The notes under the pieces were generated by a model, which searched no databases, was not told the DNA's origin, and saw nothing but the letters and a program-made list of their open reading frames with translations. From sequence record KJ019103.1: 64,000 bases of DNA. One strand, 5' to 3'. This document shows, in pieces, positions 1 to 64,000 of this stretch. Numbering within the stretch: position 1 is the first letter of the stretch; each line of letters begins with the position of its first letter. The position numbers and the translations under genes were made by a program.

Positions 1-1
1 G

Positions 2-3000
2 GTTGCTATTCCAGTCAGTGGTAACCCTATAACCCTCAAGGGTAAGACAGTGTATCAGAGTGATGCAGAGGACGTGTTTGGTGCCATCTCAGAGATTGAG
101 ACATTTACTAGAGATAACAAATTATATTACAGAATCTACTTCTTTGTTAGTAATGATGAAATTGCTAATGAGAGAAAACTATTCACTATCCCTGGTAGAT
201 CAAGAACACAGAGAGGATGGAATCAGGGTGACACTACAATCACTGTAGATACTACTCTTGGGTTTAGGGATAACAATGAGTTTATCACTGAAGATGGAAC
301 TAAGTTTACATACTTGGAGAGAACTGTTAATCAGTTCCTAGGTGTTGAATGTAGTGATACAGAGAAAACACTAGGTACTAATGAAGATATCATTGATGAT
401 ATTACTATCTTTGGTATTAATGATGATGGTGAGACTGTCTCACTACGTATGACTGGTGTTATCTCTGATATTGAGTTCCCCGATGAAGTCCCATTCACTA
501 CACCTGGGGAGAAGATATCTGTAGATACCTTAGGTGAGAATATCATCTCTGCTGATGTAACTAGAAGTGAGCCTACACAGAGACAGATCATTGCTAATAG
601 TTTCATCTATAACACTTCAGTAAGAATGGAAGTAGATGAACTCAATGGTTCTGATTTCCAAATCAATACTGCCTACTTAGATAAAGCTTTCATTTCTCCT
701 GGTGACTCTGTTGATATTCTCCAAAGAGGCTCGCAGCTTGTCTATGTCGCTAATCGCAAAGTAACCTCAGTTGACTATCTCAATAGTATTATAACAATCA
801 ATGACTCATTTGGCATCCCTTTAGATCAATCACTTGATATCAGAAGGAATCAGAACTATGCAAAGAGTAGCACTACAGATATTGAGTATGGTCAGAACTC
901 TGTTCTATCCAATGTTCTGAACCTTTATGATGCAACAGAGTTTGATGGTAACTTCTATGTTGCAACTAACTCCCTACCTTCCTATGATATGGAAGTTAAA
1001 GTTGTTGAGAGTATCCTCACTGGAATCACTACTTCTAACTTTGAAGGATATAACTCATTCACTGATCAGTATTCAACAATTATCTTTGATTCTGCCACTT
1101 CATTCATAACTGGTGATCTAATTTCATATAGAGTTATCTCAGTAGAAAGAACAGGTATTCCCCTTATCACTGAAGGTGAATACTTTGTAGAGGTTCTCAG
1201 CAACCCCAGAAAGATTAAACTATATGTATCACCTTCCTTCATTGGAAGTGATAACTTTGTTGGATTCGTATATAACGATGCAGTAGGTGCTCATGCCTTC
1301 ACTCTAGAGGAACAGAAAGATAGAAGAATCAATACTAAGAATGTATTCAAGAAGATTCCCTTCACAGCAACCAAACAGAATATCACTATCCCTAGAACAC
1401 CCGATGTAACCCCCTCAGGTTCCCCTGTGGCAGTTCTTACTAATGGTGTAGAGGTATTGTCATATAAGTCACCAGATAAGGTGTTCTTGGGTCCTTTAGA
1501 AGAAGTTGTTCCTGTTGCTTCTGGTGAGGGTTATAGTGTTATTGGACCACCCAATATCCTAATCACACCACCTAATATTCAAGTTACAGATCCAACTGGT
1601 ATTCCTACTGATGGTGGTGTTGCTAGAGTATCACCAGTTATCTCTGGTAGGTTGAAGAAGATCTATATCGATCCACAAGACTTTGATATTGAGGAAGTAT
1701 TCTCAATCACTGTTGTTGGTGGTAACAGTCGTGGTGCCACAGCAAAACCACAGATTTCTAAGAGAACTCGTTCTATCCCCTTTGATACGAGACTTGATAT
1801 CTACGGTGGTGGTATTAATCCAAATGAAGAGACCATCCTATTCTTAACTGAACACAAACTCGCCAAGGGTGATGCAATTATCTACGAAAACAACGATACA
1901 CAAAGTATTGGTGTTAATGTTGCTGGTGGTAGTAACATCTATAATGGCCAGACACTATCTAACGGTGCTGTGTATTTTGCAGAACCCCTTAATAATGTAA
2001 CCATTAAGATCTATGAGACTCTAGAAGATTTGAACTTGGGTATCAATACCGTTGGGTTCACTTCAAGTCAAACTGGGTTTGGTGTTCAGGACTTTACTAC
2101 TATTCCTAGAAACCAACTCACTGGTGCTTCCATCACAGATGATGGTGGTGAGTTTGTATATCGTAAGATGGAGTTCCAACCAGAGAACATCTATCCTGAG
2201 TATGATGAGTTGAGATACGACGGTCATGGTTTTGCTAGTGGTGATCTAGTTGAGTATGGAACTTTCGGTTCTGTTGTTGGTGGTCTATCTACTGAGAAGC
2301 AATACTATGTTGATGCTTTAGATGAAAATATCATCAAACTATCTGATGCCGGTATTGGTGGAACAAGTAGGTTTGACTATGATAGGAAGGACTATGTTGA
2401 TTTCACCAACATTGGTGTTGGAACACAGTTTATCAAGTATCCTGATGTCACTGTCAATGTTGTAGTATCCTATGCCTCGTCTATCACTGGTATCATTACA
2501 GCAACACCTATTATCCGCGGTGGTATTATTCAAACTTATGTTGAGACTGGAGGATACTATGGTTCTGATATTCTCAACTTCGCCAAGACACCAGAAGTAA
2601 CAGTTCAGACTGGTGAAGGTGCTAGAATCAAACCAGTTATTGTTAATGGTAAGGTTACCACAGTTCAGATTCTAAGTAAGGGTATCAACTACCCACCCAC
2701 ACCAGATCTTCGTGTTATTGATAAGTCTCGTAAAGGTGCTGGTGCTCTTCTTCGCCCAGTAGTTATTGATGGTGCTATCCAGAGTGTTGTTGTTATTAGC
2801 ACTGGTGAAAACTATGATCCATTGAATACTGATATTACAGTAATTGATACTGCTAGACGATGTATTCTTGTTCCTAGAATTACACCTCTCACAGTTAATA
2901 CCTTTGCTAGATTTGGATTCGAAGGTCTATCTAATAATGACTACTCGGTTGTTGCCTATGACAGAAAGATTCGTGAGGATGTATATGGTGACCTAGGTGC

Positions 3001-6000
3001 TTCCCACTCACCCATCATTGGTTGGGCAAACGATGGTAACCCCATCTATGGTGGTTTTGGTTTCGATGATCCAGAGAACTCCAGTTCTGGTTTCCGGGCG
3101 ATGAGAACTTCCTATGAACTCTTCCCTGGTGAGATCTATGGTCGTCCCCCACTAACACTATATCCTGCTGGTTCTTTTGTTGAGGACTACAAGTTTACAG
3201 ATAATGGTGATCTAGACATCTATAATGGTAGGTATGGTAGAACTCCTGAGTACCCTAATGGTGTGTATGCATACTTCGCTGGTATCTCCACTGATACTCA
3301 GTCACTAGCAAGAGAACCACAATTCCCTTACTTCATTGGTCCTGAGTTTAGGGATGGATTGGGTATTCAAGATAATACTGTATCCCAAGATTTTGATATT
3401 AATAATAAGGATATTTTCCGTAATACTTTCCCATATGCCGTAGGTAACCCTATTATCGGCAGTGAGTTCCTAGATCAATCATACTTAGAGGATACTCAGG
3501 ATTCTATTATACAATCTATCAATAATGGTACTGTTGATAACTTAACCATCGTTGGTGCTGGTGTTAGTTACTCTGTTGGTGATATTGTTAATTTTGATGA
3601 TACTTTCGACTACATTAGTGTAGTTGTAGATCAGGTAGATGGTCCCGAGGTAACACAGATTCAAACTCTCATCAAGAGTTATGGTAAAGCAGAAACCAAA
3701 GTCATTAAAGTTGATAACACAACTGTTCGTGTTTATGTTGATCCCTTCCACGAGTATCTTGATGGAGATAAAGTTGTAATTAGTGGTCTATCAACAAACA
3801 CAGATCAACTCAACGGGACTCATGAGATTAACTTCATGAGGGAGCAAATGACAATGTTTGCTCCTATTCCTCCTACTTTGTTTGAGACAGTATCTGATAT
3901 CTTTGTCAATACTATTTCAGATAAGGTTTCTGTTGGTTCTAGTATTACTGTTGGTCTTGGCACTCTATCGGAGGATATGGAAGTTATCAACATCTTCCCT
4001 ATTAATAAGGCACTTCGGGTTAAGAGACCAGTAGGTTATGGTTTCACACACCCAATTGGTGATGCTGTTAACATTGCTCCTAATTACTTTGATATTAAGA
4101 AGAATGTAGATTCATTCCCGTCTGAGATTGATGTTGAGTACTACTTCAACCCACACCAAACAGTGGCAGTTGGATTGGAGACTGGTGTAAGTGTTGGTTT
4201 GGTGTATTCAATTGGTACTATCGATAAGAATATCTCAGTACAGACTCAAAGAATATATGCACCATCCCATGGTTTCAGAACTGGTGAGGAGATTACTTTT
4301 GAGAAGAATGATACTGATACTGCATTAGTTGTAACAGACGGTAGTACTGTATATACACTACCTGGTGTAGGTAATACAAGTAACGCATATGTTGTATCAC
4401 TATCCAAGAACTATATTGGTATTAGAACAGTAACAGATGGTCCTGATCTATTCTTCTCTACTGATGGTTCCGATTCTCCTCTATATTCTATTAAGACTAA
4501 TCGTTTCGCTGAGACTGCATTAGTAGATAGAATTCAGGCAGAAGTTAAAACGAAAACGGATCATAGGTTGGGGAATGACGATCAGATATTTACTGATGTT
4601 ATTTCTTCTGGAAAATCAGGTGTAGGTACTAACCCCAACATCAAACTTGAGTTCGATGATTCATCACAATCACTTATTGTAGATCCATACTTCACACAAC
4701 CTAGTGATATTGATACGGTTAATAACCTAATTAATATCAATAACCACGGTTATACTAATGGGGATATTGTTCTATATCAAAACTATGGAAGTTCTATTGG
4801 TGGTTTAACAACTCATCACAAATATTACACTATTCCCTTTGATAGGGATAAGTTCTATGTTGCTGAAACATTTGTTGATGTAAGACCCGGAACTAAACTA
4901 CCTGTGAATCTAACTTCTGTTGGTATTGGTTCCCATAAGTTCTCCAAGGTCAATCCACCACTACTCATCACTAATAATAATGATATTGAGTTTGATGTGT
5001 CATCACCAACTCTATTTGGTAAAACACTAGAATTCTTCTTTGATCGGACTCTAACTGAAATATTTGATAATAACAGTATAGACAATGTATTTGTTGTTTC
5101 TGGTGTATCTACTGAGGGATACGAGGATGCTAGGAAGTCTATTAGATACTCTGATAACAATCCAGATGTATTCTTCTATGGTATTACTGAAGGTGGTTAT
5201 ATTTCCACTGCAGATACTGAAGTATCTAGAAACAACTCTATTAGATATGAGGCAAGTGAGTACGCAATTGAAGGTAGAGTAACCGTTATAGACGATAGCA
5301 CCTTTACCTATACACTCAATACTATTCCCGAGAAGCCACTATACACTAATCCTGATACACAACTCTCATACAAGACTTCCTCTAGTACTGCTCTAGGTGG
5401 TGTTGGTAGATTGAATATCATCTTCAGTGGTAATAACTTCCCAGCTCTACCTGAGTTTGAGGGTATTCAAACTGAGTATGGGCAGAACGCAACTATCAGA
5501 GCAGAGTCTGATGATATTGGAACACTTGCTTCCTTCAGAATCCAGAACGCTGGTTGGGATTACTCCGCTGATAATACACTTCGCCCCTTTGGTGTTATTC
5601 AACCAACCATTAGATTTGATAATAGTGACTTTGTTACTGAGGTTACTGTTCTTGATGGTGGTAATGGATATCAGAACCCCCCTAATGCTGTTCTAGTAGA
5701 CTCTGTAACAAGAGAAGTAGTAGATAATGGATCTATCATCCTAGAGGTACAATCATCCACCATCACAGATGTTATTGTTGAGGTTGCTCCTTCTGGTTTA
5801 TCCAAGGATCTCCAAGAACTATGGACTGTCAATAATAGTAATGGTATTCCTATCCTACTAATTGGTAACATTGATAATGTTGCTGGTGTAGTTACATATA
5901 CAGTACAGACTCCTATTGAGGGTTATGCAACACCACCATTCTCAGTTGGTGATAGAGTATTTGTTGAGAATATTCTAGTAGATCAAGATGCTCCCCCCTC

Positions 6001-9000
6001 TAAACTCAATTCTGGTGATTATGGGTATCAGTTCTTGGAAGTTGTTGCCGTAACACCAACAAACCCAATCACTATTGGTATTCAGTATCCTGAAGAAGCT
6101 ATTGGTAACCTAGGTTATGGTGTTACTTTCCAACAGGCTTTCTCTGGTATTGTTAACGAGGATATCTATCCTAAGTTTGCAGTACAACAGACAACTGCAG
6201 TCTTCCTAGAGGGTGAGAGACTTTCTATCTTTGATTCCTTTGGTAATCTTGATGAGACTGACCTAGTTGTGGAAGAGTCCAACACTAGTTTCTTTAAAGT
6301 TACTGGAAACTATGATTTATTGGTTGGTGATGTACTCAAGGGTAACAATAGTGGTGTTATTTTAACTGTTACTGAAATTGACAGTAGTAGTTGTAGATAT
6401 CTAGTTGATTCTATCTCCAGAATCAACACTGGTTGGAACGATAAGACAGGTTTCCTTAATGAGGAGACACAGAACCTACCAGATAACGATTACTATCAGA
6501 ATCTATCTTACTCAATTAAGAGTACAATTAACTTCGAGGAACTTATCAACCCAGTCAATAGATTAGTACACCCTTCCGGTCTAAAGAACTTCTCTGATAC
6601 CAAGATTGAGTCTATCGGTGATATTGGTGTTGGTAGTAGTGAGAGCTCTGAGTCAACAGTTACTATTGACTTTATTGGTCTAACTGATATAGCAGAAACT
6701 CCACTGAGAGTTGATCGCATCAATGTATTCGACTTGGGTTGGGATGCCAATGTCAATAACAACAGATCTAACGCCATTAGACTTCAGAGTAGAACTCCTA
6801 ACAAGAGACTAACTGACTATATCGAAGTTCGTACTAACAGAGTATTGATGCATGACGACATCAGTAACGAGTTTATTGACTCAGATAATGCCTCTTCCAA
6901 GTCCCCCTATAGTGAGTTCAATATTATCACTGGTGAATATACCAGAGGATTGGTTCAGGCAAGAAATCCCTTCACTGATCAAGTTCAATTCACTGAGATT
7001 ATTGTTTTATCAGTTGATAACAGTGCCTTCACTTTACAGAAGGCGAGTATCTCTGATAATGATCTTGGTTATGGTATCTTTGAGGGTAGATCTTTAGCTA
7101 GTAGTGAATATCAAATGAGATTCACTCCCTTCAACACAGATGATTTTGATATTGACCTAAAACTACTATCCCATAAGTTTATCTTTAGTGGTGAGTCAGC
7201 TGAAGAGATTGGATATGTAAACCTAGCCGGTAATACACTATCTACACCAGACGCTGCTAGTACTCAAATATATGGAGCTAGTAATAGTAATAATAGAGCA
7301 GTTGTTGTTCACGCAAATATTACCACAATTGATGGTCTTCTTTATTACTATGAGATATATGCTTTTACTGATGGTACTGATGTATACTATGCACCTTATG
7401 GTTATAGTAGTGATGTACTAAAGGGTTTCAATAGTGAGTTGGATGGTGATTTTAACGCCACACTACAAGGTGGTAAGTTGGCAATCTACTTCACTAATAA
7501 TACTGGTGGTCCAGTTAGTATCACCACCAAGTCTATTGAGTTCAAGCAGTCTTTCAGTGGAACATCACCTTATAGATTTAAGAAAAATAATGTTCCTGAT
7601 ACTGAAGAAAGAAGTATTATTCTAGACTCAGTATCCACTGCGGGTGTTAGTACACAAACCACTGAGGTATTCAGATACGACACCACTCTATTCCAGAGTG
7701 TTAGATCTATCGTTCATATCTCTGGTACGGATGTTGGTGCCATTCATCAGGTAATGACTATCAATAGTGATGGTTCTACTTATTGTGAAGTGTATCCTTT
7801 CATTACTGAGGGTGATGAGGTAGATTCTACTTCTGGTATTGGTACCTTTGGTTCATCAATTGATGGAACTGATATGGTTCTAACTTTCTATCCAGATGCA
7901 GCTATTGGAAGTCAGGCACTAACTCTCACCTCCTATAACGAAACATTCTATAGAGAATTGGATGAAGTTAACTACACATTCGGTAGACCATTAGTTTATT
8001 CTGAGAGTGAGGAGAACTACTACCTAGAGAGGTATATTGCTCCTCTAGGTTTGAGAAACAACCTACTTAGATTCCCTCTGACATACGAAGGTATTCCCAT
8101 CTATGAGAAGGCATTTGATCCAGCAACTACAATTAGCATAAACAACGGTAATTTGACATTGTTCAACATTACTGAGCACTTCTTTAGTCCAGCTGAAGAA
8201 CTATATTACCTACCAGATACAACTTTAGCTAACAACCTCAAATCTCCTATCGAGATTCAACCAGTTGTTGATTATAGAGGTATAACAACTTCTACAATGC
8301 CTGACAGAGTGTATGCCATCAAGAGGGATCTAAATGTATTCCAACTAGCACCAACTGCATCTGATGCACTTGCTGGTCAAGCAATTGTTATCACTGGGTT
8401 TGGTACTGGTATTTCCCATAGATTGGGTATGATGAAGAAGCTAGAGAAGACTATCATTACCATTGATGGTGTTATCCAGTCTCCTATTACTAGCGCACTC
8501 AAAACATTCAATCTAGATGCACCACTAGGTTTTGATGACGAATATGCAGTTCTAACTGGTATTGGTACTATTCGTGTTGGTGATCTATTTCTAATTGATG
8601 AGGAGTACTTAAAGATTGATAATGTTGGATTATCTACATCACAGACTGGTCCTATTAGTAATACTGGTACTATTCCTCTAATTGAAATTAGTAGAGGTGT
8701 TGTTGGTTCTTCCGCAACTAGTCATACTAGTGGTTCTGATCTCGATCTATACAGAGGTAGCTTCAATATTGTTGAGAGTGACGTTGTATTCACCGAAGCA
8801 CCTGCTGGTAGGGGTGAGATTAATATCAATGAGTCCAACCTAGTACAGGTTAACTCATCATTCCAAGGTAGAACATTCCTACAGAGAGAGTATGATCAGA
8901 TTGCACTATTTGATGATATCAGTGATTTGTTCAATGGTTCAGATTATGAGTTCAACATTACTTCCGCTGGTAGTACTATTGGTGAGATTGAGAATGGTTC

Positions 9001-11938
9001 TGGTGTTCTAACCATTAACGATATCTACCAAACTCCAACTACCGATAACAACGCAGGTAACAACTATTTCTATAGTTATGGAGCACAAACTGGTATCAAT
9101 ACTCTAACCTTTACTGGTATTACTTCCACTAATGGTCAGAGAGTTGAGTCTAGATTTGATATCAATCAGAACCAGATTCCTCGCGGTGGTGTTATCGTAT
9201 CACTAGGTTCTACACCTGGTTTGGGATACGCCCCACTCTATGGAGCAAAGATAACTCCAGTAGTTACTGGTGGTGTTATTACTGATATTGTAACAACCAA
9301 TAGAGTTGGTTTTACAACTGATGTTCTTTGGGCAGACTATGATAACGAAACTGGTGACTTGGTTGTTTCTGGTATTGGATCGGCACTAACCACACAGTTC
9401 AACATCACAGATGCCGACTATCGTAACACCTCCGGCGTCCTAATTATCACGAGCGCAACTTCTCTAATATCTGCTGGTATCAACCCAGGTGATATTATGT
9501 ATCTGAGAGGTATGGACTTCTCCTGTACTTCAGGTGGAGCACCTGCCACACTTACATACCCAGACCAAGACCCAGTATACGCTGTGGATAGGATTGTAGA
9601 TGAGTTTAGGTTCTCAGTGAACGCTGGAATATCTACTATTCCACATACTTATGTTTCTGGTGGTACCTGGCAAAAGTATTCACCATTCCAGTTTGGAAGG
9701 GAACAGATTAACCCCAAACAGGTTTATCTAAATGGTTTGGAGTTTGATTGTACCAATAGTCCATTCATCACTACCAATATCTTCCCTGATAGTTTCGAGT
9801 CAGCATCTTTTGTTACTCGTGATGATGATGCACACTTCAGACTAAACGTTGGTATCGCAAGTTTCACACACGACTATGTTGGTAGTGGAATCTTTGGTCA
9901 GTATATTGAAAACAACCCAGGTTCTGGTTATATCGATAGAGTTTCTATCGCAGTTACTGATCCCAACCACTCTGGAACACCTGCAGAGATTGTGGGTATC
10001 CCAACTGCTGGTGGTGAGTTATCATTCACAATTATTGGTGGTGGTTCTGGATATAACCAACCAACCACAGATACCTTTGCTCCTGATCCAGCATACTTTA
10101 ACCTTCCAGTTATTGGTGTATCTAGGAGAAATGTTGGATTCACAACTATCACTGGTAAGAATCTCTTTGTAACTGTTGAGGTATCTGCAGCAACCACCAC
10201 GGCAATCGGTCGTAGTGAGTTCTTTGAAGTTAGTGGTTACCAAATCACTAACCAGGGTTATGGTTTTGAAGAAGGTGATGTTATTGAGGTTGTTGGTATT
10301 CCTACTGATAAGAATCTATCCCAACCAATTGAACCCTTCCAACTCACAGTTCTAGACACCTTCACCGATAACTTCTCCGCCTGGAACTTCGGTGAAACTG
10401 ATTATATTGATAGTATCAAGACTCTACAGGATGGTTCAAGACTTAACTTCCCACTTTCATACAAAGGTGAGGAACTATCCTTCGAATCAAATCCCTCCAA
10501 TGAAGACTCTGCGGCAATTGATTTAGACGCTATCCTCCTCATCTATGTGAATACAGTACTACAAGTACCTGGTGTAAGTTATGAGTTTACTGGTGGTAAC
10601 ACCTTTACATTCTCACAACCACCATTCCCACAGGATGATGTTGATATTTACTTCTATAGAGGTAAGAGGAATATTGATAGTACAGTTATTACTGAAATTG
10701 ATGAATCTATTAGACCTGGTGATCAGTTACAACTTGTTAAAAACAATAAGTACAATGACAATGTATTCATTGACCTAACCAGAACACAGGACCTTAGAAC
10801 AGTCACAGAGATTGCTTCTTCTGACACAGTTAGAACTAATATCTACTTTGGTAACAAAGACTTAGATACTCTAAGAGAAAGGCAAGTCGGTTGGGAAAAA
10901 CAGAAGAGAGATATCTTCATCTATGGTGAACCAGCACCTAAGACTAGAGATAGTCTAGAACCTGTTATTGTACCAACAGCGGCAATCATCAGAGATACCT
11001 CCAAATCACAAACAGAACTCTTTGTTAGTAACTCTGAGATATTTGTTTATGAAGAAGATGTTCCTGGTTCTAGTATCGTTCTAACCAATATCAGTGGTGA
11101 GATCTATAGACCAGTTGAGTATAAGTACAATCCACCAGTACTATTCGAACCCGCGTCAATACGCGCGAATGTAGATGGTAATGGTAAAGTAACTTCACTC
11201 ACAATCCTAGACGCAGGACAAGGTTACCCAACAGGTACTGAAATCACTATTGGTATTTCTTCCACGGGTGATAGGGCAGAGGTTGGTACTACTATCCTCA
11301 ATCCAATTGATGGTTCTATTATCTCTGTTATCCTATCTAAGAGTGGATCTGGTTACAATCAAAGTAACCCACCATTCGTTCTTATTTCAGAACCACAGGT
11401 AGATATTGAACCTTTGGAACTTATTCCAAATATCCAAGGTTTCAGTGGTATTGTTACTGGTATTCAGGCAACTACAGGTTCCTCTGGGGCAACCAAGGGT
11501 ATCCGGGTATTCTACACAGTAGATTCCACAGTTGTTGCTTCTGAACTAAATGCAGGTTACTCAGTTGTTCTATCTAATACTGTTGTTGGTAATGGTGTTG
11601 AAACTATCGGAACTAACGCAGCAACCGTGGTTGGTTTGGGAACACAGTTCCTAGATGCTGTTTATGAGATTAGGTCTAATGGTAACCTAGGAATAAATGG
11701 TGTATGGGAAGCAAATGTATCCAATGGAACTAACATATCTGGTATTGATATTTCTGGAGATAACCTCGGAAGTTTCAGCTGGGGTAGGTTATCCAATGTT
11801 CCAAGAGATATTGATTTGGCACTCTCATACAATGTAGATGGAACTACATACTCACCCAATATGGATAACTACCCAACTCTCAAGAGAAGTAGTGAAGGTC
11901 TCCGTAACGAAGGTGGTATCGCTAAGAGGGTTCTGTAG
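2..11938 (+). CDS. gp7: Giant baseplate wedge protein (gp7-like), 5'-truncated by the window edge
   Basis: Frame 2 is open from the window start (track start at GTG 50 is not the true start). More than 3960 aa, with repeated G-x-G-Y beta modules, a YHYH-like block (HSPIIGWANDGNPIYG...TPEYPNGVYAYF) and a position directly before gp8. Confidence 0.7.
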   Translation, partial: VAIPVSGNPITLKGKTVYQSDAEDVFGAISEIETFTRDNKLYYRIYFFVSNDEIANERKLFTIPGRSRTQRGWNQGDTTITVDTTLGFRDNNEFITEDGTKFTYLERTVNQFLGVECSDTEKTLGTNEDIIDDITIFGINDDGETVSLRMTGVISDIEFPDEVPFTTPGEKISVDTLGENIISADVTRSEPTQRQIIANSFIYNTSVRMEVDELNGSDFQINTAYLDKAFISPGDSVDILQRGSQLVYVANRKVTSVDYLNSIITINDSFGIPLDQSLDIRRNQNYAKSSTTDIEYGQNSVLSNVLNLYDATEFDGNFYVATNSLPSYDMEVKVVESILTGITTSNFEGYNSFTDQYSTIIFDSATSFITGDLISYRVISVERTGIPLITEGEYFVEVLSNPRKIKLYVSPSFIGSDNFVGFVYNDAVGAHAFTLEEQKDRRINTKNVFKKIPFTATKQNITIPRTPDVTPSGSPVAVLTNGVEVLSYKSPDKVFLGPLEEVVPVASGEGYSVIGPPNILITPPNIQVTDPTGIPTDGGVARVSPVISGRLKKIYIDPQDFDIEEVFSITVVGGNSRGATAKPQISKRTRSIPFDTRLDIYGGGINPNEETILFLTEHKLAKGDAIIYENNDTQSIGVNVAGGSNIYNGQTLSNGAVYFAEPLNNVTIKIYETLEDLNLGINTVGFTSSQTGFGVQDFTTIPRNQLTGASITDDGGEFVYRKMEFQPENIYPEYDELRYDGHGFASGDLVEYGTFGSVVGGLSTEKQYYVDALDENIIKLSDAGIGGTSRFDYDRKDYVDFTNIGVGTQFIKYPDVTVNVVVSYASSITGIITATPIIRGGIIQTYVETGGYYGSDILNFAKTPEVTVQTGEGARIKPVIVNGKVTTVQILSKGINYPPTPDLRVIDKSRKGAGALLRPVVIDGAIQSVVVISTGENYDPLNTDITVIDTARRCILVPRITPLTVNTFARFGFEGLSNNDYSVVAYDRKIREDVYGDLGASHSPIIGWANDGNPIYGGFGFDDPENSSSGFRAMRTSYELFPGEIYGRPPLTLYPAGSFVEDYKFTDNGDLDIYNGRYGRTPEYPNGVYAYFAGISTDTQSLAREPQFPYFIGPEFRDGLGIQDNTVSQDFDINNKDIFRNTFPYAVGNPIIGSEFLDQSYLEDTQDSIIQSINNGTVDNLTIVGAGVSYSVGDIVNFDDTFDYISVVVDQVDGPEVTQIQTLIKSYGKAETKVIKVDNTTVRVYVDPFHEYLDGDKVVISGLSTNTDQLNGTHEINFMREQMTMFAPIPPTLFETVSDIFVNTISDKVSVGSSITVGLGTLSEDMEVINIFPINKALRVKRPVGYGFTHPIGDAVNIAPNYFDIKKNVDSFPSEIDVEYYFNPHQTVAVGLETGVSVGLVYSIGTIDKNISVQTQRIYAPSHGFRTGEEITFEKNDTDTALVVTDGSTVYTLPGVGNTSNAYVVSLSKNYIGIRTVTDGPDLFFSTDGSDSPLYSIKTNRFAETALVDRIQAEVKTKTDHRLGNDDQIFTDVISSGKSGVGTNPNIKLEFDDSSQSLIVDPYFTQPSDIDTVNNLININNHGYTNGDIVLYQNYGSSIGGLTTHHKYYTIPFDRDKFYVAETFVDVRPGTKLPVNLTSVGIGSHKFSKVNPPLLITNNNDIEFDVSSPTLFGKTLEFFFDRTLTEIFDNNSIDNVFVVSGVSTEGYEDARKSIRYSDNNPDVFFYGITEGGYISTADTEVSRNNSIRYEASEYAIEGRVTVIDDSTFTYTLNTIPEKPLYTNPDTQLSYKTSSSTALGGVGRLNIIFSGNNFPALPEFEGIQTEYGQNATIRAESDDIGTLASFRIQNAGWDYSADNTLRPFGVIQPTIRFDNSDFVTEVTVLDGGNGYQNPPNAVLVDSVTREVVDNGSIILEVQSSTITDVIVEVAPSGLSKDLQELWTVNNSNGIPILLIGNIDNVAGVVTYTVQTPIEGYATPPFSVGDRVFVENILVDQDAPPSKLNSGDYGYQFLEVVAVTPTNPITIGIQYPEEAIGNLGYGVTFQQAFSGIVNEDIYPKFAVQQTTAVFLEGERLSIFDSFGNLDETDLVVEESNTSFFKVTGNYDLLVGDVLKGNNSGVILTVTEIDSSSCRYLVDSISRINTGWNDKTGFLNEETQNLPDNDYYQNLSYSIKSTINFEELINPVNRLVHPSGLKNFSDTKIESIGDIGVGSSESSESTVTIDFIGLTDIAETPLRVDRINVFDLGWDANVNNNRSNAIRLQSRTPNKRLTDYIEVRTNRVLMHDDISNEFIDSDNASSKSPYSEFNIITGEYTRGLVQARNPFTDQVQFTEIIVLSVDNSAFTLQKASISDNDLGYGIFEGRSLASSEYQMRFTPFNTDDFDIDLKLLSHKFIFSGESAEEIGYVNLAGNTLSTPDAASTQIYGASNSNNRAVVVHANITTIDGLLYYYEIYAFTDGTDVYYAPYGYSSDVLKGFNSELDGDFNATLQGGKLAIYFTNNTGGPVSITTKSIEFKQSFSGTSPYRFKKNNVPDTEERSIILDSVSTAGVSTQTTEVFRYDTTLFQSVRSIVHISGTDVGAIHQVMTINSDGSTYCEVYPFITEGDEVDSTSGIGTFGSSIDGTDMVLTFYPDAAIGSQALTLTSYNETFYRELDEVNYTFGRPLVYSESEENYYLERYIAPLGLRNNLLRFPLTYEGIPIYEKAFDPATTISINNGNLTLFNITEHFFSPAEELYYLPDTTLANNLKSPIEIQPVVDYRGITTSTMPDRVYAIKRDLNVFQLAPTASDALAGQAIVITGFGTGISHRLGMMKKLEKTIITIDGVIQSPITSALKTFNLDAPLGFDDEYAVLTGIGTIRVGDLFLIDEEYLKIDNVGLSTSQTGPISNTGTIPLIEISRGVVGSSATSHTSGSDLDLYRGSFNIVESDVVFTEAPAGRGEININESNLVQVNSSFQGRTFLQREYDQIALFDDISDLFNGSDYEFNITSAGSTIGEIENGSGVLTINDIYQTPTTDNNAGNNYFYSYGAQTGINTLTFTGITSTNGQRVESRFDINQNQIPRGGVIVSLGSTPGLGYAPLYGAKITPVVTGGVITDIVTTNRVGFTTDVLWADYDNETGDLVVSGIGSALTTQFNITDADYRNTSGVLIITSATSLISAGINPGDIMYLRGMDFSCTSGGAPATLTYPDQDPVYAVDRIVDEFRFSVNAGISTIPHTYVSGGTWQKYSPFQFGREQINPKQVYLNGLEFDCTNSPFITTNIFPDSFESASFVTRDDDAHFRLNVGIASFTHDYVGSGIFGQYIENNPGSGYIDRVSIAVTDPNHSGTPAEIVGIPTAGGELSFTIIGGGSGYNQPTTDTFAPDPAYFNLPVIGVSRRNVGFTTITGKNLFVTVEVSAATTTAIGRSEFFEVSGYQITNQGYGFEEGDVIEVVGIPTDKNLSQPIEPFQLTVLDTFTDNFSAWNFGETDYIDSIKTLQDGSRLNFPLSYKGEELSFESNPSNEDSAAIDLDAILLIYVNTVLQVPGVSYEFTGGNTFTFSQPPFPQDDVDIYFYRGKRNIDSTVITEIDESIRPGDQLQLVKNNKYNDNVFIDLTRTQDLRTVTEIASSDTVRTNIYFGNKDLDTLRERQVGWEKQKRDIFIYGEPAPKTRDSLEPVIVPTAAIIRDTSKSQTELFVSNSEIFVYEEDVPGSSIVLTNISGEIYRPVEYKYNPPVLFEPASIRANVDGNGKVTSLTILDAGQGYPTGTEITIGISSTGDRAEVGTTILNPIDGSIISVILSKSGSGYNQSNPPFVLISEPQVDIEPLELIPNIQGFSGIVTGIQATTGSSGATKGIRVFYTVDSTVVASELNAGYSVVLSNTVVGNGVETIGTNAATVVGLGTQFLDAVYEIRSNGNLGINGVWEANVSNGTNISGIDISGDNLGSFSWGRLSNVPRDIDLALSYNVDGTTYSPNMDNYPTLKRSSEGLRNEGGIAKRVL

Positions 11939-11943
11939 GGTGT

Positions 11944-11951
11944 TATAAATA
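11944..11951 (+). promoter_or_regulatory. T4-type late promoter TATAAATA upstream of g8
   Basis: Exact TATAAATA in the 49-bp intergenic gap. Confidence 0.8.
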
Positions 11952-11987
11952 GGGTTTAGGTACTGTATCCTAAATCCTGTATATACA

Positions 11988-13532
11988 ATGGCTGCTTTAA
12001 TCACAGATGATTTTAGGCTGTTTAACGCCGACAACTTCATCGAATCTGTAACTGATCCGAATAACTCATATTATATCTTTGTAGGTCTTCCCAACCCGGT
12101 TGGTGGAGGCTATGGTAGATCCCTTAATTGGAATAATGATCCACCACAACCCATCGATAACTTCGCATACCTCCGTCATTGTTATGACACTATGATGTAT
12201 GGACGAAGAATCACGCCTGGAAATGTCAAGAGGGTGATTCGTCGTATCAACTGGGTCAAGGGGACCAGATACGATCAGTATCGAGATGACTATAGTGTGA
12301 ATAACGTTTCACCTAATACTGGTTCCACCAGACTATACGATGCCAACTATTACATTATTAATAGTGAGTTTAAAGTATATACTTGTTTGAGTAATGGTTC
12401 TAACGGCAATAACCCTAAGGGTGCTGGATCTGAGGATGAACCTAACTTTGTAGACACTGAACCGTCCGCAGCAGGTTCCAGTGGTGATGGATACATATGG
12501 AAGTATTTGTTTACAGTATCTCCTTCCGACGTTATCAAGTTCGATAGTACCGACTACATCACTGTACCCAATGACTGGGGTACAACTGATAACTCACAGA
12601 TTGTTGCCATTAGAGAAAGTGGAGACTCCCTCATCAATGATAGTCAACTAAAACAAGTTTATGTTGATATCCAAGGTGTTGGATATGCTGGAGGTATAGG
12701 TCAGGAGTTACCTATTATTGGTGATGGTGAAGGTGCTAGAGCCATTGTTGATGTCAACTCTGGACGTGTTACTAACGCTATTATTGCCAAGGGTGGTAAG
12801 AACTATAGTTGGGGTTTGGTTGATCTTGGTACTATCAATCAGAGTGCTACAACAGCAGCCAAACTAGATGTTATCATCCCACCCTCAAGAGGACATGGTT
12901 ATGATATCTACCAAGAACTAGGTACCGACAGGGTTCTAGTATATGCTAGATTTGATGACTCTACTCAAGACTTCCCTATTGATACTAAGTTTGCTCAGAT
13001 TGGTTTAGTTAGAAACCCAACAGTTAATGGATCTAACCAGATCTTCACTGAGAACACATTCACTTCCTGTGAATCACTCAAGATGTTATCTTTCAGTGGT
13101 GGTGTAGAAGTTGGTGATATTATCAATCAAGATACTACAGAAGGTACCGCTAGAGGATATGTTGTTTCCTTTGATGAGGAAACAAAGGTTATGAAGTATA
13201 TCCAGGATAGGTCACTATACTATAACCCCAATACATATGATAATACTGACTATGTTGGTATTACTACTAGTGGAAAGAAGATATCCTTTGAGTCTAATCT
13301 AAACCCAGTTATTACTAACGACGGTTTCCTATCTACTATTGATACAACCTTTAATGGATCTACCGAAACAGTGGGTGCCAAATCAGTAGAACTCGGTGTA
13401 GAATTCACAAATGGGGTTGCAGTATCGGAGATAAATACTCAGAGTGGTGAGATACTTTACTTGGATAACAGACCAGTAGTACCCAGGAATCCACGACAAA
13501 AAGAAGACGTTAAGATCATCTTGGAATTCTAA
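11988..13532 (+). CDS. gp8: Baseplate wedge subunit gp8
   Basis: 514 aa; MAALITDDFR N-terminus, YIFVGLPNP, VYTCLSN, GDGYIWKYLF and C-terminal GEILYLDNR..QKEDVKIILEF are typical gp8 blocks. Confidence 0.9.
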   Translation: MAALITDDFRLFNADNFIESVTDPNNSYYIFVGLPNPVGGGYGRSLNWNNDPPQPIDNFAYLRHCYDTMMYGRRITPGNVKRVIRRINWVKGTRYDQYRDDYSVNNVSPNTGSTRLYDANYYIINSEFKVYTCLSNGSNGNNPKGAGSEDEPNFVDTEPSAAGSSGDGYIWKYLFTVSPSDVIKFDSTDYITVPNDWGTTDNSQIVAIRESGDSLINDSQLKQVYVDIQGVGYAGGIGQELPIIGDGEGARAIVDVNSGRVTNAIIAKGGKNYSWGLVDLGTINQSATTAAKLDVIIPPSRGHGYDIYQELGTDRVLVYARFDDSTQDFPIDTKFAQIGLVRNPTVNGSNQIFTENTFTSCESLKMLSFSGGVEVGDIINQDTTEGTARGYVVSFDEETKVMKYIQDRSLYYNPNTYDNTDYVGITTSGKKISFESNLNPVITNDGFLSTIDTTFNGSTETVGAKSVELGVEFTNGVAVSEINTQSGEILYLDNRPVVPRNPRQKEDVKIILEF

Positions 13533-13535
13533 TCA

Positions 13536-16500
13536 ATGTCTCAGATTAACCTAGATACCAGCCCATACTTTGACGACTTCGATCCGTCAAAGGACTACTA
13601 TAAAGTACTCTTCAAGCCAGGATTCCCGGTTCAAGCAAGAGAACTTACCACTCTGCAATCAATTTTACAGAACCAGGTAAGTAACTTTGGAAAGCACCTC
13701 TTCAAAGAGGGATCCATGGTTATCCCTGGTAGTATAACTTATAATGCAAAGTATGAGTCTATTGTCATAAACAAACAACAGGGGGGTATCGACGTTTCTC
13801 TATATGCTTCTCGACTAGTTGGTAAAACTATTCAGGGTAAAACTAGCGGAGTTACCGCTAAGGTTATTAACTTCCTACTACCACCAAATAACGGAGTAAC
13901 AAGCCCAACAATCTTTGTTTCATATATCAATAGTGGTTCGGATGCGGCAACAACTGTTTTCGACAATAACGAGGAGTTAATTTCCACTTCCGACATTGTA
14001 TATGGTAATACTACAATTACTGCCGGGACTACATTTGCTAGTACTATTTCAACTCTATCCACAGCGGTAGGTTCTGCTGCCCAGATCAGAGATGGTATCT
14101 ACTTCATTCGGGGTTTCTTTGCTCAGGTTCGTGAAAGTGTAGTAATCTTAGAACCTTTTAGTAATACTCCTTCATATAGAGTTGGTCTACAGATCACTGA
14201 ACAGGTTATTACTGCTGGTCAGGACAACTCACTATATGATAACGCCAAGGGGTTCAATAACTTCTCAGCACCAGGTGCGGATAGACTAAAAATATCCACC
14301 AAACTTATTAAGAAACCACTAGACGATTATAATGATACTAACTTTGTAGAGTTATTACGTGTTGATAACGGTGAAGTTAAGAAAATTGCGGAGAATAGTG
14401 ACTATAATATCATTAAGGACTACCTAGCACAAAGAACCTATGAGGAGTCTGGTGACTATACCCTGTTTGGTATGGGTATTAAAGTTGCAGAGTCATTAAG
14501 TGATAACTTAGGTAACGGTGGTGTATATCAGTTTGATCAGAAAACAGAGCAAGGGGGAACACCCACTGACGATCTAGCGGTAGTTAAAGTATCTGCTGGT
14601 AAGGCATATGTTCGAGGTTATGACATCAATAATCCTGGAACTGTTAACCTAGACATCAACAAACCCAGAACAACAGAGAACGTCGAAGCAAGTTCCGTTC
14701 CCTTTGAGATGGGAAGTAAGTTCTTCATCAATAACGTTACAGGAACTCCTGTTATTGGTCTAGACGTTAATGATAATATCGTCGAACTATACAATGGTCG
14801 TGTAGATGGTGCAGGGTCCTCCACAGGAGACCTTATTGGTGAGTCTCGTGTATATTCCTATTCCCTAGAAGACGCACCCTATACAGGTCCTTCTACACCT
14901 TGGAACCTATATCTATATGATACTCAGATCTTTACCAAACTAACTCTAAATGTAGATGCAACTGGTAATATCCTAACTTCATATAAGGTGAGGGGTCTCA
15001 GTAGTAACGCTACTGGTTATGTTCGTTCTGTTAGTACCACAGAAGTAGTTCTAACTCAGGTATCTGGTGAATTTATCAGAAACGAAGCTATTTCTGTTAA
15101 TGGAAAGATATCCAGTTCACTTAGTGTATCTTTAGTTGATAGTTACAGGAATAACGATGTTAGATCCATTAGCCAGGCAAGTTCCTCACTAGATCCAAAC
15201 ATTGAAGTTGACTTTAGTGCAGATACTCTCCAATACTCTGCTATTCCAACTGGTTTCACAGCTTCAGATTCAGTTACAATCACTACTGGTGGTGTTGTTA
15301 CTTGTCCTGGTAGAATATTTGATGCTTTCCGAGTTGGTGATGTTATTGGATATCAGAAAGCTGGATCAGAAGTAATTACATACAATCAAGTATTATCACT
15401 CAACGCCACTAACACCAGTATTACTGTTGATGCAGTTGCAAATGTTGCTGGTGTTTGTGATGGAACTTTACCTTCATCCGAAACTAGATCTGGTATTAGG
15501 TTATACAACTCTAGACTCCTTAACCAAGAGATTTCTCAGTTATATGCAACTTTAGAAGAGAGGAATATTTCCAGTGTTGATTTGGCATCATCGTCATTAA
15601 CCTTCGCCAAACAGATCAACAACTTATCTACAGATGCTAGTGGTGTTCTAACTGTAAATGTATCCGACCTAGATGTTTCTGGTGCGGTATTTGAAGCCTT
15701 TGATCAAGAGAGATATAGTATTCATTATTCCAATGGAACTACACAATCTCTTAGTTCTAGTCAGGTAACTATTACATCCTCAACAGCAGAATTTACAAAC
15801 TTACTCCCAAGTCAGACAACCAACGTAACACTCAATTGTACTGCTATCAAGACTGGTATTAAGTCTAAGACTAAAGTTCTACTTAGGTCTCAACTATTAG
15901 AAGTTACCAAGGCAAGCAGTGGTATTTCTACTGTGGCTCAGGGTTTGGGACAAAATGACTACTATGGTTTAAGGGTTGATGATGAAGAGATCTCACTAAA
16001 TGTATCAGATGTAACTAATATTGTTGCTGTATATGAGTCATTGGATGATGGTACCCCAACGTTTGATGTTCTAGGTTTTGTCAATGGTTTAGAACTAGAC
16101 ACTAGAGTTGCAGTTGGAGAACAGATCAAGGGTGATGTATCTGGTGCTATTGCTCGGGTTGTTACAGTTGCAACACCTGCTTCAGTCAATATTGTATATC
16201 TAACTGAATCAACTTTTGAAGTTGGTGAATTAGTTACGTTTATGGAATCCAAGATTGAAACTAATCTTCAATCTATTACAGAAGGTAACTACAGTAACAT
16301 TACAAACAGATTTACACTTGATAAAGGACAACGTGAACAGTTCTATGACTATTCTCGTCTAGTCAGGAATAAGAATGCTAAAGCACCTAACAAGAGAATA
16401 CTAATCATCTATGATAGATTCGCTGTTCCAGTGAATGACAAAGGTGATTTCTACACTGCCAATAGTTACTCCGAAGAAGACTTCAGTAAAGGTGTTCCTA

Positions 16501-19500
16501 TGTTGGCTGGTGGAACTCTCCGTGCCTCGGACACCCTAGATTTTAGACCCAGAGTCGCCGCCTTTACCTCACTCAACTCCTCACCATTTAACTACACTTC
16601 TCGTGACTTTGGTGACAATGGTAATACTGTTATCCTAGTTACCAAACCAAGTGAAAGTATGGTTCTAGGTTATAGTTACTTTGTTGGAAGAAGGGATCGT
16701 ATTGTACTAGGATCTAATGGAAAATTCAGTGTAATTGAAGGTACACCCGCTGAGTTCCCAACATTACCCACAATTGGTGATGGTGTAATGGAACTCGCCC
16801 AAATAACTTATCCACCATACCTATACTACATCGAAGACGTTCAAATTATCGAGGTTGATAATAGACGATATACGATGAGAGATATTGGTAAGTTGGAAGA
16901 TCGTATTGAGAACTTAGAAGAAGTTACGTCACTTTCACTACTAGAAAGGGAAACAGAATCACTACAAGTTTTGGATGAAGATGGTAACGACAGATTTAAA
17001 TCTGGTTTCTTTGCCGATGATTTCACGAATGCAGAATTTATTGATAATGATTATGAAGATACCAACATTGATGTTGAACCTGCAACTTCTTCCCTAGTCA
17101 CTAGACAGTTATTTTCCACCATTCCATTAAGAGCTCAACTATCAGAAAGTATTGATGAGAACATAGTTGATTTGAGTGATAACTTACCTCTAGTAGATAC
17201 TAATCTACAAAAGACTGGTGATATAGTTACCCTATCATATGTTGAAGTTCCTTGGATTACACAACCACTATCTTCGAGAACAGAAAATGTTAACCCATTC
17301 AATGTTATTCTATTCAATGGTAGTATTACATTAAACCCAGCTTCTGATGATTTTGTTATTACTAGACAGATTCCAGGCAATACTCAAACTATTGATGTAT
17401 TTGGTGATGGAAACAGTTCTAATTTCGATCAGACGTTTGTTGAGAGTGTAGAAACTGCTCAGTGGATGAGATCACGTAACATTGCTTTCCACGGTCGTGG
17501 AATCAAACCCTTCACTCAGTTCTATGCGTTCTTTGACGGAACTTCTGGTATTGATATTATCCCCAAACTTATTGAAATCACCATGACTAACGGTGCTTTC
17601 TCCGTTGGGGAGAGGGTTGTTGGTACTACTGGAGGTAGAAGAATCTTTGCAGCTAGAGTAGCTACACCTAATCATAAGGAAGGTACTTTCAATAGTCCAG
17701 ATAGAACTTTTGAGACAAATCCATATAATAGGGACGCTCAGTTGGCGTCTTCATACTCAGCCTCGTCTACAGTTCTCAATATTGATACCAACTCACTAGC
17801 AGATATCACTGACTCACGTTTCTTTGGTTATATCACACCAGGAACTAGATTAGTTGGTCAGTCTAGTGGAGCTATTGCTGATGTTACAGAAGTAAAATTA
17901 ATCGCTGATACATTTGCTGAACTATATGGTGCTATTTGGTTGAGGGATCCATACGCATCCCCAACACCATCATTCAGACTTGCTACCGGTGTTCGTACAC
18001 TAAAACTAACCTCTAGTACAACTAACGCACAATCTACACTTGGTGGAACAACGATCTCCTTTGCAGAGTCTAACTTCCAATCTAGTGGTTTGGTTCAGAA
18101 CAGGCAGACTGATACTACTGTGGTAACAGTTAGACCCCTACCACCACCACCCCCACCAATTATTATTGACCAAACAGTTACTATTGTCAATAACAATACG
18201 ACAGTTATCGATAATACTGTTACTCAAAATATCGATAATACTCAAACTATTATCCGAGAAGTGGAAGTTGACGATGACGACCCATTGGCACAGACCTTTA
18301 TGGTTGATGAGACCGGTGCGTTCCTAACCAGTATTGATCTGTTTATGGCTACTAAGTCTGAAACAGATAACTTAATTGTTCAGGTTAGAACTACTGAGTT
18401 GGCAACTCCAACCAACCTTCTTATTCAAGATTTTGCTGAGGTTGTTCTATCACCTGATCAAGTTAATGTATCAGAAGATGGGACTGCGGTAACTAAAGTT
18501 ACTTTCCCCTCTCCCATATATCTTGAGTCAGGTATAACATATGCCGTTGTACTACTTGCCCCAACTACTGACGAATACACTTCGTTTATTGCTGTTATGG
18601 GTGAGGAGAATCTCTCTGGTGAGATTGATCCTAACTTAGATCTAAACGCAACACTTCCAGAAGGATCTACTCAAAGTAACTCCAATCTCCCAGGAACTGC
18701 TATTATTTCCCAGCAGTATCTCGGTGGATCACTATTTAAGTCTCAGAATGGTACTATCTGGACACCAACTCAGTTTGAGGATCTTAAGTTCACTCTCAAC
18801 AAAGCACAGTTTAACCAGACTCCAGGAACTCTATTCCTCAACAATCCACCACTAACTGAGACCGGAATTCTACCACCTGATCCAATTGAAACACTACCTA
18901 GAAAACTCAAGGTATCTGTAAGTTCTAATACTTACAACTTCAGTGAAGGTGATATCATTTCTTCTGTTGGTTCAGGTGCTACCAATACCGCGTTGGTAAC
19001 TGGTGACCTAGAGACCCTAGGTGGTCCACTAGCAACACTCGATGTAACTGACCCTGGTGTTGGTTTCATTGATGGTTCCTACAGTAGTGTAACTGTATAT
19101 CCAATTACCAGTTCTGGTTCAGGTGCTGAACTCAATGTTACCATTTCTGGTAATGTAATTACAGCAGCAACAGTAACTACTGGTGGTTCTGGTTATAGAG
19201 TTGGAGATACCATTGGTATTACAACCGCTGATGTTGGTGCCGCTGGTGGTGACTCTGTATTGACTCTCGATACCATTGGTGATACAGATACACTATTCCT
19301 CACTAACGTACAAGGTGAGAAGATGGTTATAACAGAGAGTATTAAGGTATACGATACTGTTACTGAATCCCTAAGGACAACTGGTGTAGATATTACAACA
19401 GAATCTGAAGTTCTCAATCCAATGTATAATGGTAGTATCTTTGTTGCTAACATACCCAATCATGGTATGGAAGCAGACAACAATGTGGTTAGTATCACAG

Positions 19501-20756
19501 ATATCCAACCAGATACAATTGGTAGCCCACTAACACAGAGAGTTGATGTTTCCTCTAGTAGTTTGACAATTCAGGACTCTTCCTCATTCTCCACCTTTGA
19601 GGGTATTACTACCAGTATTGGTTATGCTCTAGTTGGTGGTGAGATTATTGAATACTCCAACAGTGGTAGTGGTACTATTGGTATTACTTCTAGAGGTGTA
19701 GATAATAGTATTATTTCTACTCATAACGCTGGTGAGAGAGTATTCAAGTATGAACTCAGTGGTGTATCACTAAGGCGTATCAATAGGGAACATTTGATTC
19801 CTAATGATAGTCTCTTAGGTAATACTAGAGAGATTAATAACTTACCCATACAGATTAGTAGAAGTCCAAGAGTATCTGGTAGAGATCAATTGAGCTTCAA
19901 TCAGGAACAGACCGCAGGTGGAGCATTTGGTAGATCCTCTCAAAACTATGAGTATACTAGAATCCTACCCAATCTAGCAGCCTTTGGTTTCGGTGATTCT
20001 ACTAGTATTAGATCCGTAGCAAGAACCATATCAGGTACAAGTGCTGGTGGTTCTGAAGTATCTTTCCTAGATCAGGGAAGTATACCTGTGAATCTAAACA
20101 CCTGGAACACTTTCCCCAGTGTGAGAATGGTTGCTTCTCAGGTCAATGAGATTGAATATCTACAAGATCTTCCTAGACAGAAGTCGTTTACACTAGGGTT
20201 GACACTAACCAGTACAGATCCCAACCTCTCTCCAGTAGTTGATCTTCAACAGGTTAGTTTGATTACCTCTAGAAACTCCCTAAACAAACCAATCACCAAC
20301 TACGCAGATGATTCAAGAGTTAACTTACTAGTAGGTGATCCTCACGCTTCTATCTATGTTTCACAGGTGATCAACTTAGAAACACCAGCTACCTCACTTG
20401 AGGTCATCATTAGTGCTTATCGTGATGTATCAGCTGACTTCCGTGTTCTCTATAGGTTGTATGGTCCCAACTCCAATAACTCCACAGAACCAACTTGGGA
20501 GTTATTCCCTGGTTACACCAACATGCTAGATACTACTGGTGATGGTGTTGGTAATAGAATTATTGATCCTTCCAAGAACAATGGTTTACCAAATGCAAGA
20601 GTTAGGGATAGTAACATTGGTGAAGTTCTAGAGTATGGTTACCACGTAGATGAGTTATCTGAGTTTTCTGGTTTCCAACTTAAGATTGTCTTTAGTGGAA
20701 CCAATGAAGCAAGACCACCACTATTTACCGATATTAGAGCAATCGCGTTGGCTTAA
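13536..20756 (+). CDS. Large virion structural protein, VrlC-like / DUF4815-type
   Basis: 2406 aa; N-terminal PYFDDFDPSKDYYKVLFKPGFPVQARELTTLQSILQ, RFKSGFFADDF, DPLAQTF and GSLFKSQNG motifs; follows g8. Confidence 0.8.
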   Translation: MSQINLDTSPYFDDFDPSKDYYKVLFKPGFPVQARELTTLQSILQNQVSNFGKHLFKEGSMVIPGSITYNAKYESIVINKQQGGIDVSLYASRLVGKTIQGKTSGVTAKVINFLLPPNNGVTSPTIFVSYINSGSDAATTVFDNNEELISTSDIVYGNTTITAGTTFASTISTLSTAVGSAAQIRDGIYFIRGFFAQVRESVVILEPFSNTPSYRVGLQITEQVITAGQDNSLYDNAKGFNNFSAPGADRLKISTKLIKKPLDDYNDTNFVELLRVDNGEVKKIAENSDYNIIKDYLAQRTYEESGDYTLFGMGIKVAESLSDNLGNGGVYQFDQKTEQGGTPTDDLAVVKVSAGKAYVRGYDINNPGTVNLDINKPRTTENVEASSVPFEMGSKFFINNVTGTPVIGLDVNDNIVELYNGRVDGAGSSTGDLIGESRVYSYSLEDAPYTGPSTPWNLYLYDTQIFTKLTLNVDATGNILTSYKVRGLSSNATGYVRSVSTTEVVLTQVSGEFIRNEAISVNGKISSSLSVSLVDSYRNNDVRSISQASSSLDPNIEVDFSADTLQYSAIPTGFTASDSVTITTGGVVTCPGRIFDAFRVGDVIGYQKAGSEVITYNQVLSLNATNTSITVDAVANVAGVCDGTLPSSETRSGIRLYNSRLLNQEISQLYATLEERNISSVDLASSSLTFAKQINNLSTDASGVLTVNVSDLDVSGAVFEAFDQERYSIHYSNGTTQSLSSSQVTITSSTAEFTNLLPSQTTNVTLNCTAIKTGIKSKTKVLLRSQLLEVTKASSGISTVAQGLGQNDYYGLRVDDEEISLNVSDVTNIVAVYESLDDGTPTFDVLGFVNGLELDTRVAVGEQIKGDVSGAIARVVTVATPASVNIVYLTESTFEVGELVTFMESKIETNLQSITEGNYSNITNRFTLDKGQREQFYDYSRLVRNKNAKAPNKRILIIYDRFAVPVNDKGDFYTANSYSEEDFSKGVPMLAGGTLRASDTLDFRPRVAAFTSLNSSPFNYTSRDFGDNGNTVILVTKPSESMVLGYSYFVGRRDRIVLGSNGKFSVIEGTPAEFPTLPTIGDGVMELAQITYPPYLYYIEDVQIIEVDNRRYTMRDIGKLEDRIENLEEVTSLSLLERETESLQVLDEDGNDRFKSGFFADDFTNAEFIDNDYEDTNIDVEPATSSLVTRQLFSTIPLRAQLSESIDENIVDLSDNLPLVDTNLQKTGDIVTLSYVEVPWITQPLSSRTENVNPFNVILFNGSITLNPASDDFVITRQIPGNTQTIDVFGDGNSSNFDQTFVESVETAQWMRSRNIAFHGRGIKPFTQFYAFFDGTSGIDIIPKLIEITMTNGAFSVGERVVGTTGGRRIFAARVATPNHKEGTFNSPDRTFETNPYNRDAQLASSYSASSTVLNIDTNSLADITDSRFFGYITPGTRLVGQSSGAIADVTEVKLIADTFAELYGAIWLRDPYASPTPSFRLATGVRTLKLTSSTTNAQSTLGGTTISFAESNFQSSGLVQNRQTDTTVVTVRPLPPPPPPIIIDQTVTIVNNNTTVIDNTVTQNIDNTQTIIREVEVDDDDPLAQTFMVDETGAFLTSIDLFMATKSETDNLIVQVRTTELATPTNLLIQDFAEVVLSPDQVNVSEDGTAVTKVTFPSPIYLESGITYAVVLLAPTTDEYTSFIAVMGEENLSGEIDPNLDLNATLPEGSTQSNSNLPGTAIISQQYLGGSLFKSQNGTIWTPTQFEDLKFTLNKAQFNQTPGTLFLNNPPLTETGILPPDPIETLPRKLKVSVSSNTYNFSEGDIISSVGSGATNTALVTGDLETLGGPLATLDVTDPGVGFIDGSYSSVTVYPITSSGSGAELNVTISGNVITAATVTTGGSGYRVGDTIGITTADVGAAGGDSVLTLDTIGDTDTLFLTNVQGEKMVITESIKVYDTVTESLRTTGVDITTESEVLNPMYNGSIFVANIPNHGMEADNNVVSITDIQPDTIGSPLTQRVDVSSSSLTIQDSSSFSTFEGITTSIGYALVGGEIIEYSNSGSGTIGITSRGVDNSIISTHNAGERVFKYELSGVSLRRINREHLIPNDSLLGNTREINNLPIQISRSPRVSGRDQLSFNQEQTAGGAFGRSSQNYEYTRILPNLAAFGFGDSTSIRSVARTISGTSAGGSEVSFLDQGSIPVNLNTWNTFPSVRMVASQVNEIEYLQDLPRQKSFTLGLTLTSTDPNLSPVVDLQQVSLITSRNSLNKPITNYADDSRVNLLVGDPHASIYVSQVINLETPATSLEVIISAYRDVSADFRVLYRLYGPNSNNSTEPTWELFPGYTNMLDTTGDGVGNRIIDPSKNNGLPNARVRDSNIGEVLEYGYHVDELSEFSGFQLKIVFSGTNEARPPLFTDIRAIALA

Positions 20757-20980
20757 TGGGAAAGAAAAGGGTACAGGGTTACAATAACCTTTATCGTAAC
20801 GAATCCGGTGCTATCGTTAATACCGATACCACTGGTTATGTTGCATACAAAAAGAAAAGAGATTCCTCCAAACTGAAACAGGATCAAATTGAATCCTTAG
20901 GAACTCAGTTAGAGGAAGCAAAGAATGAGATCAATGAGCTCAAGGATCTGGTCAAACAGATGATTAATAAGAACGTCTAA
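20756..20980 (+). CDS. Small coiled-coil protein (conserved-position hypothetical)
   Basis: 74 aa, TAATG-coupled to the upstream ORF; LYRNESGAIVN followed by a heptad-rich C-terminus. Confidence 0.7.
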   Translation: MGKKRVQGYNNLYRNESGAIVNTDTTGYVAYKKKRDSSKLKQDQIESLGTQLEEAKNEINELKDLVKQMINKNV

Positions 20981-21007
20981 ATATTAGAGTAATACTAGCT
21001 AATTCTC

Positions 21008-21541
21008 ATGGCAAGTGCCTACGTATCAAATATAACTATTGATCAGGGTGCTGACTTTTCTGCTTATTTCACATTAGATGATGCTGGAACCTCGGTTCCT
21101 ATCAATCTAACTAGATTTACTGCATATGGGCAACTTAGGAAACATCCTACTGCCCCTTTTGGTGTGCAGTTTGATATTAAGATCGCTAAGCCAAAAACTG
21201 GCGAGATTATTATCTCATTGAACTCAGCACAGACCTCCGCTTTAGATGAGGGTCGTTATGTATATGATGTATATCTCAGAAGCACCACGAACGCTAAAGT
21301 GTATCGTGTTGTGGAGGGAATGGCACTAGTTAACCCCGGTGTAACCGACATGCAAACTGGAATTATCCCACCATCATACCCACCCGTCGCTATCGGACCA
21401 ACTCCACCCGCAGATCCCATCGAAGGGAATCTCTGGTGGAACTCTGAAGATGGGCGTATGTATATCTACTATATTGATAAAGACTCAGCACAGTGGGTAC
21501 AGACCAATCCAAGTAGTAAAGACACAGAGAGGACTAACTGA
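21008..21541 (+). CDS. Virion structural protein (BppU-like N-terminal domain plus short fibre-type module)
   Basis: 177 aa; ITIDQGADF...GRYVYDV...RVVEG domain, then GPTPP...GNLWWNSEDGRMYIYY; late-promoter variant TCTAAATA at 20976-20983. Confidence 0.65.
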   Translation: MASAYVSNITIDQGADFSAYFTLDDAGTSVPINLTRFTAYGQLRKHPTAPFGVQFDIKIAKPKTGEIIISLNSAQTSALDEGRYVYDVYLRSTTNAKVYRVVEGMALVNPGVTDMQTGIIPPSYPPVAIGPTPPADPIEGNLWWNSEDGRMYIYYIDKDSAQWVQTNPSSKDTERTN

Positions 21542-21798
21542 TGGCAAACTTACTCGATCAAATCGGTCAGAGAAATGTTGTTAGGGTAGTATCCCAAGGT
21601 GTCCCAGCAACATTATCTGGACTTTCAGATACAGACTTTAGTGGTATTGGTACTGGAATGGTACCAGTATGGGATGGTGATGCTTTCACACCAATAGTAG
21701 GAGGTGCCAACCAAAGTGTCTCCAATATCATTCTAACGACAAACCCAGTCACACACGCAACTGCATGGACTGATACTATTGATGGTGGATTCTTCTAA
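21541..21798 (+). CDS. Small structural or hypothetical protein
   Basis: 85 aa; stop/start overlap on both sides; LSGLSDTD...VWDG...IDGGFF fibre-like motifs. Confidence 0.6.
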   Translation: MANLLDQIGQRNVVRVVSQGVPATLSGLSDTDFSGIGTGMVPVWDGDAFTPIVGGANQSVSNIILTTNPVTHATAWTDTIDGGFF

Positions 21799-22691
21799 TG
21801 GCAAAACCTCACACACGACAAGAACTTGTCAATTATGGATTGAGGCAGTTGGGCGCTCCAGTTCTAGAGATTAATATTGCAGATGAGCAAATTGATGATC
21901 TACTAGACGATACTATCCAACACTTCCAAGAAAGGCACTACGATGGTGTTGTTAGAACATATCTAAAGTATGAACTAACAAAAGAAGATATTGCACGCGG
22001 TGGTGACATCAATCCAATGGTGAATCCAGGTATCACTACAGTAGGACCAGTAACATATCCAAACCCACCCAAACAAGTAGAAGACAGGTACATAGAGAAC
22101 TCCAATTGGATTCATCTACCTGATTATGTTATCGGTGTTGAGAAGGTCTATGTACCCCGAGAAGCGACTGGTGGTGTAGGTGGATATATAAACCTGATTG
22201 GTCCCGATGGGGGTCTTGGAGGAGGTTGTGGCGGTGGCGGACTCGGTGGTGGTGGTCTAGCCGGTATGGGTTATCTTGGTGGTGGAGATATAATTTCATA
22301 TTTTATGGCTAAGCAATGGATGGCAACATATGACTATATGTTCAACCCAGACGCTGCTATTCGGTTCAATAAGAGAATGGATCGTCTATATCTTGACATC
22401 AACTGGCGTCGCCTAACAGCAGGTGAGCTTATTGTTGTTGATTGCTACAGAGCACTTGATCCTGAACAATTTGTAGAAGTCTACAATGATAGTTGGGTGA
22501 AGAAGTGGTTTACTGCTCTATTGAAAAAGCAATGGGGTCAGAACCTAATGAAGTTCAAAGGAACTAGACTTGCTGGTGGCATTGAGATGAATGGTAGAGA
22601 AATCTACGATGAAGGTGTCAAAGAACTTGAGATCATTAAGAATGATATGTCTAGTCATTATGAACTTCCTCCATTGGATATGATTGGTTAA
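21798..22691 (+). CDS. gp13: Neck protein gp13
   Basis: LRQLGAPVLEINIADEQIDD, HYDG, QWGQNLMKF..GG..NG..IY, ELPPLDMIG. Confidence 0.92.
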   Translation: MAKPHTRQELVNYGLRQLGAPVLEINIADEQIDDLLDDTIQHFQERHYDGVVRTYLKYELTKEDIARGGDINPMVNPGITTVGPVTYPNPPKQVEDRYIENSNWIHLPDYVIGVEKVYVPREATGGVGGYINLIGPDGGLGGGCGGGGLGGGGLAGMGYLGGGDIISYFMAKQWMATYDYMFNPDAAIRFNKRMDRLYLDINWRRLTAGELIVVDCYRALDPEQFVEVYNDSWVKKWFTALLKKQWGQNLMKFKGTRLAGGIEMNGREIYDEGVKELEIIKNDMSSHYELPPLDMIG

Positions 22692-22696
22692 GTAAA

Positions 22697-24175
22697 ATGG
22701 TTGTTAATCCCTTTTTCCTACATGGTTCCACTCAGGAACAAAACCTGATGCAGAATCTGGTCAATGAACAGATTCAAATGTACGGGATCGATGTATATTA
22801 CATCCCTCGTACATTTATTAGGGATGCGACCATCATGCGGGAGGTCACTTCCTCTGCATTTCGATCATACTTTGTTCTAGAAGCATACCTAGAGAACTTT
22901 GATGGATATGGTGGTCAAGGAGACCTCATGTCCAAGTTTGGTATTCAAGTCAAAGATGAAGTTACACTTACTATCTCTAGGGATAGGTATGAGAATTATA
23001 TTGCCCCATTCCTGAACTCCAGGATGTTGTATTTGATGGACTCACCCCAAGATGATGGGCAAATGATGACCATCCAGAGACCCAAGGAAGGGGATCTAAT
23101 CTACTTCCCACTGGGTAGAAGACTATTTGAGATTAAGTTTGTAGAGCATGAGAAACCCTTCTATCAGTTAGGTAAGGGATATGTTTATGAACTTCAGTGC
23201 GAACTATTTGAGTATGAAGATGAAGTCCTCGATACAAGTGTCGATGAGATCGATAGTACTCTACTTAATAAGGGTTATATTACAACTATTAACCTTGTCC
23301 CCGTTAGTAACAGAGCTGTTGTTACACCCAAAACTGGCACTGGATACATCACAGAACTAACTATCTTCAATGAGGGTAGTGGATATAAGTCACCACCTAG
23401 TATTGTTATTGATCCACCACAACTGGGAACAGATCCTAGTGTTGTTGCACTACTCACTAGACCAGATTCTAGTACCCCTGAACCTGCCATCAAACAGGTT
23501 GTAGTATTTAATAGTGGTTCTGGATATGTGGAACCACCTAGTGTTATTGCAGTTGGTGGTGAAGGAGAGGGTTCTATTATTAGAGCAGGTATCAATAGCC
23601 TATCTGATGGTATTATTGATTTTGTTGTATCTGAGAAGGGTGCTGGTTATCCAGAAGATGTGGATATCATTGTATATGATGATGACAATAATATTGTGGC
23701 ACAGGGTAGGGGGCTATCTGATGGTGATCAGATTGTATCTGCTATTATCACAAACCCAGGAAAAGACCTACCATCCAGTGTGAGGGCTATTGTGGCAAAA
23801 CCAGCAGATGAGGGTGATGGTGTCTTTGTTTATAATGAGATTGTAGTGGGACAACAGTCCGGTATGAGAGCGAGAGTTCGTGGATGGGATCAACCCAATT
23901 ACCAACTACATATCACTAACTTAGATCCCACTCAGAAGTCTATTAACTTCCAAGCAGGTGAGACTATTGTTGGTGAAACCAGTGGTGCCAAGTATTCCCT
24001 CAAGAACTTTGTGGATACACAATCCAAAGCAGACTTCTACTCCGATAACGATAATATTGGAAATGAGGGTGAGGATATTGTGAATACAGATGACGAATAT
24101 AACCAATTCTTTGATACTAATAGGAACTACTTTAACCCTGATTTCAGTAACAACGATCCCTTCGGTGAACAGTAA
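22697..24175 (+). CDS. gp14: Neck protein gp14 (extended form)
   Basis: NPFF, EQIQMYGIDVYYIPR, SKFG, EGDLIYFP, FEIKFVEHEKPFYQLGK, NDPFGE; C-terminal G-S-G-Y repeat extension. Confidence 0.9.
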   Translation: MVVNPFFLHGSTQEQNLMQNLVNEQIQMYGIDVYYIPRTFIRDATIMREVTSSAFRSYFVLEAYLENFDGYGGQGDLMSKFGIQVKDEVTLTISRDRYENYIAPFLNSRMLYLMDSPQDDGQMMTIQRPKEGDLIYFPLGRRLFEIKFVEHEKPFYQLGKGYVYELQCELFEYEDEVLDTSVDEIDSTLLNKGYITTINLVPVSNRAVVTPKTGTGYITELTIFNEGSGYKSPPSIVIDPPQLGTDPSVVALLTRPDSSTPEPAIKQVVVFNSGSGYVEPPSVIAVGGEGEGSIIRAGINSLSDGIIDFVVSEKGAGYPEDVDIIVYDDDNNIVAQGRGLSDGDQIVSAIITNPGKDLPSSVRAIVAKPADEGDGVFVYNEIVVGQQSGMRARVRGWDQPNYQLHITNLDPTQKSINFQAGETIVGETSGAKYSLKNFVDTQSKADFYSDNDNIGNEGEDIVNTDDEYNQFFDTNRNYFNPDFSNNDPFGEQ

Positions 24176-24210
24176 CTAAATAACTTATCTAGTTATTATC
24201 ATTAATACCC

Positions 24211-25011
24211 GTGGGTGAATATTTTTATCATGAGATCATCAAGAGAACTGTTGTCGGTTTCGGCAATCTCTTCAATGGTCTTACTATCCAAAAGGTAGAC
24301 AAGAAGCAAAACGTCATTAACGTGATGAAGGTGCCTCTTGCATATGGTCCTACCCAGAAGTTTCTGGCAAAGATTACTCAGCAGGGTGAGTTAAACCAAC
24401 CTACTGAGATTACTTTACCACGTATGTCTTTTGAGATGAACTCTCTTGCATATGACGGATCGCGGAAGACCGCACCCACTCAGATGTTTAAGACACTAGA
24501 TAACGGGGAGACACTTAAAAAGGTTTATCTTCCAGTTCCATATAATATTGGTTTTGAACTTAATATTATGACCAAGTTGAATGAGGATGCTCTACAACTT
24601 GTCGAACAAATTCTTCCATATTTCCAACCTTCCTTTAATATTACTGTCGATCTAGTTGATCAGATTGGTGAGAAGAGAGATATCCCTGTGGTACTCGACT
24701 CCATCAACTTCACTGACGACTATGAAGGAGACTTCACAGGTAGACGTATTCTAATCTATACTCTATCATTCACTGCCAAATCCTACATGTTTGGACCTGT
24801 CAGTGAATCTGGGGATGGTCTTATTCGTAAGGTTCAGGTTGATTATCATACTTCAACCGAGAGGGATTCACCTCGTGAGGTTCGTTACACAGCCACACCA
24901 GACCCAGTTGATGCCGAACCCACTGATGACTTTGGGTTTAGTGAAGAAACTGTAGTATACTTTGATTCTAAAGTATACAGTCCAACTCAAGGTGAGGATT
25001 ACACTCCATGA
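24211..25011 (+). CDS. gp15: Tail sheath stabiliser / completion protein gp15
   Basis: YFYHEIIKR...FGNLFN, VPLAYGP..KFL, LPRMSFE, EQILPYFQP; GTG start. Confidence 0.92.
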   Translation: MGEYFYHEIIKRTVVGFGNLFNGLTIQKVDKKQNVINVMKVPLAYGPTQKFLAKITQQGELNQPTEITLPRMSFEMNSLAYDGSRKTAPTQMFKTLDNGETLKKVYLPVPYNIGFELNIMTKLNEDALQLVEQILPYFQPSFNITVDLVDQIGEKRDIPVVLDSINFTDDYEGDFTGRRILIYTLSFTAKSYMFGPVSESGDGLIRKVQVDYHTSTERDSPREVRYTATPDPVDAEPTDDFGFSEETVVYFDSKVYSPTQGEDYTP

Positions 25012-25433
25012 GCTTTGAATCAATAGATGATGCACTGGATATTGAATCCAGTATTGTGAAAAAAGAAGAAGAGGTGGAGGTTACTCCTACCAATTCTAAA
25101 GAGAAACCATCTACTCCCCAAACTGAACAAGATTACAACTATAGTAGGGGACAACTCTATTCTCTCATTGAGAAGGGACAAGAGGCGGTTAACAACGCAT
25201 TAGAACTCGCCAACGAAGGTTCTAGTGCTAGATCATATGAGGTTGTTGGTGGTCTTATTAAGAATGTCGCAGACGTTACTGATAAACTACTAGATCTCCA
25301 AAAGAAGGTTAAGGATCTGGATGAAATTTCAGTTACTAATAACCAAACCAATGTAACCAACAATTCGGTATTCGTCGGATCAACTACTGAACTCCAGAAG
25401 ATGTTGAAAGAAGGATTGTTGAATAACGATTAA
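25008..25433 (+). CDS. gp16: Terminase small subunit gp16
   Basis: DYNYSRGQLYSLIEKG, ARSYEV, NNSVFVGSTTELQKML. Confidence 0.9.
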   Translation: MSFESIDDALDIESSIVKKEEEVEVTPTNSKEKPSTPQTEQDYNYSRGQLYSLIEKGQEAVNNALELANEGSSARSYEVVGGLIKNVADVTDKLLDLQKKVKDLDEISVTNNQTNVTNNSVFVGSTTELQKMLKEGLLNND

Positions 25434-25438
25434 CTACT

Positions 25439-25852
25439 ATGGCTTACGAAGAAGAAAATCAGTGTAACTCTACACCTGAGGGTGAAGATTGCCCTAAGCA
25501 CAAGAAGAAGTGCTGCAATTCTGAGGAAAAGAAACGCAAAAAGGGGATGTACGGTCTCCAGGATGAGGATAGTGAAGGCGATGAGTCCTCACAAGAGAAC
25601 GGTGGCATGCCTCAGGATAGTGCCAATGAGGAAAGACAACTTAACCCAGACACTGACCTGAAGGACATGTCCAGTGATAGTAAGAAGAGGGCTATGGATT
25701 CTTTCCGTGAAAGAAGTTCTGAAGCTAAGAAAAGAAAATCAGATAAAGATAAGAAGGATGAATTGGCAACTGAACGCATGACAAAGGGCATAAGGTTCTT
25801 TGACAAACAGGGTTCAGGTTATATTAAAAAAGGTAAAAAGAGTTACGACTAA
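25439..25852 (+). CDS. Charged hypothetical protein
   Basis: 137-aa ORF in gene order; Cys/His cluster at the N-terminus, acidic middle, basic C-terminus. Confidence 0.65.
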   Translation: MAYEEENQCNSTPEGEDCPKHKKKCCNSEEKKRKKGMYGLQDEDSEGDESSQENGGMPQDSANEERQLNPDTDLKDMSSDSKKRAMDSFRERSSEAKKRKSDKDKKDELATERMTKGIRFFDKQGSGYIKKGKKSYD

Positions 25853-25854
25853 CC

Positions 25855-26466
25855 ATGACACTAATTAACGAACATAATCTTGGAGCTTGGAAAGCTTTAA
25901 ACCCCCAAGACAAAAGACTACAAGCATTAACACTCTCAGAACTATTGGAGAATGCCGATCCAACTAGCGTAGATTTCAGTAGTATTACCTTTAAGGGTCG
26001 TACAGACGGTCTACTCGGAGATGGTCTCGATTGTGCTGAAAGTATTGGTTTTGTTGTATTTGATTGTGTATGTCTGTTCCTAGGAGCAGCAACACTAAGA
26101 GCTTCAGCCACTGCTGAGGTAGCCGAAGATATGGCTAAAGCTGCAGAACCTGTTGTTAACCAACTAACACAGTATATTAGAACCATTTCTGATTCAGCAT
26201 CATCAACATATGATGTTGCTTATGCTGTGTTTAAGGTAATCTCTACCATCTACAGTGGAGGTGCTTTAGGTGCTGTTTGTGGTGTGTTCTTCACGTCCCT
26301 AACTTGGTACAACGCTATTCTCTATGGAATGACTGCTGTTGGTACTATTATGGCTGCTTTGGCAACTGATGGTGCTGCTGAAATTGGTATTATTGTTGTG
26401 GAAATAGCAACAGCTGGTTTCCTAATTTCCGACAGTGTTGCCTGCTCTAAAGCTTGCAACTACTGA
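25855..26466 (+). CDS. Hydrophobic, Ala-rich hypothetical (predicted multi-helix membrane) protein
   Basis: 203 aa; several uninterrupted hydrophobic stretches and 6 Cys; fills the gap between flanking ORFs. Confidence 0.65.
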   Translation: MTLINEHNLGAWKALNPQDKRLQALTLSELLENADPTSVDFSSITFKGRTDGLLGDGLDCAESIGFVVFDCVCLFLGAATLRASATAEVAEDMAKAAEPVVNQLTQYIRTISDSASSTYDVAYAVFKVISTIYSGGALGAVCGVFFTSLTWYNAILYGMTAVGTIMAALATDGAAEIGIIVVEIATAGFLISDSVACSKACNY

Positions 26467-26567
26467 GTTGCTAAATATATCTGAAAGGCAATCTAGTCGT
26501 GGGCGGTATTTTAATATCGTTAACAATTGTCCATTGAAGCCTTTCCCACATTTACGGTTCAATAGAT

Positions 26568-29348
26568 ATGGGTAATCTACACAAATGGTTTTCAGGTTCC
26601 AAGTCCAAAGACGGCAAGTCTGGATGGGTGAATGTAAAGACTGGTGGTACCTGTGCAAGTGATGAACCCGGAGAGGGCACACCCAAGTGTGTGTCTTCAT
26701 CTAAAAGAGCTAGTATGACCAAATCCGAAAGGGAGTCTGCTTCCAGTAGAAAGAAAGCTGCTGACCCTGGACAACAACAAAAGTCAGGTGCTGCTAAACC
26801 AACTTACGTATCTACCGACAAGCCTAAGAAGATGAAAAAAGAACATTTTTCTAATTGGAGGGATGATACACCAGAACCAATGGTCAATGAACTCTTTGGA
26901 TTGGGTAAGAAGAAGGAAAAGAAAAACAACGGTTCTGGTGGTTCTTTCTCAGCTTCTACGGCAGAGGCGAATGCTAGATCCAGGGGGTGGAAACCTGAAA
27001 ACGAAAAACCAAAACCCATGGGTGCTTTTGGTCCAGAAAAGGGAACGAGTAAATCCCCAGACCAATTCAGAAATGTGAAGAAAGCTTTGGGTATTCGTCC
27101 AAAACCAGAACCCAAAGTTACAAGTCAAACAAAACCAGAACCCAAAGTTACAAGTCAAACAAAAACAGATCCTACACCCAAGTCCAATCCATATTCTGGA
27201 AAGGATAAGTTAAAACCCCAAAGTTTTAGTACTGCAGTTAAATCTGGTACTAAAATGAAAAAGAGTACTCCATCAGCCCCAGGTAAAATTGTGACTCAAC
27301 AAGGTAATCAAAAAGAGCAGTTTTCTAACTGGAGAGATAACTACGTAGCCACTGAGCACGAGTTCATCGATCTCATCAAACCAGAACCTATGGTAGGCAT
27401 TTCAGAAACCAAGGAAGGTCAGATGAAAGCTGGTAGGGAGCAGTATAAGAAAGAGAAGGAGGAAGGTCGTTATGGTGGAACCAAACCTTCTAATGAGAGA
27501 GTCGCAAAACTCATGAAGAAGCTGAAGGAGGAGACCAAGCAAGATGGTCCCGAACCTACAACGAAACAGACTCGTGGTGCCATGAAGAACATTCGTAGTA
27601 AAATGAATACTGCAAGTCACAAAGACCCAGATAAGAAGAAGACAAAGCAAGAACTAGCTTTCCAAAAGGCTAGAGCTAAGGCTTGGGGTATGACTGAAGG
27701 AAAGGAAGAGAAGAGAAAGGATGCAATGCCCGAGGGTGATGTTGGATATGAGATTCATAAGAAAGCAGTTGCCCAATACAACAAACAGAACCCTAGTAAG
27801 AAGGTGAAGGAGGAAGTAGAAATCTCCGAAGAGGATAAGAAAGGTTCAGGTAGTGGTAAGAAAGACGCCTGTTACAATAAGGTGAAGGCATCAGCTTCTG
27901 TATGGCCATCAGCTTATGCTTCTGGTCGTTTAGTTCAGTGCCGTAAGAAAGGTGCTGCCAACTATGGCAAATCCAAGAATGAGGAGTTTATCAGTATTGT
28001 AGCCTCCGAGTATTTCATCAATGAAGGACTCAATGATGAGGGAGTGGCAGAACTAGTTGATTTGTTGGGACCTATTCAGTTTGGTGAATTGGTTAATGAG
28101 ATTGCTGAGGGTGTAGAAGAAGATCTACTTACTGAAGCTAGAGCTGGTGGAGTTAAGATTGAACCCAAGAATAAGTCTGGTACTAGAGTTTCAGATCTAT
28201 CCAAGGGAGCTAGAACTAGAGCTATTAACACACTCCGTAAAGAGAAGGCAGCTAAGAGAGCTGGTGAAGGTGAAGGTGGCAAGGGCAGTCTAAAGGACTC
28301 CCTAAAATCACAAGCAAAGGCAGCTAAGAAACCAGAACCCAAAAAGGATAAGAAGGAAGAACCCAAAAAGGAAGCAACTAAACCAGCAGTTGAGAAGGCT
28401 AAAGCCACTCAACCTAAGAAGAGAGGTTTCTTAGATTCTGTAGCCCGTCAAGTTAATAAGGGTATGGATCGTCATAGAAAGGCAATGGAACTAGCCCGTG
28501 AAACTGGTAAGGTAGCTAAGAAGGCAGCCAATATTGGTGGTCAAGTTGCTAAAGGTGCAGTTCAAGGTGTTAAGGACACCGCCAAGACAACCAAAAACGT
28601 AGCTGATAAACTAAAAGAAGAATACGTATTGGTTGTATCTGAAGAGTGGAAGCCTGACCCCACTGAGAAACGTGAAAAGAAAGCTGCTAAGCTAGGTAGG
28701 GATGAAGAGATCGAGAAAGGCAAGTCCAAGAAATATGGACGCGATGAATCCAAGATTGACAAACTCTACAAGCGTCGTATGGCTGTTCAGTTCAAAAAGA
28801 AAATGAGTGAGGAAAGACTAGACGAACTCAAGTGTTGGAAAGGTTACAAGCGTAAGAAGGGTTCTACACCTGGAGCTCCTGGTTCCTGTGTGAAAGAAGG
28901 TTTCTCCAGTTGGAGAGACGACCTTGACCTTATGGAAGGTGTTGCAGCTTGGCAACGTAAGTTTGTTTCTGAAGAATCCAAAAGAGAACTTCAGATTCGT
29001 GCTTCGAAGGGTGACAAGGCAGCCATGAAGAAACTTCATCAACTTCGTGCCGATGGTAAGATTGGTAAAGAACCTGGTTTTGAACCTAAGAGAGATCTTC
29101 CTGAAGGTGCAGCATGGACACGTAAAGAGGGAAAGAATAAAGCCGGGGGGCTTAACGAGAAGGGACGTAAGTCTTACGAACGAGAGAACCCCGGCAGTGA
29201 CCTCAAAGCACCACAACCTGAGGGTGGTAGTCGCAAGAAGTCGTTTTGCGCACGTATGAGCGGAATGAAGAAGAAACTAACCTCTTCTAAGACTGCTAAC
29301 GATCCCGATTCAAGAATCAATAAGTCACTAAGAAAATGGAACTGCTGA
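26568..29348 (+). CDS. Large Lys-rich modular protein, candidate head-internal polyprotein
   Basis: 926 aa; modules WFSGSKSKDGKSGWVNV..., DACYNKVK...WPSAYASG, CWKGY and AWTRKEGKN...SLRKWNC; three E-x-FS-x-WRD motifs; late-promoter variant GCTAAATA at 26470-26477. Confidence 0.75.
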   Translation: MGNLHKWFSGSKSKDGKSGWVNVKTGGTCASDEPGEGTPKCVSSSKRASMTKSERESASSRKKAADPGQQQKSGAAKPTYVSTDKPKKMKKEHFSNWRDDTPEPMVNELFGLGKKKEKKNNGSGGSFSASTAEANARSRGWKPENEKPKPMGAFGPEKGTSKSPDQFRNVKKALGIRPKPEPKVTSQTKPEPKVTSQTKTDPTPKSNPYSGKDKLKPQSFSTAVKSGTKMKKSTPSAPGKIVTQQGNQKEQFSNWRDNYVATEHEFIDLIKPEPMVGISETKEGQMKAGREQYKKEKEEGRYGGTKPSNERVAKLMKKLKEETKQDGPEPTTKQTRGAMKNIRSKMNTASHKDPDKKKTKQELAFQKARAKAWGMTEGKEEKRKDAMPEGDVGYEIHKKAVAQYNKQNPSKKVKEEVEISEEDKKGSGSGKKDACYNKVKASASVWPSAYASGRLVQCRKKGAANYGKSKNEEFISIVASEYFINEGLNDEGVAELVDLLGPIQFGELVNEIAEGVEEDLLTEARAGGVKIEPKNKSGTRVSDLSKGARTRAINTLRKEKAAKRAGEGEGGKGSLKDSLKSQAKAAKKPEPKKDKKEEPKKEATKPAVEKAKATQPKKRGFLDSVARQVNKGMDRHRKAMELARETGKVAKKAANIGGQVAKGAVQGVKDTAKTTKNVADKLKEEYVLVVSEEWKPDPTEKREKKAAKLGRDEEIEKGKSKKYGRDESKIDKLYKRRMAVQFKKKMSEERLDELKCWKGYKRKKGSTPGAPGSCVKEGFSSWRDDLDLMEGVAAWQRKFVSEESKRELQIRASKGDKAAMKKLHQLRADGKIGKEPGFEPKRDLPEGAAWTRKEGKNKAGGLNEKGRKSYERENPGSDLKAPQPEGGSRKKSFCARMSGMKKKLTSSKTANDPDSRINKSLRKWNC
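27100..27164 (+). repeat. Exact 30-bp tandem repeat, 2 copies (KPEPKVTSQT x2)
   Basis: 27101-27130 is identical to 27131-27160; in frame. Confidence 0.95.
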
Positions 29349-29421
29349 GAACCGCCCTGTCCCACACTTGGTTTGTGGGAATTTTGTCATACTTACTGGT
29401 AACAATTCCCGTTATTGGAAT

Positions 29422-29430
29422 TGATATAAT
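29422..29430 (+). promoter_or_regulatory. Extended -10 sigma70-type promoter (TGaTATAAT)
   Basis: TG-n-TATAAT 24 nt before ATG 29455. Confidence 0.45.
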
Positions 29431-29454
29431 CCACAGACAAGAAAACAACTAACA

Positions 29455-30666
29455 ATGTCTATCCTAACTCACACTAATAATAACTACGAAAGGTACGATG
29501 AGGACAATGTTCTAGCGTCACCTCAGCCTGCATTTAGGAGTGAGAGTATGGATGCAGTTGGTTGGACTAATTTTACCTGGAAAGATTTTGATGGTGATTA
29601 TGTCAAGACTCTAGTGGGTGGTGGTATAACTTCTATTAATGAGTATGTGAAGAGAGACGTAGATAATAATATAGTCACTCAACCCCAATACATCAGGCAC
29701 GATATAGACAATAACCCAGTAGGTAGTTTGAATCCACTAGAAATTGTAGGTGTTGGTAATATCACAGCACCTAACGGATTTGCTGTCGGTAGGGATATGG
29801 CTGGTCAGGTTGCTGGTTATCAGGGTGGTACTGAACCCATCACTGTTGAAGGTCAGTTACAGAAACAAGAAACCCCTGGTGGTGCTTGGATTGGTATTAG
29901 TCCTTGGACGGCAGTTGATACTGCAGTAAAAGAAATAGACTCTTCTTTGGTGGGAGCTAAACTTCGTATTTCTACTAGAATTCAAGATGCCATAATCGCT
30001 CCATCATATCTCACTACCAATACTCCTGCTTCGGATGTTGTTGTTGGTGAGATGACTCCCGATGTGAAAGGTACTCTTACTTCTAGTGGAGCGGACCCTG
30101 CATATCCAGGAGATGTACTTACTCAGACAGAAGGCACTATAACCGGTGGTATCGCTCCATTTACTAAGTCATATCAATGGTTTAGAAGAGAAACTGGCAC
30201 CACGAATGCGTATGCATTCTTTGGTGCTCCAGATGGATTGACTTATACTATTCAGTATAGTGATATTGGTTATGATGTTAAAGCAAGAACTAGGTGGCAA
30301 GATTCATATAACTATCTTAGAACCGTCGGTACGATTCCAAACCACATTGAGGTTATAGCAGAACCACTAGAATTGGTATCAAAGGGAACTCTCGATGGAG
30401 TTGGTCAGTCAGGCACAGTCCTAACACAAACTGCAGCAGTATTCAGTGGTGGTGTTCCCCCATTCACTTATAGATATGAATGGGTTAGGAGAGTGACTGG
30501 TGAGTCTGGATTCTTCGAGTTTGGTGCTCCAGATGGTCTTCAGTATATTATTAGGTCTTCTGATATCGGTTATGATATTAGAGGAAGAACCGAAATCTTT
30601 GACTCCCTAGGAAATTCGAAGAGTAGTAGTTCTACTATTCCTGGAGATGTTTCAGTAACATCATAA
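29455..30666 (+). CDS. Protein with tandem Ig-like repeats
   Basis: 403 aa; two clear repeats Y-x-W-x-RR...FGAPDGL-x-Y-x-I-xx-SDIGYD and a degenerate third. Confidence 0.7.
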   Translation: MSILTHTNNNYERYDEDNVLASPQPAFRSESMDAVGWTNFTWKDFDGDYVKTLVGGGITSINEYVKRDVDNNIVTQPQYIRHDIDNNPVGSLNPLEIVGVGNITAPNGFAVGRDMAGQVAGYQGGTEPITVEGQLQKQETPGGAWIGISPWTAVDTAVKEIDSSLVGAKLRISTRIQDAIIAPSYLTTNTPASDVVVGEMTPDVKGTLTSSGADPAYPGDVLTQTEGTITGGIAPFTKSYQWFRRETGTTNAYAFFGAPDGLTYTIQYSDIGYDVKARTRWQDSYNYLRTVGTIPNHIEVIAEPLELVSKGTLDGVGQSGTVLTQTAAVFSGGVPPFTYRYEWVRRVTGESGFFEFGAPDGLQYIIRSSDIGYDIRGRTEIFDSLGNSKSSSSTIPGDVSVTS

Positions 30667-30695
30667 CCCCTACATAAGGTAGGTATAATATTATT

Positions 30696-32342
30696 ATGGC
30701 GGATACTAAGTATCTTGGGAATCCAAACCTGAAGAAGGCGAACGTTGCTGTCAACTTCACTTTGGAACAGGTGAAGGAGTATGTTAGATGTAAAGAAGAC
30801 CCAATCTTTTTTGCCAGGAACTACATTAAGATTGTGTCCCTGGACCATGGTCTTGTGCCATTTAAGTTGTATGATTTCCAGGAAGACTTAGTTAGAAGTT
30901 TCCATGAGAAGAGATTTACTATCTGTAAGATGCCTAGACAGACAGGTAAGTCTACAACCTGTGTGGCGTTTCTTCTCCACTACTTGGTATTCAATGATAA
31001 TGTCAACGTCGGTATCCTAGCAAACAAAGCAGCAACTGCTAGAGAGATTCTAGGACGACTACAGATTGCATATGAAAACTTACCGTCGTGGATGCAACAC
31101 GGTATTGTTTCTTGGAATAAAGGTTCAGTGGAGTTGGAGAATGGCAGTAAGATATTGGCAGCTTCTACGTCTGCAAGTGCTGTCCGAGGTATGTCTTTTA
31201 ATATCATCTTCCTCGATGAATTTGCGTTCGTTCAGAACAATATTGCAGAGCAGTTCTTTGCCTCTGTTTATCCTACTATTACTTCTGGTAAATCAACGAA
31301 AGTAATCATCGTTTCCACGCCACATGGTATGAACCACTTCTACCGAATGTGGCATGATGCTGAGAGGGGTATAAATGAGTACAATCCAATTGAAGTTCAC
31401 TGGTCTCAGGTACCGGGAAGAGACTCCATATGGAAAGAACAAACTATTAAGAACACTTCTGCTGAACAGTTCAAGGTTGAGTTTGAGTGTGAATTCATTG
31501 GTTCTGTTGATACTTTGATTGCTCCATCTGTTCTCAGGGCGATGGAATACAGAGAACCAATTAGGAAGCAAAAGAGTTTAGATATATTCTACGAACCAGA
31601 AAAAGATAACATCTATGTAATCACCGTAGATGTCGCCAGAGGGGTCGGAAAGGATTACTCTGCCTTTGTGGTGTTTGATGTCACAAAGTTCCCCTACAAG
31701 GTCGTGGCGAAGTATAGAGACAACGAAATCAAGCCAATGGTATTCCCCAGTATCATTGAGAGGGTGGCAAAGTCATATAATAGGGCGTGGTGTCTTATTG
31801 AGGTGAATGATATTGGTGACCAAGTTGCCTCTATCCTAAACTATGATTTGGAGTATCCCAACCTCATGATGTGTGCTATGAGAGGTAGGGCTGGTCAGCA
31901 ACTAGGTGCGGGTTTCAGTGGGTCCAAGACTCAGTTGGGTGTGAAGATGAGTGTTGCCACCAAGAAACTAGGTTGCTCCAACCTCAAGACTCTGGTGGAG
32001 GAAACTAAACTAATCTTTGAAGACTACAATATTGTTCAGGAACTGACGACCTTTATTCAAAAGAACAACTCATTCCAAGCGGAAGAGGGGTGTAATGATG
32101 ACTTGGCTATGTGCTTGGTTATCTTCTCTTGGGTAGTGGCTCAGGACTACTTCAAAGAGATGACTAACAATGATGTGAGAAAGGAGATATACAATGAAAA
32201 GGAGAACCAGATTGAACAGGATATGTCACCATTTGGTTTCTTCTCTGACGGAACTGAAGAGGGTACCTTTGTAGATAATAGTGGGGACGTGTGGCACACT
32301 GATGAATATGGGGATATGAGCCACATGTGGGAATATATGTAG
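30696..32342 (+). CDS. gp17: Terminase large subunit gp17
   Basis: PRQTGKST Walker A, IIFLDEFAF Walker B, STPHGMNHF, ITVDVARG and DDLAM nuclease motifs. Confidence 0.97.
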   Translation: MADTKYLGNPNLKKANVAVNFTLEQVKEYVRCKEDPIFFARNYIKIVSLDHGLVPFKLYDFQEDLVRSFHEKRFTICKMPRQTGKSTTCVAFLLHYLVFNDNVNVGILANKAATAREILGRLQIAYENLPSWMQHGIVSWNKGSVELENGSKILAASTSASAVRGMSFNIIFLDEFAFVQNNIAEQFFASVYPTITSGKSTKVIIVSTPHGMNHFYRMWHDAERGINEYNPIEVHWSQVPGRDSIWKEQTIKNTSAEQFKVEFECEFIGSVDTLIAPSVLRAMEYREPIRKQKSLDIFYEPEKDNIYVITVDVARGVGKDYSAFVVFDVTKFPYKVVAKYRDNEIKPMVFPSIIERVAKSYNRAWCLIEVNDIGDQVASILNYDLEYPNLMMCAMRGRAGQQLGAGFSGSKTQLGVKMSVATKKLGCSNLKTLVEETKLIFEDYNIVQELTTFIQKNNSFQAEEGCNDDLAMCLVIFSWVVAQDYFKEMTNNDVRKEIYNEKENQIEQDMSPFGFFSDGTEEGTFVDNSGDVWHTDEYGDMSHMWEYM

Positions 32343-32360
32343 TTCTAAAATACATATTTC

Positions 32361-32368
32361 TATAAATA
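32361..32368 (+). promoter_or_regulatory. Late promoter TATAAATA upstream of g18
   Basis: Exact consensus in the intergenic gap. Confidence 0.8.
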
Positions 32369-32410
32369 TTTCTAGATTAATTTCGGACTTTCAAAAGGGA
32401 GAACCAAAAG

Positions 32411-34606
32411 ATGCCAGTAAACTTAGCATCGCCCGGAATTGTCGTAAGAGAGGTGGACCTTACCCTAGGTAATGTACAGACTTCTACGGACAAGACCGGC
32501 GCAATTGTTGCCTCTTTCGCAAGAGGACCTGTTGATAAGCCAACCCTAATCGCAAGCGAGAACGAGCTTCTCGATGTCTTCGGACAACCCTCATCTACTG
32601 ATAGGCAGTATGAAGGATGGCTATCCATTTCTTCTTATTTGTCATATGGCGGTATTATGCAGGTTGTTCGTTCTGACAACGAGAAACTCAATAATAGCTT
32701 TGTGGGCACGGCCAGCAGCATTAAAATTAAAAGCTTAGAGGATTATAACGATCTAGCTTATGATGAGAACCAGATTCCTGGTGTCACGGTAGCATCCAGA
32801 AACCCAGGATCCTGGGCAAACGGTATTAAGGTAGCGTTTATTGATGGTAAAGCTGACCAATATGTCAGTTCAGTGGGTCTTGGCACTTCAGCCACTTCTT
32901 CCATTGCTCTAGGACAGGGTGTAATTCAAACTATCAGCAAAGTTGCTGCTGGTGCGGGCACTACACAATTAGTAGAAGGAGACCTTAAGGGTATTATTAC
33001 TGGAGTAAACACCTCCACGGATCAACTAGAAGTTAAAGTCCTTTCATTCACTCCCTCAACTGGTTCAAACGCAGGCGTACAATTCGAAGTTGATTATCAA
33101 CAGGGTGGTACTTGGTCGTTTGTAACTGGACTCTTCCAGGTATATTCTAACGTGGGTCTAGTGACCTCAGTAGTAGCCGGTGGAGCATCAGATTGGTTTG
33201 ATGATCAAACTATCTCCGTTCAAGGTGGTAGAACAACAGTTAATTGGAACTCCCTAGCCAACAGACCAACCACAACTGAGTTCGCAAGAACTAGAAACGC
33301 TCGTTTCGATGAATTCCACATTGTCATTTTTGATGACACAGGTGATGTTACTGGTAATGCCGGTACCATTCTAGAGAAGAATATTGGAATGTCCAAGGGT
33401 ACAGATGCTGAGTTCTCAGCTGGTACTCCTTCTTACTGGAGAAAGTATCTAGCTAACACTTCTTCTTATCTCTTTGGTGGATCATCCCCAGTTGGTGTTG
33501 TTACAACTTCCTTTGAGCCCGATAACGGTAATGGTTTCGTTCCTGAAACTGGCGGTGAGTGGGATCAACAGACCCGTAATAAGAACTTCTATTCCTGTGG
33601 TAACCTAGCGGTAACTATGGAGGGTGGTAAGAACTACGACGGTGGAACTGATATCGATGCAATCGGTGCGTTAAGAGTAGATGTTGGTGATATCGCAGCA
33701 GGTTACGACAACTTTGAGTCCGATGACGAGACTGATATTGATTTCCTAATTATGGGATCAGCAGCCTACAACGAACCTGAAACTCAGTCACTAGCTAACA
33801 AGATCATCTCGATCGCAGAACTACGTAAGGACGCTATGGCGTTCATTTCACCTTACAGAGGTTCTCAGATTACTGATTCTGGATCAGGTGCTCAGGTTAC
33901 TATCAACTCTAACAAGATTACTGATAACCTAATCAGTTTCTACTCAACTGTATCTTCTTCCAGTTACGCCGTATTGGACACTGGTTACAAGTACATGTAT
34001 GATAGGTTCGCAGACAAGTTCAGATATGTTCCTATGAACGGAGACATCGCTGGATGTTGTGCAAGAACTGATCAAGTAGCTTTCCCTTGGTTCTCACCAG
34101 CAGGAACTACAAGAGGAGCAATCCTCAATGGTGTAAGACTAGCTTACAACCCAACACAACAACAGAGAGATCGCCTCTACTCCGCTAGAATCAATCCTGT
34201 CATCTTCGCTAATGATGTTGGTGGTATTGTTCTCTTCGGTGATAAGACAGCCCTATCAGCCTCTTCCGCTTTCGATAGAATCAACGTTCGTCGTTTGTTT
34301 ATCTACGTAGAAGACGCTGTTAGTTCAGCCGCCAAGGATCAACTCTTTGAATTTAACGATGAAGTTACTAGAACTAACTTCGTGAATATTGTAGAACCTT
34401 TCCTTCGTGATGTTCAAGCGAAAAGAGGTATTACAGACTTCATTGTAGTTTGTGACGAAACCAATAACACACCTGCTGTTGTTGATAGAAACGAGTTCGT
34501 CGCTGACATCTTCATCAAACCAACCCGTTCCATTAACTTCATCGGTCTAACGTTTGTTGCTACCCGCACTGGCGTAAGTTTCGAAGAGGTTGTTGGTACT
34601 GTTTAA
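32411..34606 (+). CDS. gp18: Tail sheath protein gp18
   Basis: SPGIVVREVDLT, PWFSPAG..RG, RINVRRLF, IKPTRSINFI.L.F.AT.TGV.F.E. Confidence 0.97.
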   Translation: MPVNLASPGIVVREVDLTLGNVQTSTDKTGAIVASFARGPVDKPTLIASENELLDVFGQPSSTDRQYEGWLSISSYLSYGGIMQVVRSDNEKLNNSFVGTASSIKIKSLEDYNDLAYDENQIPGVTVASRNPGSWANGIKVAFIDGKADQYVSSVGLGTSATSSIALGQGVIQTISKVAAGAGTTQLVEGDLKGIITGVNTSTDQLEVKVLSFTPSTGSNAGVQFEVDYQQGGTWSFVTGLFQVYSNVGLVTSVVAGGASDWFDDQTISVQGGRTTVNWNSLANRPTTTEFARTRNARFDEFHIVIFDDTGDVTGNAGTILEKNIGMSKGTDAEFSAGTPSYWRKYLANTSSYLFGGSSPVGVVTTSFEPDNGNGFVPETGGEWDQQTRNKNFYSCGNLAVTMEGGKNYDGGTDIDAIGALRVDVGDIAAGYDNFESDDETDIDFLIMGSAAYNEPETQSLANKIISIAELRKDAMAFISPYRGSQITDSGSGAQVTINSNKITDNLISFYSTVSSSSYAVLDTGYKYMYDRFADKFRYVPMNGDIAGCCARTDQVAFPWFSPAGTTRGAILNGVRLAYNPTQQQRDRLYSARINPVIFANDVGGIVLFGDKTALSASSAFDRINVRRLFIYVEDAVSSAAKDQLFEFNDEVTRTNFVNIVEPFLRDVQAKRGITDFIVVCDETNNTPAVVDRNEFVADIFIKPTRSINFIGLTFVATRTGVSFEEVVGTV

Positions 34607-34646
34607 TTCACTTCTACCTAAACAAATTTTCAAGGAGCAACCCTAA

Positions 34647-35243
34647 ATGGCAAGCACAAGATCTCAGGTAGAGTCCCCAGTATTGAGGACGCTGAGTGAC
34701 TTTAAAGCAAAAATGACTGGTGGCGGTGCCCGCCCCAATCTATTTGAAGTCGTTCTTCAGTTCCCAATCTCAGCACCTACCGATACCGATACACTACAGA
34801 AAACACGTTTCTTAGTTAAGGCAGCTGCACTCCCCGCTTCAAACATTGGTCCCATCGAAGTTCCCTTCCGTGGTCGTGTTTTGAAACTAGCAGGTGACAG
34901 AACTTTCGATACCTGGACTATTACAGTTCTAAACGACACGGATTTCTCAATTCGTTCAGCGTTCGAGAAGTGGATGAACTCCATGAATCGTATGGAAGAC
35001 GCAACTGGTACTCAGGATCCAGCTTTCTATCAGTCAGACGCATATGTCTATCAGTTAGACAGAGATGGTTCAACTCTACGTACCTATCGTTTCCACGACG
35101 TGTTCCCCAATAACCTATCTTCTATGGATCTCAACTATGAGACCACAGATCAAATCCACGAATTCACAGTGGAAATGCAGGTTCAGTGGTGGGAAGCAAT
35201 CAGAGGAACCGGACGTAATGCCGGTGGTGAAGATATCTTCTAA
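34647..35243 (+). CDS. gp19: Tail tube protein gp19
   Basis: GGARPNLFEV, FRGR..KLAGDRTFDTW.ITV.ND, WM. Confidence 0.96.
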   Translation: MASTRSQVESPVLRTLSDFKAKMTGGGARPNLFEVVLQFPISAPTDTDTLQKTRFLVKAAALPASNIGPIEVPFRGRVLKLAGDRTFDTWTITVLNDTDFSIRSAFEKWMNSMNRMEDATGTQDPAFYQSDAYVYQLDRDGSTLRTYRFHDVFPNNLSSMDLNYETTDQIHEFTVEMQVQWWEAIRGTGRNAGGEDIF

Positions 35244-35261
35244 ACCTAGTTCAGCACAAGA

Positions 35262-35290
35262 GACCTCCTCAAAAAGGGGGGTCTTTTTTT
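35262..35290 (+). terminator. Rho-independent terminator after g19
   Basis: Stem GACCTCCT / GGGGGGTC with G-U pairs, followed by a T7 tract. Confidence 0.8.
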
Positions 35291-35352
35291 ATGCGCTAAA
35301 TATATTCACGGGTCGTACCCATACATGTTATTATAGGAAGAAAATACTCGTT

Positions 35353-37113
35353 ATGGGAAGGTTATTCGGTTTTTCAATTGAAGAAGATGACATCCAACGC
35401 CCCGGATCGATAAGTCCGGTTCCCGAAAATAACCAGGATGGTGTAGATTACTATGCCTCTGGTGGTGCGTTTGGTTCTTCTTACGTTGATATTGAAGGTG
35501 TATTTAGAACAGAGTATGATCTGATTCGTAGATACAGAGAAATGGCACTCTACCCCGAAGTGGATTGTGCGGTAGAAGATATTGTCAATGAAGCAATTGT
35601 TAGTGACCTATATGAATCACCAGTTCAGATTGAACTCAGTAATGTAGATGCTAGTGAGAAAGTAAAGAATATTATTCGTGATGAGTTCAAATACATCAAG
35701 GAGATGTTGGACTTTGATAAGAGAGCACACGAGATTTTCCGTAACTGGTATATCGACGGTCGTATGCACTACCTAAAGGTTATCGACTTCGAGAGACCCC
35801 AAGATGGTATTATGGATCTACGATATATTGATCCTATGAAGATCAAGTTTGTTCGTAAGATCAATAATAAAGCACAAAATAGTCCCATTGCAAGTAAGGT
35901 ACTAACACTAAACAATACTGGAGCACAGATTCCTAACGGTAGAAACGATGCTTTCAGTGCTGGTATTGATGAGTATTATGTTTATACTCCTGGTGCATCT
36001 ACTGGTGGTTGTGGAACTGCGGGTATGGCAGTTGGTAACTCAGCACAATCATCTATCAAGATTGCTAAAGATTCAATTGCCTACTGTAACTCTGGTCTAG
36101 TTGATAGAAACGCACAGACAGTTTTATCCTGGATTCACAAGGCAATCAAAGCGGCCAATCAACTCCGTATGATTGAAGACTCTATTGTTATCTACAGACT
36201 ATCAAGAGCACCAGAAAGAAGAATCTTCTATATTGATGTTGGTAATCTACCCAAAGTAAAGGCAGAGCAATACCTACACCAGGTGATGCAGAGATATAGA
36301 AATAAGATGACGTATAACGCATCTACTGGTGAGATGAAGAGTGATAAGAAAGTACTTTCTATGTTGGAAGACTTCTGGTTGCCTAGAAGAGAAGGTGGTA
36401 GAGGAACAGAAATCTCTACACTTCCCGGTGGTCAGAACCTAGGTGAGATCAGTGACCTAGAGTATTTTAGGAATAGACTATATGATTCCCTAAACGTACC
36501 TCGTTCCAGACAACCTGGTTCCAGCGATGGTTTTAGTTTGGGACGTTCCAGTGAAATTCTAAGGGATGAAGTTAAGTTCTCCAAGTTCGTAGCTAGACTC
36601 CGTAAGAGATTTGCTGGTCTATTCAATGATATCCTAAAGACTCAACTGATTCTCAAGAATATCATTACTCCCGAAGATTGGGAGATGTTAAAGGATAACA
36701 TCCAGTATGATTTCCTCTATGACAACCATTTTGCCGAACTCAAAGATACTGAACTTATGCAGGAGAGATTCAATCTCCTAGCACAGGCAGAACCTTATAT
36801 CGGTAAGTATTATTCTCAACAGTATATCAGAACTAAAATCCTCCGTCAAACTGACGGTGAGATGGTAGAGGAAGATAAGCAGATTGAGAAAGAGATTGAG
36901 AGTGGGGCTATTCCAGATCCCGCTCTTATTGATCCCATTACTGGGGAACAAATGATTCCTGGTGGTGAATCTCCACCTGTTCCAGGAGAAGATCAACCTC
37001 AAGATGGTGTTGGTGGTAAAGCTGAAATGGGAGCCCCTATTCAAGATAATGATGTAAAGGTTAACATTGATCGGTCTACCAAAATGCCTGAAAAGGGATT
37101 AGGTGAAATCTAA
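35353..37113 (+). CDS. gp20: Portal protein gp20
   Basis: True start MGRLFGFSI at 35353 (the track's 35065 start overlaps g19); RAPERRIFYIDVGNLP, LEDFWLPRREGGRGTEI.TLPGG. Confidence 0.96.
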   Translation: MGRLFGFSIEEDDIQRPGSISPVPENNQDGVDYYASGGAFGSSYVDIEGVFRTEYDLIRRYREMALYPEVDCAVEDIVNEAIVSDLYESPVQIELSNVDASEKVKNIIRDEFKYIKEMLDFDKRAHEIFRNWYIDGRMHYLKVIDFERPQDGIMDLRYIDPMKIKFVRKINNKAQNSPIASKVLTLNNTGAQIPNGRNDAFSAGIDEYYVYTPGASTGGCGTAGMAVGNSAQSSIKIAKDSIAYCNSGLVDRNAQTVLSWIHKAIKAANQLRMIEDSIVIYRLSRAPERRIFYIDVGNLPKVKAEQYLHQVMQRYRNKMTYNASTGEMKSDKKVLSMLEDFWLPRREGGRGTEISTLPGGQNLGEISDLEYFRNRLYDSLNVPRSRQPGSSDGFSLGRSSEILRDEVKFSKFVARLRKRFAGLFNDILKTQLILKNIITPEDWEMLKDNIQYDFLYDNHFAELKDTELMQERFNLLAQAEPYIGKYYSQQYIRTKILRQTDGEMVEEDKQIEKEIESGAIPDPALIDPITGEQMIPGGESPPVPGEDQPQDGVGGKAEMGAPIQDNDVKVNIDRSTKMPEKGLGEI

Positions 37114-37144
37114 ACCTAATAAATAAAACATATATCTTTTTATT

Positions 37145-37372
37145 ATGGAAATCGACACATCGGTTGTGGATGCCATTGTGAGTGGTGAAACACCCGCAGG
37201 TATTACACAATCCATTAAGGATCTTCTGTATGCAAAAGCAAGCGAAAGGGTTGATACCTATCGTGATGTAGTAGCAGACAGAATGTTTGGTGGTTCCGAA
37301 GTTCCCGAAGGGGAAACAGAAGAACCAGTAGCCGAACTTGAGAGTGATGAGGAAGGGGTAGAAGAAGAGTGA
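37145..37372 (+). CDS. Prohead core protein (gp67-like)
   Basis: 75 aa, acidic C-terminal tail, position between g20 and g21. Confidence 0.6.
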   Translation: MEIDTSVVDAIVSGETPAGITQSIKDLLYAKASERVDTYRDVVADRMFGGSEVPEGETEEPVAELESDEEGVEEE

Positions 37373-37626
37373 TTAAGATTGTATTCTCCGAGGTTGATAG
37401 TCCAACGGACTCTGACCAGGCAATCAGTCTCAACAACTCTAGTGGTGTTAGGGCAATTAATTGTTCTAAAAAACCATATCTACTCTACCTAATCGATAAC
37501 ATAAGTGGAGAGACTAGATCACTTACATTAGTGAGTAATGAAAGTCTTATCCTCAAAAAACACAGTTACGATAAGGTATATGCTTCATCGAAAACTGTTC
37601 GTATCGCTGGAGTAAGCATCTACTAA
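37369..37626 (+). CDS. Hypothetical protein
   Basis: 85-aa ORF, GTGA-coupled, ending 1 nt before g21. Confidence 0.6.
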   Translation: MIKIVFSEVDSPTDSDQAISLNNSSGVRAINCSKKPYLLYLIDNISGETRSLTLVSNESLILKKHSYDKVYASSKTVRIAGVSIY

Positions 37627-37627
37627 C

Positions 37628-38278
37628 ATGAAACTAATTACAGAAGAAATTAACAAGGTTGAATTTATTGTCGAAGAAAACAATGGCAAACAGTCATGTT
37701 TTATTGAGGGAAACTTCCTTCAGGGCAATATTAAAAACCGAAATGGTCGTGTCTATAGAACCGAGACACTAGCTCGTGAAGTTGCTCGTTACAATGAACA
37801 GTATGTTCAGAACGGACGAGCTCTCGGTGAACTTGGGCATCCTGATGGACCCACAGTTAACTTGGACCGAGTATCACATAACATTATTTCACTTCGTCAA
37901 GAGGGAAATAATTTCATAGGTAAGGCAAAACTTCTTGATACTCCTATGGGAAATATCGCTAAGAGCCTTATTGGTGAAGGTGTTAAACTTGGAGTTTCTT
38001 CTCGTGGTGTTGGTTCCATTAGTGAAACGAAGCAAGGATATAAGCTTGTTGGTGAAGACTTTATGTTGGCAACCGCAGCTGATATTGTAGCTGATCCTAG
38101 TGCCCCAGACGCTTTTGTTCAGGGTATCATGGAAGGGAAAGAGTGGGTTTTTGTTAATGGACTCTTGAGAGAGAGTGACATTAAGAGCACACAGTCTACA
38201 ATTGACAAACTAGTTGTCACAAAGGAACTTGAGGAGAAGAAGATTCAACTTTTTCAAGATTTTCTTTCAAATCTATAA
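37628..38278 (+). CDS. gp21: Prohead protease gp21
   Basis: MKLITE, IEG.FLQ...KNRNGRVY, ALGELGHP, LGVSSRG.GS, ADIVADPSAPDAFV.GIME. Confidence 0.97.
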   Translation: MKLITEEINKVEFIVEENNGKQSCFIEGNFLQGNIKNRNGRVYRTETLAREVARYNEQYVQNGRALGELGHPDGPTVNLDRVSHNIISLRQEGNNFIGKAKLLDTPMGNIAKSLIGEGVKLGVSSRGVGSISETKQGYKLVGEDFMLATAADIVADPSAPDAFVQGIMEGKEWVFVNGLLRESDIKSTQSTIDKLVVTKELEEKKIQLFQDFLSNL

Positions 38279-38282
38279 ACTC

Positions 38283-38290
38283 TATAAATA
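38283..38290 (+). promoter_or_regulatory. Late promoter TATAAATA upstream of g22
   Basis: Exact consensus. Confidence 0.8.
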
Positions 38291-38346
38291 AACATAGATT
38301 TATATTATATAAATTACACTCGTCGGTAGCAATCTAATTACAAGAC

Positions 38347-39450
38347 ATGGAAAACGTAGTAACGAAAGGTGCTAAGTCGGCTGAGGCTATGGATAAAGTC
38401 TCACCCAGCGTAGTACCCGGACAGTCAATCACCGATCTCGGTGGTCCTACTCCCGAAAACTATACTAATGAGCCTGACGGCTCTGCGAAGCTTAATGACG
38501 CCGGTGGTCCCCTCAAGAAAGTTGAGGATGTGGTCACCAAAGGCGCTAAGAAGTCAGAAGGTATGGAAAAGGCATCCCCAGAACCACCATCTGGTGGAAC
38601 AACTGATGCCCGATCCGCTTCTTCACAAGCTGAGAAAGTAACAACCAAACCCCCCGGTCAAACCACTAAGGAAGAGACTGAGGTAGAGGAAGAGGAAGTT
38701 CTTATTTCAGAAATTGATATTGAAGAAGACGTAACTGCACTTCTAAGTGGTGAGGAGCTCTCTGAAGAATTTCAGAGTAAGGCTCGTACCATCTTTGAAG
38801 CGGCCATCCGTAACAAGGTTGCTATCGCTAAAGAAGAACTCCAAGTAGCATACGAAACTCGCCTAGTTGAAGAACTAGAGCTAGTACGTGAGTCAGTCGC
38901 TAGTCGAGTTGACGCATACTTAGAGTACGTAGCCGATGAGTGGATGGCTGAAAATGCCATCGCCGTCGAACATGGACTAAGAACTGAAATGACAGAGAGC
39001 TTTATCTCTGGCATGAAGCAACTATTTGACAGTCACTATGTTTCAATCCCTGAAGAGAGATTTGATGTAGTAGAGTCCATGGTTGAGAAACTTGATGAAA
39101 TGGAAGAAAAACTCAATGAGCAAATTGAGCGTAACATCACCCTAAACAGCCGTTTAGGTCAAACTGTTGCTGAAGGTATCTTCATAGAAGTATCTGAAGG
39201 ATTAGCTGAAACCCAAAAGGATAAGCTTATCGCCCTTGCTGAAAACGTTGAGTTTGATAGTGAAGCAGGTTATCGTGAGAAACTAGAGAGTCTCAAGGAA
39301 TCTTATTTCCCTGGTAGACCCTCAACTATCGCGAGCAGAAACAGTGTAGAGGACCTTACTGAAGAGGTTAACGTTGGTGGGGAAGCCCGTCAGGTTACCG
39401 GTTCAATGGCCGCCTACCTACAGACACTCGATAGAGTTTCTAAAAAGTGA
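38347..39450 (+). CDS. gp22: Prohead core scaffold protein gp22
   Basis: Acidic coiled coil; FQSKARTIFEAA, YLEYVADEWM.EN, position before g23. Confidence 0.93.
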   Translation: MENVVTKGAKSAEAMDKVSPSVVPGQSITDLGGPTPENYTNEPDGSAKLNDAGGPLKKVEDVVTKGAKKSEGMEKASPEPPSGGTTDARSASSQAEKVTTKPPGQTTKEETEVEEEEVLISEIDIEEDVTALLSGEELSEEFQSKARTIFEAAIRNKVAIAKEELQVAYETRLVEELELVRESVASRVDAYLEYVADEWMAENAIAVEHGLRTEMTESFISGMKQLFDSHYVSIPEERFDVVESMVEKLDEMEEKLNEQIERNITLNSRLGQTVAEGIFIEVSEGLAETQKDKLIALAENVEFDSEAGYREKLESLKESYFPGRPSTIASRNSVEDLTEEVNVGGEARQVTGSMAAYLQTLDRVSKK

Positions 39451-39503
39451 ATTCTAAATTATTAGATCAAACAAAACATTTTTAACAATAGGTTTTAAAA
39501 CAA

Positions 39504-40907
39504 ATGTACAATTCCGCAAACTCCGAATTTCTCCAGGAGAAGTGGGCACCAATCCTCGAGCACGGTGAGTCCATCCAGGACGCACACAAGCGTGCCGTAA
39601 CTGCCCAACTTCTAGAGAACCAGGAAGTAGCCCTTTCCGAAGAGCGTGCTTTCCTTTCAGAAGCTCCAACAGTAAACACCGACCCCAACGCAACTGGCAA
39701 CGCTGGTTTCTCTGGTAATGGTGATCAATCAGTAGCTGGTTTCGATCCAGTACTTATCAGCCTCATCCGTCGTTCAATGCCTAACTTGATGGCATACGAC
39801 CTTTGTGGTGTTCAGCCAATGAACGGTCCTACCGGTCTTATCTTCGCGATGAGAAGCCGTTATGACTCACAGACAGGCGACGAGACCTTCTACAACGAAG
39901 TCAACTCTGCCTTCTCCGCACAGAACCAGTCCGGTACAGCTACTCAGGGTAACTACTCTGGTCAGGTTGGCGCTGGTAACACAGTTGGTTTCGGTACAAC
40001 CGCACAACGTGGTTCTAACCCCTCAATCCTCAACCCCGAGCCCGGTGACCAAGTTGGTTACAACGTAGGCCAGGGTATGTTGACCCAGGACGCTGAGAAC
40101 CTTGGCGAAACTGGTACAGAGTTCAATGAGATGGGCTTCTCAATCGAGAAGGTCACCGTAACTGCTAAGTCACGGGCACTCAAGGCCCAGTACAGCATGG
40201 AATTGGCTCAGGATCTCAAAGCGATCCACGGTCTAAACGCCGAAGCTGAACTATCTAACATCCTCGCCTCTGAAATTCTTTCAGAGATCAACAGAGAAGT
40301 TGTTAGAACTATCTACAAGTCAGCTGTATTCGGTGCTCAGAACAACGTAGCCACTCCTGGTGTATTTGACCTAGACGTTGATTCCAACGGTAGATGGTCA
40401 GTTGAGAAGTTCAAAGGACTTATCTTCCAGATCGAAAGAGACGCTAACGCGATCGCGCAACAAACTCGTAGAGGAAAGGGTAACTTCATCCTTTGTTCCG
40501 CGGATGTTGCTTCAGCTCTAACCATGGCTGGTGTACTTGACTACACCCCAGCACTCAACGCTAACCTTAACGTTGATGACACCGGTAACACCTTCGCTGG
40601 TGTTCTACAAGGTAAGTATAGAGTCTACATTGACCCATACGCAGCTAACGTCAGCAACAACCAGTACTATGTCGCTGGTTACAAAGGTTCCTCACCTTAT
40701 GACGCTGGTCTCTTTTATTGCCCCTACGTGCCATTGCAGATGGTCCGTTCAGTTGGACAGGACACCTTCCAGCCACGTATCGGATTTAAGACCCGTTACG
40801 GTATGGTCGCAAACCCATTCGCAGAAGGTCTTGAAGCTGGCTATGGCCGCATCACTCCTAACAGTAACGTCTACTACAGACGCGTTCAAGTGAAGAACTT
40901 GATGTGA
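39504..40907 (+). CDS. gp23: Major capsid protein gp23
   Basis: EKWAPIL, FDPVLISL.RR.MPNL.AYD..GVQPM.GPTG, SRALKA, YCPYVPL, GFKTRYG; probable gp21 cleavage at L-S-E53/A54. Confidence 0.98.
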   Translation: MYNSANSEFLQEKWAPILEHGESIQDAHKRAVTAQLLENQEVALSEERAFLSEAPTVNTDPNATGNAGFSGNGDQSVAGFDPVLISLIRRSMPNLMAYDLCGVQPMNGPTGLIFAMRSRYDSQTGDETFYNEVNSAFSAQNQSGTATQGNYSGQVGAGNTVGFGTTAQRGSNPSILNPEPGDQVGYNVGQGMLTQDAENLGETGTEFNEMGFSIEKVTVTAKSRALKAQYSMELAQDLKAIHGLNAEAELSNILASEILSEINREVVRTIYKSAVFGAQNNVATPGVFDLDVDSNGRWSVEKFKGLIFQIERDANAIAQQTRRGKGNFILCSADVASALTMAGVLDYTPALNANLNVDDTGNTFAGVLQGKYRVYIDPYAANVSNNQYYVAGYKGSSPYDAGLFYCPYVPLQMVRSVGQDTFQPRIGFKTRYGMVANPFAEGLEAGYGRITPNSNVYYRRVQVKNLM

Positions 40908-40959
40908 TCCAATAGCTCCGACGAGTTTTATCACATCAAACACTTACTGTGTTATACTT

Positions 40960-40985
40960 GGGGGACTTCGGTCCCCCTTTTTTTG
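40960..40985 (+). terminator. Rho-independent terminator after g23 with cUUCGg tetraloop
   Basis: GGGGGA-C-TTCG-G-TCCCCC followed by T8. Confidence 0.92.
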
Positions 40986-40989
40986 TGCT

Positions 40990-41349
40990 ATGGATGAGTT
41001 TAGTTGGTTTGTAGGTATATACGAGGGAGAGGGTTGCTTCGGCTCCCGTATCTGTAAGAAGAAATATAAGGATAGGGAGTATAGGAATGCTGGTATCTAC
41101 CTCACTATCAAGATGACCGATGAGGACACTATTGCCAGAGTTGCAAAGTTCCTAGGTCAGTCCTATGGTGTAGTGGATAGGAAGTATTCAGAGAGAACAG
41201 GTAGAAAGACCTTATACAGGGTTAGACAGATGGGAGGGGCTAGTAATGGTAAACTATATGACTTAGCCCAAAGGATGCTCCCACACCTATCACAGAGGAG
41301 ACAGGAACAGATCAGAGGACATATTGAGAAGGCTCAGAACCTAATATAA
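40990..41349 (+). CDS. Single-motif LAGLIDADG-family homing endonuclease-like protein
   Basis: 119 aa; N-terminal FSWFVGIYEGEGCF helix, then I-x-MTDEDTI-x-R and LPHLSQRRQEQI blocks; basic. Confidence 0.65.
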   Translation: MDEFSWFVGIYEGEGCFGSRICKKKYKDREYRNAGIYLTIKMTDEDTIARVAKFLGQSYGVVDRKYSERTGRKTLYRVRQMGGASNGKLYDLAQRMLPHLSQRRQEQIRGHIEKAQNLI

Positions 41350-41395
41350 GTGGTGATATCCCTACATCATGTTGCCGGACGCAAATACTTAATGT

Positions 41396-41403
41396 TATAA
41401 ATA
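41396..41403 (+). promoter_or_regulatory. Late promoter TATAAATA upstream of the OMP-like gene
   Basis: Exact consensus. Confidence 0.75.
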
Positions 41404-41463
41404 CTAGGAATACATACCTAGTGTATGTTTCATACTTAACAGTCCGTATTCGGAGAAGAATTA

Positions 41464-41871
41464 ATGAGTCTTAAAATGATTGCGCTAGCTAGTCTAGCTG
41501 CCCCCGCTGCACTACTAGCAGCACCTTCAGCACAAGCTGAAGTAATCTTTGCTGGCGAACCACAAGAACTAAGTGGTTTCTATGTAACCACCGAAGCCAA
41601 CTCTGGTTGGACCGGTGATGACTACAGAGGATCCATCATTGATGTTCGCGCTGGTTACGAAGCCGCACTTACAGACACAATCGACGCATATGTCGAAGTA
41701 GGTCCTGCCTTCCTAATGCCTGATGGTAGTGACAACACAACCGAAGTCGGAGCTGAGGTAGGTGCATCTATTGCCGCCACCGATCACCTAGAATTCTACG
41801 GAGAATTCGAAGTCATCTCTGGTGATCTTAATGATTATGGCACCAAGTTTGGCGCTACATATCGCTTTTAG
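41464..41871 (+). CDS. Secreted outer-membrane beta-barrel-like protein
   Basis: Signal peptide ending AQA/E, alternating amphipathic strands, C-terminal T-Y-R-F beta-signal. Confidence 0.7.
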   Translation: MSLKMIALASLAAPAALLAAPSAQAEVIFAGEPQELSGFYVTTEANSGWTGDDYRGSIIDVRAGYEAALTDTIDAYVEVGPAFLMPDGSDNTTEVGAEVGASIAATDHLEFYGEFEVISGDLNDYGTKFGATYRF

Positions 41872-41908
41872 TGTTATAATGTAAGTAGCTTGGGAAGCTG
41901 AGTTACTC

Positions 41909-41936
41909 ACCCCTACCCAAGCGGTGGGGGTTTTTT
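41909..41936 (+). terminator. Rho-independent terminator
   Basis: ACCCCTACC-CAAGC-GGTGGGGGT stem-loop plus T6. Confidence 0.8.
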
Positions 41937-41955
41937 ATTGCCTAGATAAACAACT

Positions 41956-42216
41956 ATGAACGGATCATTAGACCCAGACGAAAGAGTGTTGAGTGCTAAC
42001 TCCAAACTATCAGAAGTACCAGTATCCCTACAAAGGGCTATTGATATTCTTGGTTGGAATGATATAGACGACATTCGTGTAGAGATTGGTGGATGTGCTA
42101 CTAGTGGTATTCACCAGAAAGAAGACGCAAACCCAAAGTGGTCTCGTGAATTTGGTGATACTGTCTATAACAAGGACGCGTTTATTGTTATCAAAAATAG
42201 AAGCAGAAGTCAATGA
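41956..42216 (+). CDS. Hypothetical protein
   Basis: 86-aa ORF, ATGA-coupled to g3. Confidence 0.65.
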   Translation: MNGSLDPDERVLSANSKLSEVPVSLQRAIDILGWNDIDDIRVEIGGCATSGIHQKEDANPKWSREFGDTVYNKDAFIVIKNRSRSQ

Positions 42217-42794
42217 CCAACATCTACTACAAACAACTAGATAATAGAAACTTTATGAGTCCTATTGGATTCCAGTTTTCTATTGCTAGATATCCTAAAG
42301 TTTCTTTCTTTAGTAATAAAGCAGGACTACCTGAGATTCGTTTGGGTGGGGCAGAACAAGCCAACTATCTAAAACAGATTATGCACCCTGGAGACAGGGT
42401 AGAGTATGGTGAACTCAATATTGAGTTCCTAGTTGACGAAGATATGTTGAACTATACTCTCATTCATAACTGGATTACTGGTTTGGGATTCCCAGAGACT
42501 CCCCAACAATTCAAAGATATCACCACCAATCAAAAAGGTGAAGATGATATGAAGATCCAGTATAGTGATGGAACACTTGCTATTTTGAATAGTAACTATA
42601 ATACTATTGCGAAAGTTAAGTTCTGGGATCTATATCCCACTTCACTATCAACTCTTGAGTTCTCTGCTACAGATGCTGATATTAATTACTTTATTGCAAG
42701 TACAACATTCAGTTTCTTGTACTATCAGATCTTGGGTAAGGATAATGAACCCCTAACTCCTGAATTTGTAAACCAATCATTGAATACTCGATGA
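42213..42794 (+). CDS. gp3: Tail tube terminator / completion protein gp3
   Basis: NRNFMSPIGF.F, PGD...Y..L...FLVDE...NY..IHNWI.GLG.P, SDGTL.ILNS. Confidence 0.88.
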   Translation: MTNIYYKQLDNRNFMSPIGFQFSIARYPKVSFFSNKAGLPEIRLGGAEQANYLKQIMHPGDRVEYGELNIEFLVDEDMLNYTLIHNWITGLGFPETPQQFKDITTNQKGEDDMKIQYSDGTLAILNSNYNTIAKVKFWDLYPTSLSTLEFSATDADINYFIASTTFSFLYYQILGKDNEPLTPEFVNQSLNTR

Positions 42795-43225
42795 ACCTTG
42801 ATGAACTTCAATCCATGTGGGAGCGTGACTCCAAGATGGATATGGATAACTTACACGATGAATCACTAAAGATACCCCAACTTCACCAGAAATACTTTAC
42901 CCTGTATACTACTACCAAACTTCTAAAGAAGAAGGCAGAGGATACTATCAGTAAGGTGAGGTTGGAACGCCACAACTACTATAGTGGCAAAGCTTCCGCA
43001 GAGGTATATGTGGAGGAACCCTTTCCATATAAGGTAAGGGACAAAGAATCTATGAACCTACACCTGAACGCAGATGAAAAACTGACGAAGGTGAAGTTGA
43101 AAATACAGTATTACGAAATGATGTTGGAGTATCTTGAGGATGTCCTCAGGATGATTCATGCACGTGGATACCAAATTAAAAACAGTATAGATTTCCTCCG
43201 GTTCCAAGCAGGGATCGGCATGTAA
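42791..43225 (+). CDS. uvsY: Recombination mediator UvsY
   Basis: W..DS..D..NL..ESLKIPQLH.KY, RGYQIKN.I.F..F..G. Confidence 0.9.
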   Translation: MNLDELQSMWERDSKMDMDNLHDESLKIPQLHQKYFTLYTTTKLLKKKAEDTISKVRLERHNYYSGKASAEVYVEEPFPYKVRDKESMNLHLNADEKLTKVKLKIQYYEMMLEYLEDVLRMIHARGYQIKNSIDFLRFQAGIGM

Positions 43226-43230
43226 CAACT

Positions 43231-43419
43231 ATGAAACAATACGACTACTCAGTAGATCTCACAATAGCTGATGTAAAACTCATCCACCATTGTGTAACCA
43301 AGAGGATTGAAATGTGGGAGGGTTCTCCTGCACGTCCCCCAGAAGAACAAGAACACTTGTGGGCACTAAGGGATGGGTTTTTCACTATCATCCTAGAAGA
43401 AACATTTAATAGAAAGTAA
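43231..43419 (+). CDS. Small hypothetical protein
   Basis: 62-aa ORF between uvsY and uvsW. Confidence 0.6.
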   Translation: MKQYDYSVDLTIADVKLIHHCVTKRIEMWEGSPARPPEEQEHLWALRDGFFTIILEETFNRK

Positions 43420-43466
43420 TACTATTTGATGGCATATACATACTAATAGGTTATGCCTATTACATT

Positions 43467-44930
43467 ATGTCATCTGACTTGACTATAACCAAAGTTAATG
43501 AAGTATATTTAAAAGTAGATTGTGACCCTCATATTCAGTATGAGTTAAGGGATGCCTTCTGCTTTGAAGTTCCTGGTGCTAAATTCCATCCGTCATACAG
43601 AAAGAAGTTCTGGGATGGAAATATTCACCTGTTCTCACCACAGACTAGACAACTATACGTAGGTCTATTGGATAGACTGATTGCCTTCTGTGATCAGTAT
43701 GGGTATACGTATGCCTTTAAAGATAATAAGTTCTATGGTCTCCCATATGAGATTAACGAGAACATCTCCCCAGAAGGGGTTGCAGACTGGGTGAAATCCA
43801 TTACCAGTTATAAACCCCGTGACTATCAGTTGCACGGTATCTACGCCGCTCTACGGTCCAATAGGAAGTTGATTGTATCTCCTACTGCATCTGGTAAGTC
43901 ATTGATGATCTATGCCTTGGTGGCATACTACACACAGAAACACGAAAATATATTGATTGTTGTTCCTACTACATCCCTAGTGGAACAGATGTATAAGGAT
44001 TTTGCAGACTACGGGTTTGATGTGGGAACGAACTGCCATAAGATATATGCTGGACGAGAGAATACAACAGATAAACAAGTAACTATTACAACCTGGCAGT
44101 CTATCTACAAGTTACCTAAGACATACTTTCAGAAGTATAGTGTAGTGATTGGGGATGAGGCACACAACTTCAAGTCTAAGTCTCTAGTATCCATTATGAG
44201 CAAGTTGTGTGATGCAAAGTATAGATATGGGTTCACAGGTACTTTAGACGGGTCACAGACCCATAAGTGGGTGTTAGAGGGGTTGTTTGGTCCTTCATAC
44301 AATACCATCAGAACAAAAGAGTTGATGGAGGCGGGTCATGTTGCTAAATTAGACATCAAAGTTCTTCTACTGAAACATGATGAACAAATCTTTCCAAGAT
44401 TTGAGGATGAAATCCAATACCTAATTGGACATGAGAAGAGGAATAAGTTTATCAGTAACTTATCTTTAGATCTAAAAGGTAACACTCTAGTTCTCTTTGC
44501 TAGGGTGGAGAAACACGGAGAGGTCCTCTACAATCTAATAAATAGTAAGGCAGAAGAGGGTAGAAACGTCTTCTTCGTTCATGGTGGTGTTGATGTAGAG
44601 TCCAGAGAACAGGTACGAACTATTACTGAGAGGGAGAACAATGCTATTATCATTGCCTCTTATGGAGTTTATAGTACGGGTATTAACATTAAAAACCTAC
44701 ACAACGTTATCTTTGCTTCCCCATCTAAGTCCAGGATCAGGAACCTGCAATCGATTGGTAGGGTACTGAGAAAGGGAACAAATAAAGATAAGGCAATGTT
44801 ATATGACATTGCTGATGACTGCACAAAAGGATCAAGAAGAAACTACACACTTAATCATCTTATAGAGAGGATCAAGATTTACAACAATGAAAAGTTCAAT
44901 TATGACATAGTAAATATCAATCTAAGGTAA
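43467..44930 (+). CDS. uvsW: SF2 RNA-DNA/DNA helicase UvsW
   Basis: PRDYQ, SPTASGKS, GDEAH, YGFTGTL, STGINI..LH, LQSIGR.LR. Confidence 0.96.
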   Translation: MSSDLTITKVNEVYLKVDCDPHIQYELRDAFCFEVPGAKFHPSYRKKFWDGNIHLFSPQTRQLYVGLLDRLIAFCDQYGYTYAFKDNKFYGLPYEINENISPEGVADWVKSITSYKPRDYQLHGIYAALRSNRKLIVSPTASGKSLMIYALVAYYTQKHENILIVVPTTSLVEQMYKDFADYGFDVGTNCHKIYAGRENTTDKQVTITTWQSIYKLPKTYFQKYSVVIGDEAHNFKSKSLVSIMSKLCDAKYRYGFTGTLDGSQTHKWVLEGLFGPSYNTIRTKELMEAGHVAKLDIKVLLLKHDEQIFPRFEDEIQYLIGHEKRNKFISNLSLDLKGNTLVLFARVEKHGEVLYNLINSKAEEGRNVFFVHGGVDVESREQVRTITERENNAIIIASYGVYSTGINIKNLHNVIFASPSKSRIRNLQSIGRVLRKGTNKDKAMLYDIADDCTKGSRRNYTLNHLIERIKIYNNEKFNYDIVNINLR

Positions 44931-44934
44931 TCTT

Positions 44935-45339
44935 ATGAATGAGGTAAGACTAGCAGCAATCAAATTAGATAGTGGTGAAGAAATTATATGCTATGTCGTA
45001 GACGTAGTAGATAGGGGTTTGAATAAGAACCTTATAATTAAAGATCCACTTAAAGTTGAATATGTAGAAAGTACTAGAAAGAAAGCATATAAATTTACTC
45101 CATGGTTCTTGCTAACTACAAGTAGGGAACATGAAATAGACATGAATAAGATCTTTGCTATCACAGGTGTCTATGATGAAGAAGTTAAAAAAGAATACAC
45201 TAAATCATTTCACTTACAAATTGGACCACATAGTTTCAACCATACCAGTGAAACGGGTTATGTTGGGTCAGTGAATAAATTTAGAAAGCTTCTGGAGAAG
45301 ATCTATAAGGAGGTGCCAAGTTCTCCTGATGAATGCTAA
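44935..45339 (+). CDS. Conserved-position hypothetical protein (Sm-like fold suspected)
   Basis: 134 aa; IKLDSGEEII...IIKDPL pattern; lies between uvsW and g55. Confidence 0.65.
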   Translation: MNEVRLAAIKLDSGEEIICYVVDVVDRGLNKNLIIKDPLKVEYVESTRKKAYKFTPWFLLTTSREHEIDMNKIFAITGVYDEEVKKEYTKSFHLQIGPHSFNHTSETGYVGSVNKFRKLLEKIYKEVPSSPDEC

Positions 45340-45366
45340 GCGACCCCTTTTCAACTCCACAAGAGT

Positions 45367-45395
45367 ATTATAACGACCACCGGTCCAAATGGCAA
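45367..45395 (-). promoter_or_regulatory. Antisense sigma70-type promoter TTGCCA-N17-TATAAT
   Basis: On the + strand, ATTATA at 45367-72 and TGGCAA at 45390-95 with a 17-nt spacer. Confidence 0.55.
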
Positions 45396-45397
45396 GT

Positions 45398-45427
45398 ATG
45401 ACCTCCAAGGGATTCGTGTGTTATAAT
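45398..45427 (+). promoter_or_regulatory. sigma70-type promoter with extended -10 for g55
   Basis: TG-T-TATAAT at 45419-45427; weak -35 ATGACC. Confidence 0.6.
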
Positions 45428-45457
45428 ATAAACATACTCAGATCCTAAGGAAATGAC

Positions 45458-45934
45458 ATGGCAAAGGCTAAATCAGAACACTACGTAAACAATAAAGAGT
45501 TGCTAGCAGCACTCATCGATTATCGTGATAGGTTGGATATCGCAAGAAGAAGAGATTTACCTAAACCACGTATCAGTAACTACGTAGGAGAGTGTTTCCT
45601 TAAGATTGCCACCCACCTTTCATACAAACCCAACTTCGTTAATTACATGTTCCGTGAGGACATGATCTCGGATGGTATTGAGAACTGCGTACAATACATT
45701 CACAACTTTGACCCTAATAAGTCCAGAAACCCCTTTGCCTACTTCACTCAAATCATCCACTATGCTTTTCTGCGTAGGATCCAAAGAGAGAAGAGACAAC
45801 TAGACATCAAGAACAAGATTGTCGAGAAGACTGGTTTTGAGTCTCTGATGACAAGTGACACTAACTTGACAAACGAGTATAGGAACGATTATAATGCCAT
45901 CAGGGAAAACATTATTAACAAACTGAACTCATGA
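45458..45934 (+). CDS. gp55: Late-transcription sigma factor gp55
   Basis: HYVNNKELL, NYMFREDMISDG.ENC..Y..NF...KS.NPFAYFTQI...AF.RRI..EK.Q. Confidence 0.95.
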   Translation: MAKAKSEHYVNNKELLAALIDYRDRLDIARRRDLPKPRISNYVGECFLKIATHLSYKPNFVNYMFREDMISDGIENCVQYIHNFDPNKSRNPFAYFTQIIHYAFLRRIQREKRQLDIKNKIVEKTGFESLMTSDTNLTNEYRNDYNAIRENIINKLNS

Positions 45935-46095
45935 ATCAGTACCCCACATCTTCTGATAATAGAAGGAATGATGCACATCAAGAAGGCAGAACAACTTATA
46001 TTAGTGAATCTGAATGCAAGGAATGTGGGTGTGTAGTCAAACTCGTATGGTCCAATAGGTGTCATTTCTGCACCATCAATAAATCAAACTCATAA
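45931..46095 (+). CDS. 54-aa putative zinc-ribbon protein (not in the ORF track)
   Basis: ATGA-coupled to g55; MNQYPTSSDNRRNDAHQEGRTTYISESECKECGCVVKLVWSNRCHFCTINKSNS carries CxxC...CxxC. Confidence 0.5.
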   Translation: MNQYPTSSDNRRNDAHQEGRTTYISESECKECGCVVKLVWSNRCHFCTINKSNS

Positions 46096-46110
46096 AGGGA
46101 ACAAACTAGA

Positions 46111-47160
46111 ATGGCATTGATCGCAGTTATAACTGACACTCACTATGGGGCGAGAAAGGGTGCTCAGTATCTTCATGATCACTTTGAGAAGTTCTACTCT
46201 GAAGTATTCTTCCCCACACTAAAGGAGAGAGGTGTCAAAACCATTCTCCATATGGGTGATGCCTTTGATAGTAGGAAGTCTATTGGGTTTGAAACACTCA
46301 ACTGGGCAAAGAGAGTTGTATTCAATCCCATGGCAGAATACGATGTCCATATGATCGTGGGAAACCATGATTGTTACTACAAATCCACCAACAAGACTAA
46401 CTCTCCAGGTCTCCTACTAAAAGACTACGACAATATCACCACATACCATAGTCCTACAGAGGTAACTCTAGAGGGTATGAATACACTTCTACTGCCTTGG
46501 ATATGTGATGAGAACAGGGAAGAGTCCTTGAAGATGATTAAGAACTCTACATCGAAGTTCGCTGCTGGTCACCTAGAACTGGATGGGTTTGAGGCATACC
46601 GAGGACATACTTATAGAGATGGTAAGTTGGACAACGGAGTATTCGACAACTTCGATAAAGTGTTCTCAGGACACTTCCACACCCGTTCAGACAACGGGAA
46701 GATCTTCTATGTGGGTAATCCATATGAGATGTATTGGAACGATGTGAATGACCCCAGAGGGTTTGTTCTACTGGATACTGAAACCCTAGAGGTTGAGTAT
46801 GTGAATAACCCGCACACTCTATTCTCTGTTATCTACTACGAAGATACTAACTACAAACTCTTCAATGCCAAAGAGTATGAAGGTAAGATTGTAAAGGTTA
46901 TTGTCAGGAAGAATACTGACAGGAAACTCTTTGATAAGTTCCTAAACAAACTTATGAAGACCAATATCCTAGACATGAAAATCGTAGAGAACTTCAATGT
47001 TCAGGAAGGGGAAGACTTCCAGGTAGAAGATATCGAAGAGAACACCCTATCAATTCTCAACCGATATGTAGATGAAGCAGACTATGAAGATAGTTCTATT
47101 CAGAAAGATGATATTAAGAATCTTATCTCTCAAATCTACCGAGAGGCATGTGAAGTATGA
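46111..47160 (+). CDS. gp47: Recombination endonuclease subunit gp47 (Mre11-like)
   Basis: ITDTHYG, HMGDAFD.R, IVGNHD, GHLEL, FSGHFH. Confidence 0.96.
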   Translation: MALIAVITDTHYGARKGAQYLHDHFEKFYSEVFFPTLKERGVKTILHMGDAFDSRKSIGFETLNWAKRVVFNPMAEYDVHMIVGNHDCYYKSTNKTNSPGLLLKDYDNITTYHSPTEVTLEGMNTLLLPWICDENREESLKMIKNSTSKFAAGHLELDGFEAYRGHTYRDGKLDNGVFDNFDKVFSGHFHTRSDNGKIFYVGNPYEMYWNDVNDPRGFVLLDTETLEVEYVNNPHTLFSVIYYEDTNYKLFNAKEYEGKIVKVIVRKNTDRKLFDKFLNKLMKTNILDMKIVENFNVQEGEDFQVEDIEENTLSILNRYVDEADYEDSSIQKDDIKNLISQIYREACEV

Positions 47161-47450
47161 GAGACGCATGTTATATCATTACTGCATCAGAAGCAAAGGG
47201 TATGGATGTATACACCATCAAGTCTGAGGGTGTGAAGAATGTTCTAATCTTTGAGAAAGGTGAAGACGCTGAGAGGTATGTTATAATGTTGAATGAAGAT
47301 GAAGGATACATTGTGGGTGAAACACTAGAACTGGAAGTTTTTGAGGTTCCACTATCTGCCGTGGTAGAATCCCTGAACGAGAAAGGTTATAGTTACATCT
47401 ATGTGAAACCCGATGACCTGTTTATTCCACCTGATGCCAAGAAAGTTTAA
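47157..47450 (+). CDS. Hypothetical protein
   Basis: 97 aa, ATGA-coupled, between g47 and g46. Confidence 0.65.
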   Translation: MRDACYIITASEAKGMDVYTIKSEGVKNVLIFEKGEDAERYVIMLNEDEGYIVGETLELEVFEVPLSAVVESLNEKGYSYIYVKPDDLFIPPDAKKV

Positions 47451-47452
47451 TT

Positions 47453-49180
47453 ATGTTGTTGTTTAAGAAACTGAGATGGCAGAACTTCCTATCCACTGGA
47501 GACAAGGGTATTGAAGTTGATTTCCTAATGAATAATACCAACCTCATCATTGGTAGTAATGGTGCTGGTAAGAGTACTCTTTTGGATGCTCTCACCTTTG
47601 TCCTATTCAACAAAGCGTTTAGGCGTGTGTCAAAACCGCAACTAGTTAATAGTATCACTGAGAAGAAGTGTGTAGTTGAGATTGAGTTTGAAACAAATAA
47701 TAAGAACTACTTGGTTCGCCGTGGAATCAAACCCAATGTATTTGATATAGTAGTAGATGGGGAACTACTAGACAAGCGTGGTGATGATAGAGATAACCAG
47801 AAACTATTAGAAGAGAATATTCTTAAGGTCAATTATAAATCATTCACTCAGGTCATTATCCTTGGAGCATCTACCTTTGTTCCTTTCATGCAACTCACAG
47901 CTTCTAATCGTAGAGATGTAATTGAGGACCTACTAGACATCCGTGTGTTTAGTCAGATGTCAGGTATTGTCAAAGATCGTATCAGACAACTCCGCGAAGA
48001 TATCAAGATTCTAGATCTCAAGAGGGGATCTCTTAGAGATAAGTCTGAGATGCAGAAGAACTTTATCAATGAGATTACTAAGAAGGGTGAGAGTAATATT
48101 GAATCTAAAGGAGAGAAGATCAAGACTCTATTGTTTGAGAAGCAAACTCTAGAATCTGAGAACATCACAACTCTAACTAAACTGAAAGAACTTCAGGATG
48201 AGTTGGAGGGACTAGAGGATGCTTCTGATAAACTACGTAAGTTGGGTAGTCTAAGGGGTAAGATTTCCCAGAAGATTACTACACTCACTAAGGAACACAA
48301 GTTTTTCAAAGACAATGCTTCCTGTCCTACCTGTACTCAGGATATTGATGAAGAGTTTCGTAGTGTCAGACTAAGTGAGTTGGGTGACAAAGCAAAGGAG
48401 ATGAACAAAGGGTTTAAAGAACTAGAAGATACTATTGAACGAGAAGAGAACCGAGAGAATGAGTTTAAGAGTATCTCCAAACAAATCCTAGAACTCAACA
48501 CTCAGGTGAGTACTAACAACACAAAAAACACTAGTATCAGTATGAATATTGGTGATCTTGAGAGTGAGATTGGATCTATCAGACACTCCATTGATAACCA
48601 AACAGAGGAGAAGGAGAAACTAGATCGTTTCCAAGATGACCTGAGTCGAGTATTTGATACCCTCTCCACTAGAAACTCTGAGATGGATAACAATAAGTTT
48701 GTCTATGAGTTACTGAAAGATGGTGGAGTGAAGACTAATATCATCCGCAAGTACATCCCCTTCATCAACAAACAGGTGAATAGGTATCTCCAGATGATGG
48801 AGTTCTATATTAACTTCGAGTTAGATGAAGAGTTTAATGAGACTGTAGTATCACCTATTCATGAGAACTTCTCATACTCTTCCTTCTCTGAGGGTGAGAA
48901 GATGAGAATTGACTTGGCACTTCTATTCACCTGGAGAGAAGTTGCTAGGGTTAGAAACTCTGTGAATACAAACCTCCTAATTATGGATGAGGTGTTTGAT
49001 AGTTCTCTAGATGGTTTTGGAACAGAAGAGTTCCTCAAAATCATCAGATATGTTGTACAAGATGCTAATGTATTCATTATTAGTCACAAACAAGAACTCC
49101 ACGAACGTTTCGATAGTGTTCTACGATTTGAAAAGGATAGAGGGTTCTCCAAACTAACTCTAAATAAAACAAACGATTAA
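47453..49180 (+). CDS. gp46: Recombination ATPase gp46 (Rad50-like)
   Basis: GSNGAGKST Walker A, CPTC zinc hook, FSEGEKMRID signature, LLIMDEVFD Walker B. Confidence 0.97.
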   Translation: MLLFKKLRWQNFLSTGDKGIEVDFLMNNTNLIIGSNGAGKSTLLDALTFVLFNKAFRRVSKPQLVNSITEKKCVVEIEFETNNKNYLVRRGIKPNVFDIVVDGELLDKRGDDRDNQKLLEENILKVNYKSFTQVIILGASTFVPFMQLTASNRRDVIEDLLDIRVFSQMSGIVKDRIRQLREDIKILDLKRGSLRDKSEMQKNFINEITKKGESNIESKGEKIKTLLFEKQTLESENITTLTKLKELQDELEGLEDASDKLRKLGSLRGKISQKITTLTKEHKFFKDNASCPTCTQDIDEEFRSVRLSELGDKAKEMNKGFKELEDTIEREENRENEFKSISKQILELNTQVSTNNTKNTSISMNIGDLESEIGSIRHSIDNQTEEKEKLDRFQDDLSRVFDTLSTRNSEMDNNKFVYELLKDGGVKTNIIRKYIPFINKQVNRYLQMMEFYINFELDEEFNETVVSPIHENFSYSSFSEGEKMRIDLALLFTWREVARVRNSVNTNLLIMDEVFDSSLDGFGTEEFLKIIRYVVQDANVFIISHKQELHERFDSVLRFEKDRGFSKLTLNKTND

Positions 49181-49185
49181 ATCTT

Positions 49186-49314
49186 ATGAAAAGGTTCTTG
49201 TTATTTGGTGCTATATTTGCACTAGTTGGGGCTGGACTATCACATGGTCAGTTCCACCTCTACAACTCTTCTGTTCCACATGTTCATGAAAATGGAGTAA
49301 TTCATTCACACTAA
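49186..49314 (+). CDS. 42-aa secreted His-rich peptide (not in the ORF track)
   Basis: MKRFLLFGAIFALVGAGLSHGQFHLYNSSVPHVHENGVIHSH; fills the gap between g46 and the next gene with 4-5-nt spacers. Confidence 0.6.
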   Translation: MKRFLLFGAIFALVGAGLSHGQFHLYNSSVPHVHENGVIHSH

Positions 49315-49318
49315 TATT

Positions 49319-50041
49319 ATGCAAGGTCTAGATCTAGTTATTGAATACCCAAACGTATTTCCCGATGATCTATGTGATGAGATGATCGAGAGGTTTGAGG
49401 AGGATGATAGGAAAAGTAAGGGACATAACGGCTCCTTTGGACCTGAATTTACAACAGATAAGGTATCAATAGACCTATACTATACAGGACTACCCGAATG
49501 GGTTGATATTGATACTAAATCATTTGAGTTAATAACACCCTATGTTGCGGAATATGTGAATTTATTGAGTGATAACTTCCACATGAAGGAAACTGCTTTT
49601 ATAAATGACCAGGGATATCAGATACAGAGAACTGATCCTGGTGGTTTCTTTAGTTGGCACTGTGACCATACTTCATATCCAATACTAGACCAACGCCTTA
49701 TCAATACGCAGGGTGGTGATTCATATTGTATTCGTGATAGGATAGCTACCTATATCATATACCTAAATGACAGAACTGGACTATCTGATGGAGTTACAGA
49801 GTTTGGGTTTGGTGATAACTTGAAGACAGTCACTGCAGAAAAAGGAAAACTCATCATGTTTCCTGCTAACATTTTATATCCACATAGGGGAACTACCCTG
49901 GAAAATGGAGTAAAATACTTAATGACAGGTTGGGTAGTCCGTGACGCAGTGATGAGATCTGAAATTTCACCACAAGATTATGAAGAAAGGTTTGAGAGAT
50001 ACGAGAGGATGCCCTATCTCACTCCAGTGGACAATCGATAA
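49319..50041 (+). CDS. 2OG-Fe(II) oxygenase (prolyl-4-hydroxylase-like)
   Basis: WHCD (H-x-D), IIYLND, G.T.F, GKLIMFP, YPHRG, KY..TGW. Confidence 0.85.
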   Translation: MQGLDLVIEYPNVFPDDLCDEMIERFEEDDRKSKGHNGSFGPEFTTDKVSIDLYYTGLPEWVDIDTKSFELITPYVAEYVNLLSDNFHMKETAFINDQGYQIQRTDPGGFFSWHCDHTSYPILDQRLINTQGGDSYCIRDRIATYIIYLNDRTGLSDGVTEFGFGDNLKTVTAEKGKLIMFPANILYPHRGTTLENGVKYLMTGWVVRDAVMRSEISPQDYEERFERYERMPYLTPVDNR

Positions 50042-50050
50042 ACTGTCCAC
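50027..50050 (+). promoter_or_regulatory. Palindromic upstream element GTGGACA-N10-TGTCCAC
   Basis: Perfect 7-bp inverted repeat ahead of a terminator/promoter; a related copy lies at 52252-52275. Confidence 0.6.
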
Positions 50051-50073
50051 CCCCACCAGTCATGGGGGTTTTT
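50049..50073 (+). terminator. Probable rho-independent terminator
   Basis: ACCCCC-N9-GGGGGT followed by a T run. Confidence 0.55.
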
Positions 50074-50109
50074 CTATGCCATAATAGGTTCATACCAAGG
50101 GAAACACCT

Positions 50110-52251
50110 ATGATCAACCTAGAAGTCAAAGGACAACTAGCGAAGCTCCTAGCAACTGAGGATCTTATTGTGGAACACCGCAATGTAGATACCGCTATGT
50201 TCAATGTGGATACTCGCGTCCTGACTCTTCCTAGGTGGGATAAAGCAAGTAATACCGTATTTGATCTTCTAATCTCACATGAGGTTGGACACGCCCTCTT
50301 CACTCCTAATGAAGACTGGACTAGTAAGGTATCTTGTCCAAAGATGTTTGTGAATGTAACTGAGGACGCTCGTATTGAGTCTCTGATGAAGCGTAGGTTT
50401 GGTGGACTACCCAAGACTTTCTATAACGGATATAAGGAGTTATACAATGAAGACTTCTTTGGTATTGGTGATGAAGACCCATCTGGTATGCAGATTGCAG
50501 ATAGGGTAAACCTACACTTCAAAGTTGGCAACTTTATCAAGATTCCCTTCACTAAAGAGGAACAGGTTGTTGTTGATCAGATTGCTAGTGCAAAGACTTT
50601 CAAAGACGCATTAGAATCCGCTGAGGCATTATATGCCCTTCATAAAATAGAGAAAGAAGAGAAAGTGGAAGAGGTGATAGCACCAATATCAGGTGATGAT
50701 GGTGGTGAATCTGATAAAGAAGATAAAGATGGTGAGGAAGAAACAATCCAAACAGAAACTGATAGTGGGGTTGAGGGTGGAGATAATACTGATGATGAAC
50801 CAGGAGATTCTGAATCTAATACAGAAGACACAGTAGATAGTTCTGGTGGTGGAGATCAGAGTGATATAGATGATGACATAGTGAAGACTATGGAGAATGT
50901 GGAGGATAAACTAAAAGATCTAACCAACCCAAACCTCAGTGGTGAACCAATATATCTTACCCACCCTAAGATTAATTTGGATAAAGTTGTTATTTCCAAT
51001 GAAACAGTTCACGAACGCATTGCCAGACACTGGAATATTCGTTTGTCACTACTCAAAACTGAGGATGAATCGAAACTAAAGGAAGTTGAATACTTTATCC
51101 ATAGGGATTATGGTAGACATGAAGAAAGTTTCAGGAAGTTTAGGAAAGATATTCAACCTGAAGTTAACTATATGGTGAAAGAGTTTGAGTGTAAGAAGTC
51201 CGCAGATGCATACTCACGGGCAACAGTTTCTAAGACTGGTGTTCTGGATTGCACCAAACTACATACTTACAGATACAATGAAGATCTGTTCAGGAAAGTA
51301 ACAACTCTCCCTGAAGGTAAGAACCATGGTTTGATCTTTGTTCTTGACTGGAGTGGTTCCATGTGTGAGGTTCTTTCCAACACTGTGAAGCAACTCCTAT
51401 CACTGGTTATGTTCTGTGATAAAGTTGGTATTCCTTTTGATGTGTATACCTTCACCAATGACTACAACAAATATGATCCATATGCTCCCAGAGAACTTGG
51501 GGAGGTGAATACCTTTGATCTAGGTGGCAATTTCAATATGGTGAATATTCTAACTAGTAAGGTTAATCGTAAGACTCTAACCAAACAGATGGAGAGAATC
51601 TATATGATTGCCGAAATGTTTACCTATGGTAACTATGGATGTGTTCCTGATTGTATGTGCCTCTCAGGAACTCCCCTGAATGAAGCTATCCTCACTCTTC
51701 ACTCAATTCTCCCTAAGTTCCAGAGTGAAAACAATGTTCAGAAAACACATACTATCATTCTTACTGATGGTGAAGCGGGTGGTTCTAGATGTGTAAAGGA
51801 AAATAACCAGGAAGGTGGGCGTGGTAAGTATGTTAGTCGTTTTGTTGGTAATCATACTTACCTCCGTAATAGGAAAACAGGTGTAACTCGTAAGATTGAA
51901 ACCTTTGGTGTCACTAAAGACCTATTAGAAGATCTCCGTGAAACCTTCCCCCACAGCACTTTCACCGGGTTTCGTATTCTAGAAATTGGTGGTAGTTGGT
52001 TTGTTCGTCAGGCTGTTGGTTATGATCAACAGAAACTAACAGAATGGAAAAAGAACAAATCAATTTGTTTAGAAAACCAAGGTTATAATAAATACTTTGT
52101 TATACAATCAAACAAACTCAAGTATGATACTGAGTTTGATGTTGATGAAGGAGCTACAAAGGCGAAGATCAAATCCTCATTCGCCAAGTCCCTTAAAGGG
52201 AAGAAGAACAACAAACGTATCCTAGGTGATTTTATTGGAATGATCGCCTGA
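50110..52251 (+). CDS. Zincin-motif plus vWA (CobT-like) protein
   Basis: Start MINLEVKG at 50110; HEVGH (HExxH), EDARIE, acidic linker, DWSGSM MIDAS motif, LSGTPLNE, ILTDGE. Confidence 0.8.
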   Translation: MINLEVKGQLAKLLATEDLIVEHRNVDTAMFNVDTRVLTLPRWDKASNTVFDLLISHEVGHALFTPNEDWTSKVSCPKMFVNVTEDARIESLMKRRFGGLPKTFYNGYKELYNEDFFGIGDEDPSGMQIADRVNLHFKVGNFIKIPFTKEEQVVVDQIASAKTFKDALESAEALYALHKIEKEEKVEEVIAPISGDDGGESDKEDKDGEEETIQTETDSGVEGGDNTDDEPGDSESNTEDTVDSSGGGDQSDIDDDIVKTMENVEDKLKDLTNPNLSGEPIYLTHPKINLDKVVISNETVHERIARHWNIRLSLLKTEDESKLKEVEYFIHRDYGRHEESFRKFRKDIQPEVNYMVKEFECKKSADAYSRATVSKTGVLDCTKLHTYRYNEDLFRKVTTLPEGKNHGLIFVLDWSGSMCEVLSNTVKQLLSLVMFCDKVGIPFDVYTFTNDYNKYDPYAPRELGEVNTFDLGGNFNMVNILTSKVNRKTLTKQMERIYMIAEMFTYGNYGCVPDCMCLSGTPLNEAILTLHSILPKFQSENNVQKTHTIILTDGEAGGSRCVKENNQEGGRGKYVSRFVGNHTYLRNRKTGVTRKIETFGVTKDLLEDLRETFPHSTFTGFRILEIGGSWFVRQAVGYDQQKLTEWKKNKSICLENQGYNKYFVIQSNKLKYDTEFDVDEGATKAKIKSSFAKSLKGKKNNKRILGDFIGMIA

Positions 52252-52312
52252 TGTGACACTCTACGAACTGGCACAATGGGGGGTTGCAGGAATCCCCTTC
52301 CCGTGTATAATA
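52252..52312 (+). promoter_or_regulatory. Palindromic element plus sigma70-type promoter for the cobS-like gene
   Basis: TGTGACA-N10-TGGCACA (52252-75), then TTGCAG...TG-TATAAT. Confidence 0.6.
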
Positions 52313-52344
52313 GTTGTATACCAAACAAGGAAACCACAAACTCA

Positions 52345-53478
52345 ATGGCCCGACTCGCTATGACAACTGATCAAATTGTTGAGAAACTGAAAGAGACCTA
52401 TGGTGAGAACGTAACTACAGCTGAACTTAAAGCCTTCTGTGCTATGAATGATTGTGGTTACCCTACAGTCACTCGTCGATTGGAAGAATATAAGTCTGGT
52501 CGTGGTCGTTGGAATCTAACCCTAAACGAGAAGTTGGAACAAACCTATCAAGGACCATCTGGTGTCCCTGCTGTTATGGATATTTCAGAAACAAACCTTG
52601 TTCCAGACAAAGATAGTAACTTTGTTTCATTCGGTAACTTCACTGATTTGAAACAAGTCATCAAGTCTGGTATCTTCTATCCTACCTTTATCACTGGTTT
52701 ATCTGGTAACGGAAAAACCTTTGGTGTAGAACAAGCTTGTGCTCAACTTGGTAGGGAACTGATTCGAGTAAATATTACAATTGAAACCGATGAAGACGAT
52801 CTTATTGGTGGTTTCCGTCTCATTGATGGTGCTACTGTTTGGCATAATGGTCCAGTCATCGAGGCTCTGGAACGGGGAGCTGTTCTTCTTCTAGATGAGA
52901 TTGATCTGGCTTCTAACAAGATTCTTTGTCTTCAATCTATCCTAGAAGGTAAGGGAGTATTCCTCAAGAAGATTGGTAAGTTTGTGAGACCTACCAATGG
53001 GTTCAACGTGATTGCAACCGCAAACACAAAAGGTAAGGGTTCTGACGATGGTAGGTTTATTGGAACTAATGTTCTGAATGAAGCATTCCTAGAACGTTTC
53101 CCTGTAACCTTTGAGCAGGAATATCCAGTAGCATCAGTAGAAACCAAACTCCTGAAGAAGTATGCTTCTTCATTGGGTATCGTAGATGATAAGTTTTGTA
53201 AGTATCTGGCAGACTGGGGTGATATCATCCGTAAAACATTCTATGATGGTGGTGTAGATGAGGTTATCTCCACACGACGTTTGGTTCACATCCTTCGAGC
53301 ATACAGTATCTTTGATGACAAATCAAAGGCAGTTGCTATCTGTCTAAACAGGTTTGATGATGAAACCAAACAAGCCTTTATGGATCTTTACGACAAGATT
53401 GACAACGAAGTCACCTTTCAATTTGGTGAAGGTACAGATAACGTTCAGTACTCTGAAACACCAGATACAAACTTCTAA
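52345..53478 (+). CDS. CobS/MoxR-like AAA+ ATPase
   Basis: Start MARLAM at 52345; GLSGNGKT Walker A, LLLDEID Walker B, IATANT, NEAFLERF. Confidence 0.88.
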   Translation: MARLAMTTDQIVEKLKETYGENVTTAELKAFCAMNDCGYPTVTRRLEEYKSGRGRWNLTLNEKLEQTYQGPSGVPAVMDISETNLVPDKDSNFVSFGNFTDLKQVIKSGIFYPTFITGLSGNGKTFGVEQACAQLGRELIRVNITIETDEDDLIGGFRLIDGATVWHNGPVIEALERGAVLLLDEIDLASNKILCLQSILEGKGVFLKKIGKFVRPTNGFNVIATANTKGKGSDDGRFIGTNVLNEAFLERFPVTFEQEYPVASVETKLLKKYASSLGIVDDKFCKYLADWGDIIRKTFYDGGVDEVISTRRLVHILRAYSIFDDKSKAVAICLNRFDDETKQAFMDLYDKIDNEVTFQFGEGTDNVQYSETPDTNF

Positions 53479-53919
53479 ATGATTTATCCTACTATGAACT
53501 CCTGGTCTATGTTATTCGATGAAATTGGTGAAATCAATTTCGATGAATCTGAATACTCCAAAGATATTACTATCCAACCCAACACTATGAACGAAACACC
53601 CAAAGACGAAAGATTCTGGAGGTATAATGAGGGTAAGATTCTCCGTGAAGTAGAATCTTATCTCTCAGGTACCTACAAAGGTCACTATGTTGGTGGTGAA
53701 ACCAAAATCCAAACACTAGACCTTATTGATTCTATTGGTGACTCTGAATCCTTCTGTAGATCTAACGCAATCAAATATCTCTCTAGGTTTGGGAAGAAGG
53801 AGGGCAAAAACCAGAAGGATCTCCTGAAGGTTATTCACTATGCAATCCTCCTTTATCACTTTGCAGGACTACCCTTCACAGAAGACGCTGTGGAAACTCA
53901 CTCGCCTACTGGGCGTTAA
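53479..53919 (+). CDS. DUF3310-like protein (family includes T7 gp1.7-like nucleotide kinases)
   Basis: FCRSNAIKYLSRFGKK.GKN..DLLKVIHYAILL motif; start may be 53494. Confidence 0.6.
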   Translation: MIYPTMNSWSMLFDEIGEINFDESEYSKDITIQPNTMNETPKDERFWRYNEGKILREVESYLSGTYKGHYVGGETKIQTLDLIDSIGDSESFCRSNAIKYLSRFGKKEGKNQKDLLKVIHYAILLYHFAGLPFTEDAVETHSPTGR

Positions 53920-53929
53920 CCCATATCTG

Positions 53930-53938
53930 TGTTATAAT
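53930..53938 (+). promoter_or_regulatory. Extended -10 promoter for the g45 operon
   Basis: TG-T-TATAAT flanked by a 6-bp inverted repeat (CTGTGT/ACACAG). Confidence 0.6.
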
Positions 53939-53975
53939 ACACAGGAAACCATCTCATCCTTTATCTTTTATATTA

Positions 53976-54739
53976 ATGAAACTATCTGACGAAACTATTG
54001 CAGTGTTGAAGAACTTCTCTTCTATCAACCAGAGTATTATTGTGGGTGAGGGTAACACCTTAAGAACTATCTCAGTGATGAAGAACATCCTTGCTGAGGC
54101 AAAAGTCTCTGAGAACTTTGAGAAGTCCTTTGCTATCTACGACCTCAATGAGTTTCTAAATGGTTTATCACTTCATGATAACTACGCATTGGATTTCACC
54201 AATGATACCTATGTGGTTATTCGTGAAGGTCGTCGTCGTGTGAACTATCACTTCGCAGATCCTGAAGTTATTGTTGCTCCACCTGATAAGCAACTCCAAC
54301 TTCCCTCTGAGGATGTATGTTTCCAATTGGATCACAGCCAACTCACTTCGCAGATCCTGAAGTTATTGTTGCTCCACCTGATAAGCAACTCCAACTTCCC
54401 TCTGAGGATGTATGTTTCCAATTGGATCACAGCCAACTCCTACAACTAGTGAAAGCTGCTTCTATCTACAAACTCCCTGATCTATCCGTTGTTGGTGAGG
54501 ATGGTACTATCTCCCTAGTTGTTCGCGATAAGAAGAACGACTCATCCAATGTGTATTCTGTGGATGTTGGTGAGACTACCGATGACTTCACCTTCAACTT
54601 CAAGGTTGAGAATACTAACAAGATTCTCGCTGGTAACTATGATGTAGTTATCTCCCAGAAACTACTCGCCAAGTTCACTGGACAGAAGAACAATGTTGAG
54701 TATTTTATCGCTTTAGAACCAGACAGCACCTTTGGGTGA
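53976..54739 (+). CDS. gp45: Sliding clamp gp45, frame broken by a 95-bp duplication (appears as ORFs 53976-54449 and 54317-54739)
   Basis: MKLS..T...LKNFS.IN.SI, F.IYDLNEFL, F.F.F..EN.K...G.Y.V, Y.IALE. Deleting one 95-bp copy leaves a 669-nt, 222-aa ORF. Confidence 0.9.
54248..54439 (+). repeat. Exact 95-bp tandem duplication inside g45
   Basis: 54248-54344 is identical to 54343-54439 (period 95, 2-bp TC junction overlap). Confidence 0.97.
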
Positions 54740-54745
54740 TATTAT

Positions 54746-54770
54746 GGGAGGGTAACACCTCCCTTTTTTT
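54746..54770 (+). terminator. Rho-independent terminator after g45
   Basis: GGGAGG-GTAACA-CCTCCC plus T7. Confidence 0.85.
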
Positions 54771-55298
54771 ATGAATGTATTCGCGACAGAACAGTCCCCC
54801 AGAGGTAGTGCCGTTGTATTACCTGACAAACATATCGTGAAGATGCCTCTTGAATGTTGCCAAATGGTGGCTATCATCTACTCTCACTGGTATTACAACT
54901 GGGGTGAGATACACAAAGCGAACGGAGAACCATACTCTACTGAGAAGGGTGCGTTTCGCAACCACCCCTGCACCAAGTGGGCAGCAGAGAGTATGTATAA
55001 CACAGCCTGGTTGATCGATCATGGACTAGCACTCTGTACTGAATACACTGATAGGTATGATAAGGTTCACTCTTGTGCTAAGACCTTGTTTGAAGCCAAG
55101 AAGATGTTCCATAGATACACTGGTGAGACCATCCTATGTTACAATATGGTGGAGGACTTCACCCGTGCCATGCCTGATGAGTTCAAGCTTGACACTGGTA
55201 TCTCTACCTTTGATGCGTATAAGATGTATATTTCATCCAAACCTTGGGTGAAAGACAACTATCTCCGCAAACCTGAACGCAAACCCTCTTGGGTTTGA
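54771..55298 (+). CDS. Pyrimidine-dimer DNA glycosylase-like (DenV family) protein
   Basis: MN.F, DKHIVKMPLE..QM, HPCTKWA..S..N..WL..HG.ALC.EY..RY.K.H. Confidence 0.7.
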   Translation: MNVFATEQSPRGSAVVLPDKHIVKMPLECCQMVAIIYSHWYYNWGEIHKANGEPYSTEKGAFRNHPCTKWAAESMYNTAWLIDHGLALCTEYTDRYDKVHSCAKTLFEAKKMFHRYTGETILCYNMVEDFTRAMPDEFKLDTGISTFDAYKMYISSKPWVKDNYLRKPERKPSWV

Positions 55299-55319
55299 TT
55301 ACTTTATTATCTTTTTATT

Positions 55320-56270
55320 ATGAACGAACGCACTGATTTCCTATGGACAGAGAAATACCGCCCACAGGTTATTGATGATTGTATTCTCCCCGATCACGTA
55401 AAGAATACATTCAAGGAGTTTGTTGCTAAGGGTGAGATCCCTAACCTCTTGTTATCTGGTCCTCCTGGTATTGGTAAGACCACAATTGCCAAAGCTCTTT
55501 GTAATGAGATTGGTGCCGACTACTATGTAATCAATGGATCCGATGAGGGAAGATTCCTTGACACAGTCCGTAACCAAGCAAAGAACTTTGCTTCCACAAT
55601 GTCCCTTACCTCGGAAGCAAAACACAAGGTCATCATTATTGATGAGGCAGATAACACAGGTAGTGATGTTCAGATGTTGCTTCGTGCAAACATCGAGGCA
55701 TTCTACAAGAACTGTCGTTTCATCTTTACCTGCAACTATAAGAACAAGATCATTGAACCCCTCCACAGTAGGTGTGCAGTGGTTGAGTTCTCCGCTAGGG
55801 GTAAGGATAGACAACAGATCGCTGCGTCCTTCTTCCAGAGACTCTCTGGTATCTTAGAAAAGGAACATGTAGAGGCTGACAAGAAGGTTCTGGTAGAACT
55901 AGTTCAGAAACACTTCCCTGACTTCAGGAGGGTTCTAAATGAGGTTCAGAGGTATTCCAGTAGTGGTAAGATCGACTCTGGTATCCTAGCAACCTTCTCT
56001 GAAGTTAAGGTAGAGGACCTTATCAAACACCTTCGTGAGAAGAACTTTGTTGAAGTCCGTAAGTGGGTTGTTGCTAACTTAGATAACGATACTAATAGTA
56101 TCCTCCGTAAGTTATACGACACCCTATCTACACAACTAAAAGGTCCTTCTATCGCTGCTGCTGTATTGGTTATCGCCAAGTATCAGTATCAGGGAGCCTT
56201 TGTAGCTGACCAGGAGATCAACCTCCTAGCAGCTCTAACCGAAATTATGATTGAATGTGAGTTTTCCTAA
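55320..56270 (+). CDS. gp44: Clamp loader ATPase subunit gp44
   Basis: LWTEKYRP, GPPGIGKTT, INGSDE, IIIDEAD, PLHSRC, FPDFRR.LNE.Q. Confidence 0.97.
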   Translation: MNERTDFLWTEKYRPQVIDDCILPDHVKNTFKEFVAKGEIPNLLLSGPPGIGKTTIAKALCNEIGADYYVINGSDEGRFLDTVRNQAKNFASTMSLTSEAKHKVIIIDEADNTGSDVQMLLRANIEAFYKNCRFIFTCNYKNKIIEPLHSRCAVVEFSARGKDRQQIAASFFQRLSGILEKEHVEADKKVLVELVQKHFPDFRRVLNEVQRYSSSGKIDSGILATFSEVKVEDLIKHLREKNFVEVRKWVVANLDNDTNSILRKLYDTLSTQLKGPSIAAAVLVIAKYQYQGAFVADQEINLLAALTEIMIECEFS

Positions 56271-56272
56271 TT

Positions 56273-56563
56273 ATGAATGTCAAACTAATCCGTATGAACT
56301 CTGGCGAAGATGTTATCGCCGACCTCATCAGTGAGACTGATGATACACTAGTTCTATCCAACCCTATTGTTTTAGTTCCTGGTCAAGGTGGAACACTGGG
56401 TTTCGCCCCATGGTCACCAGTTCTCTCCCCAGATGTTAAGGAGATTACAATCAAGTCCAGCTACATTGTATTCATGAGTGAGCCAAATGAGGATGTAGTG
56501 GATAACTACAACCAAATCTTTTCCCCCATTGTCACACCAAGCAGTAAAGGATTAATCTTATGA
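56273..56563 (+). CDS. Sm-like-fold hypothetical protein
   Basis: 96 aa; VKLIRMNSGEDVI...L.NPI pattern. Confidence 0.65.
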   Translation: MNVKLIRMNSGEDVIADLISETDDTLVLSNPIVLVPGQGGTLGFAPWSPVLSPDVKEITIKSSYIVFMSEPNEDVVDNYNQIFSPIVTPSSKGLIL

Positions 56564-56802
56564 TGGATACAGTTGTACTCTATACAAACAACGGCCAAGA
56601 GTCGGAGAGAATCCAACAACTACTGACTAGTGTAGGTGGTGAGTTTCATATCTATACCTTAGATCAAGACTTCACACAGGACCAATTCCGTAAGGAGTTT
56701 GGTGTATCTGCGGAATACCCACAGGTCGCCATAGGTTATAATCACATTGGGGGTCTCAAGGAAACCCTACATTATCTAACGGACGAAGGACTTATTAAAT
56801 GA
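56560..56802 (+). CDS. Glutaredoxin-like protein lacking CxxC
   Basis: 80 aa; FRKEFG....YPQV.IG..HIGG Grx signature; contains no Cys. Confidence 0.6.
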   Translation: MMDTVVLYTNNGQESERIQQLLTSVGGEFHIYTLDQDFTQDQFRKEFGVSAEYPQVAIGYNHIGGLKETLHYLTDEGLIK

Positions 56803-57209
56803 CCCTGGAACTCAAAGACTGGTTGAATAGTTTAAACATGAGTAAGGAAGACCTTATTGGTGGAGATCCTGATGTGGAGAAAGAGTATCCACCATTCATT
56901 GTCAATAAGTGTATGTCTGGTCAGATGGATGCACTTATGTTTGCTAATGAGATGAATAAGTTCCCCTCACTAGATAAAAAGTTACAATATGATTTTTATC
57001 TAAATAGTTTGCGGAAGAGAAAGCGTTTCTCTCCCTGGTTAAGGAAGGATAAGATTAAACACCTTGAGACCGTTCGTAAGTTTTATGGCTTTTCCACTGA
57101 AAAAGCAGAACAAGCTTTGAATATTTTATCCAATGAACAACTTGACTTTATCTATGATAAGCTTGACACTGGGGGAACCAAACCATGCAAACGGACGAAA
57201 GAGGGGTAG
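56799..57209 (+). CDS. gp62: Clamp loader small subunit gp62
   Basis: KEYPPFIVNKC, ANEMN, LQYDFYLN..RKRKRF..W. Confidence 0.93.
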   Translation: MTLELKDWLNSLNMSKEDLIGGDPDVEKEYPPFIVNKCMSGQMDALMFANEMNKFPSLDKKLQYDFYLNSLRKRKRFSPWLRKDKIKHLETVRKFYGFSTEKAEQALNILSNEQLDFIYDKLDTGGTKPCKRTKEG

Positions 57210-57613
57210 TATCTTGGGACCCCTCATATATGATAGAAGTATTTTTGTCAGAACCTGACGACTTCTTAAAAGTAAGAGAAACTCTTACGCGCATTGGTGT
57301 GGCATCTCGCAAAGAGAAGAAGATATATCAGTCTTGTCATATTCTACATAAGCAGGGAAGATACTTTATAGTTCATTTTAAGGAACTCTTTGCCCTTGAT
57401 GGTAAGCATACTACAATTACCTTGAATGATATACAGAGACGCAATCGTATTGTTAAACTACTATCCGATTGGAACTTGATTGAAGTTTCAGATAGTATCG
57501 ATATTACAGATGTTGCCCCTCTGAATCAAATAAAAGTTCTCTCATATAAAGAAAAAGAAGACTGGATACTGGAACCGAAATATAACATTGGAAGTGTGAA
57601 ACGTTCAGAATAA
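57185..57613 (+). CDS. regA: Translational repressor RegA
   Basis: PDDFLKVRETLTRIGVA, YQSCHILHKQG.Y.IVHFKEL..LDG. Confidence 0.96.
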   Translation: MQTDERGVVSWDPSYMIEVFLSEPDDFLKVRETLTRIGVASRKEKKIYQSCHILHKQGRYFIVHFKELFALDGKHTTITLNDIQRRNRIVKLLSDWNLIEVSDSIDITDVAPLNQIKVLSYKEKEDWILEPKYNIGSVKRSE

Positions 57614-57618
57614 CAGGG

Positions 57619-57645
57619 AGGGGGGGTATCCACACCCCCTTTTTT
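57619..57645 (+). terminator. Rho-independent terminator after regA
   Basis: G-run/C-run stem around an ATCCAC loop, followed by T6. Confidence 0.8.
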
Positions 57646-57665
57646 GTGCTTTTTTGTAATTTGGG

Positions 57666-57732
57666 CATAAATAGATGAGTAGTTGCCACTCAGGGACTAC
57701 ACCTTATACATCTCGCTTATTAGGAGAAACAC
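57666..57732 (+). promoter_or_regulatory. Late-promoter variant CATAAATA and structured hsp20 leader (ROSE-like)
   Basis: CATAAATA at 57666-73; TCTCGCT-TATT-AGGAGA hairpin at 57711-57727 covers the SD. Confidence 0.55.
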
Positions 57733-58176
57733 ATGTCTGGATTAGCACGCTATTATGGTTCTGGGGATATTGAGAAGTTCCTCAAGGACGTTGATAAGTA
57801 TTCAATCGGAATGGATGAATGGTTCCATAGGTTCGGAGCACTTCACCAAACAGAAGCAAACTACCCACCCTACAACGTTATTCAGGAGAATGCAGTCTCC
57901 TATCGTGTGGAGGTTGCAGTTGCTGGATTTGCAACAAAAGAACTAGAAGTATTCACAGAGAACAACAAACTCTACGTGGAGGGTCAGAAGGAACTGGCAG
58001 AGCCTAAGGAGGGTGAGTCCTATGTTCATCGTGGGGTGGCTGCAAGGTCATTCAAGAGGGTCTGGACTATCTCTGACGACGTGGAAGTGAAGGACGTGGA
58101 GGTTTCCAATGGTCTCCTCACCATCCGACTCTCTCGTATCGTTCCTGACCACCAGAAGAGACGTTCCTATCTCTGA
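57733..58176 (+). CDS. hsp20: Small heat-shock protein Hsp20
   Basis: NYPPYN, E.AVAGF...L.V, Y.HRG.A.RSF.R, V.....NGLL.I.L alpha-crystallin motifs; strong SD AGGAG. Confidence 0.95.
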   Translation: MSGLARYYGSGDIEKFLKDVDKYSIGMDEWFHRFGALHQTEANYPPYNVIQENAVSYRVEVAVAGFATKELEVFTENNKLYVEGQKELAEPKEGESYVHRGVAARSFKRVWTISDDVEVKDVEVSNGLLTIRLSRIVPDHQKRRSYL

Positions 58177-58275
58177 TATAAATATCCATTGAGACTATTT
58201 TCTCCGGGAGTATTGATCTCCCAAATATCGTCGCACCTGGGGGGTCCTGTCACAAAACAGGGTTGCCCCCTTTTT
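58177..58275 (+). ncRNA. Candidate small structured RNA (late promoter to terminator, no ORF)
   Basis: TATAAATA at 58177-84; hairpin GGGAG/CTCCC at 58206-22; GGGGG...CCTGT/ACAGG...CCCCC stem plus T5 ending 58275. Confidence 0.35.
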
Positions 58276-58290
58276 GGTGCATGTTATAAT
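58263..58290 (+). promoter_or_regulatory. sigma70-type promoter for the polymerase operon
   Basis: TTGCCC-N16-TATAAT with TG extension; overlaps the terminator. Confidence 0.6.
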
Positions 58291-58305
58291 ATAGTATAAA
58301 CTAAA

Positions 58306-58692
58306 ATGAACAATGATTATGATAGGGAACTTCCTTCCCCAACCGGATCTACGGGGGCAGTTGAACTAATGATTGAATCTATTGACCAGATGAGCAACAA
58401 TGATCCAGTAGTAAAACTAGTTCTACTGAAGAATAATGAAACTATTATTGCTGAGGTTCGTGAGAGTATCGATGGAAGTAGTGTTCAGCTCATTGACCCT
58501 CGTGTAGTTCTACTACAGGCAGCAAGACCATCTGATGACGGACAGACCACAACAACTGCCATCTCATATACCGACTGGTTACCTTTGTCTGAGAGTAGAA
58601 ACTTCACTATTGATGGTGATTATGTGGTCCTTATCACTGATCCCATTGAAAGTTTAGTACAAAGTTATACACAGGCACGACAAAATGGATGA
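58306..58692 (+). CDS. Sm-like-fold hypothetical protein
   Basis: 128 aa; VKLVLLKNNETIIAEV...LIDP...WLPLS. Confidence 0.7.
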   Translation: MNNDYDRELPSPTGSTGAVELMIESIDQMSNNDPVVKLVLLKNNETIIAEVRESIDGSSVQLIDPRVVLLQAARPSDDGQTTTTAISYTDWLPLSESRNFTIDGDYVVLITDPIESLVQSYTQARQNG

Positions 58693-58966
58693 AACTATTA
58701 GAGTATTGGTCTTGACCAATGGAAAAGTCCTTATCAGTAAGATCGAAGAGATAGGAGGTGCTGATATCGGGGAGCCAGACTGCCGTCTAACCGACCCAGT
58801 ATGGTATAATGATGAGGTGGAGGAAATGACTGAAGGGTTCAAACGCTTTCCTGGTAAGGGGATCACACCCGATACCAAGTTGGCCATCTCTTCTGTCAAT
58901 ATCTTGACTCTGGTTACCCCAGATAATAAACTCCTCAGTGAATACCTCGTGTTTATTAGTGATTAA
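58685..58966 (+). CDS. Sm-like-fold hypothetical protein
   Basis: 93 aa; LISKIEE...DIGEPDC.L.DP. Confidence 0.7.
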   Translation: MDETIRVLVLTNGKVLISKIEEIGGADIGEPDCRLTDPVWYNDEVEEMTEGFKRFPGKGITPDTKLAISSVNILTLVTPDNKLLSEYLVFISD

Positions 58967-60441
58967 TGTCTAACAAGTTCTACACCAATGTTCAGCTTTA
59001 TGGTAACAACATCCTCCTACGCGGGTATGAGAACGGAGAGAAGTTTCACACTAGGGAACAATACTCTCCCACACTATATGTGAGTTCTAAGAAACCTAGT
59101 GAGTGGAAAACACTTACTGGTGAGAATGTTCAACCAGTGAAACCCGGATCTATTAGAGATTGTAGGGATTTTATCAAGAAGTATAAAGATGTAGAGAACT
59201 TTAATGTGTTTGGTAATGAGAGGTTTGCCTTTCAATACATTGCAGACAACTATCCTGGGGAGATTGAATATGATCCTCAGTTGATTAATATCTTGAGTTT
59301 GGATATTGAGGTTGAGTCTGAACATGGTTTCCCAGATCCAGAGTCTGCTAATGAGGAAGTACTACTCATTACTATTCAGGACTATGTTACCAAACAAATC
59401 ATTACTTGGGGTCAGATAAAGCATGGGGAGTTTGATAACCAACAGGATAATGTAGATTTCCGTCCATGTGAGAGTGAGTATCACCTACTGAGTGCCTTTA
59501 TTCAGTGGTGGCAACAGAACCCACCTGATGTTATCACTGGGTGGAACATTGACTATTATGATATTCCATACCTCGTCAGACGCATGAAGAGAGTGTTGGG
59601 GGATAAACTAGCAAGCACTATCTCCCCTTGGAAGTTCGTAACAGATGAAGAGCACTTCTTCAAAGGTATGAACAAACTATACTACAATATCGCTGGTATC
59701 ACCCAACTAGACTACCTAGTTTTATACACTAAGTTCACATATACGAACCAAGAGTCATACAGACTAGACCACATTGCTAATGTGGAGTTGGGTCAGCAGA
59801 AGTTAGACCACTCTGAGTTTGAAACTTTCAAAGACTTCTACCGAAAAGGTTGGCAGAAGTTCGTAGAATATAACATCGTTGACGTGGAACTGGTTGACAG
59901 GATGGAAGAGAAGTTGAAACTCATTGACCTTGCCATCACTATGGCGTTTGATGCCAAGGTTAACTTCCAGGATGTATTCTCACAGGTGAGACTATGGGAT
60001 ACTATTATCTATAACTATCTCAGGGATAGGAACATTGTTATCCCTCAGAAGGAACAGACTAGTAAGAGTGAGAAGTTCGCTGGAGCATATGTAAAAGAAC
60101 CCAAACCCGGTCTATATGAATGGGTGGTGTCCTTTGACCTTAACTCCCTGTATCCTCACCTACTAATGCAATACAACATCTCTCCAGAAACATTGATGGA
60201 AGAGAGGTGTCCTAATATCTCCATTGAAAAGGTTCTCAATGAAGAAGTAACCTTTGAGATGTATAAAGACTATGCTGTTTGTCCTAATGGGGCAATGTAT
60301 CGCAAAGATGTCCGCGGGTTCCTACCAACCCTAATGGAAAAGATGTATGATGAACGAAAGGCGTTCAAACAAAAGATGTTGAAGTCCAAACAAATCCTCG
60401 TTGATATCGAGGCTGAAATGAAAAGAAGAGGTGTATTATGA
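58966..60441 (+). CDS. gp43: DNA polymerase gp43, N-terminal half (gp43A)
   Basis: Exo I LDIEVE, Exo II GWNIDYYD, Exo III YNIVDV and motif A SFDLNSLYPH; ends after ERKAFKQKML. Confidence 0.95.
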   Translation: MSNKFYTNVQLYGNNILLRGYENGEKFHTREQYSPTLYVSSKKPSEWKTLTGENVQPVKPGSIRDCRDFIKKYKDVENFNVFGNERFAFQYIADNYPGEIEYDPQLINILSLDIEVESEHGFPDPESANEEVLLITIQDYVTKQIITWGQIKHGEFDNQQDNVDFRPCESEYHLLSAFIQWWQQNPPDVITGWNIDYYDIPYLVRRMKRVLGDKLASTISPWKFVTDEEHFFKGMNKLYYNIAGITQLDYLVLYTKFTYTNQESYRLDHIANVELGQQKLDHSEFETFKDFYRKGWQKFVEYNIVDVELVDRMEEKLKLIDLAITMAFDAKVNFQDVFSQVRLWDTIIYNYLRDRNIVIPQKEQTSKSEKFAGAYVKEPKPGLYEWVVSFDLNSLYPHLLMQYNISPETLMEERCPNISIEKVLNEEVTFEMYKDYAVCPNGAMYRKDVRGFLPTLMEKMYDERKAFKQKMLKSKQILVDIEAEMKRRGVL

Positions 60442-60596
60442 GTTTTCGTCACAAAACATATGGTGGTCTAGTTCATTATGACCACAATGATAAGATTATA
60501 GTCATTGAACGTCGATTGAATCCAATGCAACATCACGCTATGCTTGTGAGTAAGTTGAAGGAAGAGTATCCAGAGTATCAAGTAGTTACTGGATAG
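60438..60596 (+). CDS. 52-aa hypothetical protein (not in the ORF track)
   Basis: ATGA-coupled to the gp43A stop; MSFRHKTYGGLVHYDHNDKIIVIERRLNPMQHHAMLVSKLKEEYPEYQVVTG. Confidence 0.55.
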   Translation: MSFRHKTYGGLVHYDHNDKIIVIERRLNPMQHHAMLVSKLKEEYPEYQVVTG

Positions 60597-60811
60597 TGAG
60601 TGGTTTAGTTGCTGAGATTATGCAAGTCGTTACTATGATTACTATGCTATTCAATATGTGCAATAGTAATGAGTTCAACAGACAAGCATGTATGAAAGAC
60701 TGGGATACTTGGTTATTACCTGAGATATCCCGTGCGTGGCAAATTAAAACAGGTCAGGAAGCCCCTTACCAAAACGAGGAAGATGTGGTAGAATGGCACC
60801 AACAGCAGTGA
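60596..60811 (+). CDS. Small hypothetical protein
   Basis: 71 aa (or from ATG 60620); overlaps the upstream stop; its TGA overlaps the GAGGT SD of gp43B. Confidence 0.6.
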   Translation: MSGLVAEIMQVVTMITMLFNMCNSNEFNRQACMKDWDTWLLPEISRAWQIKTGQEAPYQNEEDVVEWHQQQ

Positions 60812-60818
60812 GGTTCTT

Positions 60819-61982
60819 ATTGGTTATCTTATCGGTGGAGACTCTGAGGAGAAGCAGGAGGAGATCGTTCAGTCGGATAGTGACTATTCCAAACTATCTG
60901 ATAAACAACTGATCTATCTACGTGGGCAAACTATTAAAGATATTGCTAAGTTTTATAATTTTCAACAAGTAAGGAAAATTACTCTAAACTCCGCTTATGG
61001 TGCTTTGGGTAACCAATACTTTAGATACTATAAACTGGCGAACGCAGAGGCAGTGACCTTCTCTGGTCAGTTAAGTATCCGTTGGATTGAGAATAAGATG
61101 AATGGATTCATCAATGAGATTCTAAAAACAGAGGGTAAGGATTATGTGATCGCCTCTGATACTGACTCTATCTACATTAACTTTGGTGATGTGGTAGATA
61201 AGTTCTTGAAGAAGTTTGATGGTGATAAGGAGAAGACTGTATCAATGGTAGATAAGATCTGTAAGGATCAACTAGAACCATTCATTGATAAGTGTTATGC
61301 CCATTTGGGTGAGTATGTGAATGCATACGAACAGAAGATGCAGATGAAGAGAGAGAATATTGCAGACAGGGGTATCTGGACAGCGAAGAAGAGATATATC
61401 CTGAATGTATGGGATAGTGAGGGTGTTCGTTATGAGGAACCCAAACTGAAGATGATGGGTATCGAAGCAGTGAAGTCCTCTACACCTGCTCCTTGTAGAA
61501 CTATGATTAAGGATGCTCTCCGTATTATCATTGAGAAATCTGAGGATGAAGTTATTGACTACATTGATGATTGTAGGAAGAAGTTCAAACAGATGACACC
61601 AGAGGAGATTGCGTTTCCTCGTTCCGTTAGTGATATGATCAAGTTCCGTTCTGGGACAACAATATATGCTAAGAGTACTCCTATGCATGTGAGGGGAGCG
61701 TTACTATTCAATCATCACATTAAGAAGGGTGGGTTGGAGAACAAGTATTCTCTCATCAATAGTGGTGAGAAGATCAAGTTCTGCTACCTCAAGATTCCTA
61801 ATCTAATTGGTGAGAATGTTATCTCATTCATCTCCGACTTTCCTAGGGAACTTAAGTTGGAGAAGTATGTTGATTATGATACCCAATTCAATAAAGCATT
61901 CCTAGATCCACTCAAGATCATCTTGGATGCTATTGGTTGGAACTGTGAGAAGCAGATGTCCTTGGAGTCATTTTTCACCTGA
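60819..61982 (+). CDS. gp43: DNA polymerase gp43, C-terminal half (gp43B), proposed ATT start
   Basis: Frame open from 60792; motif B RKITLNSAYG lies upstream of the track start 61005; motif C IASDTDS; KKRY; C-terminal SLESFF clamp-binding motif. The start position is inferred. Confidence 0.85.
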   Translation: MGYLIGGDSEEKQEEIVQSDSDYSKLSDKQLIYLRGQTIKDIAKFYNFQQVRKITLNSAYGALGNQYFRYYKLANAEAVTFSGQLSIRWIENKMNGFINEILKTEGKDYVIASDTDSIYINFGDVVDKFLKKFDGDKEKTVSMVDKICKDQLEPFIDKCYAHLGEYVNAYEQKMQMKRENIADRGIWTAKKRYILNVWDSEGVRYEEPKLKMMGIEAVKSSTPAPCRTMIKDALRIIIEKSEDEVIDYIDDCRKKFKQMTPEEIAFPRSVSDMIKFRSGTTIYAKSTPMHVRGALLFNHHIKKGGLENKYSLINSGEKIKFCYLKIPNLIGENVISFISDFPRELKLEKYVDYDTQFNKAFLDPLKIILDAIGWNCEKQMSLESFFT

Positions 61983-62010
61983 TATATAAAACCCCCAGAG
62001 GAGATCGCCA

Positions 62011-62169
62011 ATGGAAAAACAAAATCTAGCGATGGATCTATTCATCGAGTCTGTAATCAAACCAGACAGTGACCTTAGGGGTCAAGCATCAGAACAGGGT
62101 TGTCTAGAAGAACTATTGCAAATCCGTGATGATGTGATAAAATATCTTTATAACGAGAGGAAAAACTAG
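62011..62169 (+). CDS. 52-aa hypothetical protein (not in the ORF track)
   Basis: SD GAGGAG upstream; MEKQNLAMDLFIESVIKPDSDLRGQASEQGCLEELLQIRDDVIKYLYNERKN. Confidence 0.6.
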   Translation: MEKQNLAMDLFIESVIKPDSDLRGQASEQGCLEELLQIRDDVIKYLYNERKN

Positions 62170-62172
62170 TTT

Positions 62173-62406
62173 ATGGCGTTATCCCAATCAGTGGAGAATT
62201 CCCTCAGGGAGGCAAGTTCGTCCCTGAGGAATGCTCTAGCTTTTGCTGCCAGACAGGAGAGATCACATACCTGTCAGCATATTGCTAAAGTATTAAACGA
62301 TATTGATCTTATTCAGAGAACGGATGAGATGTTTGATACCCTTGATAGTATCAAGGATGGTAAGGGTGGTAGCAACCCATTTGGTAAATTTGGTTTTGAT
62401 GAATAA
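62173..62406 (+). CDS. Hypothetical protein
   Basis: 77-aa helical ORF coupled to uvsX. Confidence 0.65.
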   Translation: MALSQSVENSLREASSSLRNALAFAARQERSHTCQHIAKVLNDIDLIQRTDEMFDTLDSIKDGKGGSNPFGKFGFDE

Positions 62407-63413
62407 TGGATTTCTTAAAGGATATTGTAAATGAAATTGGTGGCGACTTCACTCAGATTGCCTCAGAGATTGAAGAAAACGAAACATACGTGGACACTGG
62501 TTCGTTCATCTTTAATGCTCTTGTATCTGGGTCTATCTATGGTGGTGTATCTGGTAACAAGATTACTGCAATTGCTGGGGAAAGTTCTACTGGAAAGACT
62601 TTCTTCTCACTCGCCGTGGTCAAGAACTTCTTGGATACTAATCCCGATGCATATTGCCTTTATTTTGATACTGAAGCTGCAATCAATAGAAACCTTCTTG
62701 AGTCACGAGGTATTGACCTTAAGCGGTTGGTTGTCGTCAATGTCGTTACAGTAGAAGAGTTTAGGATGAAGGCACTTAAGTGTGTCGATATCTACCAGAA
62801 GAAACCAGAAGACGAACGCAAACCTTGTATGTTTGTCCTAGATTCTCTGGGTATGTTGTCTACAGAGAAAGAGATCAATGATGCTCTGAATGACAAGAAC
62901 GTTCGTGATATGACTAAATCACAACTCATCAAGGGGGCGTTCAGGATGTTGACCTTGAAACTAGGTCAGGCTAAGATACCAATGATTGTTACTAACCATA
63001 CCTATGATGTGATTGGTGCCTATGTTCCTACTAAGGAAATGGGTGGTGGTTCAGGTCTTAAGTATGCCGCCTCTACTATTATTCACCTCACTAAGAAGAA
63101 AGAGAAAGACGGTAAGGATGTTATTGGTAACATTATCAAGTGTAAGACTGCTAAGTCCAGACTCTCCAAAGAGAATACAGACGTAGGTGTTAGACTATTC
63201 TATGATGAACGGGGTTTGGATAAGTACTATGGTCTCCTAGAACTTGGTGAGCTTGGTGGTATGTGGAAGAATGTAGCTGGTCGTTATGACTTGGGTGATG
63301 GTAAGAAGATCTACGCTAAAGAGATACTAAAGGATCCAGAGAAGTACTTCACCGAAGAAGTTATGGAGAAACTGGATGTTGTTGCTAGGGGAACATTCTC
63401 ATATGGGTCATAA
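62406..63413 (+). CDS. uvsX: RecA-like recombinase UvsX
   Basis: AIAGESSTGKT, YFDTE, FVLDSLGML, NHTY, MGGG.GLKYAAS. Confidence 0.96.
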   Translation: MDFLKDIVNEIGGDFTQIASEIEENETYVDTGSFIFNALVSGSIYGGVSGNKITAIAGESSTGKTFFSLAVVKNFLDTNPDAYCLYFDTEAAINRNLLESRGIDLKRLVVVNVVTVEEFRMKALKCVDIYQKKPEDERKPCMFVLDSLGMLSTEKEINDALNDKNVRDMTKSQLIKGAFRMLTLKLGQAKIPMIVTNHTYDVIGAYVPTKEMGGGSGLKYAASTIIHLTKKKEKDGKDVIGNIIKCKTAKSRLSKENTDVGVRLFYDERGLDKYYGLLELGELGGMWKNVAGRYDLGDGKKIYAKEILKDPEKYFTEEVMEKLDVVARGTFSYGS

Positions 63414-63418
63414 ACAAT

Positions 63419-63949
63419 ATGAGTGAGTATATCAAACACTATAGGGGAGTTCTAACAGATACATCTTGTGATGTTCTGATAGATGCTCTTCTGAGTGTAG
63501 ATAGAAAGCATATAAAGGAACACCGAACAGATCGTAAAACATTTGATCAGGTGTTTCTTAATGCTGCAAATATGGACCTGATTCCAGGTATTACTAAAAT
63601 AGTTGGTAATGTAATCAAACAATACAAGATGGATGTTCCATACTTCACACAGTTCTTTCCCAAGGGACTGGAGATTGAAACACCAAAGGTCAAAGGTTAC
63701 AGTCCTGGGGGACAATTCAAACCACATTGTGATGTAGATGCTACTTCCTGTCCAAGGTATCTTGCCTTTCTATTTTATCTTAATGATAATTTTACAGGTG
63801 GACAAACAGAGTTCTTACCTGGTATAATGGTGGAACCTGTGAAAGGTTCAGTGGTGGTATTTCCACCCAACTGGCAACACCCTCATTGTGGATTACCAGT
63901 GGAGACTGGTAACAAATATATTATGTCAACTTATCTAAGATACGTTTAA
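63419..63949 (+). CDS. 2OG-Fe(II) oxygenase
   Basis: FKPHCD (H-x-D), FLFYLND.F.GG.T.F, GSVVVFPP.W..PH.G.PV..G.KY. Confidence 0.88.
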   Translation: MSEYIKHYRGVLTDTSCDVLIDALLSVDRKHIKEHRTDRKTFDQVFLNAANMDLIPGITKIVGNVIKQYKMDVPYFTQFFPKGLEIETPKVKGYSPGGQFKPHCDVDATSCPRYLAFLFYLNDNFTGGQTEFLPGIMVEPVKGSVVVFPPNWQHPHCGLPVETGNKYIMSTYLRYV

Positions 63950-64000
63950 TGGATCGAATTGAGAATTTAATACTAAGATCACTCTCACACAGTGAAGGGT
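63949..64000 (+). CDS. gp41: Start of replicative helicase gp41 (truncated by the window edge)
   Basis: TAATG-coupled MDRIENLILRSLSHSEG; expected position after uvsX; only 17 codons visible. Confidence 0.55.
   Translation, partial: MDRIENLILRSLSHSEG

What the first reader, a model, noticed from the sequence alone, without database searches (positions are those of the whole stretch)
58966..61982. DNA polymerase split at the fingers domain into two separate genes
gp43A (491 aa: exonuclease plus motif A) stops after the first fingers helix, with a tail QILVDIEAEMKRRGVL. gp43B resumes 377 nt later with an extra acidic/helical leader before motif B. Two coupled small ORFs fill the gap and I see no intron core or intein signature, so the enzyme is probably a heterodimer (about 878 aa in total), perhaps joined through the added helices. 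Split gp43 at this position is known from some Aeromonas/Acinetobacter T4-like phages; its extent in cyanophages should be checked.
Basis: partly seen in the sequence, partly recalled or inferred. Interest (0 to 1): 0.65.

Follow-up and report, generated by a model that had tools for sequence, protein, structure and literature searches.

The report
Split cyanophage DNA polymerase gene
This marine cyanophage encodes its essential T4-type DNA polymerase as two genes cut at the tip of the fingers domain, a kind of split already known in other T4-like phages; here two small genes sit in the cut and the second half has no normal start codon.

Summary
The window is Synechococcus phage ACG-2014f (Atlauavirus). 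gp43A (58966-60441, 491 aa) stops after the first fingers helix. ORF1 and ORF2 follow with overlapping stop/start codons. The gp43B frame resumes at 60819.

The split is real and not an intron, intein or mis-assembly.
- 45 GenBank isolates share it.
- Twelve uncultured cyanophage contigs have the same tail and leader with the 43A stop overlapping the 43B ATG (TAATG).
- Rfam finds no intron and the insert folds no better than shuffles.
- Both halves evolve under strong purifying selection.

The cut maps to about RB69 residue 509, the finger tip, as in Aeromonas 44RR and Acinetobacter split gp43.

Added here:
1. Split genes are scattered on a tree of the polymerase body, and one clade is rejected (AU p 7e-6). 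The fingertip state has therefore been exchanged by recombination.
2. The junction collects insertions: an HNH gene, a GIY-YIG gene, or the ORF1/ORF2 cassette. Makaravirus phages (S-H34 group) carry an ORF2 relative there.
3. In this phage gp43B has ATT where relatives have ATG. GenBank starts it at TTG 61005, inside motif B, which is almost certainly wrong.

Heterodimer assembly is inferred, not shown. This is a new member of a known kind.

The parts
58966..60441 (+). gene 43A: N-terminal domain, 3'-5' exonuclease, motif A (FDLNSLYPH) and first fingers helix; 491 aa
   Evidence: ORF. Pfam PF03104 and PF00136. T4/RB69 gp43 match at E 4e-79, residues 161-475 to T4 181-490. dN/dS 0.04-0.06 against L096 and L097.
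60391..60438 (+). 43A tail QILVDIEAEMKRRGVL: extension of the first fingers helix, present only in split cyanophage alleles
   Evidence: The pattern ..LVDIExEMKRRG.. recurs in the main group of split loci examined; L051 and the Makaravirus phages (S-H34, L118) carry diverged variants. It is absent from 54 intact relatives.
60438..60596 (+). ORF1, 52 aa, unknown function; start overlaps the 43A stop (ATGA)
   Evidence: ORF. phrog_3538. Diverged homologs keep the frame in L096, L097 and L099, dN/dS 0.17-0.69. Almost invariant among 11 isolates.
60596..60811 (+). ORF2, 71 aa: small helical protein with a hydrophobic N-terminal helix, phrog_703 family; start overlaps the ORF1 stop (TAGTG)
   Evidence: ORF. 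phrog_3571 and phrog_703 at 7.9e-9. dN/dS 0.11-0.44. 19 representative clusters in 1.8 billion proteins. AF2 model is a helical hairpin, pLDDT 75. Relatives sit at the g43 junction in S-H34 and L118 and elsewhere in Syn1.
60810..60814 (+). GAGGT: Shine-Dalgarno-like element 4 nt before the ATT, overlapping the ORF2 stop (TGA 60809-60811)
   Evidence: TGAGGT is conserved in all ATT/ATC lineages, whether or not the TGA ends ORF2. Its function is inferred.
60819..61982 (+). gene 43B: second fingers helix with motif B, palm motif C (DTDS) and thumb; 387 aa if it starts at ATT 60819
   Evidence: Translation. RB69 gp43 match at E 2e-66, residues 25-386 to 532-901. ATT lies exactly where 13 other lineages have ATG. 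dN/dS 0.04-0.06.
60819..60953 (+). 43B leader (IGYLIGG, an acidic stretch, then the start of the second fingers helix); hypervariable among isolates
   Evidence: 54 variable sites in 60800-60979, against 2 in 60380-60619. Synonymous divergence (pS) is 0.32-0.65 here against 0.13-0.16 in the rest of 43B, with dN/dS 0.05-0.27.
60975..61013 (+). motif B (KITLNSAYGALGN); the GenBank CDS for 43B of this isolate starts at TTG 61005, inside it
   Evidence: Sequence. Annotation of KJ019103.

Best explanation
The phage's replicative family-B DNA polymerase (T4 gp43 type) is encoded by two cistrons cut in the loop at the tip of the fingers domain, at about RB69 residue 509.

gp43A carries the N-terminal domain, the exonuclease, motif A and the first long fingers helix. 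gp43B carries the second fingers helix with motif B, the rest of the palm and the thumb. The two polypeptides most likely reassemble into one enzyme. The contacts would be the antiparallel pair of fingers helices, lengthened here to T4 length by the tail and leader, plus the palm contacts. This step is inferred from biochemical precedent.

The four genes 43A, ORF1, ORF2 and 43B probably form one translationally coupled operon. ORF1 and ORF2 are real small protein genes that entered an older, directly abutting 43A/43B junction (TAATG).

In this isolate 43B most likely initiates at AUU 60819, helped by the GAGGU element 4 nt upstream and by ribosomes terminating at the ORF2 stop 7 nt upstream. 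This step is also inferred, at about 0.6.

Across marine cyanomyoviruses the split fingertip has been swapped in and out by recombination. Its junction is a landing site for homing endonuclease genes and small ORFs.
For: Identity: Pfam and PDB matches of both halves.

The split is real and old:
- 45 isolates share it.
- Twelve IMG/VR loci have overlapping TAATG cistrons with the same tail and leader.
- L096 has the cassette with TAA-ATG and a GAGGAG Shine-Dalgarno sequence.
- S-H34 and L118 have an ATG-initiated 43B.

Both halves are functional: dN/dS is 0.04-0.06.

The leader is translated from the ATT/ATC codon:
- IGYLIGG is kept through many synonymous changes.
- A 1-nt indel just upstream shifts the frame between the ACG-2014f type and the L097 type, so frame conservation begins at that codon.

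Same split place as 44RR and Apostate.

Precedent for assembly and activity: phage 25 and 44RR halves co-purify and are active (PMC2988022, citing Petrov 2010). A Pfu polymerase split at the finger tip, made by AUGA coupling, behaves like wild type (PMC3061061).

Exchange of the fingertip: the split state needs at least 5 changes on the tree of the polymerase body, and one clade is rejected (dlnL 412, AU p 7e-6).

Insertion hot spot: an HNH gene in L021 and a GIY-YIG gene in L051.
Against: - The single-chain 43B model is too poor to read (pLDDT 42).
- 43B has no canonical start in this isolate.
- The GAGG-to-start spacing is short (4-5 nt).
- The RNA evidence consists only of sparse contigs from poly(A)-selected metatranscriptomes, which may hold DNA.
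Confidence: 0.85

Rival explanations
1. The 377-380 nt between the halves is a self-splicing intron. For example, the 5' splice site could follow U60439 and the 3' splice site G60813, which would remove the stop codon and fuse 43A to 43B in frame. ORF1 and ORF2 would then be intron-borne.
For: - 43B lacks a canonical start.
- The 5' part (60380-60619) and the 3' end of the insert are almost invariant among isolates, and variation begins right after 60814.
- A U...G pair of boundaries that keeps the frame exists (my reading).
- Introns are known in gene 43 of phage 25 and JSE (PMC2993671).
Against: - No Rfam intron match at E<=10.
- The fold energy equals that of shuffles (z 0.10).
- Two ORFs under purifying selection fill the whole insert.
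- L096 has the same cassette with a normal TAA-ATG start for 43B, and twelve relatives have no insert yet are still split.
- An RNA-library contig bridges 60813 uninterrupted, and no joint was seen at the boundaries.
Confidence: 0.03
2. 43B is not initiated on its own. It is made by recoding from ORF2: a +1 frameshift at CAG-UGA-G in this isolate, or read-through of UGA in L097, giving an ORF2-gp43B fusion.
For: - No canonical start.
- In L097, ORF2 and 43B are in the same frame, separated only by TGA.
Against: - The frame relation is not conserved: +1 in ACG-2014f, 0 in L097.
- ORF2 ends earlier in L099 and L110, with two or three in-frame stops before 43B.
- ORF2 and 43B overlap in S-H34.
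- There is no slippery site or upstream Shine-Dalgarno sequence of the prfB type.
- A hydrophobic N-terminal extension on the fingers helix seems unlikely to be tolerated (inference).
Confidence: 0.04
3. The gene is broken: a pseudogene in pieces, with replication done by another polymerase, or else an assembly error.
For: GenBank annotators could not place a consistent start. Four different 43B starts appear among isolates.
Against: - dN/dS is 0.04-0.06 in both halves over pS up to 0.6.
- All catalytic motifs are intact.
- The architecture is the same in 45 isolates and in several metagenome assemblies.
- gp43 is a core gene of T4-like phages (PMC2993671).
Confidence: 0.02

Closest known systems
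Bicistronic 'split fingertip' gp43 of Aeromonas phages 44RR2.8t, 25, 31, 65 and Acinetobacter phage 133 and relatives (Petrov et al. 2006, 2010; summarised in PMC2988022 and PMC3061061)
   Same: - The same enzyme is cut at the same place. 43A ends 36-44 aa after the G[FVI][LI]P motif and 43B starts about 50-60 aa before NSxYG.
- The halves are separate cistrons.
- The junction attracts a freestanding homing endonuclease gene (seg in phage 25, MobE next to 43B in Apostate).
- The halves are reported to co-purify and to be active.
   Different: - The host group differs (marine cyanomyoviruses).
- The polymerase body is only 34-40% identical, and the split alleles are nested among intact cyanophage alleles.
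- Most cyanophage examples have overlapping TAATG cistrons rather than an untranslated intercistronic sequence.
- Here the junction holds two small non-nuclease ORFs, and 43B has ATT/ATC instead of ATG.
Engineered split Pfu DNA polymerase (Hansen et al. 2011, PMC3061061)
   Same: A family-B polymerase cut near the finger tip and made from one bicistronic message by termination-reinitiation (AUGA). It is fully active and can be reconstituted from separate fragments.
   Different: It is artificial and archaeal, with a short finger tip, and it reinitiates at AUG.
Other homing-endonuclease-associated split genes of T4-like phages: nrdA/mobE in Aeh1 and gene 39/60 with mobA in T4 (PMC2988022)
   Same: An essential replication-related enzyme is split at a site occupied by mobile DNA, and the fragments reassemble.
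   Different: The enzymes are different. In the window no nuclease gene is present; nuclease genes occur only in relatives L021 and L051.
Split PolB of Methanothermobacter thermautotrophicus (Kelman 1999, cited in PMC3061061)
   Same: A family-B polymerase made of two polypeptides.
   Different: It is split in the palm, about 83 residues further on, and its two genes lie 85 kb apart.

Membership tests
T4-type family B DNA polymerase (gp43) | 3'-5' exonuclease domain and polymerase motif A (DxxSLYPS) in the N-terminal part | tested here: met
   PF03104 at 4.7e-25 and PF00136 at 1.1e-19. FDLNSLYPH is present. T4 gp43 match at E 4e-79.
T4-type family B DNA polymerase (gp43) | Motif B (KxxxNSxYG) and motif C (DTDS) followed by the thumb | tested here: met
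   KITLNSAYG and ASDTDSIY lie in the 43B frame. RB69 gp43 match at E 2e-66 over residues 532-901.
Bicistronic split-fingertip gp43 (Petrov classification) | A stop codon between the two fingers helices, with both parts otherwise intact | tested here: met
   The 43A end and 43B start both map to about RB69 residue 509. This is the same place as in 44RR and Apostate.
Bicistronic split-fingertip gp43 (Petrov classification) | A translation start of its own for 43B | tested here: inconclusive
   ATG in 13 related lineages. ATT here and ATT/ATC in all 11 isolates read, with a conserved GAGG upstream. Use of ATT was not tested.
Bicistronic split-fingertip gp43 (Petrov classification) | The two products form one active polymerase | not testable with these tools
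The claim rests on precedent in phages 44RR and 25 and in Pfu (PMC2988022, PMC3061061).
Group I / group II self-splicing intron | A conserved catalytic RNA core detectable by covariance model, and structure more stable than chance | tested here: not met
   No Rfam match at E<=10 in 58500-62500. Fold z-score 0.10.
Intein or split intein | A Hint domain in frame with the host protein, or N- and C-intein halves at the cut | tested here: not met
   Stops occur in all frames across the insert. There are no intein or Hint Pfam hits in 43A, 43B, ORF1 or ORF2. The unmatched tail is only about 16 aa.
Freestanding homing endonuclease gene at the junction | An HNH, GIY-YIG or related nuclease domain in the inserted ORF | tested here: not met
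   ORF1 and ORF2 hit only unknown-function PHROGs. By contrast, the insert of L021 hits HNH phrog_374 at 1.4e-56 and that of L051 hits a GIY-YIG homing endonuclease, phrog_314, at 7e-37.

The most novel reading that the evidence does not exclude
The split fingertip (tail, stop/start and leader) is itself a laterally moving, gene-splitting module of marine cyanomyovirus g43. It would spread or be erased by recombination that homing endonucleases at the junction promote, with the ORF2-family gene as a recurrent passenger. In the cassette lineages an essential polymerase subunit would be initiated at AUU or AUC, perhaps tying its synthesis to upstream translation.
Probability: 0.35. Interest if true: 0.6.

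Novelty: new member of a known kind. Interest (0 to 1): 0.42.

Why it matters
- It extends the natural 'split fingertip' PolB from a few Aeromonas and Acinetobacter phages to abundant marine cyanophages: two cultured genera and about a fifth of the nearest uncultured relatives.
- It shows that the split state is exchanged between lineages and that its junction attracts mobile genes.
- It corrects the public annotation. 43B is truncated or started inconsistently in the 45 ACG-2014f records, in this isolate inside motif B.
- It flags an essential gene that apparently starts at AUU/AUC, which gene callers miss.
- g43 is a marker gene in cyanophage ecology. A 0.4-0.7 kb insertion and a hypervariable leader inside it could affect primers and trees.
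- Natural split sites are also useful guides for engineering split polymerases.

Tried and rejected
- **Complex prediction of 43A with 43B:** There is no verdict either way.
- **AlphaFold2 of 43B alone with 14 homologs:** mean pLDDT 42, unusable. It gives only a low-confidence hint that residues 28-69 form one long helix.
- **AlphaFold2 of ORF2:** a helical hairpin at pLDDT 75, with no functional lead. I did not run a fold search on so small a helical model.
- **ESM Atlas for ORF1 and ORF2:** no usable hits.
- **Intron reading:** rejected.
- **Recoding from ORF2:** rejected because the frame relation differs between lineages.
- **A phage initiator-like tRNA reading AUU/AUC:** the nearest held genome has only tRNA-Arg(TCT) and tRNA-Asn(GTT), and the window has none.
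- **Internal promoter:** consensus promoter and terminator counts are at chance level. The T4 late motif TATAAATA is absent from the locus.
- **RNA runs:** only four metatranscriptomes with small shares, kept as contigs. They show no splice but cannot show transcript ends or levels.
- **Petrov 2010 (J Mol Biol):** not held. I used it only through two papers that cite it.
Full report
**What is there.** The window matches Synechococcus phage ACG-2014f isolate Syn7803US44 (KJ019103; Kyanoviridae, Atlauavirus) at 100%.
- An ORF of 491 aa runs 58966..60441 and ends ...QILVDIEAEMKRRGVL*. It has the PolB exonuclease domain and the first part of the polymerase domain. It aligns to T4 gp43 residues 181-490.
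- Its stop overlaps the ATG of ORF1 (60438..60596, 52 aa). The ORF1 stop overlaps the GTG of ORF2 (60596..60811, 71 aa).
- The third frame is open from 60792. It reads EVLIGYLIGG, an acidic stretch, then motif B, motif C and the thumb, down to 61982. It aligns to RB69 gp43 residues 532-901.

Two points need correcting:
- The codon at 60819 is ATT, and no ATG, GTG or TTG precedes TTG 61005, which lies inside motif B.
- The added tail and leader are 'extra' only against other cyanophages.

**Is it a real split?** Yes.
- All 45 ACG-2014f-type genomes in GenBank have the same four-gene layout.
- Several independent metagenome assemblies have it too.
- Among the 80 closest IMG/VR relatives of gp43A, 16 are split.
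  - Twelve of these have no insert at all. The 43A stop overlaps the 43B ATG (TAATG), with the same tail (..LVDIExEMKRRG..) and the same leader (MGYLIGG..).
  - Two carry a nuclease gene in the gap, and two contigs end too early to tell.
- The 54 intact relatives all have exactly 53 residues between GFLP and LNSAYG. The main split forms have about 43-45 more; S-H34 and L051 have fewer.
- Both halves are under strong purifying selection, with dN/dS 0.04-0.06 at pS up to 0.6.

**Not an intron, intein or recoding site.**
- Rfam finds nothing at E<=10.
- The 406-nt stretch folds no better than shuffles (z 0.10).
- No Hint domain is present.
- ORF1 and ORF2 fill the gap and evolve as proteins. Diverged copies keep the frame, with dN/dS 0.11-0.44 for ORF2 and 0.17-0.69 for ORF1.
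- Contig L096 has the same cassette followed by TAA-ATG-GGA-TAC with GAGGAG upstream. There 43B is plainly a cistron of its own.
- In contigs from four metatranscriptomes, one piece bridges 60813 uninterrupted (60731-60970) and another reaches 22 nt past the 43A stop. No joint links the two boundaries. These are poly(A)-type libraries kept as contigs, so this is weak support only.
- The frame relation between ORF2 and 43B differs among lineages (+1, 0, separated by several stops, or overlapping). This excludes a conserved frameshift or read-through.

**Where the cut lies.** The end of 43A and the start of 43B both extrapolate to about RB69 residue 509, the tip of the fingers.
- Aeromonas phage 44RR2.8t ends 43A 44 residues after GVLP, and its 43B starts 50 residues before NSLYG.
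- Acinetobacter phage Apostate is similar. Its 43B is annotated as 'split DNA polymerase' and lies next to a MobE gene.
- The literature describes these 'bicistronic split fingertip' polymerases. The phage 25 halves co-purify and are active (PMC2988022, citing Petrov 2010).
- A Pfu polymerase accidentally split near the finger tip and made by AUGA-coupled translation behaves like wild type (PMC3061061).

From this I infer, but do not show, that 43A and 43B reassemble through the paired fingers helices and the palm.

**How far it extends in cyanophages.**
- In GenBank phages the full leader occurs only in the ACG-2014f group.
- A second cultured group, Makaravirus (S-H34, S-N03, ME01, MA10, MC09), is also split. 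It has 43A (488 aa), one ORF2-like gene (81 aa), then an ATG-initiated 43B (366 aa) with a shorter leader.
- The S-N03/S-H34 paper does not mention the split. My literature searches found no description of split g43 in cyanophages.
- I built a tree from the polymerase body with the fingers left out. On it the split state needs at least five changes among 37 rows. Forcing all split rows into one clade costs 412 log-likelihood units (AU p 7e-6).
- The fingertip state has therefore been swapped repeatedly by recombination. The direction of each event is not resolved.

**The junction as an insertion site.**
- L021 carries an HNH endonuclease gene there. It is preceded by a hairpin and a TATAAATA late-promoter-like motif.
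- L051 carries a GIY-YIG homing endonuclease gene.
- ACG-2014f, L096 and L099 carry ORF1-ORF2. L097 has a further 69-aa ORF. L118 has a 97-aa ORF plus an ORF2 relative.
- ORF2 belongs to a small family: phrog_703, with 19 representative clusters. The family also occurs away from g43, as Syn1_158 after mazG.
- The ORF2 model is a helical hairpin with a hydrophobic first helix. Its function is unknown.

**The start of 43B.**
- All directly abutting alleles and L096 have ATG at the Met of MGYLIGG.
- All 11 ACG-2014f isolates read, plus L097, L099, L106-L113 and the HNH-bearing L021, have ATT or ATC there.
- A GTG two codons upstream exists only in the C7-type isolates.
- GenBank starts the gene at four different places in different isolates.
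- IGYLIGG is kept through many synonymous changes.
- A 1-nt indel immediately upstream changes the frame between lineages. Conserved translation therefore begins at the ATT/ATC codon.
- TGAGGT is conserved 3-4 nt upstream, whether or not its TGA ends ORF2.

I conclude that initiation is probably at AUU/AUC, helped by the GAGGU element and by ribosomes terminating nearby. I put this at about 0.6. A sibling note of this scan (s1-414779) reached the same reading. No unusual tRNA is encoded in the nearest held genome.

**Population pattern.** Among 11 isolates, 60380-60619 (the 43A tail, ORF1 and the start of ORF2) has 2 variable sites in 240 nt. The preceding 360 nt have 41 variable sites. The leader region 60800-60979 has 54 in 180 nt. 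The leader's synonymous divergence is 0.32-0.65, against 0.13-0.16 in the rest of 43B. This looks like a recently spread or converted cassette lying next to a recombination mosaic. I did not resolve its cause.

**Verdict.** This is a genuine bicistronic fingertip split of gp43. It is a new member of a known kind and is already visible in public annotation as two 'DNA polymerase' CDSs, though apparently undescribed. The useful additions are its range and patchy distribution in cyanophages, the insertion hot spot, and the non-canonical start. Interest is moderate.

Noticed in passing
window 61005 (and the homologous 60813, 60828, 60969 in other isolates): GenBank CDSs for 43B begin at four different codons in different ACG-2014f isolates. 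In this isolate the start is TTG 61005, inside motif B, which drops 62 conserved residues. Metagenome gene callers make the same error, giving products of 309-338 aa.
   Followed up: yes
window 60380-60619 versus 60800-60979: Among 11 isolates the 43A tail, ORF1 and the start of ORF2 are almost invariant (2 sites in 240 nt). The 43B leader has 54 variable sites in 180 nt, with synonymous divergence 3-5 times that of the rest of the gene. This looks like a sweep or gene conversion next to a recombination mosaic.
   Followed up: partly
window 60786-60794 (TGGTAGAAT), 24 nt before ATT 60819: A TGnTA[GC]AAT motif, like an extended -10 element, lies 21-24 nt before the 43B start in ACG-2014f, L096, L097, L099, L110 and S-H34, with an xTA xAA T codon pattern. 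In L118 the spacing is only 6 nt and the TG is missing. It may simply reflect the conserved D-x-L-E end of ORF2.
   Followed up: partly
window 60783-60791: A three-codon mini-ORF, ATG TGG TAG, lies in the 43B frame 27 nt before the ATT. It is invariant in ACG-2014f-type sequences but not conserved in L096, L099 or L110.
   Followed up: no
L115 (S-H34, NC_070965) 1505-4291; L116 (MC09, PP110486): Makaravirus cyanophages have a split g43 with one ORF2-like gene in the gap, and their genome paper does not mention it. In the MC09 record the product names appear shifted by one gene: 'DNA polymerase' is attached to the 81-aa ORF and to a 139-aa ORF.
   Followed up: partly
L021 4171-4718; L051 4581-5265: Uncultured relatives carry a 153-aa HNH gene or a 234-aa GIY-YIG homing endonuclease gene exactly in the g43 split. 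The HNH gene is preceded by a hairpin and a TATAAATA motif. L021 also has ATT at the old Met codon and a new GTG five codons upstream.
   Followed up: partly
L019, L012, L086-L088 and 50 other loci: Intact cyanomyovirus gp43 proteins have a fingers domain about 40-45 residues shorter than T4/RB69, with a constant 53 aa between GFLP and LNSAYG. Only the split alleles have T4-length fingers.
   Followed up: partly
L117 (Syn1, GU071105) 2908-3105: An ORF2-family gene (Syn1_158, 'T4-like GC 931') sits after mazG, outside g43. The family is therefore a movable small cyanophage gene and is not tied to the polymerase.
   Followed up: no
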